Shown here: in pieces, positions 1-64,000 of the stretch
Layout of the letters: each line of letters begins with the position of its first letter
Numbering within the stretch: the stretch's first letter is position 1
DNA from: Piromyces finnis finn
Lineage: Eukaryota; Fungi; Neocallimastigomycota
DNA length: 64,000 bases
Direction of reading: 5' to 3'
NCBI GenBank assembly: GCA_002104945.1
Contig: MCFH01000082.1
Location: 62,001-126,000 of the forward strand
Notes under the pieces: model-generated
Told to the model about the DNA's origin: nothing
Databases searched by the model: none
What the model saw: the letters and a program-made list of their open reading frames with translations, nothing else
Program-made: the position numbers and the translations under genes

Positions 1-430
1 AGGATAGCTGACTTGACTTCATCAATACTAATATCTTGGTTGATATCCCACTCATCAAGCATAGGAAGTGAAAAACGTTTATTCATTGGTTCTTCATACC
101 AATGCTCCAAATCAAGACTTACACCACTTGGATCTGATGCAAGCTTTTCGAAATGATCATGCCACACTTCTAGTTGTTCTTCCGTAGCAACAACTAATTC
201 TCCATTTTTATTTTTAATTGGTTGAGCAATAAAGAAAGAATCTTTTCCAATTTTTGCAGTTTTCTTGATCCATTTCCAGGCCTTCTTAGGATTATGACTC
301 TTCATATACTCACATCCTGTTTTAATCCAATGAAGATATTCTTGCTTCCTAAATTTATTACATCTTTTGTGGATGTAATCAATGAGCTTACGGTAGATTT
401 CAATTCTTTTAATAAATTCATCTATATCAT
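1..430 (-). pseudogene. Frameshifted (-1) continuation of the LINE ORF toward the RT domain
   Basis: An alternative frame is open to the window edge: IYDIDEFIKRIEIYRKL...KKAWKWIKK...EQLEVWHDHFEKLASDP...ISIDEVKSAI. The shift lies in an A-rich run at ~430-450. Confidence 0.7.
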
Positions 431-2134
431 AAATTCTTTCTTTTTAAATCTCTTATACAACTTCATTTTGATTTTTTGAAGATTAAAAATTTGTTGTGAA
501 ATATGAAATGAAGACTTTATAACATTATTTGCTGAGGTAATACTGAGCTCGTCTGCAATTGAAAAAGCAGTTGAAGTAAACTCTTTGGAAAGTTCATCTG
601 TAGAAACATTAGGATCGTTGAATTTTGCTGAAAGTATTTGGAATTTATTATGACTGAGAATAGATTCCTTTTCCTCAATACATTTTAATCTATTCCATTT
701 CAGAATTTTCTTAGGAACATTAAAGTCATTAGAAAAATCTTCCATAGGAATAATTTTACCATTAATGAGAAGTGGCTTATGGTCTGATACAGGATAAAAA
801 TTATTTATAAATGATCCTGAGTGAATAAGATCTTTCATCTTCGAATTGATAAGAGCATGGTCAATGTCGGAAGATTGATCACCTCGAGTCCAAGAGATAG
901 TAGACCCTCTAAGCGGAAGAATTTCCCAATCTCCTAATCCATTAGTTGATAACCAGTTGGATAATTTAACTTTAGACATATTAAAATCACCAACAAGAAT
1001 CGATGGATGGGATGAATGAGTTTGTAACCACAAGCGAACCTCTAACTTTGCATGATCAACATAGATGTTGTGATGACTATGAGGCATATAAACATTTCCA
1101 ATCGAGCATTTGAATCTATTCCAAAGACTAAAAGTATAAATAGAAATAATATACTTTCCAGAGAAGTTTTCAAGTGAGGCTTGACACGAATTGTGAAAAC
1201 CTAAATATAAACCTCTCATTCCAGGAACTGATTCGTCAGCTTTCTTGAAAAAGTGTCTATAGTTTCGCAAAGTAACACGACAAGGATAATCTGTATTCGA
1301 TCCAGAACCATTACCAGTTTCTTGGAAACATAAAAATAATGGTTTGAAAATAGCTGTGAAATAGCTAATACTATCTCTCTTTTCGTGATTCCACCCATTG
1401 GTGTTCCAACTAAGACAAAAAGAAAAGTTATCAGGCTTGTTGGATGAGGAAGAATCGTTGCTATTATTATTATTATTAAAGTCATCGTTATTAATGGATG
1501 ATGCATCAGAGGAATAAGTAGAACTATTACTAGATGGCTGTGAAGCTGAAGAACTATCAACTATTGAACTGTTATCAGAGTTGATAGAGCTATTAGAATT
1601 AATTGTTGAATGTTGAGATTGAAATTGTGTTTGCTGTAGATCTGGAATATTTTCATGATGGGAAACTTGTTGAAGATCTTGTTGAAGATCTTGTTGAAGA
1701 TCGGATTGTTGATGGGATTGTTGAACTGATTGTTGAAATAATTGTTGAATAGAATGTTGATGTTTATTAGAAACTAAAATTTTACGTTTGAGTGTGGAAA
1801 AAGTGTATTTGTGATTCCTTCTACTACGAGCTGAAAAGGAAATTGAGGTAATTGAAAGTTTCTTCTTTAACATGTGTAAGATTTTAATACAATCTTTCGA
1901 TGAACCATGAACCTTGACTAAGAAAAAGTGATCATTGAAAGTTTGAAAATATTTAACACTAATAACTGAATTAAATTTATCTTCTAGAATAACCTCGAGT
2001 TTTTCCCATAGCATATTTACTGACCATGATCGAATACCACGGATAAAGAAGGAGCGAATATCATCTAAGGGGATACCATAAGACCGGGTACCACGTCTGA
2101 TATAATTCTTATCTTTAATATAAAGGACTGACAT
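422..2134 (-). CDS. LINE ORF: N-terminal basic region, Q/S/N low-complexity linker, apurinic-like endonuclease
   Basis: APE motifs LSWNTNG, LCFQET, LVGDFN, SDIDHAL, SDHKPL in the 570-aa ORF. Confidence 0.85.
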   Translation of the reverse strand: MSVLYIKDKNYIRRGTRSYGIPLDDIRSFFIRGIRSWSVNMLWEKLEVILEDKFNSVISVKYFQTFNDHFFLVKVHGSSKDCIKILHMLKKKLSITSISFSARSRRNHKYTFSTLKRKILVSNKHQHSIQQLFQQSVQQSHQQSDLQQDLQQDLQQVSHHENIPDLQQTQFQSQHSTINSNSSINSDNSSIVDSSSASQPSSNSSTYSSDASSINNDDFNNNNNSNDSSSSNKPDNFSFCLSWNTNGWNHEKRDSISYFTAIFKPLFLCFQETGNGSGSNTDYPCRVTLRNYRHFFKKADESVPGMRGLYLGFHNSCQASLENFSGKYIISIYTFSLWNRFKCSIGNVYMPHSHHNIYVDHAKLEVRLWLQTHSSHPSILVGDFNMSKVKLSNWLSTNGLGDWEILPLRGSTISWTRGDQSSDIDHALINSKMKDLIHSGSFINNFYPVSDHKPLLINGKIIPMEDFSNDFNVPKKILKWNRLKCIEEKESILSHNKFQILSAKFNDPNVSTDELSKEFTSTAFSIADELSITSANNVIKSSFHISQQIFNLQKIKMKLYKRFKKKEFMI

Positions 2135-4789
2135 GATAATAAATTCTAATTAAAAAATATTGAATATAAAATAAATACTAATAAAAATTACAAATATAAC
2201 GTATATGGAAAAAAATCTGTCTCTCTCTCTCTTCTTAAAAGTACTGGATAGTACAAAAATTGTTACGATGCTTTGTTTAAAATTTCTTTTTTTTGAATTC
2301 TAGATGTAAATTTTCTTTAAAAATTCTAGTTTTGGTTTGTTGTTAGTAAATTCGATTCGCTTTTTGACACTAAAATTGTTTGACTTTACTTTTCATTAAA
2401 TATTTAAATTGGTAAAAAATTTGAATCAAGAATGTCGACACCAGAAAGCTTGTGAATAGTATTTTTACATGATGTAGAGTGAATCAGTCTCTTACAAGAA
2501 ACAATACAACAATAGCTACATGAATATAAAAATACAATGCAAATGCTAAAGTTGACTACATTGGATTCTTACAAGAGAAGAGTAGTACTACATGAATACA
2601 TGAATAAAAGAAAAAAATACAGCAACAAAATGTATTACTCTTCTAATTAAATACTATACAAACTTACCTGAGTATCAAACATTCAACTTATTCATCAAAT
2701 ACTTAAATTCGATGAATAAAATGTTTTTTAATCGCTCAGTACCATGAGCTTAGTCCTAATAATTTTCCCTTAAAGACTAACCAAGCATCCATTGCGCAAT
2801 GCTTGGATTTAATTCTTTCTACTCTCTCAGTACCATGAGCATGAGTAGACCCCCTTGAGAAACTACATTTATTAAATAAATGAAGGCACGTTCCCAAGAG
2901 GGTTGAAAAGTAATTAACTAAATAATAATTTATTATTTTTATATAAAAATATTTAACCTATGTTTAATCTATTATTTTATTTTTATATTTATTTTTTTTA
3001 AAAATAAAAATGAAATTTAAGCGGATTTATTTCCACCATTAGTTTTATAAACTATGAATTAGAAAAAAAAAAAGCATTTTAATTTTTATTATAAAGATTA
3101 AACATATATACTAGAAATATTTTTTTATAGTTATGTTATTTTATTTAGATTCTTATTTTTTTTAATATTGTGGAAAGAAATCTAGATACATCATGTATAA
3201 ATTAAATATAAAAAAACAAAAAATTAAAAAAAAAGGAGGTTTATATATCAATTTTTATAAAATCTATCCTCTCTCTAATTTTACTCTAAAAATATATTTA
3301 CTTATTTTTATAATTTATATTTTATATTCTTCAAAAATGAAAATATAAAATATATTAATTTTTAATAGGTTTTTTATAGTCTAAAGAAATAAAAATATGA
3401 TTATAAAAAGCTTTACAATTGCTTTATCTGAATGCCTATAAAAAGAATAAATTAAACGGATTTATTTTCATTTGTTAATGACACAAATTTTTTAATTATT
3501 ATAATTGAAACTACAGAAGAAAAAGGTCTTAAAAAATTTATGATTGATTTATTTAAACTGGGTGGAAAATATTATTATGATAAATGTAAAAGTAATAACA
3601 AGAAGTGATGAAATAATAAACATTGAAATACAAATTAGTAAAGCTCACGATATTTTTAAATGATCACTTTCTTATTCATCTAATTCAAATCACTATCTCA
3701 TAATATTAAATATAAAAATAAAAATCTTCCTAAAGTAGTTGTGATAAATATATTTAACTTTCATTTATTAAATAATATCAGAAGTATTTATCAATGCATG
3801 AGAATAATTAATACTACAATAAAATAATTTAAAAACCATGGTTATAAATAAAACAAATAAACAAATTATAACTATTTTACTTTATTTTATCCCCTTCTTT
3901 CGTTCTTGATGTTTTTCCTGCTTCTTTTTCGATATTATTTACTGTGTTCTTTGCTATTCTCGTTTTTGTTCTTTTTCTTGTCCCTTTTCTTGCTTCTTTT
4001 CTTGTTCCTGCTTCTGTTATTGTTGTTATGACTTACATTTGCTACCACCTATATTTTTTATCATAAAAATAATCTTCTAATTGGATTATTATTTGTTGCA
4101 TTTTCATATAAAGTAGTTCTACTATTTGATTTATTTGATTCAATTGACATTTATGTGTTTTTTTGTTGATAATAGAAAATAAAATCTATATCTATTATTT
4201 TAATAATTTTTTAGCAGTCAATTACATATACTATTCGGAATCTTGAAACTGAATAGTTTCCGTCAATTATTTATATTTATTGTAAACCTTTATATTTTAT
4301 GTTTGATTAAAAATATTCGTTGTGTATACTAGTTTTTCTTGATTATTTTTATCACTTTTTCATATTCATTAATATTATATGAAGAGATATAAATCATTTT
4401 CATATAGCATCAAATCAAGCAATTGGAAATTAATAGATATTGATTAGGTATTAGTATTGTATTTCAATTATTGTCTGAAATTATTTAAAAAATAAAAAAA
4501 AGGAATCAATGGAAAAAAAAATATAAATGAAAATAAAAATAAATCAAAGGAATAGTATCAAACTCAAAGATTTAAAATTGATTTTTGTAATTAACATTAA
4601 TTACTTTTCGTTTTATATAAAACGTAATTTCAAATTAAAACATCTTTATCAAGTAACATGCTATTTCATTCATTTTTGAAAATATACATTTAACTCTAAT
4701 AATAATAATGATGATGATGATGATGATGATGACAAGTATCAATAATTAATAATTAAAAATAATCATACTACTAAATAATAATAATTTGG

Positions 4790-4819
4790 ATTATTATTAT
4801 TCTAATTATTATTATTCTA

Positions 4820-4896
<77 letters not shown>
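4790..4896. repeat. (TAT)n microsatellite with TCTAAT interruptions
   Basis: Directly visible. Confidence 0.95.
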
Positions 4897-4950
4897 GTAA
4901 ATTTTATATTTTTTTTTAAAGATATTTATCAACAAGAATATTTTATATTT

Positions 4951-5628
4951 TTATCTATTACAAAATAATTCATCAACCTTAACTTCACGAGTGTAAGCAA
5001 ATACACCATAAGTGATATTACCAGCACAATCCTTTTCTCGGTAATCAATACCGGCATAATAATATAATTCATAAAGATCTGTATAACCTGGAACGCGTTC
5101 ATAAAATACAAAAACTGTTAATTTATTATTTTTGTATCCCAAGTTAGCATTATCAATGAAATCGACATTTGATAAAGTGTAGTAGTGAGGCATTCCTCTA
5201 CTATCTTCACCACCTTCTTCTACGGTATATTTACTTAAATCAGCTTTATATTGTCCGCCAAACTTTGTATCAATAAAAAATTGAAGAAATTCTTCGAGGC
5301 TCATAGGTTCTTCACCTTCAACATATCTTTCATTACCATTTAATACAAATTCCAGATTACCAGTAATAGAATAATCCTTTGGATTAACAGAAATTCTGTT
5401 TACTTCAGGTATATAATAACCATTGATAAGTTGGACAACCTTTAAATTAACAGGCTTACCAACATCATCCTGAAAATAAGAAGTATACATATAATTTAAA
5501 CCTTTTCCATACTTTTCTAAAATATAATCATCAACTATTTGATAAATTTTTTCTTTTGATACTTCGTTACTACAGAAAGCCTTAAGAATGAGTATGGATA
5601 AAAGAACAAGAAATAATAATTTTTCCAT
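4951..5628 (-). CDS. Secreted hypothetical protein, 225 aa
   Basis: Hydrophobic N-terminal signal peptide (MEKLLFLVLLSILILKAFC); coding-like composition within AT-rich DNA; no family recognised. Confidence 0.7.
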   Translation of the reverse strand: MEKLLFLVLLSILILKAFCSNEVSKEKIYQIVDDYILEKYGKGLNYMYTSYFQDDVGKPVNLKVVQLINGYYIPEVNRISVNPKDYSITGNLEFVLNGNERYVEGEEPMSLEEFLQFFIDTKFGGQYKADLSKYTVEEGGEDSRGMPHYYTLSNVDFIDNANLGYKNNKLTVFVFYERVPGYTDLYELYYYAGIDYREKDCAGNITYGVFAYTREVKVDELFCNR

Positions 5629-7084
5629 TATTTTTTTTTATTTTTTTTTTTCTAATTATTTATAATTTTCTTTTTGTTTTTATAATTATTATTACCTGAA
5701 TTAATAATTATAAAAAGTTTTTTTTTTATTATTAATAATTATAAAATAAAAAAAAAAATTTTTTTTTGCGGTGGATTATCTTTTTATATATTTATAAAAA
5801 AAAAAACGCCAAAAAAAAATTAAAAATTTTGTATTTTCTAAAAATAAATTAAAAAATTCAGAATGGTAGTACAAAACTAAAATTAATATATTATGTTACA
5901 CAATAACAAAACAAACTTTAATCAATATAAAAACGAAATTAAAAATAAAATGAAAAAAGAATTAATAAAATCAATGAATGAATAATAAATAAAAAACTAA
6001 ATAACTAAAAATGAATAAAAATGAATAATTAAAAGACAAAATAATAGATAGATAATAACTAAATAAATATTTAAATAATAAATAAATAGACAAATAATAG
6101 ATAATTACATTTATTAAAGAATAGTTATCTGTTTTATCGTCTATTCCTTATATTCTATTCATGTGTGAGATTCATACTTTTTCATGTCACCTAAAAAAAA
6201 ACTTAAACTTTATTTTATATTTAATATATTATTAATTTTTATTATATAATATATTATTATTTATTGTAATATATTATAGATTATATTTAAAAAATTTTCA
6301 ATAAAATCTCGAAACAAAATGAGTCATTTTAAAAAAAAAAAAAAAAAAGAAATCACAAGGCACATAATAGAAAAATAGAACATTTGAAAATTTATAAACA
6401 AAAATTGTTTGATGATACCTAAAAAATTATGGTGATGGTGATGGTGTCATGGCTAAAAGTTAGGAACAAAAGTTAGGACTAAAAGTTATGTTTTAATCCT
6501 ACACTATTTAATTTTTATAATCCTTATTTTATATCCTTTATATTTATTATTCAATATTGAATATTTCTTTGAAATACAATATGATTTATAATTCTATAAT
6601 ACTATGGTTATATATATATATATAATATCCTAATTTTAGAATCATTATAATTTTTATGAAATAATTCTATTCTTTGGAAATCTATACGTCGATACAGATA
6701 TTCACTTTTTTTTCATCATTAAAAAAATATAAAAATTGGTTATGGTCTAATGAAATGATTTGTATTAAAATAGTGATGATGGTGGTGGTGGGATGTGAAT
6801 ATATGTAGGTGTAGGTGTAGGTGTGTGTAAACTATATAATTATTTTTTAGTTGGAATATAAAAAAAAATAATAATTAAAACTTTATAAAAAAAAAAAGAA
6901 TGAATAATGAATAATAATGAATAAATAATAATAATTAAGAGAACAAATTTTCTTTTGATTTATATATTATAGATATCTTTATTTTTATTTTATTTTTGCA
7001 TATTTTATTTTTATTTTAAAAAAAATTACAATATTGAATAATGTTTACCAACATAAACATTACTATTTAGCTTTTTTTTTTTTT

Positions 7085-7510
7085 AAAAAAAAAAAAAAGA
7101 AATATTATTTATTTTTATTATTAATATTAAATAATAAAATAGTGGTTAAAAAATGCATTTAATGATTTATCAAAATATATAGAAATACATGATCAACATA
7201 TATATATAACGGAAGAATTAATGCATTTTATTTTATTTCTATCATTAATTGGAGGGGTTTTTTTTTGCCTTTTTTCTTTTTTTTTTGGTTAATTTTAAAA
7301 AAAAAAAAGAAATATTATTTATTTTATTATAAACATTAAATAATAAAATAGTGGTCAAAAAATGCATTTAATGATTTATCAAAATATATAGAAATACATG
7401 ATCAACATATATATATAACGGAAGAATTAATGCATTTTATTTTATTTCTATCATTAATTGGAGGGGTTTTTTTTGCCTTTTTTCTTTTTTTTTTTTTGGT
7501 TAATTTTAAA
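7085..7510. repeat. ~209-bp tandem duplication in the 3' flank of CBM1 gene 1
   Basis: Anchors repeat at 7142/7351 and 7251/7460. Confidence 0.85.
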
Positions 7511-8444
7511 TACATTGAGAATAGTAGGAATTGTATTCATGACAAGTAGAACCTTGTTCACAACAGGTTGGACCAGAATAGCCTTGACCACCACATTGAG
7601 CCCATTTCTTAACACAATTTTCTTGTGGTTGGCTGGTTGGATTAGAAGAAGATTGAACGGTAACAGTAACCTTTTCAGTAACAGTTACCTTTACCTTTTC
7701 AGTGACAATAACAGTAACTGGTGGGCATTCACCATTTAAAGTTGGAATAGTCTTGGTAGTAGTAGTAGTAGAAGTTGGAATGGTCTTGGTGGTGATAGTC
7801 TTGGTAGTAGTAGTAGTAGAGGTTGGAATGGTTTTGGTGGTGATAGTCTTGGTAGTAGTGGTAGAGGTTGGAATGGTCTTGGTGGTGATAGTCTTGGTAG
7901 TAGTAGTAGTGGTTGAAGTTGGAATGGTTTTGGTGGTGATAGTCTTGGTAGTAGTGGTAGAGGTTGGAATGGTCTTGGTGGTGATAGTCTTGGTGGTGGT
8001 GGTGGTTGGAATAGCTTTAGTTAAAGAGGTAGTAACAGATGAATAGATTGGAAGAGGTCTAGTAGCAATAATTCTAGCGGTAGTGGTTGAAAGAGTTTTA
8101 GTGGAAAGAGTGACTTTGGAAGATAAAGTAAAAACTGGTATTGTTCTAAAGATAGGAGGGGTAGTGGTGGTAGTAGTAGTTTTTACAGGATACTCACAGT
8201 AGTATGTATCAAAACAATATTCATGTCTTGTCTTTACAACACCACCAAATTTAAGACATCTTTCTCTAGCTTCATCTGAATAAGTATTTGGAGTTTGATT
8301 TGCACAATATTTTTCTTTTTCAGCTGGATCTGTTGGTTGACTTGGTAAAACTTTAGTACCATTTATAATGGTATAATTATAAGCATTAACACAAATGAAC
8401 ACCTGTAAAAAGGCAAAAATAAATAAAAATTGTAACTTTTTCAT
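7506..8444 (-). CDS. Secreted non-catalytic protein: small Cys domain, Thr-rich linker, C-terminal CBM1 (paralog 1)
   Basis: Signal peptide from the ATG at 8444 ([10 protein letters not shown]...); [11 protein letters not shown] repeats; C-terminal [36 protein letters not shown] is a fungal CBM1. Confidence 0.9.
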
Positions 8445-8579
8445 TTTTTTTTTTTTAAATTTGAAAATTGTTAATTTCAAATAAATTTAATTTATTTTTA
8501 ATTTATTTTAAAAAATAAAAAAAATTGTCTTTTTTTTTTTTTTTTGAATATTTTCCTTTATTTAAATAATAAATAAAAT

Positions 8580-8655
<76 letters not shown>

Positions 8656-11292
8656 ATTTTAAAAGAAAAAAAAAAAAAGAAAAATCCATCTTAATATATA
8701 ATAAATCATTTTTTTAATTTATTTTAAAATGATTTATTATCCATATATTAAATATATAATATATATATTAATATATAAATTAATATATGAATGAACTTAT
8801 TTAAAAAATCTTTTTTAATAAATTTTGTGTAACTTTAATAAATAAAAAAGGGGTTGATTAAATTAAAAGTTTTATTAAATTTACTTTCCATAATTTTTGG
8901 ATACATATTAAATTAAATATAGTAGTTCCATAAATTATTATAAAATATAATCTATTATATATAAATAATGTGTAACAAAAAAAGGTGTGGAAAGGTGTGA
9001 AATAAAAATTCTTTACCTAATTTTACGGAATGAAAAAAAAAAAAAGAATTTTTTTTAAACTTTTTGAAAATACAATATTTAAAGCAACTTTCCATATTCA
9101 TTAACCAAAAAAAAAATCATTTGGTAAATGGTAAATGGTTGGTATTCCTAAAAAAAAAAAATTATATTTAATGTGAATGGCCAAATATTTTTTTTTTCAT
9201 TCATAAAAATAATAAATGTAGTTGATAGTCATTGTAATTGTTATTCGCCATTGGAGTTGGTTAGTCATTGTAAATGATACCATTGAATGATGGTAATTGT
9301 TGTTGTAGTAATAAACCCTTCTTTAAAATAAAAAAGGAATCATATTAAAAATTTAAATATAAACTTTATTTTAAAAATTTAAATAATTCAATCTATGAAT
9401 AGAAAAAAAAAACTATGGCCATACATATGACTCTATGACTCTTTTACCAATTAGAGAGCAGAAATACCACAACTATTGTTATCTGAATTATTTTTACAGA
9501 GAGAACATAAATGAAATGTTTACCCTATACAATAATAAAAGCACTTCCTCCATTATTGATATAATACTAACAAATAAAGTATATCTATATTTAAAAAGGA
9601 AAAAAAAATCATTAAAGAATTGATATGATGAATAAAAGCAAATATAAAAGATCACTTATATTTAGAATTCTTCTATATCAACACCCCCAAAGTACTGATT
9701 TGTATTAACTAAAGAATGGAATATTAAGGGCTAGAGAAAAAAAAAAAGAATTCAAATAATAAGTTACTACCTACACAACTTTTTGAAGGATTATAGAATA
9801 TAGGTTTTTTTTAAAAAAAAAAAAGATAGAATTAAACTATTGCAGAATCTTCATGTTTAGTAATATTCCAATCATTGACATCCCTAACATATACATAGAT
9901 TGAAGCATTCAACATTTAAAAAAGGGTTTAAGCCTATAAAAATATCGTCAAGAGATAGGAATAACGGATGAGGATAGATAAGCCTTTTTTTTTTTCGATA
10001 TTATTAATCATGTTATAGATTCAAATTTTAAATGGAATAACCCAAGCAACTCTTTTTTTTTAATAGGAAAATATTTAGAAAGCACAAAAAAAAACTTTTA
10101 AATCTTTATTAGTATTTTCATGATAAAGTAAATAGTTTTTTTTTTATTTTTATTTTTTCATATTCATATTAAGTTGTTTTTTTTTTAATAATTTCATAAA
10201 TAATATTATTTATAATTTGAATTTTTTTCTTTTTACTAAAAAACATTCATTTATAGTTTGTTAGCGGTTCAAGATTCAAACATCATGAATGAAAATTTAA
10301 AAAAAAAAAAAAAAAACAAGAAATTTATTATCTTTATAAAGTATTGATACATTTCGTGAATTTGATAACATCATATAAAAAACTATAAAAAAATATGAAA
10401 AAATTATATATATAATATTTAAATAAAAAAAAAAAAAAGAAATATTACTTTGTAAAAAAAATATGGTTGATGCTTGATTTTATTCAAAAAAAAATTTTTT
10501 TTTTTTTCTTTTTCCAATTTTTAGAATGAATATTATTAAAGTTAGTATTAAAGTGTTTGTAGTTTGTAAGAATTTTTAAATAGTATAATAACTAATTTTT
10601 TGAAATTTTTTTCTTAACTTTTATATTTTAAATGTATATCTTTTTTGTTTTTGTTTTTTTTTAAATAGATATTATTAATTATTATATAGTGTAAATTGAA
10701 GCCAAATGGAAAATAAAAAGAAAATTATTAGAGGCTACTTAAAATATTAAAAATTAAATACAAAAGGATGAAAAATGAATCAGTTCTGACAATAAAAATA
10801 AAATAATATATTCTTATTATATTTTATATAAAAAAAAAAAAAGAATATTATAATTATACAATTGATGATTCTTACCAGAAAAAAAAATAATAATAATAAA
10901 ATACATATTTTAAAAATAAAAAAGTTTGATTCACAAAATTTACATAAAAAAAATGAATACTATTTTTCTTTTAACAAATCTAATTCTAAATTTAAAGTGA
11001 ATAGTTAAATATTACATGGATTAAGATACTATAGGAAATGTTACGGGAAACCAAGTTCACCATGCTTCTCTATCTGTACTTTAAAAAAGGAACCTCATTA
11101 ATGAATTAAATAATGATAAGAAGTCCATTGTTTGACCCATCCATTATTAATAACTTTAAATAATAGTGTTAAGCTCTATCATTATTATCCAATAAATAAA
11201 AAATTTTATAGATAAATTTTTTATTATTTTACTTTATCTTTTTTCTTAAAAAAAAAAAAAAAGAGACAATGTGTTATAATATTAACAGCAGC

Positions 11293-11324
<32 letters not shown>

Positions 11325-12894
11325 AAAAGACAACAAAATAATTGATGGATATTTTTTTAAAAAAAAATATCATCAAAAAAATAAAATACAGAAAGATTAG
11401 TGATTAGTTTATCATTTCTTTTTTTTTTGCATCTCCATCCAATATTTTTTTTTCTATTTTTTTTTTTTTTATTATTTCCATAATTTTTTTTCCCTTTTTT
11501 TTATGTTGGTATCATATTCCATCTTTAGATGATAATGGATAACTATTTATCAACGTACATAATTTTTATTTTAATTATTATATATTCCTTGATGATATTT
11601 TTTTATTGTTAATATCACTTTCATTAACTTTTTTTTTCTTTACACCAATTTTTGTTAGGATACCTGTTATTATTATTGCAATATGGATATAAGTTTTAAA
11701 ACCATGTAGTAATTTATTAAAAAAAAAAAAAAAAATAGAAAATACTAATAAAAACAACCTATAAAAAAAAGTAATTTTATTAATTACTTAAAAAACCCTT
11801 CCCAAAATTCAAAAAATAAAAAAAAAAAAAAAAAATAATTTTTTATAGATGCAATGATAAATTATTATTTTTTTTAATTAATATCATTTAAAAAAATAGA
11901 GTACAATTCTATTTATTTAAACTATTCCAATAAAAGTTATTTAAAAATAATCTTTTTTCTTTTTTTTTATTTATTTATAATTATTTCTTATCATTTATTA
12001 TTTTAATTGCCCAAGTATAAATTTTTATTTTACATAAAAATAACTATTCCTATAATTTATTTGTTTCAATAATTATCCTTACGGATATTATATAACTATG
12101 GCTAAAAGTTATGTTTTAATCCTACACTATTTAATTTTTATAATCCTTATTTTATATCCTTTATATTTATTATTCAATATTGAATATTTCTTTGAAATAC
12201 AATATAATTTATAATTCTATAATACTATGGTTATATATATATATATAATATCCTAATTTTAGAATCATTATAATTTTTATGAAATAATTCTATTCTTTGG
12301 AAATCTATACATCGATACAGATATTCACTTTTTTTTTTTTTTAGGTTGTTAAATATTTATAAAAAAAAAATTTTTTTTTTTTTTTGATCACACGTAACAC
12401 TTTTAAAACGTAAAAGGCTAAAGGATTAACTTAGTGAAATGAACCATTTTAAAAAGGAATCCACTTTTTTTTCATCATTAAAAAAATATAAAAATTGTTT
12501 ATGGTCTAATGAAATGATTCGTATTAAAATATACGTTGAAATTGGTTCAAAATTGACATTGTTGTTGTTGGTGGTGGTGGTGATGTGAATATCTGTAGGC
12601 TTATGTGTGTATGTGTAGGTGTGTGTAAACCATATAAATTAGTTAATAATACTTTTTTGGTTTAAAATATAAAAAAATATTATAATTAAAACTTTATAAA
12701 AAAAAAAAAGAATGAATAATGAATAATAATGAATAAATAATAATAATTAAGAAAACAAATTTTCTTTTGATTTATATATTATAGATATCTTTATTTTTAT
12801 TTTATTTTTGCATATTTTATTTTTATTATAAAAAAAATTACAATATTGAATAATGTTTACCAATATAAACATTACTATTTAGCTTTTTTTTTTT

Positions 12895-13327
12895 TAAAAA
12901 AAAAAAAAGAAATAGAAAATTTATTTTATTATAAACATTAAATAATAAAATAGTGGTCAAAAAATACATTTAATGATTTATCAAAATATATAGAAATACA
13001 TGATCAACATATATATATAACGGAAGAATTAATGCATTTTATTTTATTTCTATCATTAATTGGAGGGGTTTTTTTTTGCCTTTTTTCTTTTTTTTTTGGT
13101 TAATTTTAAAAAAAAAAAGAAATATTATTTATTTTATTATAAACATTAAATAATAAAATAGTGGTCAAAAAATGCATTTAATTATTTATCAAAATATATA
13201 GAAATACATGATCAATATATATATATAATGGAAGAATTAATGCATTTTATTTTATTTCTATCATTAATTGGAGGGGTTTTTTTTTTGCCTTTTTTCTTTT
13301 TTTTTTTTTTTTTTGGTTAATTTTAAA
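12895..13327. repeat. ~208-bp tandem duplication in the 3' flank of CBM1 gene 2
   Basis: Anchors repeat at 12953/13161 and 13062/13270. Confidence 0.85.
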
Positions 13328-14270
13328 TACATTGAGAATAGTAGGAATTGTATTCATGACAAGTAGAACCTTGTTCACAACAGGTTGGACCAGAATAGCC
13401 TTGACCACCACATTGAGCCCATTTCTTAGCACAATTTTCTTGTGGTTGACTGGTTGGATTAGAAGAAGATTGAACGGTAACAGTAACCTTTTCAGTAACA
13501 GTTACCTTTACCTTTTCAGTGACAATAACAGTAACTGGTGGGCATTCACCATCTAAAGTTGGAATAGTCTTGGTAGTAGTAGTAGTAGAAGTTGGAATGG
13601 TCTTGGTAGTAGTGGTAGAGGTTGGAATGGTCTTGGTGGTGATAGTCTTGGTAGTAGTAGTAGTGGTTGAAGTTGGAATGGTCTTGGTAGTAGTGGTAGA
13701 GGTTGGAATGGTCTTGGTGGTGATAGTCTTGGTAGTAGTAGTAGTGGTTGAAGTTGGAATGGTCTTGGTAGTAGTGGTAGAGGTTGGAATGGTCTTGGTG
13801 GTGATAGTAACCTTGGTAGTAGTAGTAGTGGTAGAAGCTGGATCAAAGTATTCATAATAAATACAATGATACCAATAAAAACAATCACCGTTATTCACAA
13901 CTTTCACCTCACCACCAAGTTTGGCACAATTATCTCTAAATATCTTAACTTCGTACAATCTTTCAAAATAGGAAGAACTAACAGTTTTACTAGGTTTCAA
14001 AAATTCTGTAATATCAGTTCTAATACGAGAACTAACAGTCCTGGTTGAAGTTGGAAGAGTCTTACTACTAATAATGGTTGAAGTTGGAAGAGTCTTAGTA
14101 CTAATAATGGTTGAAGTTGGAAAAGTCTTACTACTAATAATGGTTGAAGTTGGAATAACCTTAGTGGTAGTCTTGGTGGTAGGAAGGAAAGAGGAGGAAT
14201 TTTCAGAGGCATTAACACAAATGAAAGCCTTTAAAAAGACAAAAATAAAAAATAATTGTAACTTCTTCAT
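13323..14270 (-). CDS. Secreted non-catalytic CBM1 protein (paralog 2)
   Basis: Signal peptide, S/T repeats, Cys motif, Thr-rich linker, and a CBM1 nearly identical to paralog 1. Confidence 0.9.
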
Positions 14271-15169
14271 TTTTAAATTGGAAGAGCTTTTTTTTTAAAA
14301 AATAAAAATTTTTTTTAAATTTGAAAATTTTTAATTTCAATTAATTATTCTTAATTTACTAAATGATAGAAATAATCTTTTTTTAATTCCTAATAGTAAC
14401 TATTTTTTTTTTTTTTTAAAATAATAAATAAATTTTTATTTATTTATTTAATTATTTTTTAAGGAAAATAAAGTAAAAAATCCATCCTAAATATATGGAA
14501 AAAATTTTCATTATTTTACCATAAATCATATGATTGGATTATTTGATAAATTAAATAAGAAATTAATAGCAGCACAATACTAACAAAAAGGTGATTCTTT
14601 CCACCAAACTTTAATTATTTTTTGTAATGCATTGATTTATTTAAAAAAAGTAATTTAATAGAGGCTAGAACGAAAGTAAAAAAAAAAACATAGTAAAATA
14701 TGATAAAAATGAAGGAATATTTAGGATTAAACACAAATTATTTTCTATTTTTTAATTTAGATTTTATTTTCCGTTTACAGTAATACTCTACATTAAAAAT
14801 ACATTGTATTATTCTGTATTATGTTGTATCACCTTCTTCCATAAATTAAGTTTATATTAATAATATGATATATATATTATATATTATTATATAGCTGTTC
14901 CATAGATTATTATTATTTATAAAATATAATCTATTATATGTAAATAATATATAAACAATATATATTTTTTATAGGTTTTAACCATAAAATAAAATTTATT
15001 TTTTAAAAATGTGACGTGTAACTTTTAATAAAAAAAAAAAGGTTTTCATTTTGTAAATTGTTGGCATTCCTAAAAAAATATATATATTTAATGTACATGA
15101 TTAATTGTCTTTTTTTCTAATCCTTTTAATTTTCATATTACTTGTTGGTAGTAATTATAACTGTTAGTA

Positions 15170-15408
15170 GTAATCATTATTGTCAGTAGCTGTTGTTGTT
15201 AGTAATAATAAATGTAGTTGGGTAGTAGCAGTTGTTGTTGGTAACTGTAATCATTATTGTCAGTAGCTGTTGTTGTTAGTAATAATAAATGTAGTTGGGT
15301 AGTAGCAGTTGTTGTTGGTAACTGTAATCATTATTGTCAGTAGCAGTTGTTGTTAGTAATAATAAATGTAGTTGGGTAGTAGCAGTTGTTGTTGGTAACT
15401 GTAATCAT
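15170..15408. repeat. 77-bp tandem repeat, 3 copies plus a partial copy
   Basis: Unit gtaatca... starts at 15170, 15247, 15324 and 15401. Confidence 0.9.
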
Positions 15409-16244
15409 AATGATAATGCCATTGAATAATTGTAATTGTTGTAATAATAAACCTTTCTTTAAATAAAAAAAAAAGGAGCATAAATTTTTTTTTGATTTAT
15501 TAACGCAAAAAGTTAATAGAGTTGTTGTTGTAGGAATGTAGAGGTAATTAATTTAACATTTTCTTATGATGATTTATGCTTTTGACTTATTATATCTTAG
15601 ATATCTTTTAGAACACTATATCTCAAAGATGTTGACTTATTTTTTAAAAAAAAATATATATACATCTGTACATAATAGTTAAAATATTATTTCTTGTATT
15701 ATTTAACATTACATTGAAAGAATTTTTTTTTATCCTATAAAATTTCAACGCCGATTCGAAATAGATATATATGATATATTAAAAAATAATATATCTATAT
15801 GTTATATATCATATATTATAACATATACAATTTAAATAGTAAATTGTAGTTCATCAATTTACAATGTAATTAACAATGTAATGTATAATGTATTATATTT
15901 AAAGAACATTCCACAAAATTTTTAAACAAATTTGTGTAACAAAATATCAGGTGAACGGATTATTTTGTTATTAATTTAAGTTTAATAAAAATTTGAAAAA
16001 TAACTCAAATAATTAATAAAAGGATTTTTTTTTAATAAATTTTTAATAAATATTAAAGTTTAAAATTAAAATTTGATTTTTTATTAATATTTAAGAGTGG
16101 ACTTTTCTTTTTAAGCTAAAACAATAATAAGAGATTATTTATAATATTTATAATATTTTGAAAATTTTGAAAATAATTCTATTTATACTAAAACTCAATT
16201 GAGGCTTAACAATTATTTTAGTTTTTAATTACTAGCAATTACTA

Positions 16245-17045
<801 letters not shown>

Positions 17046-18552
17046 AGTAGTATTATTATATATATAATACAATTGTTAGAAATAATTAATAATCAAGAAT
17101 TATTTTTACTTAGTGGTTAAATTAATAAAAGAAATAAAGTATTTTAAAACCTAAATTACTAAATTACTTTATCAATTTGTAATAATAAAATTTCTAATAA
17201 AACATTTTTTTAATTTAGTTTACTTTTTACTTGTTTTTTAATTTATTTAATATTTAATATTGAAGTGATAAGTTTACTTAAAATCTTGACATAAAATGTA
17301 AACGGTTTTTTAAGTGGATTTAGATTTATAATTAAATCTACTAGGTTAGGATAGGCTTAATTACATAGTCATTACGAAGATACTTAAAGCAATTAGTATA
17401 GAAAATAAATGATTGATTCACTTATGATGAAATATATTTTGGTATCAAAAAATTTACTTCAACGATATTTAATCCTGAAACAAAACAAAGTCAGAGCAAT
17501 AAAGACCCTAGGATTACTCCAAAAGCATATTAATAAAGTAATATAAGGAATTATAGATATTTACAAAACTATATTATTAATATTTTTGAATTCTATTTAA
17601 AAATATTTGACTATTTCACCATTATCAATGAAAATATGAATTGGTTAAGGTTAGATATTTCAACAAATGAAAAAACTTGAAATTGTATTTTTTCTTACCT
17701 GTTGATAATATTCCTCCTGAATTTAAAAAATAGGCATAGTACAAATCAAGAAGATCTCTTAATAAAAAATTACAGAAACATGTAGATGATGCTAAAAAAA
17801 AAAAGCACTTATTTATGTATTAATATTTAAAAAGCTAATAAAAGATTCCAATTATATTTTAAATTCAAAATTTGATAAAACCTTTCCAATATTTTTTTTA
17901 ATATAATTCCAAGAATTCGCTCTATGGCACCATTAAAATACATAAAAATACATAAAACACACAATTCGACAATTGTGATACATTTATCAATTAAATATAA
18001 AAAAAATAAAATAAATATTTTTTATTTTTAGGTTATTATTTTATAATATTTCTATGTTTTCTTTTTTTTTTTTTTTTTTTAGATACAAGCTTTAATGCTT
18101 TTGTTCTTTATTCAAAAAATTATAAAAAATTGATATAAAAACATAGGAATATAAAAGAAATATATATATACATTATTATTATTATTACTTTATTTATTTA
18201 TTTTTTAGTTAGTGTATTGACTTTCTTATAAAGAAAACAACATAACTTTTTTATACTATAAATGCTCTTTTATTTATATAAAATTATCAACTTATAGGTA
18301 TAAAAAAAGAAATGTAATTGTATTATAAAAAGATAAAAAGATATTTATAATTATCTTTTCTTTCTTTTTTTAAATTAACTTTTTATAGTAAATATATAAA
18401 ACTATATCGAATATCTTTTACTTGTTTGTTATTTTTTGACAATTAAAGGGAAATACAGTGTTTTATAATATTTTAATAGTATCTTATTTATATATTTTTA
18501 AATGAATTTTATTATACTAATAATTATAGTATAAAAAATGTAAAAATTTTAT

Positions 18553-19317
18553 TTATTTATTAGCTTTAATATAACGTCTTTTATTATTTTTTACGTAACA
18601 ACAACAACAACAGTCAATTACTAAAATACTTATTAATGCTGCTATAATTCCTAACTTTTCAAATGCAGGACCCAATCCTTCACTATCAGAAGGTTTGTTA
18701 ATGTTCTCTACACACGTTCCTTTATAACATTTATCAAACGAACAATCCGAATTATTTATACAAGATTCACCAGACATTCGGCCACATTTATTATAATATA
18801 TATGAGAAAATATAAAACAAGAAAGACCTAGATATACAGTATCACAATATTCAATATTAACTTCTAAATTCTTTACACATCTATTGTTTATACATTTATT
18901 TGAAAAACATTGATTATCTGTTTTACAATCAGTAGATACGTGAATAGTTTCATTTTTATTAGACTCGATAAAATTAGTTATTGTTGTCTCATAATAATTA
19001 ATATAAGGAATTAAAATATATCTATGAAGATAACCATTCTTATATTTAATTTCAATAAAAGGTTTGTTATCATTTGGCTGTAAATAAATGCAATCATCAT
19101 CTTTACATAAGCGTGTATTAGTGTATTCAAGTGAATCAAAACTACCCCTTTTAAGTTTATACTCTTTAATTTCGGTGCGATTAAATGCTTCACCACGATA
19201 AATAAGTTCAGCTGGAATATCATCAGATTCAACACTAATTGTACGAGTATATCCATATTGACAAAATACCATAAAATATAAATAGGTTGATAGTATCAAA
19301 ATAATCTTCTTTTTCAT
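18553..19317 (-). CDS. Cys-rich type I membrane protein, 254 aa
   Basis: Signal peptide; two CxxxxxCxxxxCxxxxC-like modules (CKTDNQCFSNKCINNRC; CINNSDCSFDKCYKGTC); C-terminal TM helix followed by CCCCC and a basic tail. Confidence 0.75.
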   Translation of the reverse strand: MKKKIILILSTYLYFMVFCQYGYTRTISVESDDIPAELIYRGEAFNRTEIKEYKLKRGSFDSLEYTNTRLCKDDDCIYLQPNDNKPFIEIKYKNGYLHRYILIPYINYYETTITNFIESNKNETIHVSTDCKTDNQCFSNKCINNRCVKNLEVNIEYCDTVYLGLSCFIFSHIYYNKCGRMSGESCINNSDCSFDKCYKGTCVENINKPSDSEGLGPAFEKLGIIAALISILVIDCCCCCYVKNNKRRYIKANK

Positions 19318-19839
19318 TATACTTTATAAAAAATTATATATAACAAATATTGAAATTAAAATTGAAATTTATAATATTTTTTTTTTTATTTATCACACTA
19401 TCCTTTAATGTTTAGTAGCTTTCAGTTAATAAAATATAAAATGTTTATTTTCGTTTTTTTTTTGCTTTTCTTTATTTATTTCGAAATTTAAAAAAGTTTT
19501 CATTTCACCAAAAAAAAGTCTTTTCTTTTTTTTTATATAAAATTTCAAAAAAATTAAATTTCTTAGAACCAATCCTTTTTTAATAATAAAAATTAATAGA
19601 ATTTTCTTTTTTTTTTTTAAATGAAAATATTAAAAAGTTAACTTTTCTTTTGTTATAATTATTTGAGTATAAGAGTTAACTCTAGGATTTAATTATGAAC
19701 TATGTTAACTCTAATTAATAATACTTGTTAAAAGATAACGGAAATAAAATGTATTTTTTATTAATATTTAATTAAACTAGTATAATAATAATAATAGGTA
19801 TTAAAGAATAATTTTATCATCTAATGAAAAATATAAAAA

Positions 19840-19911
19840 TGGAGAGTGAGTGATTCGAACACCCAACCTTCCGCTCTGGAGGCGGACGCGCTACCGTTGC
19901 GCCAACCCTCC
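19840..19911 (-). tRNA. trnW: tRNA-Trp (CCA), intronless
   Basis: Cloverleaf: acceptor GGAGGGT/ACTCTCC, D stem GCGC/GCGC, anticodon arm TCCGC-CTCCAGA-GCGGA, T loop TTCGAAT. Confidence 0.95.
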
Positions 19912-19925
19912 TTTACTGATTAAAT

Positions 19926-20635
19926 TGTTAAGGAACCAACAAATAATGTTATTCTTGTCATAATTAATGATTATGACCTAATCCATTCATTATTGTTCCT
20001 AAATGTATGAAAACTTTACAATATTCTTATTTGTAAATTAATGTATACACTTAAATTATATTTAAAATTATTAATAATTATTTTTTATTGAACTTAAATT
20101 TTATTTTATTAAACTTAAAAATTAATTTAGTAATAATAATATATTGAAAATTATAGTTTATTGAACTTTTAGTTTAATTTATCAAGTTAATGAATTTTTA
20201 TTAATTAAAATTATGAATAATATTTCTGTAAAATAGTAAAATTTTTTAGTTAAATATATTTAAAGTAAACTTTTAATGTATGTTAATCAATTTAATAATA
20301 TGTATAAATATTTATTATAATAGTAATGTAATTTTATTATTCATTTAAAAGTAATTTAAATACTAAAATTATGTAAATAATTAAAGACTAATTCTTTTAA
20401 TTAACACTACTTAATTTTTTACAAAAAGTATAAAAAGGTGTATATTATAAGAATTAGAGAATATACAGATATTTTTATTTTTATTTTTATTTTATTTTAT
20501 AATTTTATATTAATATCTTAATAAAACAATTTTATTAATAAAACAATTTTTCTTATTTCATTTTAATATTATTTTTGAGTATTAATAAATTTATTAATAT
20601 TTTATAAATAAAAGTAAATTCCTCGAACCGTAACA
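19926..20635 (+). repeat. Element A 5' LTR
   Basis: TGTTAAGG...CCGTAACA; matches 27119-27828 with no differences seen by eye. Confidence 0.95.
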
Positions 20636-20642
20636 TAAAAAT

Positions 20643-20660
20643 TGGTGGAGATATCGGGGA
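20643..20660 (+). promoter_or_regulatory. Element A PBS, complementary to the tRNA-Ala 3' end
   Basis: TGGTGGAGATATCGGGGA; TGGTGGAGA is complementary to the ...UCUCCACCA end of Ala tRNAs. Confidence 0.8.
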
Positions 20661-20780
20661 ATAATATTAATAAAAATTATTAATACATAGGATAAAGTAA
20701 TATTAAAATATTACTAAAATATTATATAAATTTCTTAAAAATTTATTACCCTTCAAAGTTATAGGTAATATTTATATTAC

Positions 20781-21478
20781 TGTTGAAGCTTTAAGGTATA
20801 ATATTTTAGTAGAACTGAATTAGTACGCTTTAGAAGCAGTACTTATTTAGGAATTAGTGGTTAAGTTTTTAGGTCTAGTTTATCTTTCACAGTAGGATAC
20901 TGGAAAGCGCTGAACCTTTCTATTTTGCTAGAGAAATAGAAGTGCCTCGCATAATTGCTACATGACACTGGTAATACGGTAAGCTGGGCAATTGTGAACT
21001 ACTTAAGCACCCTAAATAAGTATTGGAAAATTGCTGTGAAATGCTGTTCTACTATACTTATTATTGTAATTCAAATTTTTAATAAATTAAATATTATTTT
21101 AGTATTTATAATTTTTTAAAAAAAAAAAAAAAATATTTTTTTTTTAATTGAACGATTTTTAAAAATTATTCTTTTTAAAATATAAATAAATAATTCGAAA
21201 GTGACCCTTAGCGTGGCAAGTTAAACTGCTGTACGTAATACTTTGGTGTTCAATTATATCTGATAATTGGGGAAGATAATCAATTATTTTCTTTCCGCTA
21301 ATTAAGTTAGTGATAATAAAGAAATTAATTACGTTACTTCCTTTTATTAAATTATATTTAATATTAACCATCGGGTATATTTGTGGCTTATCATCAAAGA
21401 GCTACGAGGGATTTTCACTTAGAATTACACAACCTATAATACTTGATGGTTTAACATTATATAGGTTGGCTTATATTT
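20781..21478 (+). ncRNA. Unidentified ~700-nt structured RNA module 1 in the element A leader
   Basis: Collinear conserved blocks and covarying stems relative to 43781-44479 (minus); see findings. Confidence 0.7.
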
Positions 21479-21630
21479 TTATAAAAAGAAATAAGTTTTT
21501 AAAAAATAATTAATTAAAAAAAAAAAAAAAAAAAAAATATAGATATATATATCTATTCTTTTTGTTGATTCTCTTCGAGTAATTTAATATTGCTAATTGA
21601 AATATTCTTTTCTTACTGTTTTAAGTTAAA

Positions 21631-21812
21631 CAAGTTATATCAGCATAGACAAGCATTATTAACTAATCAACAGAGGTATACTAGGGGTGGTAGAAAGATC
21701 CTGAAGCACGTGACGGAACTTAGATCGTGTGAATAAGGTGACGGCAACATTTACCATTGGACGAAAGACTCTTAGTTAATAGTCTATTATATATAATTTG
21801 GTCGGTAACTTG
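21631..21812 (+). ncRNA. Structured RNA module 2 in the element A leader
   Basis: Nested stems caagtta/taacttg, atagac/gtctat, attaactaa/ttagttaat; seven motifs collinear with 29739-29899. Confidence 0.5.
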
Positions 21813-22170
21813 AATCAGTAATAACAATATTAAATTAAAATTCTTGCTAGTAAATTGAAAACAAATAATAATTAACTATAAGAAAAACAGAAAACAAAAG
21901 TAATAATTTCATCTTTTCTGACTGAACTAAGATAGTAAGGAGTGATACTAAAAATTTAAATAAATAATTGGTAGTACGTGCTGTGCTAGATTATTTGTAT
22001 CTCATTCTGTCAAGTGGTCGATAAAGGAATTTCGAGCTTGGTTACAACTAATAAGTGGTCGATAAAGGAATTTCGAACTTATAATTTTTTTTAGACTATC
22101 AAAGGTATTTTTGAGTCTATACTGTGTCATCTTGTACTGCAATAAATTCGGTCAAGGAAAATACAAGAAA

Positions 22171-23052
22171 ATGAGCAATTCTACTACAAGGATAGATTTC
22201 AAGGAGTTGAAGAAGGAACTCAAGGATATAGAAAAACTTTCCAAAGATAATTTGGACATAAGATCCTGGGCTTCTGAAATAAGTTTATGGATTGAACTTC
22301 AAGATATCACTAGTGCCAAGAAAATTTACATGGCATGTGTGCTTACTTCTAAGGGTGAACCAAGAAAGGTAATCCAAGAGTTGGAAGATAAAGACAGTGA
22401 TAGTGAAGATGAATATGAAAGTGAAAATGAAGAAGAGAATCAGAAAAATGAATCTAATGAAGAAGATTATCCCTCACTTGGGAAAATTATCAATGCCCTT
22501 GAAACATTTTATGGGTTAAAAGAAGATCAAAGTATGTTATTACGGGAACTAAGAAGACTACGTATAAGAAGAAATGAATCAGTTAAAGATTTCAATAGAA
22601 GATATAGATCTTTATATTTAAAGTTGGATAAGAAAAAGAAGAAGCAGATTAGTGTGTTAGATTATGCAGATTCTTTACAAAATAATAAAGAAGCATGGAG
22701 AAAAGTATCTTTAAAAGATGATATCACTCTAGAAAAGGCCTTTAAGATAGCTGAGAAGGTAGATAGGTTATCTACTAGAATAGATAATGATGGTAATCTA
22801 CCAACGACTACTGCAATAACCAAAAGTTATAATAATTTTCAACCATACAAGAGAAAAGTTTCTTTTACTGAAGCCAAAAAGCCTAATAAAGATGATGAAA
22901 TGAATAACCTAGTCAAGAAAATGAAAAATTTAACTATTAAAGCTTGTTTCTTCTGTAGTGAACCTGGTCATTATCAACAAAATTGCCCAAAACTTCAAGC
23001 CATTATTGAAGGAAACAAGAAGCGTTATTATGATAATCATTTAAATCATTAA
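22171..23052 (+). CDS. gag: Element A Gag
   Basis: First ATG at 22171; capsid-like region and CCHC knuckle CFFCSEPGHYQQNC. Confidence 0.9.
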   Translation: MSNSTTRIDFKELKKELKDIEKLSKDNLDIRSWASEISLWIELQDITSAKKIYMACVLTSKGEPRKVIQELEDKDSDSEDEYESENEEENQKNESNEEDYPSLGKIINALETFYGLKEDQSMLLRELRRLRIRRNESVKDFNRRYRSLYLKLDKKKKKQISVLDYADSLQNNKEAWRKVSLKDDITLEKAFKIAEKVDRLSTRIDNDGNLPTTTAITKSYNNFQPYKRKVSFTEAKKPNKDDEMNNLVKKMKNLTIKACFFCSEPGHYQQNCPKLQAIIEGNKKRYYDNHLNH

Positions 23053-23092
23053 GTGGGAGAAGAAGCACTCCCATCGTCAATAAAATAGCTTC
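23040..23092 (+). promoter_or_regulatory. -1 ribosomal frameshift signal of element A
   Basis: T TTA AAT (23040-23046) in the gag frame; stem TGGGAG/CTCCCA; the pol frame is -1 and open from the slip site. Confidence 0.75.
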
Positions 23093-23108
23093 AGCTCAGT
23101 ATCAGTCA

Positions 23109-26100
23109 ATGCCAAGTGAAGAAACAACAAGCCAGAGTGATTGGTCGAAAGAAGAATATGATGAAGAAATCGAAAGTGACTTTGAAGATACTGATATTAA
23201 TGAACAGTTCTTTGTATGTGCTAATAAAAGGAAGTTGGATAAAATAAGCAAAGAACAAGATGGTAATAAAGAAAAACGACTTCACAAAAACTTGAAAAAT
23301 GATCCTAGACCTATTCTTACACCTGCTCTTAGGAAACGTAAAGCACAAGAATTAGAAAATATACCAATAGATGTTTCTCCTAAGCAACTGCATCCTTCTA
23401 TTATTGCTCAACCGAATATCAGAGAACAAAAACTAAAAGAAAGAAAACTTCGGGATAAAGAGCGTGCTAGTAGTAGTGAACAAAAGGAAGAAGAAAAGAA
23501 TGAATTGGCAAGTTCTAATGAAGATCCTATTATTATCGACTATGATGAAGAAGAAATGTTGTCTGCAATTACAGATAAGAAAGGTGCTAAGGTGGTAGAG
23601 AAAGATAACACAAGTGAATCAACCAAATCTACTTCTAATTCAACTCTAAATAAATTAATGAAAGAGCAAAAGAAAGAAAAACCTGCAGAATCGAAGGTTA
23701 AGAAAACTGCTAGAAATATTCAAATGATAGCAGATACGGAAGAATATAATGTAGTTAAAGATCTTAACGAAACAAAATGCAATATTACTTTTGGTCAATT
23801 ACTTAACTCGGCTCCAAAGTTACGAACGCAAGTGTCACAAGGTCTTAAACTGGAAAAGAACAACACAAAAATTGTGGGAGCTCTGGAGAATTTTAATGCT
23901 ACTTCGGTATTAGTAAATAATGTAGATCATTCGTATGTAAGCAAAAGTAAAGAAGTATCAGAAGAAGATATCGCTATGGTAGATGCAACGGTTGATGGGG
24001 TACCAGGTAAATTATTAGTTGATTCCTGTAGCAACTTAAGTATTATAACAAAAAAATATTTAGATAAACTTCCCCATCAATATGAATCTATTGGATTGAG
24101 TTGTGGAAGAATACGTTTAGCTACTAAAAATGATGACTATTCGGAAGGCATAATTATTAGAGTACCGGTCCAGATAAATGATCTTACAATCACTGCTGAT
24201 TTTAGAGTGGTGGATAAAGAAGACCCCTTTTATGATATGTTAATTAATTTGAAAACCCAAATGGATAACAACTTATTTATCCACCCACTTCGCTATAGTC
24301 TTTGCAGATTTAATTCAAATGGATTTATTGAAGATATTGCTCCAATTAATAACAAATATGATGATGAAGAAAAGATTATGTGTATGATACGTAGAGTCGG
24401 TGATGAAGATTTTAAAAGTGATTTGAAAAATATTGAAGGTTTACCACCTTCAGAATATATTCACAATAAAAATTTTACTGAGACTCTTAATGAAAAGTAT
24501 CGAGAACAAATTGTTCGGATATTGGAAGAGAATATTGAAATTATTGCTACTTCTTCTGAAGAACTAACACCTTCGAATTTAACTCCCCATAAGATTAATT
24601 TAAAGCCAGGAGCAAAGCCAATTAAACAAAGATCATATAGGTTAGCCAAGTTCAAATCTGATATACTTAAGGAAGAATTGTCTAAATTGATTAATAAAAA
24701 GCTAATTGAGCCATCGTACTCGGAATGGTCTTCTCCGGTGGTTTTGGTCCCGAAGCATAATGGGAAATGGAGAATGTGCGTGGACTATCGAAGAGTTAAT
24801 GATTTGTCTGAAAAGGATGCCTATTCAATTCCTTTTATAGATGAGATATTTGATAGTTTACATGGTGCAACTATATTCACTACTATGGACTTATATTCCG
24901 GCTATCATCAAATCCGTATGGATGAAGAAAGCGTTGAATTGACAAGTTTTACAACTAAGTTTGGAAATTACCAATTCAAGGTTATGCCTTTTGGTCTCAC
25001 TGGAGCACCCGCTACATTTCAGAGGGAGATGAATCGGATTCTGTTTCCGTTAATTGGAAAGTGTGTTTATAACTTCATTGATGATATTCTGATCTATTCA
25101 AAGAGTATTGAAGAACATATTGAACATATAAATCAAGTTTTAGCAATTTTCCGGAAAAACAAACTAAAAATCAATATTGAAAAATGTCATTTTATGCAAA
25201 CTGAAGTTGACGTGTTAGGCCATCGTTTAACTACAGAAGGTCTTAAACCATTAGATAACAAAATCCAAGCTATAAAAAATTGGAAGCCTCCTTCGAATAT
25301 CCATGAATTAAGATCATTCCTAGGTTCAATTGGATATTATAGAGATTTTATTCCTAATTATGCTAAACTTACTGCTCCCTTGTGTAAGCTGCTTAGAAAA
25401 GGTGTTCCTTTCAAATGGTGTAATGAACAACAAGAGAGTTTTATTATATTGAAAGAAAAGTTAATTAATGCGCCTATTCTGAAATTCCCTGATTTTGAGA
25501 AAGAATTTATAATCCGAACAGATGCATCGTATGAAGGAATCGGAGGAGTATTATTACAAAAGGAAGGCACAGATATTGAACATCCAATTCATTATATTAG
25601 CCGAAGTCTGACGAAAGCAGAAAAAAATTATGGAATTACTGACTTGGAAGGGACTGCCTTATTTTACTGCATTACTAAATTAAAGCCTTATATAATGGGA
25701 AGTCCATTCAAGACTATCGTCTATACTGATCATAAACCATTAATTGGATTATTTAAAAATAAGGAGCCAAACAATGCAAGACAAACAAGATGGTGTTTAA
25801 CAGCTAGTATGCTAGGAGTTGATATTCGTTATGAACAAGGTAAAAAGAATGTTGTAGCAGATGCACTGTCTCGAATGAGAAATGACAAAGATAAGGAAGT
25901 GTTAGCTACTAAAATTAATAAAGGTATAGAAGAAACCATGCTATCTAAGGTAATTAAAGAATTTGTTGAAGAAAAGTTCACCAAAATAGATGGGGTGGAT
26001 TACTTTATTGATGGAAGGAATTATCGAAAACTGATCACGGAAACCAATGAAAAGCTGAAATTGATTTTGGAAGCTCATAACATTGGACATGAAGGATATT

Positions 26101-27095
26101 ATAAAACTTATCAACGTCTGAGAAAAAGCTATTATTGGAACGACATGGTTAATGATATTCGAAGAGTTGTAGCCAAATGTGAAAAATGCCAACTTAATCG
26201 CCCTCAACCATATCCAGAACCTACGGAAAATCTTCCAACTGAGGTTGAAGCTCCTTTCACTCATCTGGGTTTAGATATCATTGGTCCATTGGTAAAAACT
26301 CGTAACAATAACCAATATATTATAGTTGCAGTGGATCATTTCACAAAATGGGTCGAAGCAGAACCCACCGAAAATATCACTTCAAAGGATGTCATAAAAT
26401 TTTTAATCAATGTTTTCTCTCGGCATGGAGTACCACAAGTCATTACAACCGATAACGGTGTCCAATTTACCTCAGATATGACCAAAGTTTTCCTGGACTT
26501 ATATGATGTCTATGTCAAGTTTGTCTCAACTTATCATCCTGAAAGTAATGGTTTGACTGAAAATAGAAACAAAGAAATTGGAAAGCTTCTAAGACTGCTT
26601 GGAAAAGAAAACAAGGATTGGGATGAAATTTTGCCTTCTGCTCTTTGGGCGCTCAGAACTACTAAAAATACTGTCACAAACCATTCTAGTTTTGAATTGG
26701 TTTATGGAAGAGAAGATCAGCAACCCTTTGATATTGCCGCCAGACCTACTAAGGGTATTAATCAGTCTTCGGATGAAATCTTACTTGAGAAGTTTATTAA
26801 TCATTACAGGTGGACGTTGGAAGCTTGTGAAAATATTAAAAATGCGAATAAATACTGGGCTACTAGAAGGGAAGAAAAACAAAGTATGACTAAGGGCAAA
26901 AATATCCATATCGGTGATCTAGTATTAGTTAGAAATTTTAATCGAACGAAGTTAGAGCCTTATTTCGTTGGACCACTCAAAGTTGTCAAGAAACAATTCA
27001 ATACTGTTACTTTAGCTGATATATCCACTGGAATTCAGATGAACCGAAATGTTCATCTTAAGAATATTGTAAAGTTTAACTCTGCTTTTGCGTAA
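23109..27095 (+). CDS. pol: Element A Pol (PR-RT-RH-IN)
   Basis: LLVDSCS protease, YNFIDD RT, RTDAS/YTDH RNase H, HHCC and DDE integrase; no chromodomain. Confidence 0.95.
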   Translation: MPSEETTSQSDWSKEEYDEEIESDFEDTDINEQFFVCANKRKLDKISKEQDGNKEKRLHKNLKNDPRPILTPALRKRKAQELENIPIDVSPKQLHPSIIAQPNIREQKLKERKLRDKERASSSEQKEEEKNELASSNEDPIIIDYDEEEMLSAITDKKGAKVVEKDNTSESTKSTSNSTLNKLMKEQKKEKPAESKVKKTARNIQMIADTEEYNVVKDLNETKCNITFGQLLNSAPKLRTQVSQGLKLEKNNTKIVGALENFNATSVLVNNVDHSYVSKSKEVSEEDIAMVDATVDGVPGKLLVDSCSNLSIITKKYLDKLPHQYESIGLSCGRIRLATKNDDYSEGIIIRVPVQINDLTITADFRVVDKEDPFYDMLINLKTQMDNNLFIHPLRYSLCRFNSNGFIEDIAPINNKYDDEEKIMCMIRRVGDEDFKSDLKNIEGLPPSEYIHNKNFTETLNEKYREQIVRILEENIEIIATSSEELTPSNLTPHKINLKPGAKPIKQRSYRLAKFKSDILKEELSKLINKKLIEPSYSEWSSPVVLVPKHNGKWRMCVDYRRVNDLSEKDAYSIPFIDEIFDSLHGATIFTTMDLYSGYHQIRMDEESVELTSFTTKFGNYQFKVMPFGLTGAPATFQREMNRILFPLIGKCVYNFIDDILIYSKSIEEHIEHINQVLAIFRKNKLKINIEKCHFMQTEVDVLGHRLTTEGLKPLDNKIQAIKNWKPPSNIHELRSFLGSIGYYRDFIPNYAKLTAPLCKLLRKGVPFKWCNEQQESFIILKEKLINAPILKFPDFEKEFIIRTDASYEGIGGVLLQKEGTDIEHPIHYISRSLTKAEKNYGITDLEGTALFYCITKLKPYIMGSPFKTIVYTDHKPLIGLFKNKEPNNARQTRWCLTASMLGVDIRYEQGKKNVVADALSRMRNDKDKEVLATKINKGIEETMLSKVIKEFVEEKFTKIDGVDYFIDGRNYRKLITETNEKLKLILEAHNIGHEGYYKTYQRLRKSYYWNDMVNDIRRVVAKCEKCQLNRPQPYPEPTENLPTEVEAPFTHLGLDIIGPLVKTRNNNQYIIVAVDHFTKWVEAEPTENITSKDVIKFLINVFSRHGVPQVITTDNGVQFTSDMTKVFLDLYDVYVKFVSTYHPESNGLTENRNKEIGKLLRLLGKENKDWDEILPSALWALRTTKNTVTNHSSFELVYGREDQQPFDIAARPTKGINQSSDEILLEKFINHYRWTLEACENIKNANKYWATRREEKQSMTKGKNIHIGDLVLVRNFNRTKLEPYFVGPLKVVKKQFNTVTLADISTGIQMNRNVHLKNIVKFNSAFA

Positions 27096-27118
27096 GCAAG
27101 AGTCTTCGTGGGGGCACT

Positions 27119-27828
27119 TGTTAAGGAACCAACAAATAATGTTATTCTTGTCATAATTAATGATTATGACCTAATCCATTCATTATTGTTCCTAAATGTA
27201 TGAAAACTTTACAATATTCTTATTTGTAAATTAATGTATACACTTAAATTATATTTAAAATTATTAATAATTATTTTTTATTGAACTTAAATTTTATTTT
27301 ATTAAACTTAAAAATTAATTTAGTAATAATAATATATTGAAAATTATAGTTTATTGAACTTTTAGTTTAATTTATCAAGTTAATGAATTTTTATTAATTA
27401 AAATTATGAATAATATTTCTGTAAAATAGTAAAATTTTTTAGTTAAATATATTTAAAGTAAACTTTTAATGTATGTTAATCAATTTAATAATATGTATAA
27501 ATATTTATTATAATAGTAATGTAATTTTATTATTCATTTAAAAGTAATTTAAATACTAAAATTATGTAAATAATTAAAGACTAATTCTTTTAATTAACAC
27601 TACTTAATTTTTTACAAAAAGTATAAAAAGGTGTATATTATAAGAATTAGAGAATATACAGATATTTTTATTTTTATTTTTATTTTATTTTATAATTTTA
27701 TATTAATATCTTAATAAAACAATTTTATTAATAAAACAATTTTTCTTATTTCATTTTAATATTATTTTTGAGTATTAATAAATTTATTAATATTTTATAA
27801 ATAAAAGTAAATTCCTCGAACCGTAACA
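27119..27828 (+). repeat. Element A 3' LTR
   Basis: Direct repeat of 19926-20635, preceded by the PPT. Confidence 0.95.
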
Positions 27829-27832
27829 AAAT

Positions 27833-28974
27833 TGATACGCTACTCACATAAAAACATGATAAAAACTAGCTGAATAAACACGACTTAACCCATAGTAACT
27901 TATAATAAAAATAAACAGTAATAACCCTTAAAGATGAATGAATAATAATTTTATGAAAATATAACCCTTTCTTTAAATAAATAATATTATCTTTATTATA
28001 TAATAAATTCTGAGTAAAAACGACCTAATAGTGATAATAATAAAATAAATTATTAAATAAAATAAATTATTAAATAAAATAAATTATTAAATAAAATAAA
28101 ACGACTTAATCCAATAATGTACTAAAATAATAAAATAATAATAAATAAATAAAAATGAATAAATAAACTAAAAATAAAATGATATACATCAAATTATTAA
28201 TTCTAGTGTTTATCCAAGTGTTCTTTAGAAATACTCTTAAACTTATAAATTAAAAAAATAACTAATTGAGTAATTATTACTAAAATGATAAACTTAAAAC
28301 CTGGAAATAGAACAATAATAACAATTCCAAAGATAAAATACAGAACTCTTTTATGTTTCTGTATAAAATGAGTGTTTATAATAATTGATACTTTTAATAT
28401 TTTAATTTTGTTAAATTTTTATTTTAATTTTATTTTAATTTTATTTTAATATTATTTTAATTTTAAATTTTAATTATTTTATTCGAGGTATTATACATTT
28501 AATGATAGTCAATGATAATTTATAATAATTTTTCTAAATTTAAACATTTTGAAGTAATAAGAAAATCAAATAAGTAATATTCTATAATATTTTATAATAC
28601 TAAGACATAATTTTAATTTATTCTTTTAATTTTAATAAATAATAACAATAGTAATAATAACATTTAATAGTTAAAAATAATAATACATGTAATAAATGAA
28701 AATGTATAAAAGGAAGATAAAATTCTTCTTTATAAAGGCGGACAATAAATAGAGAATAAAAAGACCATAAACAGATAATAAATAAATTATAAAATATAAT
28801 AAAGATTTAATTTAAAACATAATAAGAGTTTATTTTCGAGTTTTGAGTGATTTATTTGTTAATTATAAAACATATTTTATTTTATTTTAAATTTATTGTT
28901 TCATCATTATAATATAGAATTTATTATTTATTAAAAACATTATATTATTCACAAATATATCGGTCAACGCATCA
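27833..28974 (+). repeat. Element B 5' LTR (1142 bp)
   Basis: TGATACGC...CGCATCA; three copies of a 17-bp internal unit. Confidence 0.9.
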
Positions 28975-28982
28975 TAAAATTT

Positions 28983-28999
28983 TGGTGGAGAATCCGGGC
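28983..28999 (+). promoter_or_regulatory. Element B PBS (tRNA-Ala)
   Basis: TGGTGGAGAATCCGGGC. Confidence 0.8.
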
Positions 29000-29115
29000 G
29001 TGACCAAAGATATGAAAAAGAATAATATTAATAATAATACTAATAAATTCTAAAATATTAAGCGTTTATAAAAAAAACAGTTTACACTTAATTTAATTTT
29101 ATTATATATTCTTCT

Positions 29116-29148
<33 letters not shown>

Positions 29149-29670
29149 TTTAATTATATATATAAAAGGAAATATATATAATTTTAAAATTATAAAAATT
29201 TTAATATTTCTAAAAAGGGTATTTAAGAAATTAAAAACTAAGTGATTAATAATTAGTCATATACGTTACACAAGGAAGAAAATTTCTATAATTCCTATAA
29301 TCGTTTCCGTTCTTATTATTAATAAGGATAACTTAATCCATTCAGTTAGTTTGTTATATTTCTGATCTATCCAGGGGATCAGTGTGATAGTAAAAACTAG
29401 GAAAAAAAGTTAATCCTTCTCAGCAGTTAATAATAAGATCATAATTTGAATTAAATATACAATTTTTATTTCTTAATTAAGAGAATAAATTAATTCACCA
29501 GTGCTTATTTGTAGAGGCGGCTGTTGAATGAAAAACTTCTTAGCTTAAGGCTACCTACATATTAAGCGAATAATTTATTTCAATATTCTTAATTATTGAC
29601 TAAAAATTTTTTAATTTAAATTATAACAACAAAAAAAAAATAGTAAGTATATATTGGTTGTTGTTATATA

Positions 29671-29915
29671 ATAGACTGAGTTCGAAATATAGCAATAATT
29701 AAAGCAATTATTATTTAGAGAGTAAGGCGGGTACACACTCAGCAAGAGGGAGTAGGTATACTAGACAGCCTTTATTTGATTCTCAAGTAAGAGAGTAGCA
29801 AGTTCGGCTGAAAATCCTGAGTAAGGAGCAGAACTTTGGAAGTGAAAATTTATCATTTAAAGGTGGGGGTTTAGTAGGGATCCGAAAGTCTTTATAGTCA
29901 CTGTGCCTCGGGTGC
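29671..29915 (+). ncRNA. Structured RNA module 2 homolog in the element B leader
   Basis: GC-enriched island with motifs collinear to 21640-21784; stems actcag/ctgagt and cagcc/ggctg. Confidence 0.5.
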
Positions 29916-30008
29916 CTAAAAATAAATAAATAATTGTAACAATATATATAAACTATTATAATTAAATTAAATAAAAAAAAATATACATATTCTTATAAAT
30001 TCCTAATT

Positions 30009-30043
<35 letters not shown>

Positions 30044-30367
30044 ATTCTTTCATTCTTCCTTGATCATTTAAAATTGAGAGTTAATAAATTGCATTTAAAT
30101 TTATAATTAGATATTATTCCGTAAAGCTTCTATTATTCCTGACTAATAATAATAATATAATATACTTTCTATAAAATACTTCTCTGATCTGATCTCATTC
30201 AATATTAAATTTCATTTATTTATATAATTTTTATAATTTATATAATCCATATAATATATATAATTTATACAATATATATATAGATTTCTGTTGTATTACT
30301 TATTTTTTATTCTTTTATTTTTCTTTAATATACTTCTCAATTTCTAAATAATTTTCTTTAATTTTTT

Positions 30368-30404
<37 letters not shown>

Positions 30405-30636
30405 ATAAATTTTATATTATTTTATACTTTATCAATTTATCAATTATTTATATATTCAATTCTTTTCATTTTTAATTTTATAAATATTATTAATATTATT
30501 ATATTATTAAAGTTCAAAACACATATATATATATAATATATAAATTCCAATTATTTTCTTTATTATCATTTATTTCAAATTAAATTATTCTTTTATTTTA
30601 ATTATTTTACCTTATAAGAAATTTATATATACAAAA

Positions 30637-31848
30637 ATGAAGATCAGTGAAATCACTAAAATGCTACCTAGAATTGGTAGTCAAGATAGGGATATCGAAA
30701 GCTGGGCTGAAGAATTCAGCAGAGTTATGGACCTATCTGACATCAATGATCCCAAAAAGATATTCGCTTGGGCAAAGGAATGTGTCCAAGGTAGATTAAA
30801 AGGAATTATTGATGACTTAAAAACAGAAAGTGATACTGGAACAAATTATCCTAGTATCGAAGATATTAAAGAGGCTATTGAAGAATACTTAGAAATCACG
30901 CCTCAAGAAAAATGCTTCAATGTTAAGTCTCTAAAAATTAGAAGAGGAGAAAGTATTAAGGATTTCAACTGGAGATACGGAAACTTATATAAAAATCTTA
31001 ATGTTGGATCCCAACTATTCATTACTGTTAAAGATTATACTAATTCCATCATTTCTCGTCCTTTCATTAGAACTCAAGTAATCACTGCCCAACCTAAAGA
31101 TATAGAAGCTGCTTTTAAGGTTGCCGAATTAGCTGAATCAGCAACTGAAGTTCCTCAGTATCATAATGTTAATATGTTTACGGACAGCCAACCTTACTTT
31201 GATCCATATCAAAACCAAAATTATAATCTATTTACTCAACATAGTGGTGGAACTAACTATAATTATTATAATAATAATGATAGTCCATATACTTATAATG
31301 GATATTATAATAATAACTATAATAATAATAACTATAATAATAATTATGATAATAATAATAATTATAATAATTATAATATGCGATTCAATGGAAACTATAA
31401 TATAAGAAATCAACGTTTTAACAAAAGGAATAATTACAGAAATAATTACCCAAATAATTTCAATACTAATAATTATAATAATTATAATAATAATTATAAT
31501 AACTATCAAGGTGATCAAAATGCATATAATAATGGTTATAATAAATACCCTAATAATTCTAATACATTTAGTAACAATAATTATTCCAATATGGAAGAAA
31601 ATAAATCATATCAAAATTCTAATAATTATTCTAATAATGCTAATAAAATGAATACTACTACTAATAAAGTTAATCAAACCACACCTCAAAGTCAAGTGAA
31701 TATGTTTAACCAGTCTCAAAGAAATAAATGCTTCAGATGTCAACAAGTAGGCCACAAAATGCAAGATTGCAAATATACGTTCCAAGAACTTGCAGAAATG
31801 GAAAAACAAGGCCTTATAAACTCTAATCAAAATCATTTAAACTTATGA
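30637..31848 (+). CDS. gag: Element B Gag with an N/Y/Q-rich region and CCHC knuckle
   Basis: 403 aa; CFRCQQVGHKMQDC; N-terminus resembles A Gag (RDIESWA vs LDIRSWA; IRRGESIKDFN vs IRRNESVKDFN). Confidence 0.9.
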   Translation: MKISEITKMLPRIGSQDRDIESWAEEFSRVMDLSDINDPKKIFAWAKECVQGRLKGIIDDLKTESDTGTNYPSIEDIKEAIEEYLEITPQEKCFNVKSLKIRRGESIKDFNWRYGNLYKNLNVGSQLFITVKDYTNSIISRPFIRTQVITAQPKDIEAAFKVAELAESATEVPQYHNVNMFTDSQPYFDPYQNQNYNLFTQHSGGTNYNYYNNNDSPYTYNGYYNNNYNNNNYNNNYDNNNNYNNYNMRFNGNYNIRNQRFNKRNNYRNNYPNNFNTNNYNNYNNNYNNYQGDQNAYNNGYNKYPNNSNTFSNNNYSNMEENKSYQNSNNYSNNANKMNTTTNKVNQTTPQSQVNMFNQSQRNKCFRCQQVGHKMQDCKYTFQELAEMEKQGLINSNQNHLNL

Positions 31849-31869
31849 GTGGGAGAAGGAATACTCCCA
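31836..31869 (+). promoter_or_regulatory. -1 ribosomal frameshift signal of element B
   Basis: T TTA AAC (31836-31842), then stem TGGGAG (31850-55)/CTCCCA (31864-69); pol is in the -1 frame. Confidence 0.8.
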
Positions 31870-34426
31870 TAAATCAAACCAATACTACTTTTGCTACAAT
31901 ATCAGTACCAGTAAATGAAGAAATTACTATTCCAGTAATAAGAAAAGCTAAAAAGAATACTGATATTAAACCATATAAAAGAACTACCAAAGAAAAATTA
32001 AGTGATAATCCACAACCAATTAGAGTTCCAAGTAATGAGACTAGAGAACCATTAAATAATACTTATGAAGATATAATTGACGTTCCAAATAATGAAGTAG
32101 AAATGGAGACTGTAATTGAAAATGAAAATAATAATAATAATAATAATAATCTTAATAATAATTATAATAATAATATTAATAATAATATGAGTATGAATAA
32201 TGACACTAATATAAATAATAATGAAAGTAATAAAATAGATAATAACATTAATGATAATAATATTAATAATAACACTAATTCAACAGAAGCATTAAAACAA
32301 TTAGATCCTTCATTCATTAATCAACCCACTATAGATAAAGCTAAACGAAATAATAAAAAAGAACGAGAAAAGGAAATAATTGAACTAGCAAAAGAGATTG
32401 AACTTCCGAGTCAAAAGGAAAAAAATGTATCAAATGAAAAAGGAACAAAAAGATTAGTTATTTCAGCAGATCAAGAAAAATATAATATAACTAAAGATAT
32501 AGGTGAAAAATTTGCAAATATAACAATAGGCCAACTACTCGAAATTAGTCCTAAATTGAAAACGGAACTTTCAAAAGCACTAAAATTTACTAAAATTATT
32601 GAAGATGAATCTACAATTCTTTCTACCATAAGAAAAGATAAAGTCGTGAAATCAAAATGTAAAATAGAAGGAATAGAAACTACTGTATATTTGGACTCTT
32701 GTTCATCTATAAATATGATTACTAGAAGATTCTTATTAGAAAATAATATTCCATTAAAACCAGTTTCAAAAATTAGAGAAACTTTATATCAAGCTTATTC
32801 CAATACTACTATTGAGTCGCATCTATATGAAATTGAAATTACTATTGGTAATATAACATCTAAAGAAATATTTAGACTTATTGAAAAAGAAGATATATTC
32901 CAGGTCTTAATTGGTGTAGAAACTTTAGCTAATATGAAATTAATTATGGACTTTTCTGATCATACTTTATATCAGAAAACTGATGATATTCACAAAATTG
33001 GATCTTTTGAAAGTATTAATGAAATGAATCAAACTAATTTAATAGAAGAATTTGATGAAGAAATTAATCAAGATGCATTAATATATTACTTAACTAGTCA
33101 GAATGATAAATATCAAGATTTAGAAATTAAAACTACTAGTGATTCTAAATTACAGCTTATTAATAAAATAGTTGATGAAACACAAAAAGAAGCAAAAGAC
33201 CAACTGAAGAATCTTTTAATAACTAATATAGATGTTTTAGCTAATGATACTGATGATTTGGGTAAATCAAAATTATTAGCTCATGAAATTAAATTAAATC
33301 AAGATGATCCTATTAAACAGAAAATGTATCGTATTTCTAATAAAGAACATATGGAAATTCTAAAAGAAGAAATAGGAAAGCTTTTAAAGAATGATTTAAT
33401 AGAACCATCACAATCATCTTGGTCTTCTCCAGTTTTATTAGTACCAAAAAAGAATGGAAAATGGAGGATGTGTGTAGATTATAGAAAATTAAATTCTATA
33501 ACAATAAAAGATTCATATCCACTTCCATACATCGAAGAAATATTATTTTCTATTGGTAATAATGTAAAATATTTATCTACATTAGATTTATTCTCTGGTT
33601 TTCATCAAATACCAATGAAAAAAGAAGATATTGATAAAACATGTTTTACAACAATATTTGGAAATTATAATTACAAAGTAATGCCTTTTGGTTTATGTAA
33701 TGCTCCAGCAACCTTTCAAAGAGAAATGAACCGTATATTTCTACCACTTATTGGAAAATGTTTATTTGTTTATATGGATGACCTTTTAGTATTTTCTCCA
33801 AGTCTTGAACAACATATATTAGATCTTCAAAAGGTTTTTAATATAATAAAAGAAAATGGTATAAAAGCAAATCTTTCTAAATGTCATTTCTTAAAACAAG
33901 AAGTAGAGGTCCTTGGTCATATTCTATCAGTAGAAGGTGTCAAACCAGTTGAAAAGAAAATTGAAACTATTAAAAATTGGAAGTCACCAACAAACCTTAC
34001 ACAGCTAAGATCATTTTTAGGAGCTATAGGATATTACAGGAAGTTTATAAAAGATTTTGCCCAAATTGCTCATCCATTATTTAAATTATTAAAAAAGGGT
34101 ATGAAATTTGAATGGACATCTGAAACTGAAGAAAGTTTCCAAATACTAAAAGAAAGACTGATTAAGTCTCCTATTTTAAAATATCCTGACTATGATAAAA
34201 ATTTTATTATAAGAACTGATGCATCACTTAATGGTATTGGTGGTGTATTACTTCAAAAAGATGAAAATAATGTTGAATATCCAATTCATTATGTTAGTAG
34301 GTCTTTAAATGATAGTGAAATTAATTATAGTATAACTGACTTAGAAGGAACCGCAGCTTTTTATTGTTGTATGAAATTTAAATCTTATATAAGTGGGAAT
34401 AAAGAAGAAACGATATTATATACTGA
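31845..34426 (+). pseudogene. pol: Element B pol, 5' part (PR, RT, RNase H), interrupted by D
   Basis: YLDSCS, VYMDD, RTDAS; breaks at ILYTD and resumes as HKPLVGLF at 59789. Confidence 0.92.
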
Positions 34427-34436
34427 TGTAACGAAT

Positions 34437-35375
34437 TGTAAGAAATATTAATTATTCATAATTGAATAATTATTATTTCTTATTATTTAATACAAATTTA
34501 TTTAAATTATTATTTTCTATACATTCAACTATTACTAATAATTTATTAAATTATTTAATATTTCATTCATTTAGTTAATACTTATGATTTACTTAAAATA
34601 TTAATTTTATATACACTTATATAAAATATAAAATTTATTTACTTGCTATATTATATATTTAATTAACTTTATAAATTTATTTAATTATTAATTTTTATGT
34701 ACATTTAATTAATATAAATAATTTATTTACTTATTATTTATCTTATACATTTAATTTTGACTAACTATATTCATTACACTTATTGTTTTAAATTATGTAT
34801 TAATTATATTTTATGTATTGTATTAAGCACGGATAAAATAGGAATCGGAATTTTAAGGTTTTCCCGATTTCGCTTTAAAGAAGCATTCGGTTTTACTTAA
34901 AATTACACGAAGATCAATATGACTAGAATATTGATCGAAAATCATGTTTAGGTTTTTCTTCTAGTCTTTTCCTAAACATTTTATTTGTTAAGATTAGAAC
35001 CCGTTTATTTAACCTTATTTTTTAATAAAATTATAAATAAAACACTCTTGAAATTCCTTAGAAATTCAAGAGTTATTATTATAAAGGAATACGTTATAAT
35101 AAATAACATAAATACATTTTTCTTTTTAATTAAATAAAATATCCTTCTAATAAATCAGTAATTTAAAAAAAAAAAACTTACGACCCATTTGACTCTTTGT
35201 GTTTGGTTGTTTATTATAAATCTTTATAATAAACTCGATAAGTTTTATTTTTACTTTCTATTTTCTATTCTAATTTGTTCAATACTTCTTATTTCCGCAT
35301 AATAATACTACAATATTATTCGTTAATATTATTGTAGATAGTAATTTCTGTAAACAATAATAAGAAATTACTACA
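34437..35375 (+). repeat. Element C 5' LTR
   Basis: TGTAAGAAAT...ATTACTACA; TATAAATA at 35032. Confidence 0.95.
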
Positions 35376-35387
35376 ATAATAACTCTT
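35376..35387 (+). promoter_or_regulatory. Element C self-priming PBS
   Basis: ATAATAACTCTT is the exact complement of LTR 35068-35079 (AAGAGTTATTAT). Confidence 0.8.
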
Positions 35388-35549
35388 CTCGTATTTTGTT
35401 TAATTGGACAACAATAATATTAATACATTGATACATTAAACATATTACAAAACAATATATATATAAAAAAAAAAAAAAAAATTTACCAATCAAAAAAAAA
35501 AAAATTTTTATAAAAAAAAAAAAAATTTCACCAATCAAAAGTTTTTTTT

Positions 35550-35580
<31 letters not shown>

Positions 35581-35712
35581 GATAATAAAACAGTTTAACA
35601 AAGGAAAAAAGTCATTTATAATTTTTTTTACTATTAAATATTATTGACATACATAATTAAGACTAATTTTTTTTTTCTTTTTCATATATATTGTATATAT
35701 AAACTAAATAAT

Positions 35713-38479
35713 ATGGATCATTGTAAGTTGGATAGTATCAACGGTACCACAGCAAGTTCTTACAAAGATGAGAGTCCAAATAATCAAACTGCTTCAAAAT
35801 TAATAACAGCTATCACTGACTTTATTCCTGCTTTTTTCTCACCAAACGGAATTTTGCTCAAAGAAAACGAAACAAAAAACCCTATTAACATCTTAGAAGC
35901 AATAATACAAGGGGAAACTTTCTTCAAAGAACACCCAGAATCCTTCAAAAATGATGAATCAAAAAATTCATTTATAATAAATAAGCTCAGCGGTAATGCT
36001 AGAAAGTGGGGTCTTTCACTTTTAGCTGATGGCATTCTAAAAAAACTCAATTTCCAACAATTCAAAGATCTTTTACTAGAAAATTTTGACGTGGGAACTG
36101 AAAGAAAGCAAAAGTATATGATTATGGACAAGCTGTGGAAACTCAAGCAATCTCATCTTGGTGGTGCTGTGGAATATACTATCGAATTTCGCAGATTGGC
36201 TGGACGTCTAGGATGGCCCGACGAAGTTCTGACTGATATTATAGGAAAGGGCTTAGTAAACAATGTAAGAGAGGAGTTCGATAAGTTAGAGAAACCTAAG
36301 ACTCTCTTTGAAGCTACGAATATCATCATCAGCCTGGACAAGAAGTGCCTTCTGGAAAGCCAGTTACGAGGAAAGGATAGAGATAATAATAAGAACAAGA
36401 AATCTTTCAGAAGGCGAAGACACGAATTAGCAAAAAATGAGAACCAAGGGAAACACTTTCTCCGAAAAGATAGATTTAAAAACAATATTCTTTCAGCTAA
36501 CTATACTCCAGATGGAAAACCATCGATTACCACAACATTTTATCTATCAGTTAATGGAAGAAATGTAAAAGTAAATCTCCTAATAGACTCTGGATCAGCT
36601 AGAAGTTTTATCTGCAAAAGCTTTGCCAATGCACACAAGCTACCAACTACAGGCCTTGCTTCCCCCATCAATATACAACTCCCAAATGGAAAGGGGATGA
36701 CCATTAAACAAACATGTAAACCACTCAAACTGAAGATTATGGACCATTCTGAAGTTTTCGAATTCTGCATAGCTAATCTGTCTCTTCAAGGAATAAATGG
36801 AATCCTTGGAAGGGATTGGTTAGCATTACATAACCCTTATATAAATTACCACCTCAATAAGATCTTCTTTATTGGAAAGTTTTGTGGCTCTCACTGTCCT
36901 TCCTCTACAAGGAATAAATTCCTAAATCAAAACATAACTGCTTCAATGATAGATAAACCATTACAAGACGGGAAGAAATCGATGGATTCTATCATTCCAG
37001 GTATGATATCAGAGGATGAACTTTTCGATACAGAAGTGTGCGCAGTAATGGTCCAAGAAGAGGAAGAAAACCGCTCGGGAAATAATATGAATAACATGAA
37101 TATAATCAGTAAATTTTATTCTAAATTTCATCTTGTATTTGAAAAGAAGGAGGCGGAAAAATTACCTCCTCACCGCGAATACGACATATCAATAGATCTC
37201 ATTCCAGGTGGGCAACTATATTTCGGACCCATTTACTCTTTGACTGTTAAAGAATTAACCACTTTAAAAGAATACATTCAAGAAAATTTGGAGAAGAAAT
37301 TCATAAGAAAATCCAAGTCTCCTGCTGGAGCCCCGGTACTTTTTGTGAAGAAACATGATGGATCTCTCCGACTTTGTGTGGATTACCGTCGACTGAATGC
37401 TATTACAATCCGTAATAGTTACCCTATTCCTAGAATCAACGACTTAATAGAAGCCTTCAAGAATGCAAGAATATTTACAAGACTTGACCTTAGATCAGCA
37501 TACAACTTAGTACGAGTCAAGGAAGGTCATGAATACCTCACTGCATTCCGGACACCATTAGGTCATTTCGAATACTTGGTTATGCCTTTTGGTCTCCGAA
37601 ATGCACCATCCGTATTCCAACGCTTTGTTCAAGATGTACTAAATGACACCATAGGTCTGTTCGCCCAAGTATACCTAGATGATATTATCATCTACTCACG
37701 CTCCTTGGAAGAACATATAAATCATGTCCGACTGGTTCTTGATTTACTTCTAAAAAATGGGTTATATGTTAAATTAGAGAAGTGTGACTTTCATGTCACG
37801 GAAACTACGTTCTTAGGCTTTACAATTTCCACTAATGGACTTGCTATGGACAAAAATAAAGTTAAATCTATTATAGAGTGGCCCACGCCAAAAAATGTTA
37901 AGGAACTACAAAGTTTCCTAGGACTCTGCAACTTTTATAGGAAGTTCATCAAGGACTTCGCCTCTAACATGGAACCTCTCCGGAAACTCCTAAAGAAAGA
38001 CAACGACTTCATATGGGATAAAGCCGCCGAAGATGCTTTCAACAAATTAAAAGAAGCTTTTAGAGTCGGTGAAATATTGATCTTTCCTGACCCAGAGAAG
38101 GTATTCACTGTGGAAACAGACGCAAGTGACTTCGCTGTTGGCTGTGTCTTATCCCAGGTCAGTGACATGGATAACCAATTACATCCAGTTGCTTTTCACT
38201 CCAGATCTTTAAATAAAGCAGAAGTTAATTATACAATATATGATAAAGAACTTCTCGCAATAATAACTGCTTTTGACATCTGGAGACACCACCTAGAAGG
38301 ATCCAAGTTTCCTGTTCAAGTTATAACGGATCACAAAAATCTGTTATACCTTAAAAAGCCCCAACACCTAAATCAAAGACAAATCCGATGGAGCCTTTTT
38401 CTATCAAAATTTGACTTTAGGATTGCTTACAGACCAGGCGCTAAAAGTGGAAAACCAGATGCTTTGTCTAGACGCCCGG
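35713..38479 (+). pseudogene. Element C gag-pol, 5' part
   Basis: LLIDSGS protease, VYLDD RT, ETDAS RNase H; breaks at ALSRRP and resumes DYKLHLP at 45004. Confidence 0.9.
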
Positions 38480-39230
38480 TGTAAAGAAATGTGTCTTTAA
38501 CAATAAAACAAATTATAATATTTACTAAATAACTTAGTAATATTAACACTTTAAAATATTCTGTAAATTATTAATTTATAAAAATATCATTAAAAACACA
38601 TAGAATTTAACTTAATAAGTTAGTGTTTAATAATATAATTATTTATTAATAAAATCTCGATTCTTTAAAATATTTGGGAAAATTCACTCGTATTTATACT
38701 AAAAATTTTTTAAATTAATTTATAAAATTTTTTCAACTTAAAATTCTTAACCAATCAATAATCTTCATATAAAATAAAATTTAAAAATAAAATAAAATAA
38801 AATAAAATTATAATTTTTTTTTAAAATAGTATCTATGAGGTCTCGAACTAGTGTCATTCAGACTCAAAGTCTTAGCTACTAACCACTAAGACAATTTAGT
38901 TATTTCTAGTATTCATTACATGGTCCTCCTCCAGGATTCGGATACCAGACGAATCTAGAATTTTAATATTTAAATATATGTTTTTCTTTTTTAATAAACT
39001 AAACTAAGGAGTGAATTTTCTTAATTATAAAAATACATTTAATATAATAAAATACATTTTTTTTTTTTTAATATTACTAAAATTAAAAATAAAATATTGA
39101 TAAATTTGATATTAATAAATTGTTTAATAATAAAATTGATATTGATAATGATATTAATAAGTTTTGATAATAATAATAATTGTGATTTTAATATTAATAA
39201 TAAATATAATTTGAATTTTTTAACTATTTT

Positions 39231-42200
39231 TTATTTCTTTCTATTAAATTTTTTAAGTAGCCCCTTGCAATTTAGATTTTCTTCAGGCTCCCACGAAGCT
39301 TCATTGATTGAATACCCTTTCCATTTAATCAGGTATTGTATTTTTCCGTAATGTCTTCTTTTATCCAGAATTTCTTCAACTTCGTATTCTTCTTCATTGT
39401 CAACGGTAATAGGTGGCGGTGGTGGTTGAGATCTTCCAAATTTATCTTCGACATATTTCTCGAGATTGGATACATGAATAACTGGATGAATCTTAATAGA
39501 TTTTGGGAGACTTAATTTAAATGTAACATTTGATATTTTTTCCAAGATTTTGTATGGGCCGAGTTTTCTTGGCTTAAATTTTTTATTTCCTTTGTGGATA
39601 ATTAAAGAACTATCCAGCCAAACTTTGTCACCAACTTTAAAATTCGGAGCTTCTTTTCTACGTTTGTCAGCATGCTTCTTCTGGGTTTCCATGGCAGATT
39701 TTAAATTTTCTTTTAAGGTATTAATTAAAGTTTTAAAATCTCTTGTAAACTCTTCTGCTCTTGGGACTTTAGATAGGTCTGGAATAACTGGTGAATATTT
39801 TGGATGAAAGCCGTAATTTAAAAAGAATGGAGAAAATTTGGATGATTCTTGAACCACATTGTTATAACTAAATTCTGCAAGACTAAGAAAACTTTTCCAA
39901 TTTGAACCTTTATAATTTGAGAAACATCTTAAATATTGTTCTATAACGGAGTTCACCCTCTCCGTCTGACCGTTTGATTGATGATGAAATGGAGTAGACA
40001 ACTTAAGTTCAATGCCAAGGGAGGAACAGATGGATTGGAAGAATTTAGAGGTAAATTGAGAACCTCTATCCGAGACAATAGATTCAGGTAGGCCATGAAG
40101 ACGGAAAATATTATCAATAAAGGCTGTGGCTGTTTCGGCGGCGGAAGGAATACTTTTGAACGGAATGAGATGAACCATTTTTGTAAGACGATCAACAACA
40201 ACAAGAATGCAAGTGAAGCCAGAAGATGAAGGCAAATCAGTAATGAAATCCATTGAAATGGATGACCAAGGACGTTCAGCAATATCAAGAGGATTCAGAA
40301 GACCATAAGGTTTATGACGAAAGGTTTTTGAACGACAACAAACTTCACAAGAACGAACGTAGTCTTTAACATCAGAAGAAATAGAAGGCCACCAGAAGTC
40401 TCTAGCAATAAGAGAAGATGTTTTCTTTATTCCGAAATGACCAGCTGAAGGAGAGTCGTGACAGAGTTTAAGAATTGAAAGACGACAATTTGGAGGAACA
40501 TAGATTCTGTCAGTAAAAAGGAGAAAACTATTGCTTAAGGAAAATTTGTCAATTTGAGGGTGAGGTATTGGAGGTTTCCTACAATCAAGATATTCACAGA
40601 TTTTATTGTAAAAGTCATCATTTATATATTCGGAAAGAAAAGAATCACTAATGGACGAAACAGAAGTCACAATGGCACAAAAGTTTTCAGGGCGAAGAAC
40701 ATTAAAAGGAACATCAGAAGAGGAATTCGAATTGATAGCATAATCAGGACGACGAGATAGGGCATCAGGCTTACCGTTAGAAGAACCAGAACGATAAATA
40801 ATAACAAAGTTAAATTCAGAGAGAAACAAAGCCCAGCGAACAAGACGTTGAGACATTTTTTCAGGTTTCTTTTGATAGAGTAAATTTCGATGATCCGAGT
40901 AAATCTTAAAAGTAGAAGAAGAGCCTTTAAGTAGATGACGCCATGTTTCAAGAGCAGCAACGATAGCTAAGAGCTCTTTATCATATATTGGATAATTACG
41001 TTCAGGACCAGTAAGAGAGCGAGAAAAGAAAGCAACTGGATGGGTCAAATTATCAATTGGAGAGACTTGCGAGAGAATAGCACCAATGGCAAAGTTACTT
41101 GAATCAGTTTCGACTATGAATGGAAGTTCACGATTAGGAAATATAAGAACAGGAGCAGAAACAAATAAGGACTTGAGTGAATCGAAAGCATCTTGAGCTT
41201 CTTTAGACCATACAAATTTAACATTTTTCTTCAAAAGTTTATGCAAAGGATGAGCGATCTTTGCAAAATTTGGAATAAATCGACGGTAGTAGTTCGCAAG
41301 ACCAAGAAAAGATTGAACCTCTTTAACATTAGATGGAGTAGGCCAGTTTAAAATAGAAGAAACTTTATTTGGGTCCATGTGAATGCCATCAGTAGAAATC
41401 CTATGACCAAGGAAATCAATAAAAGAAACAAAGAACTCGCATTTTTCCAATTTAGCATAGAGCCCAGCATCCCTCAGGAGTTTCAAAACAGTTTTGACAT
41501 GAGATATATGAGATTTATAATCAGAGGAAAAAATAATAATATCATCTATGTAAGAGAAAGCGAATTTACCAAGAACGTCTTCAAGAACATCATTAATGAA
41601 ATGTTGAAAAACAGCAGGTGCATTTTTCAACCCAAAAGGCATCACACAGTATTCAAAATGACCTAACTTGCAAGTAAAAGCGGTTTTATATTCATCACCA
41701 CTTTTAATCCTGACCAAGTTATAGGCAGAACGAAGATCCAATTTTGAGAAAATCTTCCCTTTTCCAAGATGTTCAAGCATATCTTGTATAAGAGGAAGGG
41801 GATAAGAATCACGAATAGTTATGGAGTTTAATTGGCGATAGTCAACACACATACGAAGTTGACCGTTTTTCTTAGGTACAAACAGAATAGGAGCTCCCGC
41901 AGGCGATTTTGATTTTCTAATAAATCCTTTCTTGAGATTTTCTTTTATATATTCTTCTAAAGCAATTGATTCGGTTTCTGTTAGAGGATAAATCGGTCCA
42001 TAAAACAGTTTTGAATTTTCTTTGAGTTTTATTTCACAATCGTATGGACGGTGTGGAGGAAGTTTTTCAGCATTAGATTCATTGAAGACATCAGCAAAGT
42101 CAGAGAGAACATCCGGAAGTATAATAGAAGAATTGGGTTCTGATTTAGAGTTTGAATCGGATTTGAGAATAGAATTGGATTGAATATTAGAATCAGAAAA

Positions 42201-43673
42201 AGAAGTCAAAACAGAAGTTGGTTCTTGATTTGAGAGAGACGAAGTAGAAAAGTTAACAGAAGACTTCTTAGAAACAGAATTGTTAATATTTTTTGAAGAA
42301 CCCGAACAGAGAATAGTACAAGTACGATTAGTTTCGTTTTGAGATTGGATGTTTTGTTTATCGACAAATATAGGGTAAGTGAATGAATCATGCGGAGGTT
42401 CGTAGGAAGGATCTTCCATTGCAGGAAAAGCAGATCTTTCTTCAGGAAATTCAGGGACATTATTGGAGAGTGTTATACAACGATTATAACAGTAATCGGA
42501 TACAAATGAAATTTTGTTCTTTGTGAAATCGATAGAAGGATTGTGTTCTTTAAGCCAATCTATTCCAAGAATACAAGGATAATAAGGTAGATCAGTTACA
42601 TAGAATTGTGTTCGACAGAGATGATCTTTGTAGCGAAGATTCAAAGGAGATGTAATTCCAAAAAGAGATTGTCGACCACCGATACCAACGATATTTGGTA
42701 GGTTACCGTCATCATGATAAGGAATGTTATTATCGTTACAGTAATCTACATCAATTAAATTAAGTTTGGATCCTGAGTCAATAAGAATATCCGTATTTAG
42801 TTCATAAGAAAGTTTAAATTTAGTTGTCATTTTATTATGAGTTTTGTTTTCTTCTTTAGGAGCGGATATAAGTGTGGGAATAGATATTAGTGAAGGATTT
42901 TCACGATCTTTATTCTTTCTTTTTGGACAATTATTAAGCTTATGACTTGAAGCACCACAATACACACAAAGATTTTCTTTCTTTCTTCTTTCCTTTTCTT
43001 CGTTTGAGATAGGGCCATGGTTATTCCTGTTTGTAATGGACTTTGTTATTTTTGAAGAGTGATGAAAAGATCTTTTCTTTCGGTTTTGGTCATTGTTTGA
43101 ACCAGAAGGGAAAAAGGTATGATGTGTAGATAATCTTGAATCGATTCTTGAAGCAATAGTCTGTAATGAAAGAAGATCCCTAGGACCCGGAAACATTTCC
43201 AAAATACGAACGGCAACTTGTTGATTAAGGCCAGCTATAAATGCATCCATTTTGGCTTGTTCATTCCAGTTTGATTCATCAGCATAGCGGTTAAATTCCA
43301 AGATATAGCCTCTAATTCCTCCTAATCGGCGTTGTTTTAAGGTTCTAAGCATTTGATTTGCAACATAGGTAGCATCGTTATATCCATAAAAAGCCTTAAA
43401 TCTGTCAACAAAAGCTTGGTAGTTATTAAGACACGGATCATGGTTGTTTATAAGAGTAGCAGCCCAGTTCATAGCGTCTCCATAAAGTCTTGATATTATG
43501 TAGAGAATTTTGGTTGCGTCGTCTTGATACCGTTCAGGATATAGCATAAACACTAGCTCCACCTTAGCTAAGAAACCCTTCAGATACCTGCGATCCCCTG
43601 CAAAACCATCCTTAAGAGTTGCGTTTTCGAAAATATTATTATTATCCATGTGGTTGTTTTCGTTCTCTTCCAT
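39231..43673 (-). CDS. Element F Gag-Pol polyprotein with chromodomain, 1480 aa
   Basis: [28 protein letters not shown] integrase, EYEVEEIL...YLIKWKGY...SWEP chromodomain. Confidence 0.95.
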
Positions 43674-43780
43674 AGTACTTATGATGTTTTCTTTAATAAG
43701 CTTTAATAAATTTGTAAAAATAATAGAATAAAGTATTTAATTATATTTATTAATTGAGTAAATCTTTTTATTAAATAATA

Positions 43781-44479
43781 ATATAAACCAGATTATATAG
43801 TGTTAAACCATCAAATATATAACCTGTTTTATTCTTTATAATAAGTCCTTCGTAGCTCTTCACGATAACACGTATAAAGTCGATTGTTAATATTAATTAA
43901 ATTAATAAAAGAAAGGAACGGTGTAAAAATTTTTTTTAGTGTCTAACTTATTGTTAGCAATAAAAATTATTACAGGTTTTCTTTCCCTATATCAACCTTA
44001 TCCGAACGTAGAAGTATTATGTATAAGAGTTTAACATCTCACGCTAAAGGAGTTATAAAGAATATTATTTTATATTATTACAATTTTAATAAATTGTCTT
44101 AACAATTAATAATTATAATTAGAAATTGTTTTATTAGAAAACTTAATTTTAAAATGTATTAATTAAGAAATATTATTTTATTAAAGTAAGGCATTTCCGG
44201 CTATTTTCCGGTCTATAATCAAACAGCAAAAGATAGTATACAACTATAAATCTCACGCCAGCTTGCTTATTACAGCGTCTTGTACGTGGTGTACCTCGGA
44301 TTCTCCTACTTCCTTATTCAAAGTAGAATAGCTCAGAGCCTGCCAACCCAATTATTGTACAGGTTAAACTCGATCCCGTTAATCTTTTACTTTTTATAGT
44401 TTGAATTATATACCGCTTCTAAAGCGTACTAATTCTACTACTTTAAGTAAAAATATTTCTTTAAAGAAAAGCTTCAACA
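43781..44479 (-). ncRNA. Structured RNA module 1 homolog in the element F leader
   Basis: Homologous to 20781-21478, including a 21-nt identity and covarying stems. Confidence 0.7.
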
Positions 44480-44547
44480 ATAAAACTTAAAAGTTTTATC
44501 TATAACAATTTCTTAAACACTAAGGTATTAAGCTTTTATATTATAAG

Positions 44548-44557
44548 GAGATTTTAT
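44548..44557 (-). promoter_or_regulatory. Element F self-priming PBS
   Basis: ATAAAATCTC (minus) complements the LTR segment at 44727-44736; TATAAATA begins at 44776 on the minus strand. Confidence 0.75.
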
Positions 44558-44924
44558 TGTAAAGAAATGTGTCTTTAACAATAAAACAAATTATAATATT
44601 TACTAAATAACTTAGTAATATTAACACTTTAAAATATTCTGTAAATTATTAATTTATAAAAATATCATTAAAAACACATAGAATTTAACTTAATAAGTTA
44701 GTGTTTAATAATATAATTATTTATTAATAAAATCTCGATTCTTTAAAATATTTGGGAAAATTCACTCGTATTTATACTAAAAATTTTTTAAATTAATTTA
44801 TAAAATTTTTTCAACTTAAAATTCTTAACCAATCAATAATCTTCATATAAAATAAAATTTAAAAATAAAATAAAATAAAATAAAATTATAATTTTTTTTT
44901 AAAATAGTATCTATGAGGTCTCGA

Positions 44925-44971
44925 ACTAGTGTCATTCAGACTCAAAGTCTTAGCTACTAACCACTAAGACA
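44925..44971 (-). promoter_or_regulatory. tRNA-like A/B-box module at the start of the F LTR (also in the other F LTR)
   Basis: TGTCTTAGTGG and GTTCGAGAC 45 nt apart; hairpin gtcttag/ctaagac. Confidence 0.45.
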
Positions 44972-45003
44972 ATTTAGTTATTTCTAGTATTCATTACACC
45001 CGG

Positions 45004-46318
45004 ACTATAAACTCCATTTGCCATCTGAACCCGAAGCCATTTTAAAAGATAATGTTTTCTGCTGTTCTATGACAGATAATTTGGATAATATCATTAAAGC
45101 GCAGAAGTCTGATAAATTTTGTAGGGAAACTTTGGCTAAAGTCAAATCAAACTCTGACGGTTTTAAAAGTTCTTTGTTCAGCCTCGTCGATGGTGTTCTA
45201 CATTTCCAAAAACGCATCATTGTTCCATCCTCACTCAAGGTTAGACTTCTTAAGTCCTTCCATGATGCTCCAACAAGTGGCCATCAGGGTGTAGATAGAA
45301 CCTTTGAAAAACTTAAAAGATTTTACTGGTGGCCGAATATGAAAAAGGACATAACTAATTATGTGCTTTCGTGCGACATCTGTAGTAAAAGTAAAATACG
45401 GAGGCATAAACCTTATGGCAAACTATTGCCACTTCCTACTCCTACAAAACCCTGGGAAGTAATCGGTATTGACTTCATAGTCTCTTTGCCTCGTCTCAAG
45501 ATTGCACTTGTATCATGATTGCCTCAGACCATTTAACAAAAATGGTTCATTTGGTTCCTTGTGCTGACGTCCCCTCTGCCGATCTTACTGCCAAGCTCTT
45601 GTTATTCCAAGTTTTTAAATTTCATGGATTCCCTAAAATAATAGTATCCGACCATGGCTCACAATTTTCCTCCCAATTTTGGACCTCTTTATGCTCGGCG
45701 TTACATGCTAAACCTAGTCTAGCTACTGCCCATCACCAGCAATCAAATGGGCAAGTTGAAAGAGCAAATGCTGTTATCGAACAATATCTTAGGTGTTATT
45801 GTTCCTCTTCTCAAAATGAATGGTGTTATTATCTTCCATTATGCGAGATTGCATACAACAATTCTATTCACAGGTCAATTAAGCAAACACCCTTTCATGC
45901 CAATTACGGTTTTCACCCTAACTTCTTTATTGACTCTCCTCCTATACTTCTTAAGGACAACGCCTCAGTTCTAACAAGGAATTGGGCTGCACATTTTGAT
46001 GCACTTCGTCTCCATCTCATTAAAGCTAAGGAAGATTTCAAGAAATTTGGCGATTCTAAAAAATCCTCAGGTCCTTCACTTCAAGTTAATGATTTAGTTA
46101 TGCTGAAAAGATACTATTTTTCTAATGAACCTTCCAAAAAACTTTCATCACAATACTTAGGACCTTTTCGTATTTTAGAAAAAAGGGAGAGAATGAATTA
46201 CAGGCTGGAACTTCCTGATAGTCTACATCTCCATCCAGTATTCCATATATCACAGCTAGAGCCATATACAAAAAGAAGGGAAGATTTGAAAGAACAAGAG
46301 TTAAAAGGAGCAATGTAA
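45004..46318 (+). pseudogene. Element C integrase region with a 1-bp frameshift near 45490
   Basis: HHCC, GIDFIV, SDHGSQF, NGQVER; frame jump at LP(S)SQDCTCIMI; stop codon lies inside the 3' LTR; no chromodomain. Confidence 0.9.
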
Positions 46319-47252
46319 GAAATATTAATTATTCATAATTGAATAATTATTATTTCTTATTATTTAATACAAATTTATTTAAATTATTATTTTCTATACA
46401 TTCAACTATTACTAATAATTTATTAAATTATTTAATATTTCATTCATTTAGTTAATACTTATGATTTACTTAAAATATTAATTTTATATACACTTATATA
46501 AAATATAAAATTTATTTACTTGCTATATTATATATTTAATTAACTTTATAAATTTATTTAATTATTAATTTTTATGTACATTTAATTAATATAAATAATT
46601 TATTTACTTATTATTTATCTTATACATTTAATTTTGACTAACTATATTCATTACACTTATTGTTTTAAATTATGTATTAATTATATTTTATGTATTGTAT
46701 TAAGCACGGATAAAATAGGAATCGGAATTTTAAGGTTTTCCCGATTTCGCTTTAAAGAAGCATTCGGTTTTACTTAAAATTACACGAAGATCAATATGAC
46801 TAGAATATTGATCGAAAATCATGTTTAGGTTTTTCTTCTAGTCTTTTCCTAAACATTTTATTTGTTAAGATTAGAACCCGTTTATTTAACCTTATTTTTT
46901 AATAAAATTATAAATAAAACACTCTTGAAATTCCTTAGAAATTCAAGAGTTATTATTATAAAGGAATACGTTATAATAAATAACATAAATACATTTTTCT
47001 TTTTAATTAAATAAAATATCCTTCTAATAAATCAGTAATTTAAAAAAAAAAAACTTACGACCCATTTGACTCTTTGTGTTTGGTTGTTTATTATAAATCT
47101 TTATAATAAACTCGATAAGTTTTATTTTTACTTTCTATTTTCTATTCTAATTTGTTCAATACTTCTTATTTCCGCATAATAATACTACAATATTATTCGT
47201 TAATATTATTGTAGATAGTAATTTCTGTAAACAATAATAAGAAATTACTACA
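46314..47252 (+). repeat. Element C 3' LTR
   Basis: Direct repeat of 34437-35375. Confidence 0.95.
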
Positions 47253-47777
47253 CGAATCTATTTGTAAAAGGTTTTTATATATGTTAGTTAATAAGTTAAT
47301 TATAACAAGTTAATTAAGTTAGTTATTACCTCTCTATACGAGTTAATAACTAAATAAAGTTTTATAAAAAATAATAAAAGAACTAAAATAAATATTATAA
47401 CACAAAAATAAATATAACACAATAAATATTAATATGAAATATTATTTACTTAAATAATTATTATAATTATTATCTTTTATTTATTAATTATAATTATCTA
47501 CATTAATTATTATTATAGTTATTAATTTACTTTAATACTAACGCTAAGGTATTTAACATTAGTTTTGACTATACTATTTAACTATATGAGTTTATTTTCT
47601 TTACCACTTGATTGGGTAAAGCAAATAAACTTCCTATTTAAATAATAACCATTAATATATGGTTATGCATATATTTGGCCAATAAATGATGACCAGAATA
47701 TATGGTTTCAATTGAAATATTCGTGGGCAAACTTATGGCCACAAATATTTCTTACAATGCCCCCCTAAGGAGAAAAC

Positions 47778-50700
47778 CTAGGCAGGGTTTTGGACACTAA
47801 CCATGAATTCCTGGTAGCATTTATCTTGAAATTCCTTGAGTAGCTTATCATAGTGGGAGTTCTTGTCAATGATGTCAGCATCAACCCACTCTTGCCTACA
47901 GTCACTAAAGGTAGCTAAATATTGGTAGTTATCCTTCTTTCTTCTAGCATTCATGATTTTGATTATTTTCTGGTAGCCCACTGGTGCTGGTGTTAGTTCT
48001 TCAGGTTTGTTATGGTAGGGTTCAAGTTCACTGATATGAAACACTGGGTAGACGTTGGGGAAAGGTGACTTGCTGATATCCAACCGGTAGTTAAGCTTGG
48101 TTTCATCAATTCCAATAACCTTGAAGGGACCGTACTTTCTTGCTTGTAGCTTGTAGAAGGGAAGAGGGTTGTAATTTTCTGGTTTTCTTAACCACACCAA
48201 ATCCATGAGCCTAATTTTAGGGTAGTTAAGTTCTCTTCTCTGGTCCAAGTGGTCTAAGAACCGTGTTCTTGATATGTCCAGCATGTGCTTTAGGTTACCT
48301 AAGTTGTGAGCGAAGCTATCTAATATAGGAGCTTCACCAAGTGAGTGGACAAGTTCTGAGTCTTGAGGGTTCATATGTACCTGGTAGTTATACAAGGCTA
48401 GGAATGGGGACTGCTTAGTAGAACTGTGTACTGCATTATTATAGCAGAACTCAGCTAAGTACAAGTACTTTAACCATTCGTCGTCATCAAAGGTCTTCAC
48501 AAAGCATCTAAGGTACATACTTACGTAGGAGTTATTGCGTTCTACCTGACCAACTGTTTCATGATGGCCAGTAGTAGCAAGGTTTACTTCTACGCCAAAG
48601 AACCCCATAATGTCCTTCCACAACTTACTAGTGAACTGGACACCACGATCCGTAGTAACCGATTTGGGACAACCATGTAACTTGAATACATGTTGTAAGT
48701 ATGCTAATGCTGTTTCTTTAGCAGTAGGCATACTCCTAAATCCCACTAAGTGTATCATTTTGGTTAACTTGTCGCTACAAACCATGATACAACCTCTTCT
48801 AGTGACTTCTGGGGGTTCTGAGGAACTACTACCTGGTTTTCTGCGTTCCTTAATAGGTAGGTTCGTCAGGAAGTCAATTTCTACTTCTTGCCAAGGTAAG
48901 TCTGCAACTTTTACCCTAGCAGCGCTACCGTACGGCTTGTGTCTGTTGTCTTTTTGGGTACAACATATGGTACAAGCTTTAATATATCCCGCAATGTCAT
49001 CCTTCATTTTTGGCCAGTAGTAGTTTCTGGCTATCAGGTCATAAGTTTTATCTTTTCCCAGATGACCTGCTGTTTCACTATCGTGGTTAAGTTTTATGAT
49101 TGTTTCCCTTAACACCTTTGGTACATATGTACGTTCTGGTGCATCCTTTCTAACAATCAACCCATTTACCATCAACCACTTCTTTTTGATGAGCTTGTGG
49201 CCTCTTTTTGCGTCAAGACCATCTCTAATTTCCCTAGCAAGCTCATCCGTATTGTAAGCTTGTTTCAGTTCTCCCACAAAGCTTACTTCTAACACCGCAT
49301 AGCACTCTTCTTCCACGGGTGGAAATTCTTTTACCTGTTCAGGTCGAAGGAGGCTAGCTTTTTCCATCTCCAGTTGTACCTGTTCTGGAGATACTATTCT
49401 TGATAGGATATCGGCTCTACCATTCATTTTTCCTGGCCGATATATTATTTCGAAGTTGTATGCAGCAAACAGCTCTTGCCATCTTGCCTGTCTTGCTGTC
49501 AACAACTGTGGTTTTGTGGCGAACAGGAGATTCCTGTGGTCACTATATACTAGGACCTTATGTTTCGCACCCATCAACAGGTGTCGCCACTCAATGAAAG
49601 CATTCCTAATAGCCAACAACTCCTTTTCTGTGATGGAGTAGTTGATTTCTGCTTTCGTAAGCTTCTTGGAATAGTAATACACAGGGTGTAGTTCATTGTC
49701 ATCGCCTAGTTGTGATAATACACCACCCACTGCGTAGTTACTAGCGTCGCACTCCACTATAAACTGACGGTCATGGTCAGGATATGCTAATACTGGTGGA
49801 GACAACAGCATTTCTTTTAACTTCTCGAACGCCTGGATGCGTTCTTCATTCCACAGGAACTGTACCTTTTTGGACGTCATAGCATATAACGGCCTTGCTA
49901 TCTTAGAGAAGTCCTTTATAAACTTCCTATAATAGTTGCAGAACCCAAGGAATGACTGTAGTTCTTTGAGGTTGGTTGGTTGTGGCCAACTTGCAACAGC
50001 TTTTAACTTCTCTGGGTCAGTTTTAATACCATATTTTCCAACTACATGACCCAGGAATGCAAGTTCTTCCTTGTGGAACTCACATTTCGCTAACTTAGCT
50101 ACTAGACGATTATCTATTAGCTTTTGTAGGACTCTTTTTACATGCCCTACATGCTCTTCAAGTGACTTGGAGTAGATGATGATATCATCCAAGTACACTT
50201 GACAGCAGTCATTGATTTCCTCTGCCAGCACCGTATTAATGAACCCTTGGAACGTGGCAGGAGCATTAGTCAACCCAAATGGCATCACTAGATATTCGTA
50301 ATGCCCAAACTTGGTTGAGAATGCCGTCTTGTATTCGTCACCTTCACGAATACGCACTAGGTTGTAGGCAGACTTCAAATCCAACTTGGAGAAGATAGTC
50401 GCGCCTTTCATAGCCTCAAACACTTGACTAATGAGTGGTAAGGGGAAGGAGTTACGCACTGTTACCTTATTAAGACGCCTATAATCAGTACATAATCGTC
50501 TTTCACCACTCTTTTTGGGCACGAATAACACAGGATAGCCTGCAGGACTCTCTGACTTCCTGATGAAGCCCTTTGCCAGGTTTTCCTCTATATATTCCTT
50601 CAGTGCTTTTTCCTCTTCTGGATTGAAGGGATATATAGGCCCTTTATGAAGACTAGCATCCGGCTCCAGGTCGATCTTACAGTCGTAAGGACGGTGTTCT

Positions 50701-53183
50701 GGTAGCTGGTTGGCTATTTCTTCATTAAATGCTTCTTTGAAATTGTGGTAGTACTTTTCCACGATTTCTTCAGGTGTAGGTTGATTTTCGTTTAAGTTTT
50801 CTTCCTGTACCAACCCTACGTAAATGTGATTTTTCTCTAAGTTCGACTCTTGTACCAACCCTACTGAAACACAAGTTTTCTCTAAGTTGGAACTCGATGC
50901 CAACCCTCCGGAACTTCTGTTTCTGGTTTCCTTCGTAGCCTTGTGGCTACCATTACCCACGATTTCGGCTTCTATGTTTTCCGTGGTTACAGTTACCAGA
51001 GGCCTTCTTGCTTTTGCATTAGTAACTGTAGTTATGGGACTTAATTGAGTACAGTAGTAGATGTCGCCACCATTCATACCATAACTGTTGGTATGTCCTT
51101 TATCCTTACCATTTTCTACTACGAAGTACCTCACTTGTGCATCTTTATCATAACCTCTGTAGATAAAGTGCTCATCCATGAAGCCCAGTCCCACAATGAT
51201 CATTTCCGGCATATTGTCGGATAAGTGACAACTTGTGTTGAAGCAGTATGGTTTAGCTGCTTGTTCGCCAGATGGAGTTAACCATAACTTCAACTGCAAG
51301 TCATCTGAGAACTGCTTTAACTCGATATCACCATTCACAGTTCTGAATATGGCTGGTTTGTCCACTACCTTTAACCCGAGCTTCTTTGCTAAATTTGGGT
51401 GGATGAGGTTTGTAGTGGAACCAGTATCATACAAGACTTCTACCCTTTTTATATCTCGAGGGTTGCTTCTTGCATTTATTTCAGCTACTAGTTGGTTCTG
51501 ACTGTAGTAGCTGTTATTGACCGTCGTTTGACTTGCCATAGCCTTAGGTAATGGGTTATTTCCCATACTAGAAGGTCCTTGCTTTGGTTGGAAGCTAGAA
51601 CTTCTCCTAAAGTTTGACTTATTTAAGGATTCACGACGTTCTTTAGTACCGTTATTGTTTTTTGCGTAAGCCTGAGTGTTGGTCTGCTCAACTTTAGGCT
51701 TATTATTTGGCTTGTTGTTCTTCTGCTTTAACTCAGCCCATCTAGATGGTCTACATGGGTCTGTAATGTCCAACAAGGCCATAATAGTGGTCTGGCGGTC
51801 TCTTTTGTCGTACTTTTCTATGGTTTCATTACGGAAGACTGCTTGGTGATCATCGCACTTTAACAAGACTTCACTTAATGTTTCCAGCGTACGTTCCTGT
51901 TCAGGGATATCATAGAACGCTTCCCTGACAGAAGGCCTGACCTGTTGTATTAACACCTGTCTCCTAACATTTTCAGGAAGCCCAAGTGTTTCCGTCAATT
52001 CATTGAACTCTTCCAAGTAGTCGTATGCTTTTCCCCACTCATGTGTGAGCTTAAGCAACTTTGACTTGCAGAGTTCATGGGGAGACTCTGGTGGAAACTT
52101 ATCTTGAAGGTGGAGGAATAGTCTTTCAGCATCAGGATTCCTACGCTGCAACATCCTCTCTCTAAGTCTATACCATCTCAATACTTTCCCACCTAGATGA
52201 TCTTCAATGAAGCTAACCTTTGCCTTTTCGTCGTTACCATAGTCATATGGGTAACGTTTGAAATGACGTAAGCACTTCTCTTGAAAACCCTCTAAGTCTA
52301 TCCCGTTATTATCAAACATAGGCACTTTTTCTTCATACCTATGTACTCGCCAGTCGAACATCTTCACGTCCCCATCCTCGGAGTATTCCGTAGGGTTGGT
52401 GCTGCTACTAGTTCCAGCACCATGAGGATTACCCATACCACCGGTTTGATAAGATGTTCTTTCATGAGCTCTGGCTTCAGCTCTTCTGTTCATGGCTTCG
52501 ACTTTAGCCTCGAACAATTTTTCTCTTTCTTCTAGAGCGTTTCGTTGCTCCCTCAATCTGGCCATCTCTTCTTCAAGCTCTTTTTTATAAGAGACAAAGG
52601 CACTAGATTGACGGTACAACGTTTCTTGGTTGTTTAGCACTTGCTGGTGGTCTTGTAACCTTTCCTCATGTTCTGCAGTAAAGGCATTTTCCACAGCATG
52701 CAGCTCTTCCAAGCTAACTTGGCTAGCTGACTCATTTGCTTCCAACCTTTGATCCACTTCAACAAATTTTTGCTGAAGAGCATCGTTGATCTCGCTCTTG
52801 TAAACCTCAATACCACGAAGTTGTTCTTCCATAGCACCCAGACGGTTTCCCATACTAGCAAACTGGCTAGATATTTCCGAAACCCATCTATTAAGAAGAA
52901 CCTCAATGTGTTGCATTGGGTTTACCTCACTATTACTAGTAAAAAAGAAAGAAGGATCAACAGGGGCGGCCATAGAATCCCCCTGTTGAACCTGTAAATT
53001 CTGATTAGATTCGACCTCAGTGCTTTCAAGAAGCACCGGGGTTCGAACCCGTGACATTCCCTCTACACCATCCATGCCATCCGCGCTCGCCGCGTCAGGA
53101 CGGGTCCCGTCCCTTACGAATGATGTTTTTGTGTCCAATTTATGGACACCCCGAGGGTTAGGCGACTTACCTGTGTTTTTCAT
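47778..53183 (-). CDS. Element E Gag-Pol, ~1800 aa, with an extended coiled-coil N-terminus
   Basis: First ATG at 53183; LYDTGS protease, VYLDD RT, ECDAS RNase H, integrase; C-terminal KIIKIMNARR...YQYLATF...EWV...LLKEF chromo-like segment. Confidence 0.92.
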   Translation of the reverse strand: MKNTGKSPNPRGVHKLDTKTSFVRDGTRPDAASADGMDGVEGMSRVRTPVLLESTEVESNQNLQVQQGDSMAAPVDPSFFFTSNSEVNPMQHIEVLLNRWVSEISSQFASMGNRLGAMEEQLRGIEVYKSEINDALQQKFVEVDQRLEANESASQVSLEELHAVENAFTAEHEERLQDHQQVLNNQETLYRQSSAFVSYKKELEEEMARLREQRNALEEREKLFEAKVEAMNRRAEARAHERTSYQTGGMGNPHGAGTSSSTNPTEYSEDGDVKMFDWRVHRYEEKVPMFDNNGIDLEGFQEKCLRHFKRYPYDYGNDEKAKVSFIEDHLGGKVLRWYRLRERMLQRRNPDAERLFLHLQDKFPPESPHELCKSKLLKLTHEWGKAYDYLEEFNELTETLGLPENVRRQVLIQQVRPSVREAFYDIPEQERTLETLSEVLLKCDDHQAVFRNETIEKYDKRDRQTTIMALLDITDPCRPSRWAELKQKNNKPNNKPKVEQTNTQAYAKNNNGTKERRESLNKSNFRRSSSFQPKQGPSSMGNNPLPKAMASQTTVNNSYYSQNQLVAEINARSNPRDIKRVEVLYDTGSTTNLIHPNLAKKLGLKVVDKPAIFRTVNGDIELKQFSDDLQLKLWLTPSGEQAAKPYCFNTSCHLSDNMPEMIIVGLGFMDEHFIYRGYDKDAQVRYFVVENGKDKGHTNSYGMNGGDIYYCTQLSPITTVTNAKARRPLVTVTTENIEAEIVGNGSHKATKETRNRSSGGLASSSNLEKTCVSVGLVQESNLEKNHIYVGLVQEENLNENQPTPEEIVEKYYHNFKEAFNEEIANQLPEHRPYDCKIDLEPDASLHKGPIYPFNPEEEKALKEYIEENLAKGFIRKSESPAGYPVLFVPKKSGERRLCTDYRRLNKVTVRNSFPLPLISQVFEAMKGATIFSKLDLKSAYNLVRIREGDEYKTAFSTKFGHYEYLVMPFGLTNAPATFQGFINTVLAEEINDCCQVYLDDIIIYSKSLEEHVGHVKRVLQKLIDNRLVAKLAKCEFHKEELAFLGHVVGKYGIKTDPEKLKAVASWPQPTNLKELQSFLGFCNYYRKFIKDFSKIARPLYAMTSKKVQFLWNEERIQAFEKLKEMLLSPPVLAYPDHDRQFIVECDASNYAVGGVLSQLGDDNELHPVYYYSKKLTKAEINYSITEKELLAIRNAFIEWRHLLMGAKHKVLVYSDHRNLLFATKPQLLTARQARWQELFAAYNFEIIYRPGKMNGRADILSRIVSPEQVQLEMEKASLLRPEQVKEFPPVEEECYAVLEVSFVGELKQAYNTDELAREIRDGLDAKRGHKLIKKKWLMVNGLIVRKDAPERTYVPKVLRETIIKLNHDSETAGHLGKDKTYDLIARNYYWPKMKDDIAGYIKACTICCTQKDNRHKPYGSAARVKVADLPWQEVEIDFLTNLPIKERRKPGSSSSEPPEVTRRGCIMVCSDKLTKMIHLVGFRSMPTAKETALAYLQHVFKLHGCPKSVTTDRGVQFTSKLWKDIMGFFGVEVNLATTGHHETVGQVERNNSYVSMYLRCFVKTFDDDEWLKYLYLAEFCYNNAVHSSTKQSPFLALYNYQVHMNPQDSELVHSLGEAPILDSFAHNLGNLKHMLDISRTRFLDHLDQRRELNYPKIRLMDLVWLRKPENYNPLPFYKLQARKYGPFKVIGIDETKLNYRLDISKSPFPNVYPVFHISELEPYHNKPEELTPAPVGYQKIIKIMNARRKKDNYQYLATFSDCRQEWVDADIIDKNSHYDKLLKEFQDKCYQEFMVSVQNPA

Positions 53184-53472
53184 TTCTAGTTCTAAAATAA
53201 ATTCTTTCAATAAATTAAAGAATTTATTATATAAAATATGGTTATAATGAATTTTAAAATTTCAAAATAATGAATTTTTATTGCTAAACTATTGAGAAAT
53301 AATTATTTTTAATAATAAATTTACTTCTTTTAAATATAATATTTGAATATTATATAAAATATTGTAAATAATTATTATTAAACAATAATTTAAATAAAAT
53401 AAAATATGTTTTTTAAGAACTTTAATAACACTAACCTAACTAAAACTAAGCTAACGTAAGAACTAACTATAA

Positions 53473-53483
53473 AGCGTTAGTAT
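53473..53483 (-). promoter_or_regulatory. Element E self-priming PBS
   Basis: ATACTAACGCT (minus) complements the LTR segment at 53756-53766 (11 nt). Confidence 0.8.
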
Positions 53484-53982
53484 TGTAAAAGGTTTTTATA
53501 TATGTTAGTTAATAAGTTAATTATAACAAGTTAATTAAGTTAGTTATTACCTCTCTATACGAGTTAATAACTAAATAAAGTTTTATAAAAAATAATAAAA
53601 GAACTAAAATAAATATTATAACACAAAAATAAATATAACACAATAAATATTAATATGAAATATTATTTACTTAAATAATTATTATAATTATTATCTTTTA
53701 TTTATTAATTATAATTATCTACATTAATTATTATTATAGTTATTAATTTACTTTAATACTAACGCTAAGGTATTTAACATTAGTTTTGACTATACTATTT
53801 AACTATATGAGTTTATTTTCTTTACCACTTGATTGGGTAAAGCAAATAAACTTCCTATTTAAATAATAACCATTAATATATGGTTATGCATATATTTGGC
53901 CAATAAATGATGACCAGAATATATGGTTTCAATTGAAATATTCGTGGGCAAACTTATGGCCACAAATATTTCTTACACTATT

Positions 53983-54487
53983 AGAAAATTAATATTGTCT
54001 TAATGGTTAGTATTTAAGACATTAATCTGGATCACTCGGGTTCGACTCACACCTTGATCCAAAATTTATTTTAAATTATTTATTTAACAATTTAATTTAT
54101 GACTCATAGAAACTTATAGAACTTATTCGAAAAAGAATAAGTTCGAATATTCGAAAAATTAAATATTTTATGTATTTTTATCACGAGATTCATTTTATGT
54201 AATTTTTAATTAATTTAAAGAATAATTTAGAAAGAAAATTTAATTTTTAATTTAGCCACATCAGATTTAGAAAAAGTATAAATAGAAGTGATGTGAATCA
54301 AAAATTAAATAGTTGTGTTTTTATTAACTTTTAAATTTAAATCTTTATTTTTAAAAAATTTAATAATAATAAAAAATTATTTTAAATAAATAAATTTATT
54401 GACTTATAGGGAATACAAAATTTATTTTTCTATATAAATATTATTAATTCCTACATTAATAAATTCTTTATATAGAATCGCGTTACA
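53983..54487 (+). repeat. Main remaining part of the element D 5' LTR
   Basis: Matches 59279-59783; one substitution seen. Confidence 0.95.
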
Positions 54488-54497
54488 ATAAAAACAC
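54488..54497 (+). promoter_or_regulatory. Element D self-priming PBS
   Basis: ATAAAAACAC complements 54315-54324; TATAAATA at 54277. Confidence 0.78.
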
Positions 54498-54589
54498 CAG
54501 TTGTAACATATTCCCTTTACCTTAATTAATTTGTTTATTTTTAAAAAAAAAAAAAAAATTTTTTTTAACTTATTGAAACCTTCCTGAAT

Positions 54590-54708
54590 TTTCTTGGACT
54601 CTTTTGAACCCTCTCTTGGACTCTCTTTTGAACTCTTTTGGACTCTTTTGAACCCTCTTTTGGACTCTCTTGGATTCTCTTGGATTCTTTTGGATTCTTT
54701 TGGATTTA
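54590..54708. repeat. Imperfect 10-12-bp pyrimidine-rich repeats (ttggaYtctYt) in the D leader
   Basis: Directly visible. Confidence 0.8.
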
Positions 54709-54760
54709 TTATACTGATTAAATTAAATTAAAATTAGATATTATAAATAAAATAAAGAAA

Positions 54761-57700
54761 ATGGATGAAGAATTGATGAATAATGCTACGTTGAAGGATG
54801 GTTTCTCTGGAAATCGTCGTTTCTTTAAGGGTTTTCTTGCCAAAATAGAATTAATCTTTATGGTCTACCCAGAGCGTTACGCGGATGACGAAACAAAAAT
54901 CGTTTATATCATTTCGAGACTATATGGTGAAGCTTTGAATTGGGCTGCATCATTAATTCACAATCATGATGAATGCCTATTAAATTATGACTCATTTGTT
55001 GCCAAGCTTAAATCTGTGTTTGGTGACAACGACTCAACGTTTGTGGCTAATCAAAAACTTCGAACTATAAAGCAAAGAAAAATCGGTGAGATTCAAAAAT
55101 ATATTCTTGAATTTAACCGATACTCCGATGACTCCTCTTGGAACGAAAGTGCAAAAATGGACGCCTTCTTAGCTGGACTACAAGATCAAGTCGCCAATAG
55201 GATTTTAGAAATGTTTCCCGGTCCACAAACGCTATTAAATTTACAAGTTATTGCATCAAGAATCGATTCTAGAATCGATACCAACAGAAGATTCTTCAAC
55301 AACAATCATTCTAATAACACTACTCAAAACCGAAGAACTGAAGTAAATAGAAAACCTTTCACTTCAAGAAATAAGAAAACTTATGGACCGCTTTCCTCAG
55401 AAGAAAAAGCTAGAAGAATTAAGGAAAATCTCTGCCTGTATTGTGGTTCTCCAGATCATAAGTTAAGTAACTGCCCAAAAAGAAGTAAAAATGAAAAATC
55501 AGCTGGGACTCATATTTCTAACACTACGCCTGAAAAGAAGCCTAGAATAAGATTCTCCGATAATCCCAATCTGAAACAACCAGTCTTTGAGTTCCAACTC
55601 AATACTTCCGACGTCTCCGTGAATACTAAACTACTAATTGATTCAGGATCTCAACTTAACCTACTAGATGTGGTCTTTGCCGAAGAAAATAATATTCCTT
55701 TTGATAAATCCGTCTCTTTCAACAAAATCTCTGGCATTGGTGGGGAACAACAAATCTTAGGTAAATCTATCCCAATTTCGATCAAATACAAAAACCACCA
55801 ATGTAAAACTATATTCTATATTGTAGACCTTCCGGGATATTGTGGCATCTTAGGTGCTGAATGGTTACATCAGCACAACCCTAATATTAACTTCGTTGAA
55901 AAAGAATTATCTTTTAATTCAAATTTCTGTCTGTCACATTGCTCTGTTATTCCTAACGTTGCCCCTACTTATGCTATTTCTTCTATTTCTAATGATTTCA
56001 AATCTTCTTGTAGCACTTCAACAAATTCTTATATCCATGATTCAACAAAAAATCTTCCTAAAAATAATGATTCCACTATCAACCCTCCAAGCAATAAAGA
56101 AGTTTTTCTTCCTGCTGAACTCCAAGCCTTTGAAGACGTATTTAATGAAAAAGCCGCTGAACAATTGCCGCCTCACAGGCAATACGACTGTGAAATCCGT
56201 CTTAAACCGGACTCTAAACTTTTTTATGGACCGATTTATCCTTTAACGGATAAAGAATCAATGGCATTGAAGGAATACATTGATGAAAACTTGCGAAAAG
56301 GTTTCATCAGACCTTCAAAATCACCGGCAGGTGCCCCAGTACTTTTTGTTCCGAAAAAAAATGGTGAGCTACGTCTATGTCAAAATTATAGGAAATTAAA
56401 TGAAATCACAGTCCGTGATTCCTACCCTTTACCATTAATTAACGACATGTTGGAGCACTTAGGTAAAAGCAACATCTTCTCCAAACTTGATTTAAGATCA
56501 GCTTATAATCTTGTGAGGATAAAAGAAGGTGATGAATTCAAAACTGCTTTTACTTGCAAATATGGACACTTTGAATATACTGTAATGCCGTTTGGTTTGA
56601 AGAACGCGCCTGCAGTATTCCAACATTTCATTAATGATGTGCTTGATGGAATCTTGGGAGTATTTGTCTTCAGTTATATTGATGACTTAATTATATTTTC
56701 GGAAAATTTTAAAACTCATGTTATACAAGTCAAAGAAGTACTTAAAAGACTTAGAAAAGCCGGACTTTATGCAAAACTTGAAAAATGTGAGTTCTTTGTC
56801 CCATTTATCGATTTTTTAGGTCATCGTATATCGTCTGATGGAATATTAATGGATCCAAAGAAAATTTCATCTATCCTGGAATGGCCAACTCCTAGAAATG
56901 TTAAAGAGGTTCAAGCGTTTCTTGGGTTAGCTAATTATTATAGAAGATTCATTGCCGGTTTTGCTGATCTCGCACAACCACTTAATGCATTACTTAAAAA
57001 GGATGTTAAATTCTGCTTCTCTCATCAGTGTGTGAATTCTTTTAATTTAATCAAGACCAAATTTGCTTCTTCTCCTGTTCTTGCATACCCGAATCGTGAT
57101 ATACCTTTCATGGTTGAAACGGATGCAAGTAATTTTGCTATAGGAGCCATTCTTTCCCAAACGAATCCGAAAGACAATACGGTTCACCCTGTAGCATTCT
57201 TCTCCAGATCGCTTAGTTCTTCTGAAAGGAACTATCCGATCTACGATAAAGAACTTTTAGCAATTGTAGCTGCTTTAGAAAATTGGCGTCATTTACTTAA
57301 GGGGACTGCTCAGCCTTTCAAAATTTTCTCGGATCACAGAAATTTGCTTTACCAGAAGAAACCCGAAAAAATGACACAAAGATTAGTTCGTTGGTCTTTG
57401 TTTCTTGCCGAGTTTAATTTTATTATTGTTTATCGGTCGGGTTCTGCTAATGGTAAACCTGACGCTTTATCCAGAAGACCAGATTACTTAGAAAATTTTA
57501 AGGATTCCAATGATACTCCAAATTCCGTTCTTAGACCCGAAAACTTTTGTGCCCTGGTTCTGGATAACAACCCCCTTATGGATAAAATCATTTCAAATAG
57601 CAAAGATGATAAATTCTACTTTGAAGTATGCAAATACTTAGAAACTCAAATTCCACCTGTCCCTCATTCGCAAATCGAAAACTTTAAAATTCAAGATGGT

Positions 57701-58996
57701 GTATTATTATTCAATGATAGGATCTATGTTCCCCAAGATTGTCGTTTGGAAGTTCTTAAAATTTGTCACGACTCACCCTCAGCTGGACACTTCGGACTAA
57801 AGAAAACTACTTCCCTTATTGTTCGTGATTTTTGGTGGCCTTTTCTCTCTGTTGATGTAAAAGAATATGTAAAGTCTTGTGAAATATGCTGCCGTTCGAA
57901 GGACTCTCGACACAAACCTTATGGATTTCTTTCTCCTTTGGAAATTGCTGAACGTCCTTGGTCTTCCGTATCTATGGACTTTATTACGGATCTTCCACCT
58001 TCTCAAAAGTATACTTGCATTCTTGTAGTCACCGATAGATTAACTAAATTATGCCACTTTATTCCTTTTGAAAACATCCCTTCTGCCTCCGCTACTGCTG
58101 ATGCTTTCATGATCAACGTTTTTCGTCTCCATGGATTACCTAATGAAATTCTTTCGGATAGAGGTACTCAATTTACCTCTAAATTCTGGAATTCTATTTG
58201 TAAATCTTTCGATATAAACCTAAAATTTTCTTCATCCTACCATCACCAAACTAACGGACTGACGGAGAGGGTAAACTCCGTTGTAGAACAATACTTAAGG
58301 TGTTACTCAAATTATAAAGGTTCCAATTGGTACAAATTCTTACATCTTGCCGAATTCAGTTACAACAATGCTGTTCAAGAATCTACTAAAACTTCACCAT
58401 TTTTTGCTAACTACGGCTATAATCCGAAATATTCTCCAATTTTACCAAGTCGTACCGATGTACCAATTGTGGATGAATTTACAAGAAATTTCAAAGAAAT
58501 AATTAAAACTCTTAAAGATAACTTAAAGAAATCTATTGATCAACAAGAAAAATTTGCAAACAAACACAGAAGTAAAGCTCCTGAACTCAAGGTAAATGAT
58601 AAGGTCTGGATTAACAGTTCTCTAATAATGCGGAACGGTAATAAGAAGCTAAAACCTAGAAAACTTGGTCCGTACAAAATAATTGAAAAAATATCACCAG
58701 TTTCTTTCAAATTGGAGTTACCAAAAGAAATTCGTATTCATCCAGTTATCCACGTTTCAGAATTGGAACCCTACCATGAAGATAAGTTCAAAAGAAAGCA
58801 ACCGCCACCTCCACCAGTTATTGTAGATAATAATGAAGAATTTGAAGTTGAGGAGATATTGGACAAAAGAAGATATTATGGTAAAGTTCAATACCTAATT
58901 AAATGGAAAGGATATCCGATATCTGAAGCATCTTGGGAGCCAGAAAATAATTTGAATTGTCCAGAGCTACTTAAGGAATTCAACGAAAAGAAATGA
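54761..58996 (+). CDS. Element D Gag-Pol polyprotein with chromodomain, 1411 aa
   Basis: [25 protein letters not shown], integrase, chromodomain; clearly similar to the F polyprotein. RT has CQNYR in place of the usual CVDYR. Confidence 0.95.
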
Positions 58997-59263
58997 TTTC
59001 AACGGAAACTTTATTTTAATTTATCTTAATTTTATTTTTAATTTTATTCTTAAAAAAAAAAAAAAATTTTATTTTCTTAAATTTTAAATTTACTTTAAGC
59101 ATGTATTTAATATCAAATGTATAATATAAAAAAAATTATTTTTATTGTAATTCAATTAGTATAGTTTAAGTATATAGTAGTTATATAGCCTAAAAAATTA
59201 ATTTAATAAAACATAAAATGAACCCAAAGATTCGTCTGGTATCCGAATCCTGGAGGAGGACCA

Positions 59264-59783
59264 TGTAACGAATCTATTAGAAAATTAATATTGTCTTAAT
59301 GGTTAGTATTTAAGACATTAATCTGGATCACTCGGGTTCGACTCACACCTTGATCCAAAATTTATTTTAAATTATTTATTTAACAATTTAATTTATGACT
59401 CATAGAAACTTATAGAACTTATTCGAAAAAGAATAAGTTCGAATATTCGAAAAACTAAATATTTTATGTATTTTTATCACGAGATTCATTTTATGTAATT
59501 TTTAATTAATTTAAAGAATAATTTAGAAAGAAAATTTAATTTTTAATTTAGCCACATCAGATTTAGAAAAAGTATAAATAGAAGTGATGTGAATCAAAAA
59601 TTAAATAGTTGTGTTTTTATTAACTTTTAAATTTAAATCTTTATTTTTAAAAAATTTAATAATAATAAAAAATTATTTTAAATAAATAAATTTATTGACT
59701 TATAGGGAATACAAAATTTATTTTTCTATATAAATATTATTAATTCCTACATTAATAAATTCTTTATATAGAATCGCGTTACA
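59264..59783 (+). repeat. Element D 3' LTR (520 bp)
   Basis: TGTAACGAAT...CGCGTTACA, preceded by PPT TGGAGGAGGA. Confidence 0.95.
59292..59344 (+). promoter_or_regulatory. tRNA-like Pol III A box / B box module in the D LTR
   Basis: TGTCTTAATGG (10/11 match to TRGCNNARYGG) and GGTTCGACTC; T8-G53 spacing is 44 nt, the same as in the tRNA-Trp of this window. Confidence 0.55.
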
Positions 59784-59788
59784 ACTGA

Positions 59789-61919
59789 CCATAAACCTTT
59801 AGTTGGCTTATTTAATAATAAAGAACCAAATAATGCTCGTCAAACACGCTGGGTTACTACACTTAGTATGCTCAAGGTAAAAGTCAAATATGAACAAGGA
59901 AAGAAAAATGTAGTCGCTGATGCATTATCTAGACTAATACCAGACAATAAAAATGATATAAAAATTTCACTAGCTACCTTTAATAATAATGATGGTGAAA
60001 CTACTAAAAATAATATTTTAAATTCAAATAAAGATTTTTACTCTAAAAATAATGAAAATATAGTTTATTCTTGTAATTTTAATAATTCATGTATTAATGA
60101 TAATGAAATAAATAAAAATAACAATATTAATCCTTATATTGATAAAAATATTGACTTAAATAAAAATTCTTGTGTTAATGAAAGTGTAAATTCAATTAAA
60201 TATTCTAAACTTAATAATGTTGATTTAAATAATTATATCTCTACTAATAATAATTCACATGGAAGTAAAAATATAAATATAAATTTTAAAAATGATATTG
60301 ATAAAAGCAAGAATAATAATTATTTTAAAAATAATGAAATAAATGAATTATCTGAATATGATAATGATATTGTTTATAATGAAGTAATGAATAGTGATAT
60401 CAATGTCTTAAATGATACTCGCAACTTAAATAATAAAATAGATATAAATAAAAATGATTTTCCTAAATTAAATGAAAATATTACAACTAGTTATAATAAT
60501 TCTAACATCCATAATAATCATAATAATATTCATTCATATGATCCATCTAATATTTTTAATATTGATAAAAATAATTATTTTAATATAGAAAATAAAATAA
60601 AAACATCCTCAGTCCCATCTGAAAATGGAAAAGAAGAATTATTAGATAATGATACTGACTCAGAAGCGGTTCTTGTAACTGACACATCTATTGATACTAG
60701 TGAAAATAATTCAAATGAATATCCAGGAAGTAATAAAATTAAAGAATTTCTTAAAAAGAAAATTATCTTAATAAATGGAATAAAATATTATAAAGATGGA
60801 GACAATATCAGAAAAGTTGTTGAAGATAAAGAAGAGAAAATAGAATTACTATTAGCTGCGCATTCAATAGGTCATGAAGGATTTTATAAAACTTATAATA
60901 GACTGAAGAAAAGTTATTATTGGAAAAATATGGCTAAAGATGTAGAACTACTTGTAAAAACTTGTCATGATTGTCAATTAAAGAGACCTCAACCTATTAA
61001 TAGTGGTACTGAATCATTTGCTACAAAGCCAGGTCTACCATTCACTAGAGTTGGTTTAGATATTATTGGACCACTACCAATAACTAAAAATAATAATAAA
61101 TATATAATAGTACTTGTAGACTATTTTACCAAATGGGTTGAAGCTGAACCTCTAAAATCAATTGAATCTACGGATGTTATAAAATTTCTTACAAATGTAT
61201 TTTCTAGACATGGTACTCCAGAAATATTAATTACTGATAATGGTTCACAATTTACTTCTGATGCTACTAAAGGCTTTCTTGATTTATATGGTATATATGT
61301 TCAATATTCTAGCACTTATCATCCAGAAACAAATGGACAAGTAGAAAATCGTAACAGAGAAATTGTTAAAAATATTCGACTATTAGGAGACTCAAATAAA
61401 GAATGGGACGAAGTTCTTCCATCGGCTTTATGGGCTCTACGTACTTGTAAAAATGAAGTAACAAAATTTTCTAGCTTTGAATTATTATATGGTCGTACTG
61501 ACCTTCAACCATTTGAACTTATGATAGAATATAATAATAAAAATGAATATGAAACTCCAGAAGAATATTTAATAAATAAATTTACTACACATTGGGAATG
61601 GATTATTGAAGTTACCAAAAATATTCAGAATGCTAATAAATTATGGGAAAATAGAAGAAAACAAAAAGCTTCAATGAATACTGCATTTTCAGCCGGTGAT
61701 TTAGTACTTGTTAGAAATTTTTCAAGAAGAAAGTTAGATCCATTTTTCATGGGACCTTTCCGTATTATTAAAATGGAATTTAATACTGCTACATTATGTG
61801 ACCCTATTAGTGGTGCAATAGCTGAAAGAAATGTTCATCAAAAGAATTTAGTTCATTATCATACTTGGCACAATGAGACTTCCAGGGACGAAGTCCAAAC
61901 TCAAGTGGGGGGATCTTGA
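59789..61919 (+). pseudogene. pol: Element B pol, 3' part (RNase H end, Asn-rich insert, integrase)
   Basis: HKPLVGLFNNKEPNNARQTRW continues 34426; HHCC and DDE present; stop codon is the TGA of the 3' LTR. Confidence 0.92.
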
Positions 61920-63034
61920 TACGCTACTCACATAAAAACATGATAAAAACTAGCTGAATAAACACGACTTAACCCATAGTAACTTATAATAAAAATAAAC
62001 AATAATAACCCTTAAAGATGAATGAATAATAATTTTATGAAAATATAACCCTTTCTTTAAATAAATAATATTATCTTTATTATATAATAAATTCTGAGTA
62101 AAAACGACCTAATAGTGATAATAATAAAATAAATTATTAAATAAAATAAATTATTAAATAAAATAAATTATTAAATAAAATAAATTATTAAATAAAATAA
62201 AACGACTTAATCCAATAATGTACTAAAATAATAAAATAATAATAAATAAATAAAAATGAATAAATAAACTAAAAATAAAATGATATACATCAAATTATTA
62301 ATTCTAGTGTTTATCCAAGTGTTCTTTAGAAATACTCTTAAACTTATAAATTAAAAAAATAACTAATTGAGTAATTATTACTAAAATGATAAACTTAAAA
62401 CCTGGAAATAGAACAATAATAACAATTCCAAAGATAAAATACAGAACTCTTTTATGTTTCTGTATAAAATGAGTGTTTATAATAATTGATACTTTTAATA
62501 TTTTAATTTTGTTAAATTTTTATTTTAATTTTATTTTAATTTTATTTTAATATTATTTTAATTTTAAATTTTAATTATTTTATTCAAGGTATTATACATT
62601 TAATGATAGTCAATGATAATTTATAATAATTTTTCTAAATTTAAACATTTTGAAGTAATAAGAAAATCAAATAAGTAATATTCTATAATATTTTATAATA
62701 CTAAGACATAATTTTAATTTATTCTTTTAATTTTAATAAATAATAACAATAATAATAATAATATTTAATAGTTAAAAATAATAATGCATGTAATAAATGA
62801 AAAGGTATAAAAAGAAGATAAAATTCTTCTTCATAAAAATCGGACAATAAATAGAGAATAAAAATAAAGAGATATAATAAAGCATAATTAAAGAGTTTAT
62901 TTTAAGTTTTAAAGAGATTTATTTGTTAATTATAAAAAGTATTTTATTTTAAATTTATGGCTTCATCTAAATCTTAGAATTTATTATTTATTAAAAATAT
63001 TATATTATTCAAAAACATATCGGCTAACGCATCA
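61917..63034 (+). repeat. Element B 3' LTR (1118 bp, chimeric 3' third)
   Basis: Near-identical to the 5' LTR for ~800 bp, then strongly diverged; preceded by PPT GTGGGGGG. Confidence 0.9.
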
Positions 63035-63040
63035 TGAAAA

Positions 63041-63689
63041 TGTAAGAAATAATACTTATTCTTAATTGAATAATTACTATTTCATAGTATTTAATAAAAA
63101 TTTATTTAGAATATTAATTTTATATACACTAATATAAAATATAAATTTTATGTATTTATTATATTTTTATACATTTAATTAATATCATAAATTTATTTAA
63201 TCATTAGTCTTTATGTACATTTAATTAATACGAATTATTTATTTACATATTATTATTTTATGCATTTAATTATTATAATTAATATTCTTTATATCTATCC
63301 TTTTAAAGGATTAATAATTATGTATTAATTGTATTTTAATTATTGTATTATGGATAAAATAGGAATTAGTATTTTAAGATTTTTTCCGATTGCGTTTTAA
63401 TTTACAAGATGATCAATATGATTAGAATATTGAAACAAAAAGATATTCTAATCAACAATAATTAATAATTAATAATAATTAATAATCTCAAACTCTGGTT
63501 AATTCTTGGTTGTTTATTATAAATCTTTATAATAAACTCAATAAGTCTTTGTAAATTTTTATTTTTTTATTCTAATTCGTTATTAAATTATTATAATTTA
63601 TTATTATTATATTACTACAATATTGATAAGTAATATTATATTATATTGTAGTTAGTAGTTTTTTTTAATTATTATAAGATATTACTACA
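63041..63689 (+). mobile_element. Solo LTR related to family C
   Basis: TGTAAGAAAT...ATTACTACA (649 bp); TSD GAAAA (63036-40 and 63690-94); diverged but collinear with the C LTR. Confidence 0.85.
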
Positions 63690-63796
63690 GAAAATTTTAC
63701 ATACTATTTTTTATTTAAACGACTGGTAGAGTATGATGTTTTTTTTTTATTAAAATGAAAAAGTACGCTTTAAAGGTAAAAAAAAATATGTATTTT

Positions 63797-64000
63797 TCAA
63801 ATGAATTTTTCAAATTTCAAAATATAGAGTAAACCATTTTCATTATTACGTTGACTGAAAAAATTTAGTAGCTGGACTATGGAATCATAATGTTTAATAC
63901 GGATATCTCTAAATGTTGGACAATCTAATAACCAATGTTTAATACGGATATCTCTAAATGTTGGACAATCTAATAACCAATGTTTAATACTTTGAACACC
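63797..64000 (-). mobile_element. 3' end of a LINE ORF (C-terminal zinc-knuckle region) entering from the right edge
   Basis: Frame reads GVQSIKHWLLDCPTFRDIR-IKHWLLDCPTFRDIR-IKHY...FI*. HxLxxCP is the H/C half of the LINE CCHC motif; AATAAA plus an A-run follow at ~63737-63752. Confidence 0.65.
63889..63990. repeat. 45-bp tandem repeat, 2.3 copies
   Basis: Units start at 63889, 63934 and 63979. Confidence 0.9.

Follow-up and report, generated by a model that had tools for sequence, protein, structure and literature searches.

The leaders of elements A and F, two Ty3/gypsy retrotransposons of the anaerobic gut fungus Piromyces finnis, share a module composed of two autonomous structured RNA domains, D1 and D2, of ~270 nt each. 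This division is well supported, as are a repertoire of at least four leader domains (D1-D4) in Ty3/gypsy elements of anaerobic gut fungi and the exchange of domains between A-like two-ORF and F-like chromovirus lineages. It is firmly established that the domains are new to Rfam. With regard to function, our analysis leans towards portable cis-acting domains of genomic RNA that may serve dimerisation or selective packaging, a reading which we consider plausible rather than probable.

Retroviral replication depends centrally on structured leader RNAs, which have hardly been explored in Ty3/gypsy elements. In Ty1 and retroviruses, the 5' regions of the RNA form compact folds that contain signals for dimerisation, packaging and priming, palindromes and kissing loops among them; the structure of Ty3 RNA was described as uncharacterised in a 2016 review (PMC4974528). 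The leaders presented here combine a covarying loop-loop contact, tertiary or intermolecular, with a leader intron that is spliced and yet kept in all genomic copies. Together with natural domain swaps between lineages with unrelated Gag, and with AUG-purged leaders of 0.5-1.5 kb, they make testable how LTR retrotransposons choose, pair and translate their genomic RNA, and how portable such signals are.

The shared leader module of elements A and F

Both elements lie in the window, the stretch of 64,000 nucleotides of P. finnis DNA that was analysed. Element A has LTRs, a tRNA-type primer binding site (PBS) and gag as a separate ORF; its pol lacks a chromodomain. Element F is a single-ORF chromovirus, and its polyprotein carries Ty3 capsid, RT, RNase H, integrase and chromodomain. 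This agrees with the earlier note, which had described A as tRNA-primed, two-ORF and lacking a chromodomain and F as a chromovirus. The gag ORF of A has homologues among the A-like Gag proteins of Piromyces, Neocallimastix and Orpinomyces, the same genera that, together with rumen metagenomes, were the sources of Gag homologues in general. The PBS type of A is also present in the A-like elements L091 and L103. The leaders and their parts are as follows.

20641-22170 (+): leader of A, from the end of the 5' LTR to the gag ATG (22171); 1530 nt, AUG-poor; LTR repeat pair 19925/27118
20643-20659 (+): tRNA-type PBS of A, starting with TGG immediately 3' of the LTR; read from sequence
20781-21046 (+): domain D1 of A; homologues in F, L086, L091/L100/L101 and L103
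20817-20837 (+): 21-nt block of A identical in F (F copy at 44415-44435); hairpin with a UAG loop
21066-21201 (+): spliceosomal intron of A between D1 and D2; 136 nt, GT..AG, 7% G+C
21202-21477 (+): domain D2 of A; closing helix, H2, long arm H3-H4, inner arm junction H5-H8, 3' hairpin H9
21220-21226 (+): loop 1 of D2 in A, the loop of H2; GUUAAAC, pairing in fixed register with 21449-21455
21449-21455 (+): loop 2 of D2 in A, within the 16-nt loop of H9; GUUUAAC
~21590-21800 (+): domain D3 of A, outside 20781-21478; homologues in L030, L061, L085 and L103
43674-44557 (-): leader of F, from the 5' LTR to the gag-pol ATG (43673); 884 nt; LTR pair 38480/44558
44191-44479 (-): domain D1 of F, from alignment and helix comparison
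44058-44190 (-): AT-rich spacer of F between D1 and D2, from alignment
43780-44057 (-): domain D2 of F; loop 1 at 44029-44035, loop 2 at 43802-43808

Alignment by MAFFT of A 20700-21560 (+) with F 43700-44560 (-), combined with sensitive blastn, shows that A 20781-21478 and F 44479-43780 are collinear, with 63.6% identity over 739 columns (E 2e-50). The collinear blocks listed in the earlier note are intact in this alignment, and its coordinates for the 21-nt identity and for the motifs GTTAAAC and GTTTAAC are exact. Its separation of the blocks by AT-rich spacers holds in part, because the central spacer of A turned out to be a spliceosomal intron. Exact blocks of 14-21 nt are common to the two non-coding stretches, while the Pol proteins of A and F are only 31% identical; such similarity is well above what chance or co-inheritance with the coding regions would produce, and ordinary co-descent cannot account for it. 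Both stretches out-fold their dinucleotide shuffles (z -6.6 and -4.9).

Beyond the A/F match, blastn detected no further copy of the module in the 64-kb window. The relative of F at 54761-58996, with a 62% identical polyprotein, had been noted as lacking the module, and indeed neither blastn nor the D2 core model found anything in it. In the P. finnis genome (56 Mb in 232 contigs), A and F are young high-copy families, represented by at least 26 (A) and at least 35 (F) near-identical full modules. The D1 21-mer hairpin motif has 67 matches in the genome, all of A-type or F-type (0 for the reversed control), and the D2 motif has 65.

A search of the whole window against Rfam 15 at gathering score gave only a tRNA at 19840-19911. 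When the threshold was relaxed to E<=10 for segments 20600-21700, 43600-44700 and 21450-22150, the only matches were two spurious ones to bacterial sRNAs (11-15 bits). No Rfam 15 model fits, including those of group I/II introns, RNase P/MRP, hammerhead, HDV-like and twister ribozymes, IRES, CTE, snRNAs and SRP; the failure to match group I/II introns or RNase P/MRP by eye is thereby extended to E<=10. A literature search returned nothing on these leader domains, nor on retrotransposon leaders of anaerobic gut fungi. The domains amount to three or four large RNA families not described before, in which covariation is unusually clear; they would enter Rfam as new families and would aid annotation of the repeat-rich genomes of these fungi.

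Two other identities were considered for the module and rejected. Exons of a protein gene are incompatible with the alignment, in which no period-3 pattern can be seen by eye, with the spliced sequence, which is full of stops, and with the changes, which are pair-compensating. The module begins with TGTTG and has AACA near its end, as in a solo LTR or a nested mobile element; conservation and pairing cross this supposed end, no target-site duplication is present, and in neither A nor F do the 5-mers on the two sides agree.

Compensatory changes and the loop-loop contact

The D2 alignment comprises eight lineages and was folded into a consensus with RNAalifold. Standard pairs occupy 90.2% of its cells, compared with 40-48% when the 3' partners are slid. 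Changes on both sides of the pair were found in 35 of the 62 pairs, against 8-13 in slid controls and 18 +/- 2.6 in shuffled ones (0/500), and the covariation score is 0.442 against ~0.1 after sliding. Helices H3, H4 and H6 differ in sequence in nearly all lineages and keep their pairing. A CM of the D2 core (R1) scores 101-152 bits across all eight lineages. Stems proposed earlier for this part of the module, namely the closing helix ccct-tagc/gcta-aggg, the gca/tgc hairpin and the 3' hairpin, were recovered with six further lineages, and pairing preserved by compensatory change beyond controls is seen in D2, in helices of D1 and in D3.

Covariation also bears on the possibility that the module acts at the level of DNA, through transcription-factor, enhancer or insulator sites comparable to those of Drosophila gypsy. 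Conserved blocks with variable spacers between them would suit such sites, and enhancers or insulators are present in the leaders of several retrotransposons. We nevertheless give this reading hardly any weight, since the 35 D2 pairs that change on both sides stay Watson-Crick or wobble, which the controls do not reproduce, and since only one of the strands tolerates G-U pairs, as expected of RNA and not of protein-binding DNA.

The two loops that had been suggested to kiss on the grounds of their exact complementarity retain it by covariation. The contact comprises seven pairs in a fixed register, of which five change on both sides. Loop-loop cells are paired in 82%, including the two lineages whose D2 is without the 3' hairpin (L061 and L072), while slid controls reach 27-41%. 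The loop pair is GUUAAAC:GUUUAAC in A, F and L085, GUUGAAC:GUUCAAC in L092, GUUGAGC:GCUCAAU in L087, and GCCAGGC:GGCUGGC, with one G.G mismatch, in L071, and the covariation originates from three independent lineages. Kissing between loop 1 of the L061 D2 and a presumed loop of D3 was also considered and dismissed, because the segment of D3 in question forms one side of a helix of that domain that itself covaries.

In A, D1 consists, from 5' to 3', of an AAGCUU palindrome block, the 21-mer hairpin, the long-range helix S1, hairpin S4, the GUAAUA hairpin, and GGAAAAUUGC..GAAAUGC. Because the five lineages with this domain differ too much in length for counting by column, cognate strand pairs were compared with non-cognate ones. 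Helix S1 is formed between the segment after the 21-mer hairpin and the segment before GGAAAAUUGC; the mean energy of its duplex is -13.0 kcal/mol for cognate and -4.5 kcal/mol for non-cognate pairs, and the true assignment is the best of 120 permutations. The true assignment is likewise the best of 120 for the second helix, S5 (-7.7 against -3.5 kcal/mol). Local hairpins of D1 named in the earlier note, including ttctattt/aaatagaa and the GUAAUA hairpin, were recovered with compensatory changes, the covariation of the GUAAUA stem being weak when taken alone (14 of 120 permutations). A palindrome of the AAGCUU type is conserved at the edge of D1, in the form of GAAGCUUC in L103.

D3 shows compensatory changes in 15 of 49 predicted pairs, at identities of 76-92% among lineages. 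A hammerhead-like CUGA..GAA motif in this domain was rejected, as the core position A9 is unmet and there is no Rfam match. Among the leader domains as a whole, several invariant unpaired motifs are located at junctions, namely UAAUAC, AAGAGCUA and GGAAAAUUGC.GGAAAUGC.

Domain combinations and exchange between lineages

Related leaders were reached through contigs of Gag and Gag-Pol homologues and by one pattern scan of metagenomes, in which 2 of 14 matches were real (L072 and L085). In total, about 12 element lineages with leader domains were found in the P. finnis genome, the Neocallimastix lanati assembly and rumen metagenomes. In A, F and ten further leaders the domains are placed between PBS and gag on the sense strand, and the distance from the last domain to the gag AUG ranges from 86 to ~630 nt. 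Combinations D1, D2, D1+D2, D2+D3, D1+D3 and D1+D4 were observed, and they occur in both Gag lineages. Those other than A and F are listed below.

L086: F-like; D1 only
L071, L087: F-like; D2 only
L092-L099: A-like; D2 only
L061: F-like chromovirus; D2+D3
L085: A-like, Gag 57% identical to that of A; D2+D3
L103: A-like; D1+D3
L091, L100, L101 (Neocallimastix lanati type): A-like; D1+D4
L104-L106: A-like; D4-like domain only

A subfamily of A itself (L030 and two more copies) has D1 and D3 without D2. It keeps the LTR and lacks 21133-21495, after which the sequence resumes in a further conserved block. Because D1 stands alone in L086, D2 stands alone in L071, L087 and L092, and this subfamily combines D1 with D3, the two domains are separable, and the single ~700-nt RNA envisaged in the earlier note is replaced by two units.

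Whole-genome search with the D2 core CM revealed at least 123 cores in at least eight score classes, indicating that several families besides A and F bear D2 in the P. finnis genome. The same model found nothing beyond the known copies in the window and nothing in L086, L088-L091, L103 and L104. Neither blastn nor the D2 core model detected a domain in loci L089 and L090, of Piromyces sp. E2 and Neocallimastix 'constans', and the 21-mer and the D2 3' motif each had 0 matches in a viral contig collection.

D2 is present in A-like two-ORF elements (A, L085, L092) as well as in F-like chromoviruses (F, L061, L071, L087). The nearest relatives of the F copy are those of A-like L085, A and L092 (67-70% identity), while F-like L061, L071 and L087 reach 58-63%. 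Similarly, D3 shows 84-85% identity between the chromovirus L061 and A, which equals the value for A-like L085 and exceeds that for A-like L103. Identities of D2 and D3 therefore do not track Gag type, in agreement with the earlier proposal that the module is distributed independently of coding regions. Patchy presence, incongruence, and near-identity despite saturated coding divergence together speak for repeated transfers of leader domains, with recombination among leader RNAs or DNAs as the presumed route.

Such a combinatorial distribution might also be left by captured or parasitic RNA, that is, a cellular ncRNA, a SINE-like retroposon or an intron-derived sequence that was template-switched into leaders and does no service to the element. 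In accord with this, A-runs follow D2 in A (21516-21538) and both D2 and D3 in L061, and an A16 stretch is found in the intron after D1. A-runs are, however, ordinary in an AT-rich genome, and neither target-site duplications nor terminal repeats flank the module. All 67 genomic matches of the D1 21-mer are copies of A- or F-type leaders, all eight sequenced D2 domains are in sense orientation upstream of gag, and compensatory change across diverged lineages implies selection within the elements. We therefore regard capture without function as quite improbable.

The leader intron, AUG depletion and possible functions

Four public contig sets of P. finnis (X1-X4), presumed to be derived from RNA and available as contigs, not reads, hold the leader on the sense strand of the element. 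A contig of 584 nt in X1 joins 21065 of A to 21202, with at least 255 nt on the shorter side. The spliced-junction 33-mer has 0 matches with up to 2 mismatches in the 56-Mb genome, while the unspliced boundary has 28, so that the intron is kept in 28/28 genomic copies. Segment 21066-21201 of A is a spliceosomal intron, as follows from its GT..AG ends, its 7% G+C, and a junction present in a contig (one contig, of a run presumed to be RNA) and absent from genomic DNA. With 28 unspliced and 0 spliced copies, it follows that new insertions are copied from unspliced RNA alone. Depth over the intron is absent in three of the four runs, and in X4 a single low-depth contig extends into its 3' part. 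In all four runs most of U3 is without depth, which is what RNA would give. Another apparent joint, from 20841 to 21439 in X2, was rejected as a splice because it belongs to an F-leader contig that touches two blocks identical in A and F.

In two runs, contigs of D1-D2 are ~7-fold shallower than the contig of D3-gag-pol, and D1-D2 may therefore be missing from most transcripts. This depth step between D2 and D3, together with the complex fold and invariant junction nucleotides, would suit a ribozyme that cleaves or splices itself within the leader. The step does not appear in X3, however, and it coincides with an A-run, where assemblies break; furthermore, the sole removed segment has the ends and composition of a spliceosomal intron, and ribozyme and intron models of Rfam give no match at E<=10. 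The ribozyme and intron-derived parasite ideas of the earlier note find no positive evidence, and self-cleavage or self-splicing is in our estimate very improbable.

Ten leaders of 0.5-1.5 kb contain 37 ATG triplets, compared with 123 +/- 9 in dinucleotide shuffles, i.e. 3.3-fold fewer. The leader of A has three, all within conserved motifs of D1 or D2 (23.3 +/- 3.5 when shuffled), compared with 18-31 occurrences for each remaining permutation of these three letters. In the leader of F there are three as well, where 9.7 +/- 2.4 are expected. Depletion spans the whole leader length, including the parts upstream of the domains, and it indicates that the leaders are kept open for scanning, as is typical of retroviral leaders.

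AUG depletion counts against an IRES, one of the functions listed in the earlier note, by which the domains would recruit ribosomes internally for gag translation and move in the manner of viral IRES modules. The leaders are long (0.5-1.5 kb), and the domains resemble the HCV-like (type IV) IRES of Flaviviridae and Picornaviridae: these are 5'-UTR domains of ~300 nt, with multi-helix junctions and a tertiary contact, that recombine between unrelated replicators. Leaders with an IRES typically carry several upstream AUGs, though, and a 3.3-fold deficit throughout the fungal leaders is a signature of scanning from the 5' end. The variable spacing between the last domain and the gag AUG, and the lack of a match to any Rfam IRES model, are also unfavourable. 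Internal initiation by these domains is accordingly judged highly unlikely.

Among the functions proposed in the earlier note, dimerisation or packaging fares best, and it stands as an interpretation of the following features: the covarying loops of D2, the palindrome of D1, the position between PBS and gag, a leader kept free of AUGs, and spliced RNA that is not propagated. The domains would supply RNA-RNA contacts of full-length genomic RNA, leading to genome dimerisation and selective packaging, with the D2 contact made by its two mutually complementary hairpin loops and the D1 contact by the conserved AAGCUU-type palindrome. As such contacts would be intrinsic to RNA, a domain that has moved could still function beside a different Gag. 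Several observations weigh against this reading. The two loops may equally form a tertiary contact inside a single molecule, and the kiss is not universal, given that D2 of L061 and L072 is without the 3' hairpin. Packaging signals normally match the Gag of their own element, and these domains stand beside two unrelated types of Gag. The spacing to gag is widely variable, and most transcripts may be devoid of D1-D2.

The main rival is an element for a host factor. Here D1 and D2 (and D3 and D4) would be recognised by the ribosome or by a conserved protein of the fungus; they would help intron-containing RNA to leave the nucleus, stabilise RNA, or aid scanning and translation across a leader of 0.9-1.5 kb, much like CTE/RTE/MTE or 5' post-transcriptional control elements of other retroelements. 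This reading accounts for the indifference to Gag type no less well than packaging does, because shared domains freely exchanged between elements with two unrelated Gag types fit a host partner better. The several invariant unpaired motifs at junctions are in keeping with it; unspliced RNA of a leader whose intron is spliced efficiently needs a nuclear exit route, and AUG depletion shows that scanning ribosomes read the leader. On the other hand, no export or translation element of Rfam matches, protein binding alone does not account for the covarying loop-loop contact, and known export elements of retroelements are usually found 3' of the coding region. We therefore see a host-factor element as possible and somewhat doubtful. 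It is also conceivable that D1, D2 and D3 are new classes of catalytic or host-factor-binding RNA.

Export elements such as MPMV CTE, IAP RTE and MusD MTE are comparable in being structured, portable cis-acting RNAs that are acquired by different elements and allow intron-containing retroelement RNA to be expressed. They differ in lying near the 3' end and binding known export factors, whereas the fungal domains are located 5' and have no similarity to them.

For dimerisation or packaging, the closest parallels are Psi, the DIS kissing loop, PAL and the Ty1 5' pseudoknot of retroviral and Ty1 leaders, which have in common with the fungal domains the position between PBS and gag, a compact fold, and contacts through loops or palindromes (PMC4974528). 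Further shared features are upstream AUGs, absent there and depleted here, a splice donor in the leader, and the copying of unspliced RNA alone. Unlike those leaders, the fungal ones have no sequence or Rfam similarity to them and employ two different complementary loops instead of one self-complementary loop. Their ~270-nt domains can stand alone and are swapped between lineages with unrelated Gag, and the splice in A removes only the AT-rich spacer, leaving both domains in spliced RNA.

If the D2 loops do pair genomic RNAs, the identical loops of A and F could lead to co-packaging, which would favour swapping of leader modules by template switching. An extension of this, which we rate as unlikely, is that loop sequences act as address codes, a shared 'RNA currency', by which families with the same code, such as A and F, package together and thereby shuffle their modules. 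Two loops that are complementary to each other and not to themselves, within one domain and capable of intra- or intermolecular pairing, are also a feature of the bicoid mRNA 3'-UTR, a localisation element of a cellular mRNA that is unrelated in sequence, fold and context.

Structured domains of the leader beyond D1 and D2

In addition to the structured RNA domains D1 (20781-21046) and D2 (21202-21477), the leader of element A, a two-ORF Ty3/gypsy element without chromodomain, carries a third conserved structured domain, D3, with invariant motifs including GAUCCUGAAGC and GUGACGGAAC. Compensatory changes were observed in 15 of its 49 pairs, and its copies in a chromovirus and in an A-like element are 84-85% identical. 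A fourth leader domain, D4, is carried by A-like elements from a Neocallimastix lanati-type genome and from rumen metagenomes, and is possibly a distant form of D3.

Locations of D3 and D4 (L-numbers, elements beyond the window)
window 21590-21800: D3, element A
L061:985-1190: D3, chromovirus
L085:5525-5735, minus strand: D3, A-like element
L103:1885-2090: D3, A-like element
L091:2210-2480: D4
L100:1821-2120: D4
L104:344-663: D4

A short hairpin-like unit is tandemly repeated between the structured domain and gag in L091:2600-2810 and L092:1110-1290. In the F-like element L088:1590-1800 (GCA_016295205.1), a partial D1-like core precedes a distinct domain that is richer in GC and in which a putative tRNA-like GGTTCGAACC T-arm motif was noticed.

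Presence and absence of D2

Search of the whole genome with a covariance model of the D2 core disclosed more D2-bearing families, in score classes of 116.2 bits (18 copies), 114.2 bits (10 copies) and several smaller ones. D2 is absent from a subfamily of A with LTRs 92% identical, which lacks the counterpart of window 21133-21495.

D2 in further families (examples) and the A subfamily without it (C-numbers, contigs of the same genome)
C1:449011: D2
C6:31154: D2
C214:22134-22301: D2, 40 kb before the window
C191:190272-193624: subfamily without D2 (L030)
C53, C89: same subfamily

Because this subfamily shares its D1+D3 layout with L103, D2 may have been inserted into A rather than lost from the subfamily.

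Contig depth and AUG content of leaders

In public contig sets of this organism, presumably RNA-derived, zero depth was found in all runs across 20134-20484 of the A LTR (19925-20640; 27118-27833). Contigs extending from pol into the 3' LTR end 63-147 nt inside it, and leader contigs start by 20514, downstream of a TATA-like box near 20430. At 21471-21563, a stretch that includes a run of 23 A residues as well as a TATA-like tract, depth rises from ~16 (D1-D2) to ~117 (D3-gag-pol) in sets X1 and X2; this step is absent in X3. Transcription may start internally, the RNA may be cleaved, coverage may be biased towards 3' ends, or a variant leader may be involved.

The leader of another element, at window 28900-30600, contains 2 ATG in 1701 nt, compared with 14-25 for other A/T/G permutations. 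Since this leader is also almost ATG-free, long AUG-purged leaders seem to be general among these retrotransposons.

Insertion sites of family A

At 10 of the 25 loci examined, a family A copy lies upstream of a tRNA gene, ~14 bp from its 5' end, a placement resembling Ty3-like targeting of Pol III genes. The adjoining genes are those for tRNA-Trp, Cys, Gly, Arg, Thr, Ala, Ser and Leu.

Family A beside a tRNA gene
window 19840-19925
L004, L006, L007, L009, L011, L013, L014, L017: loci beyond the window
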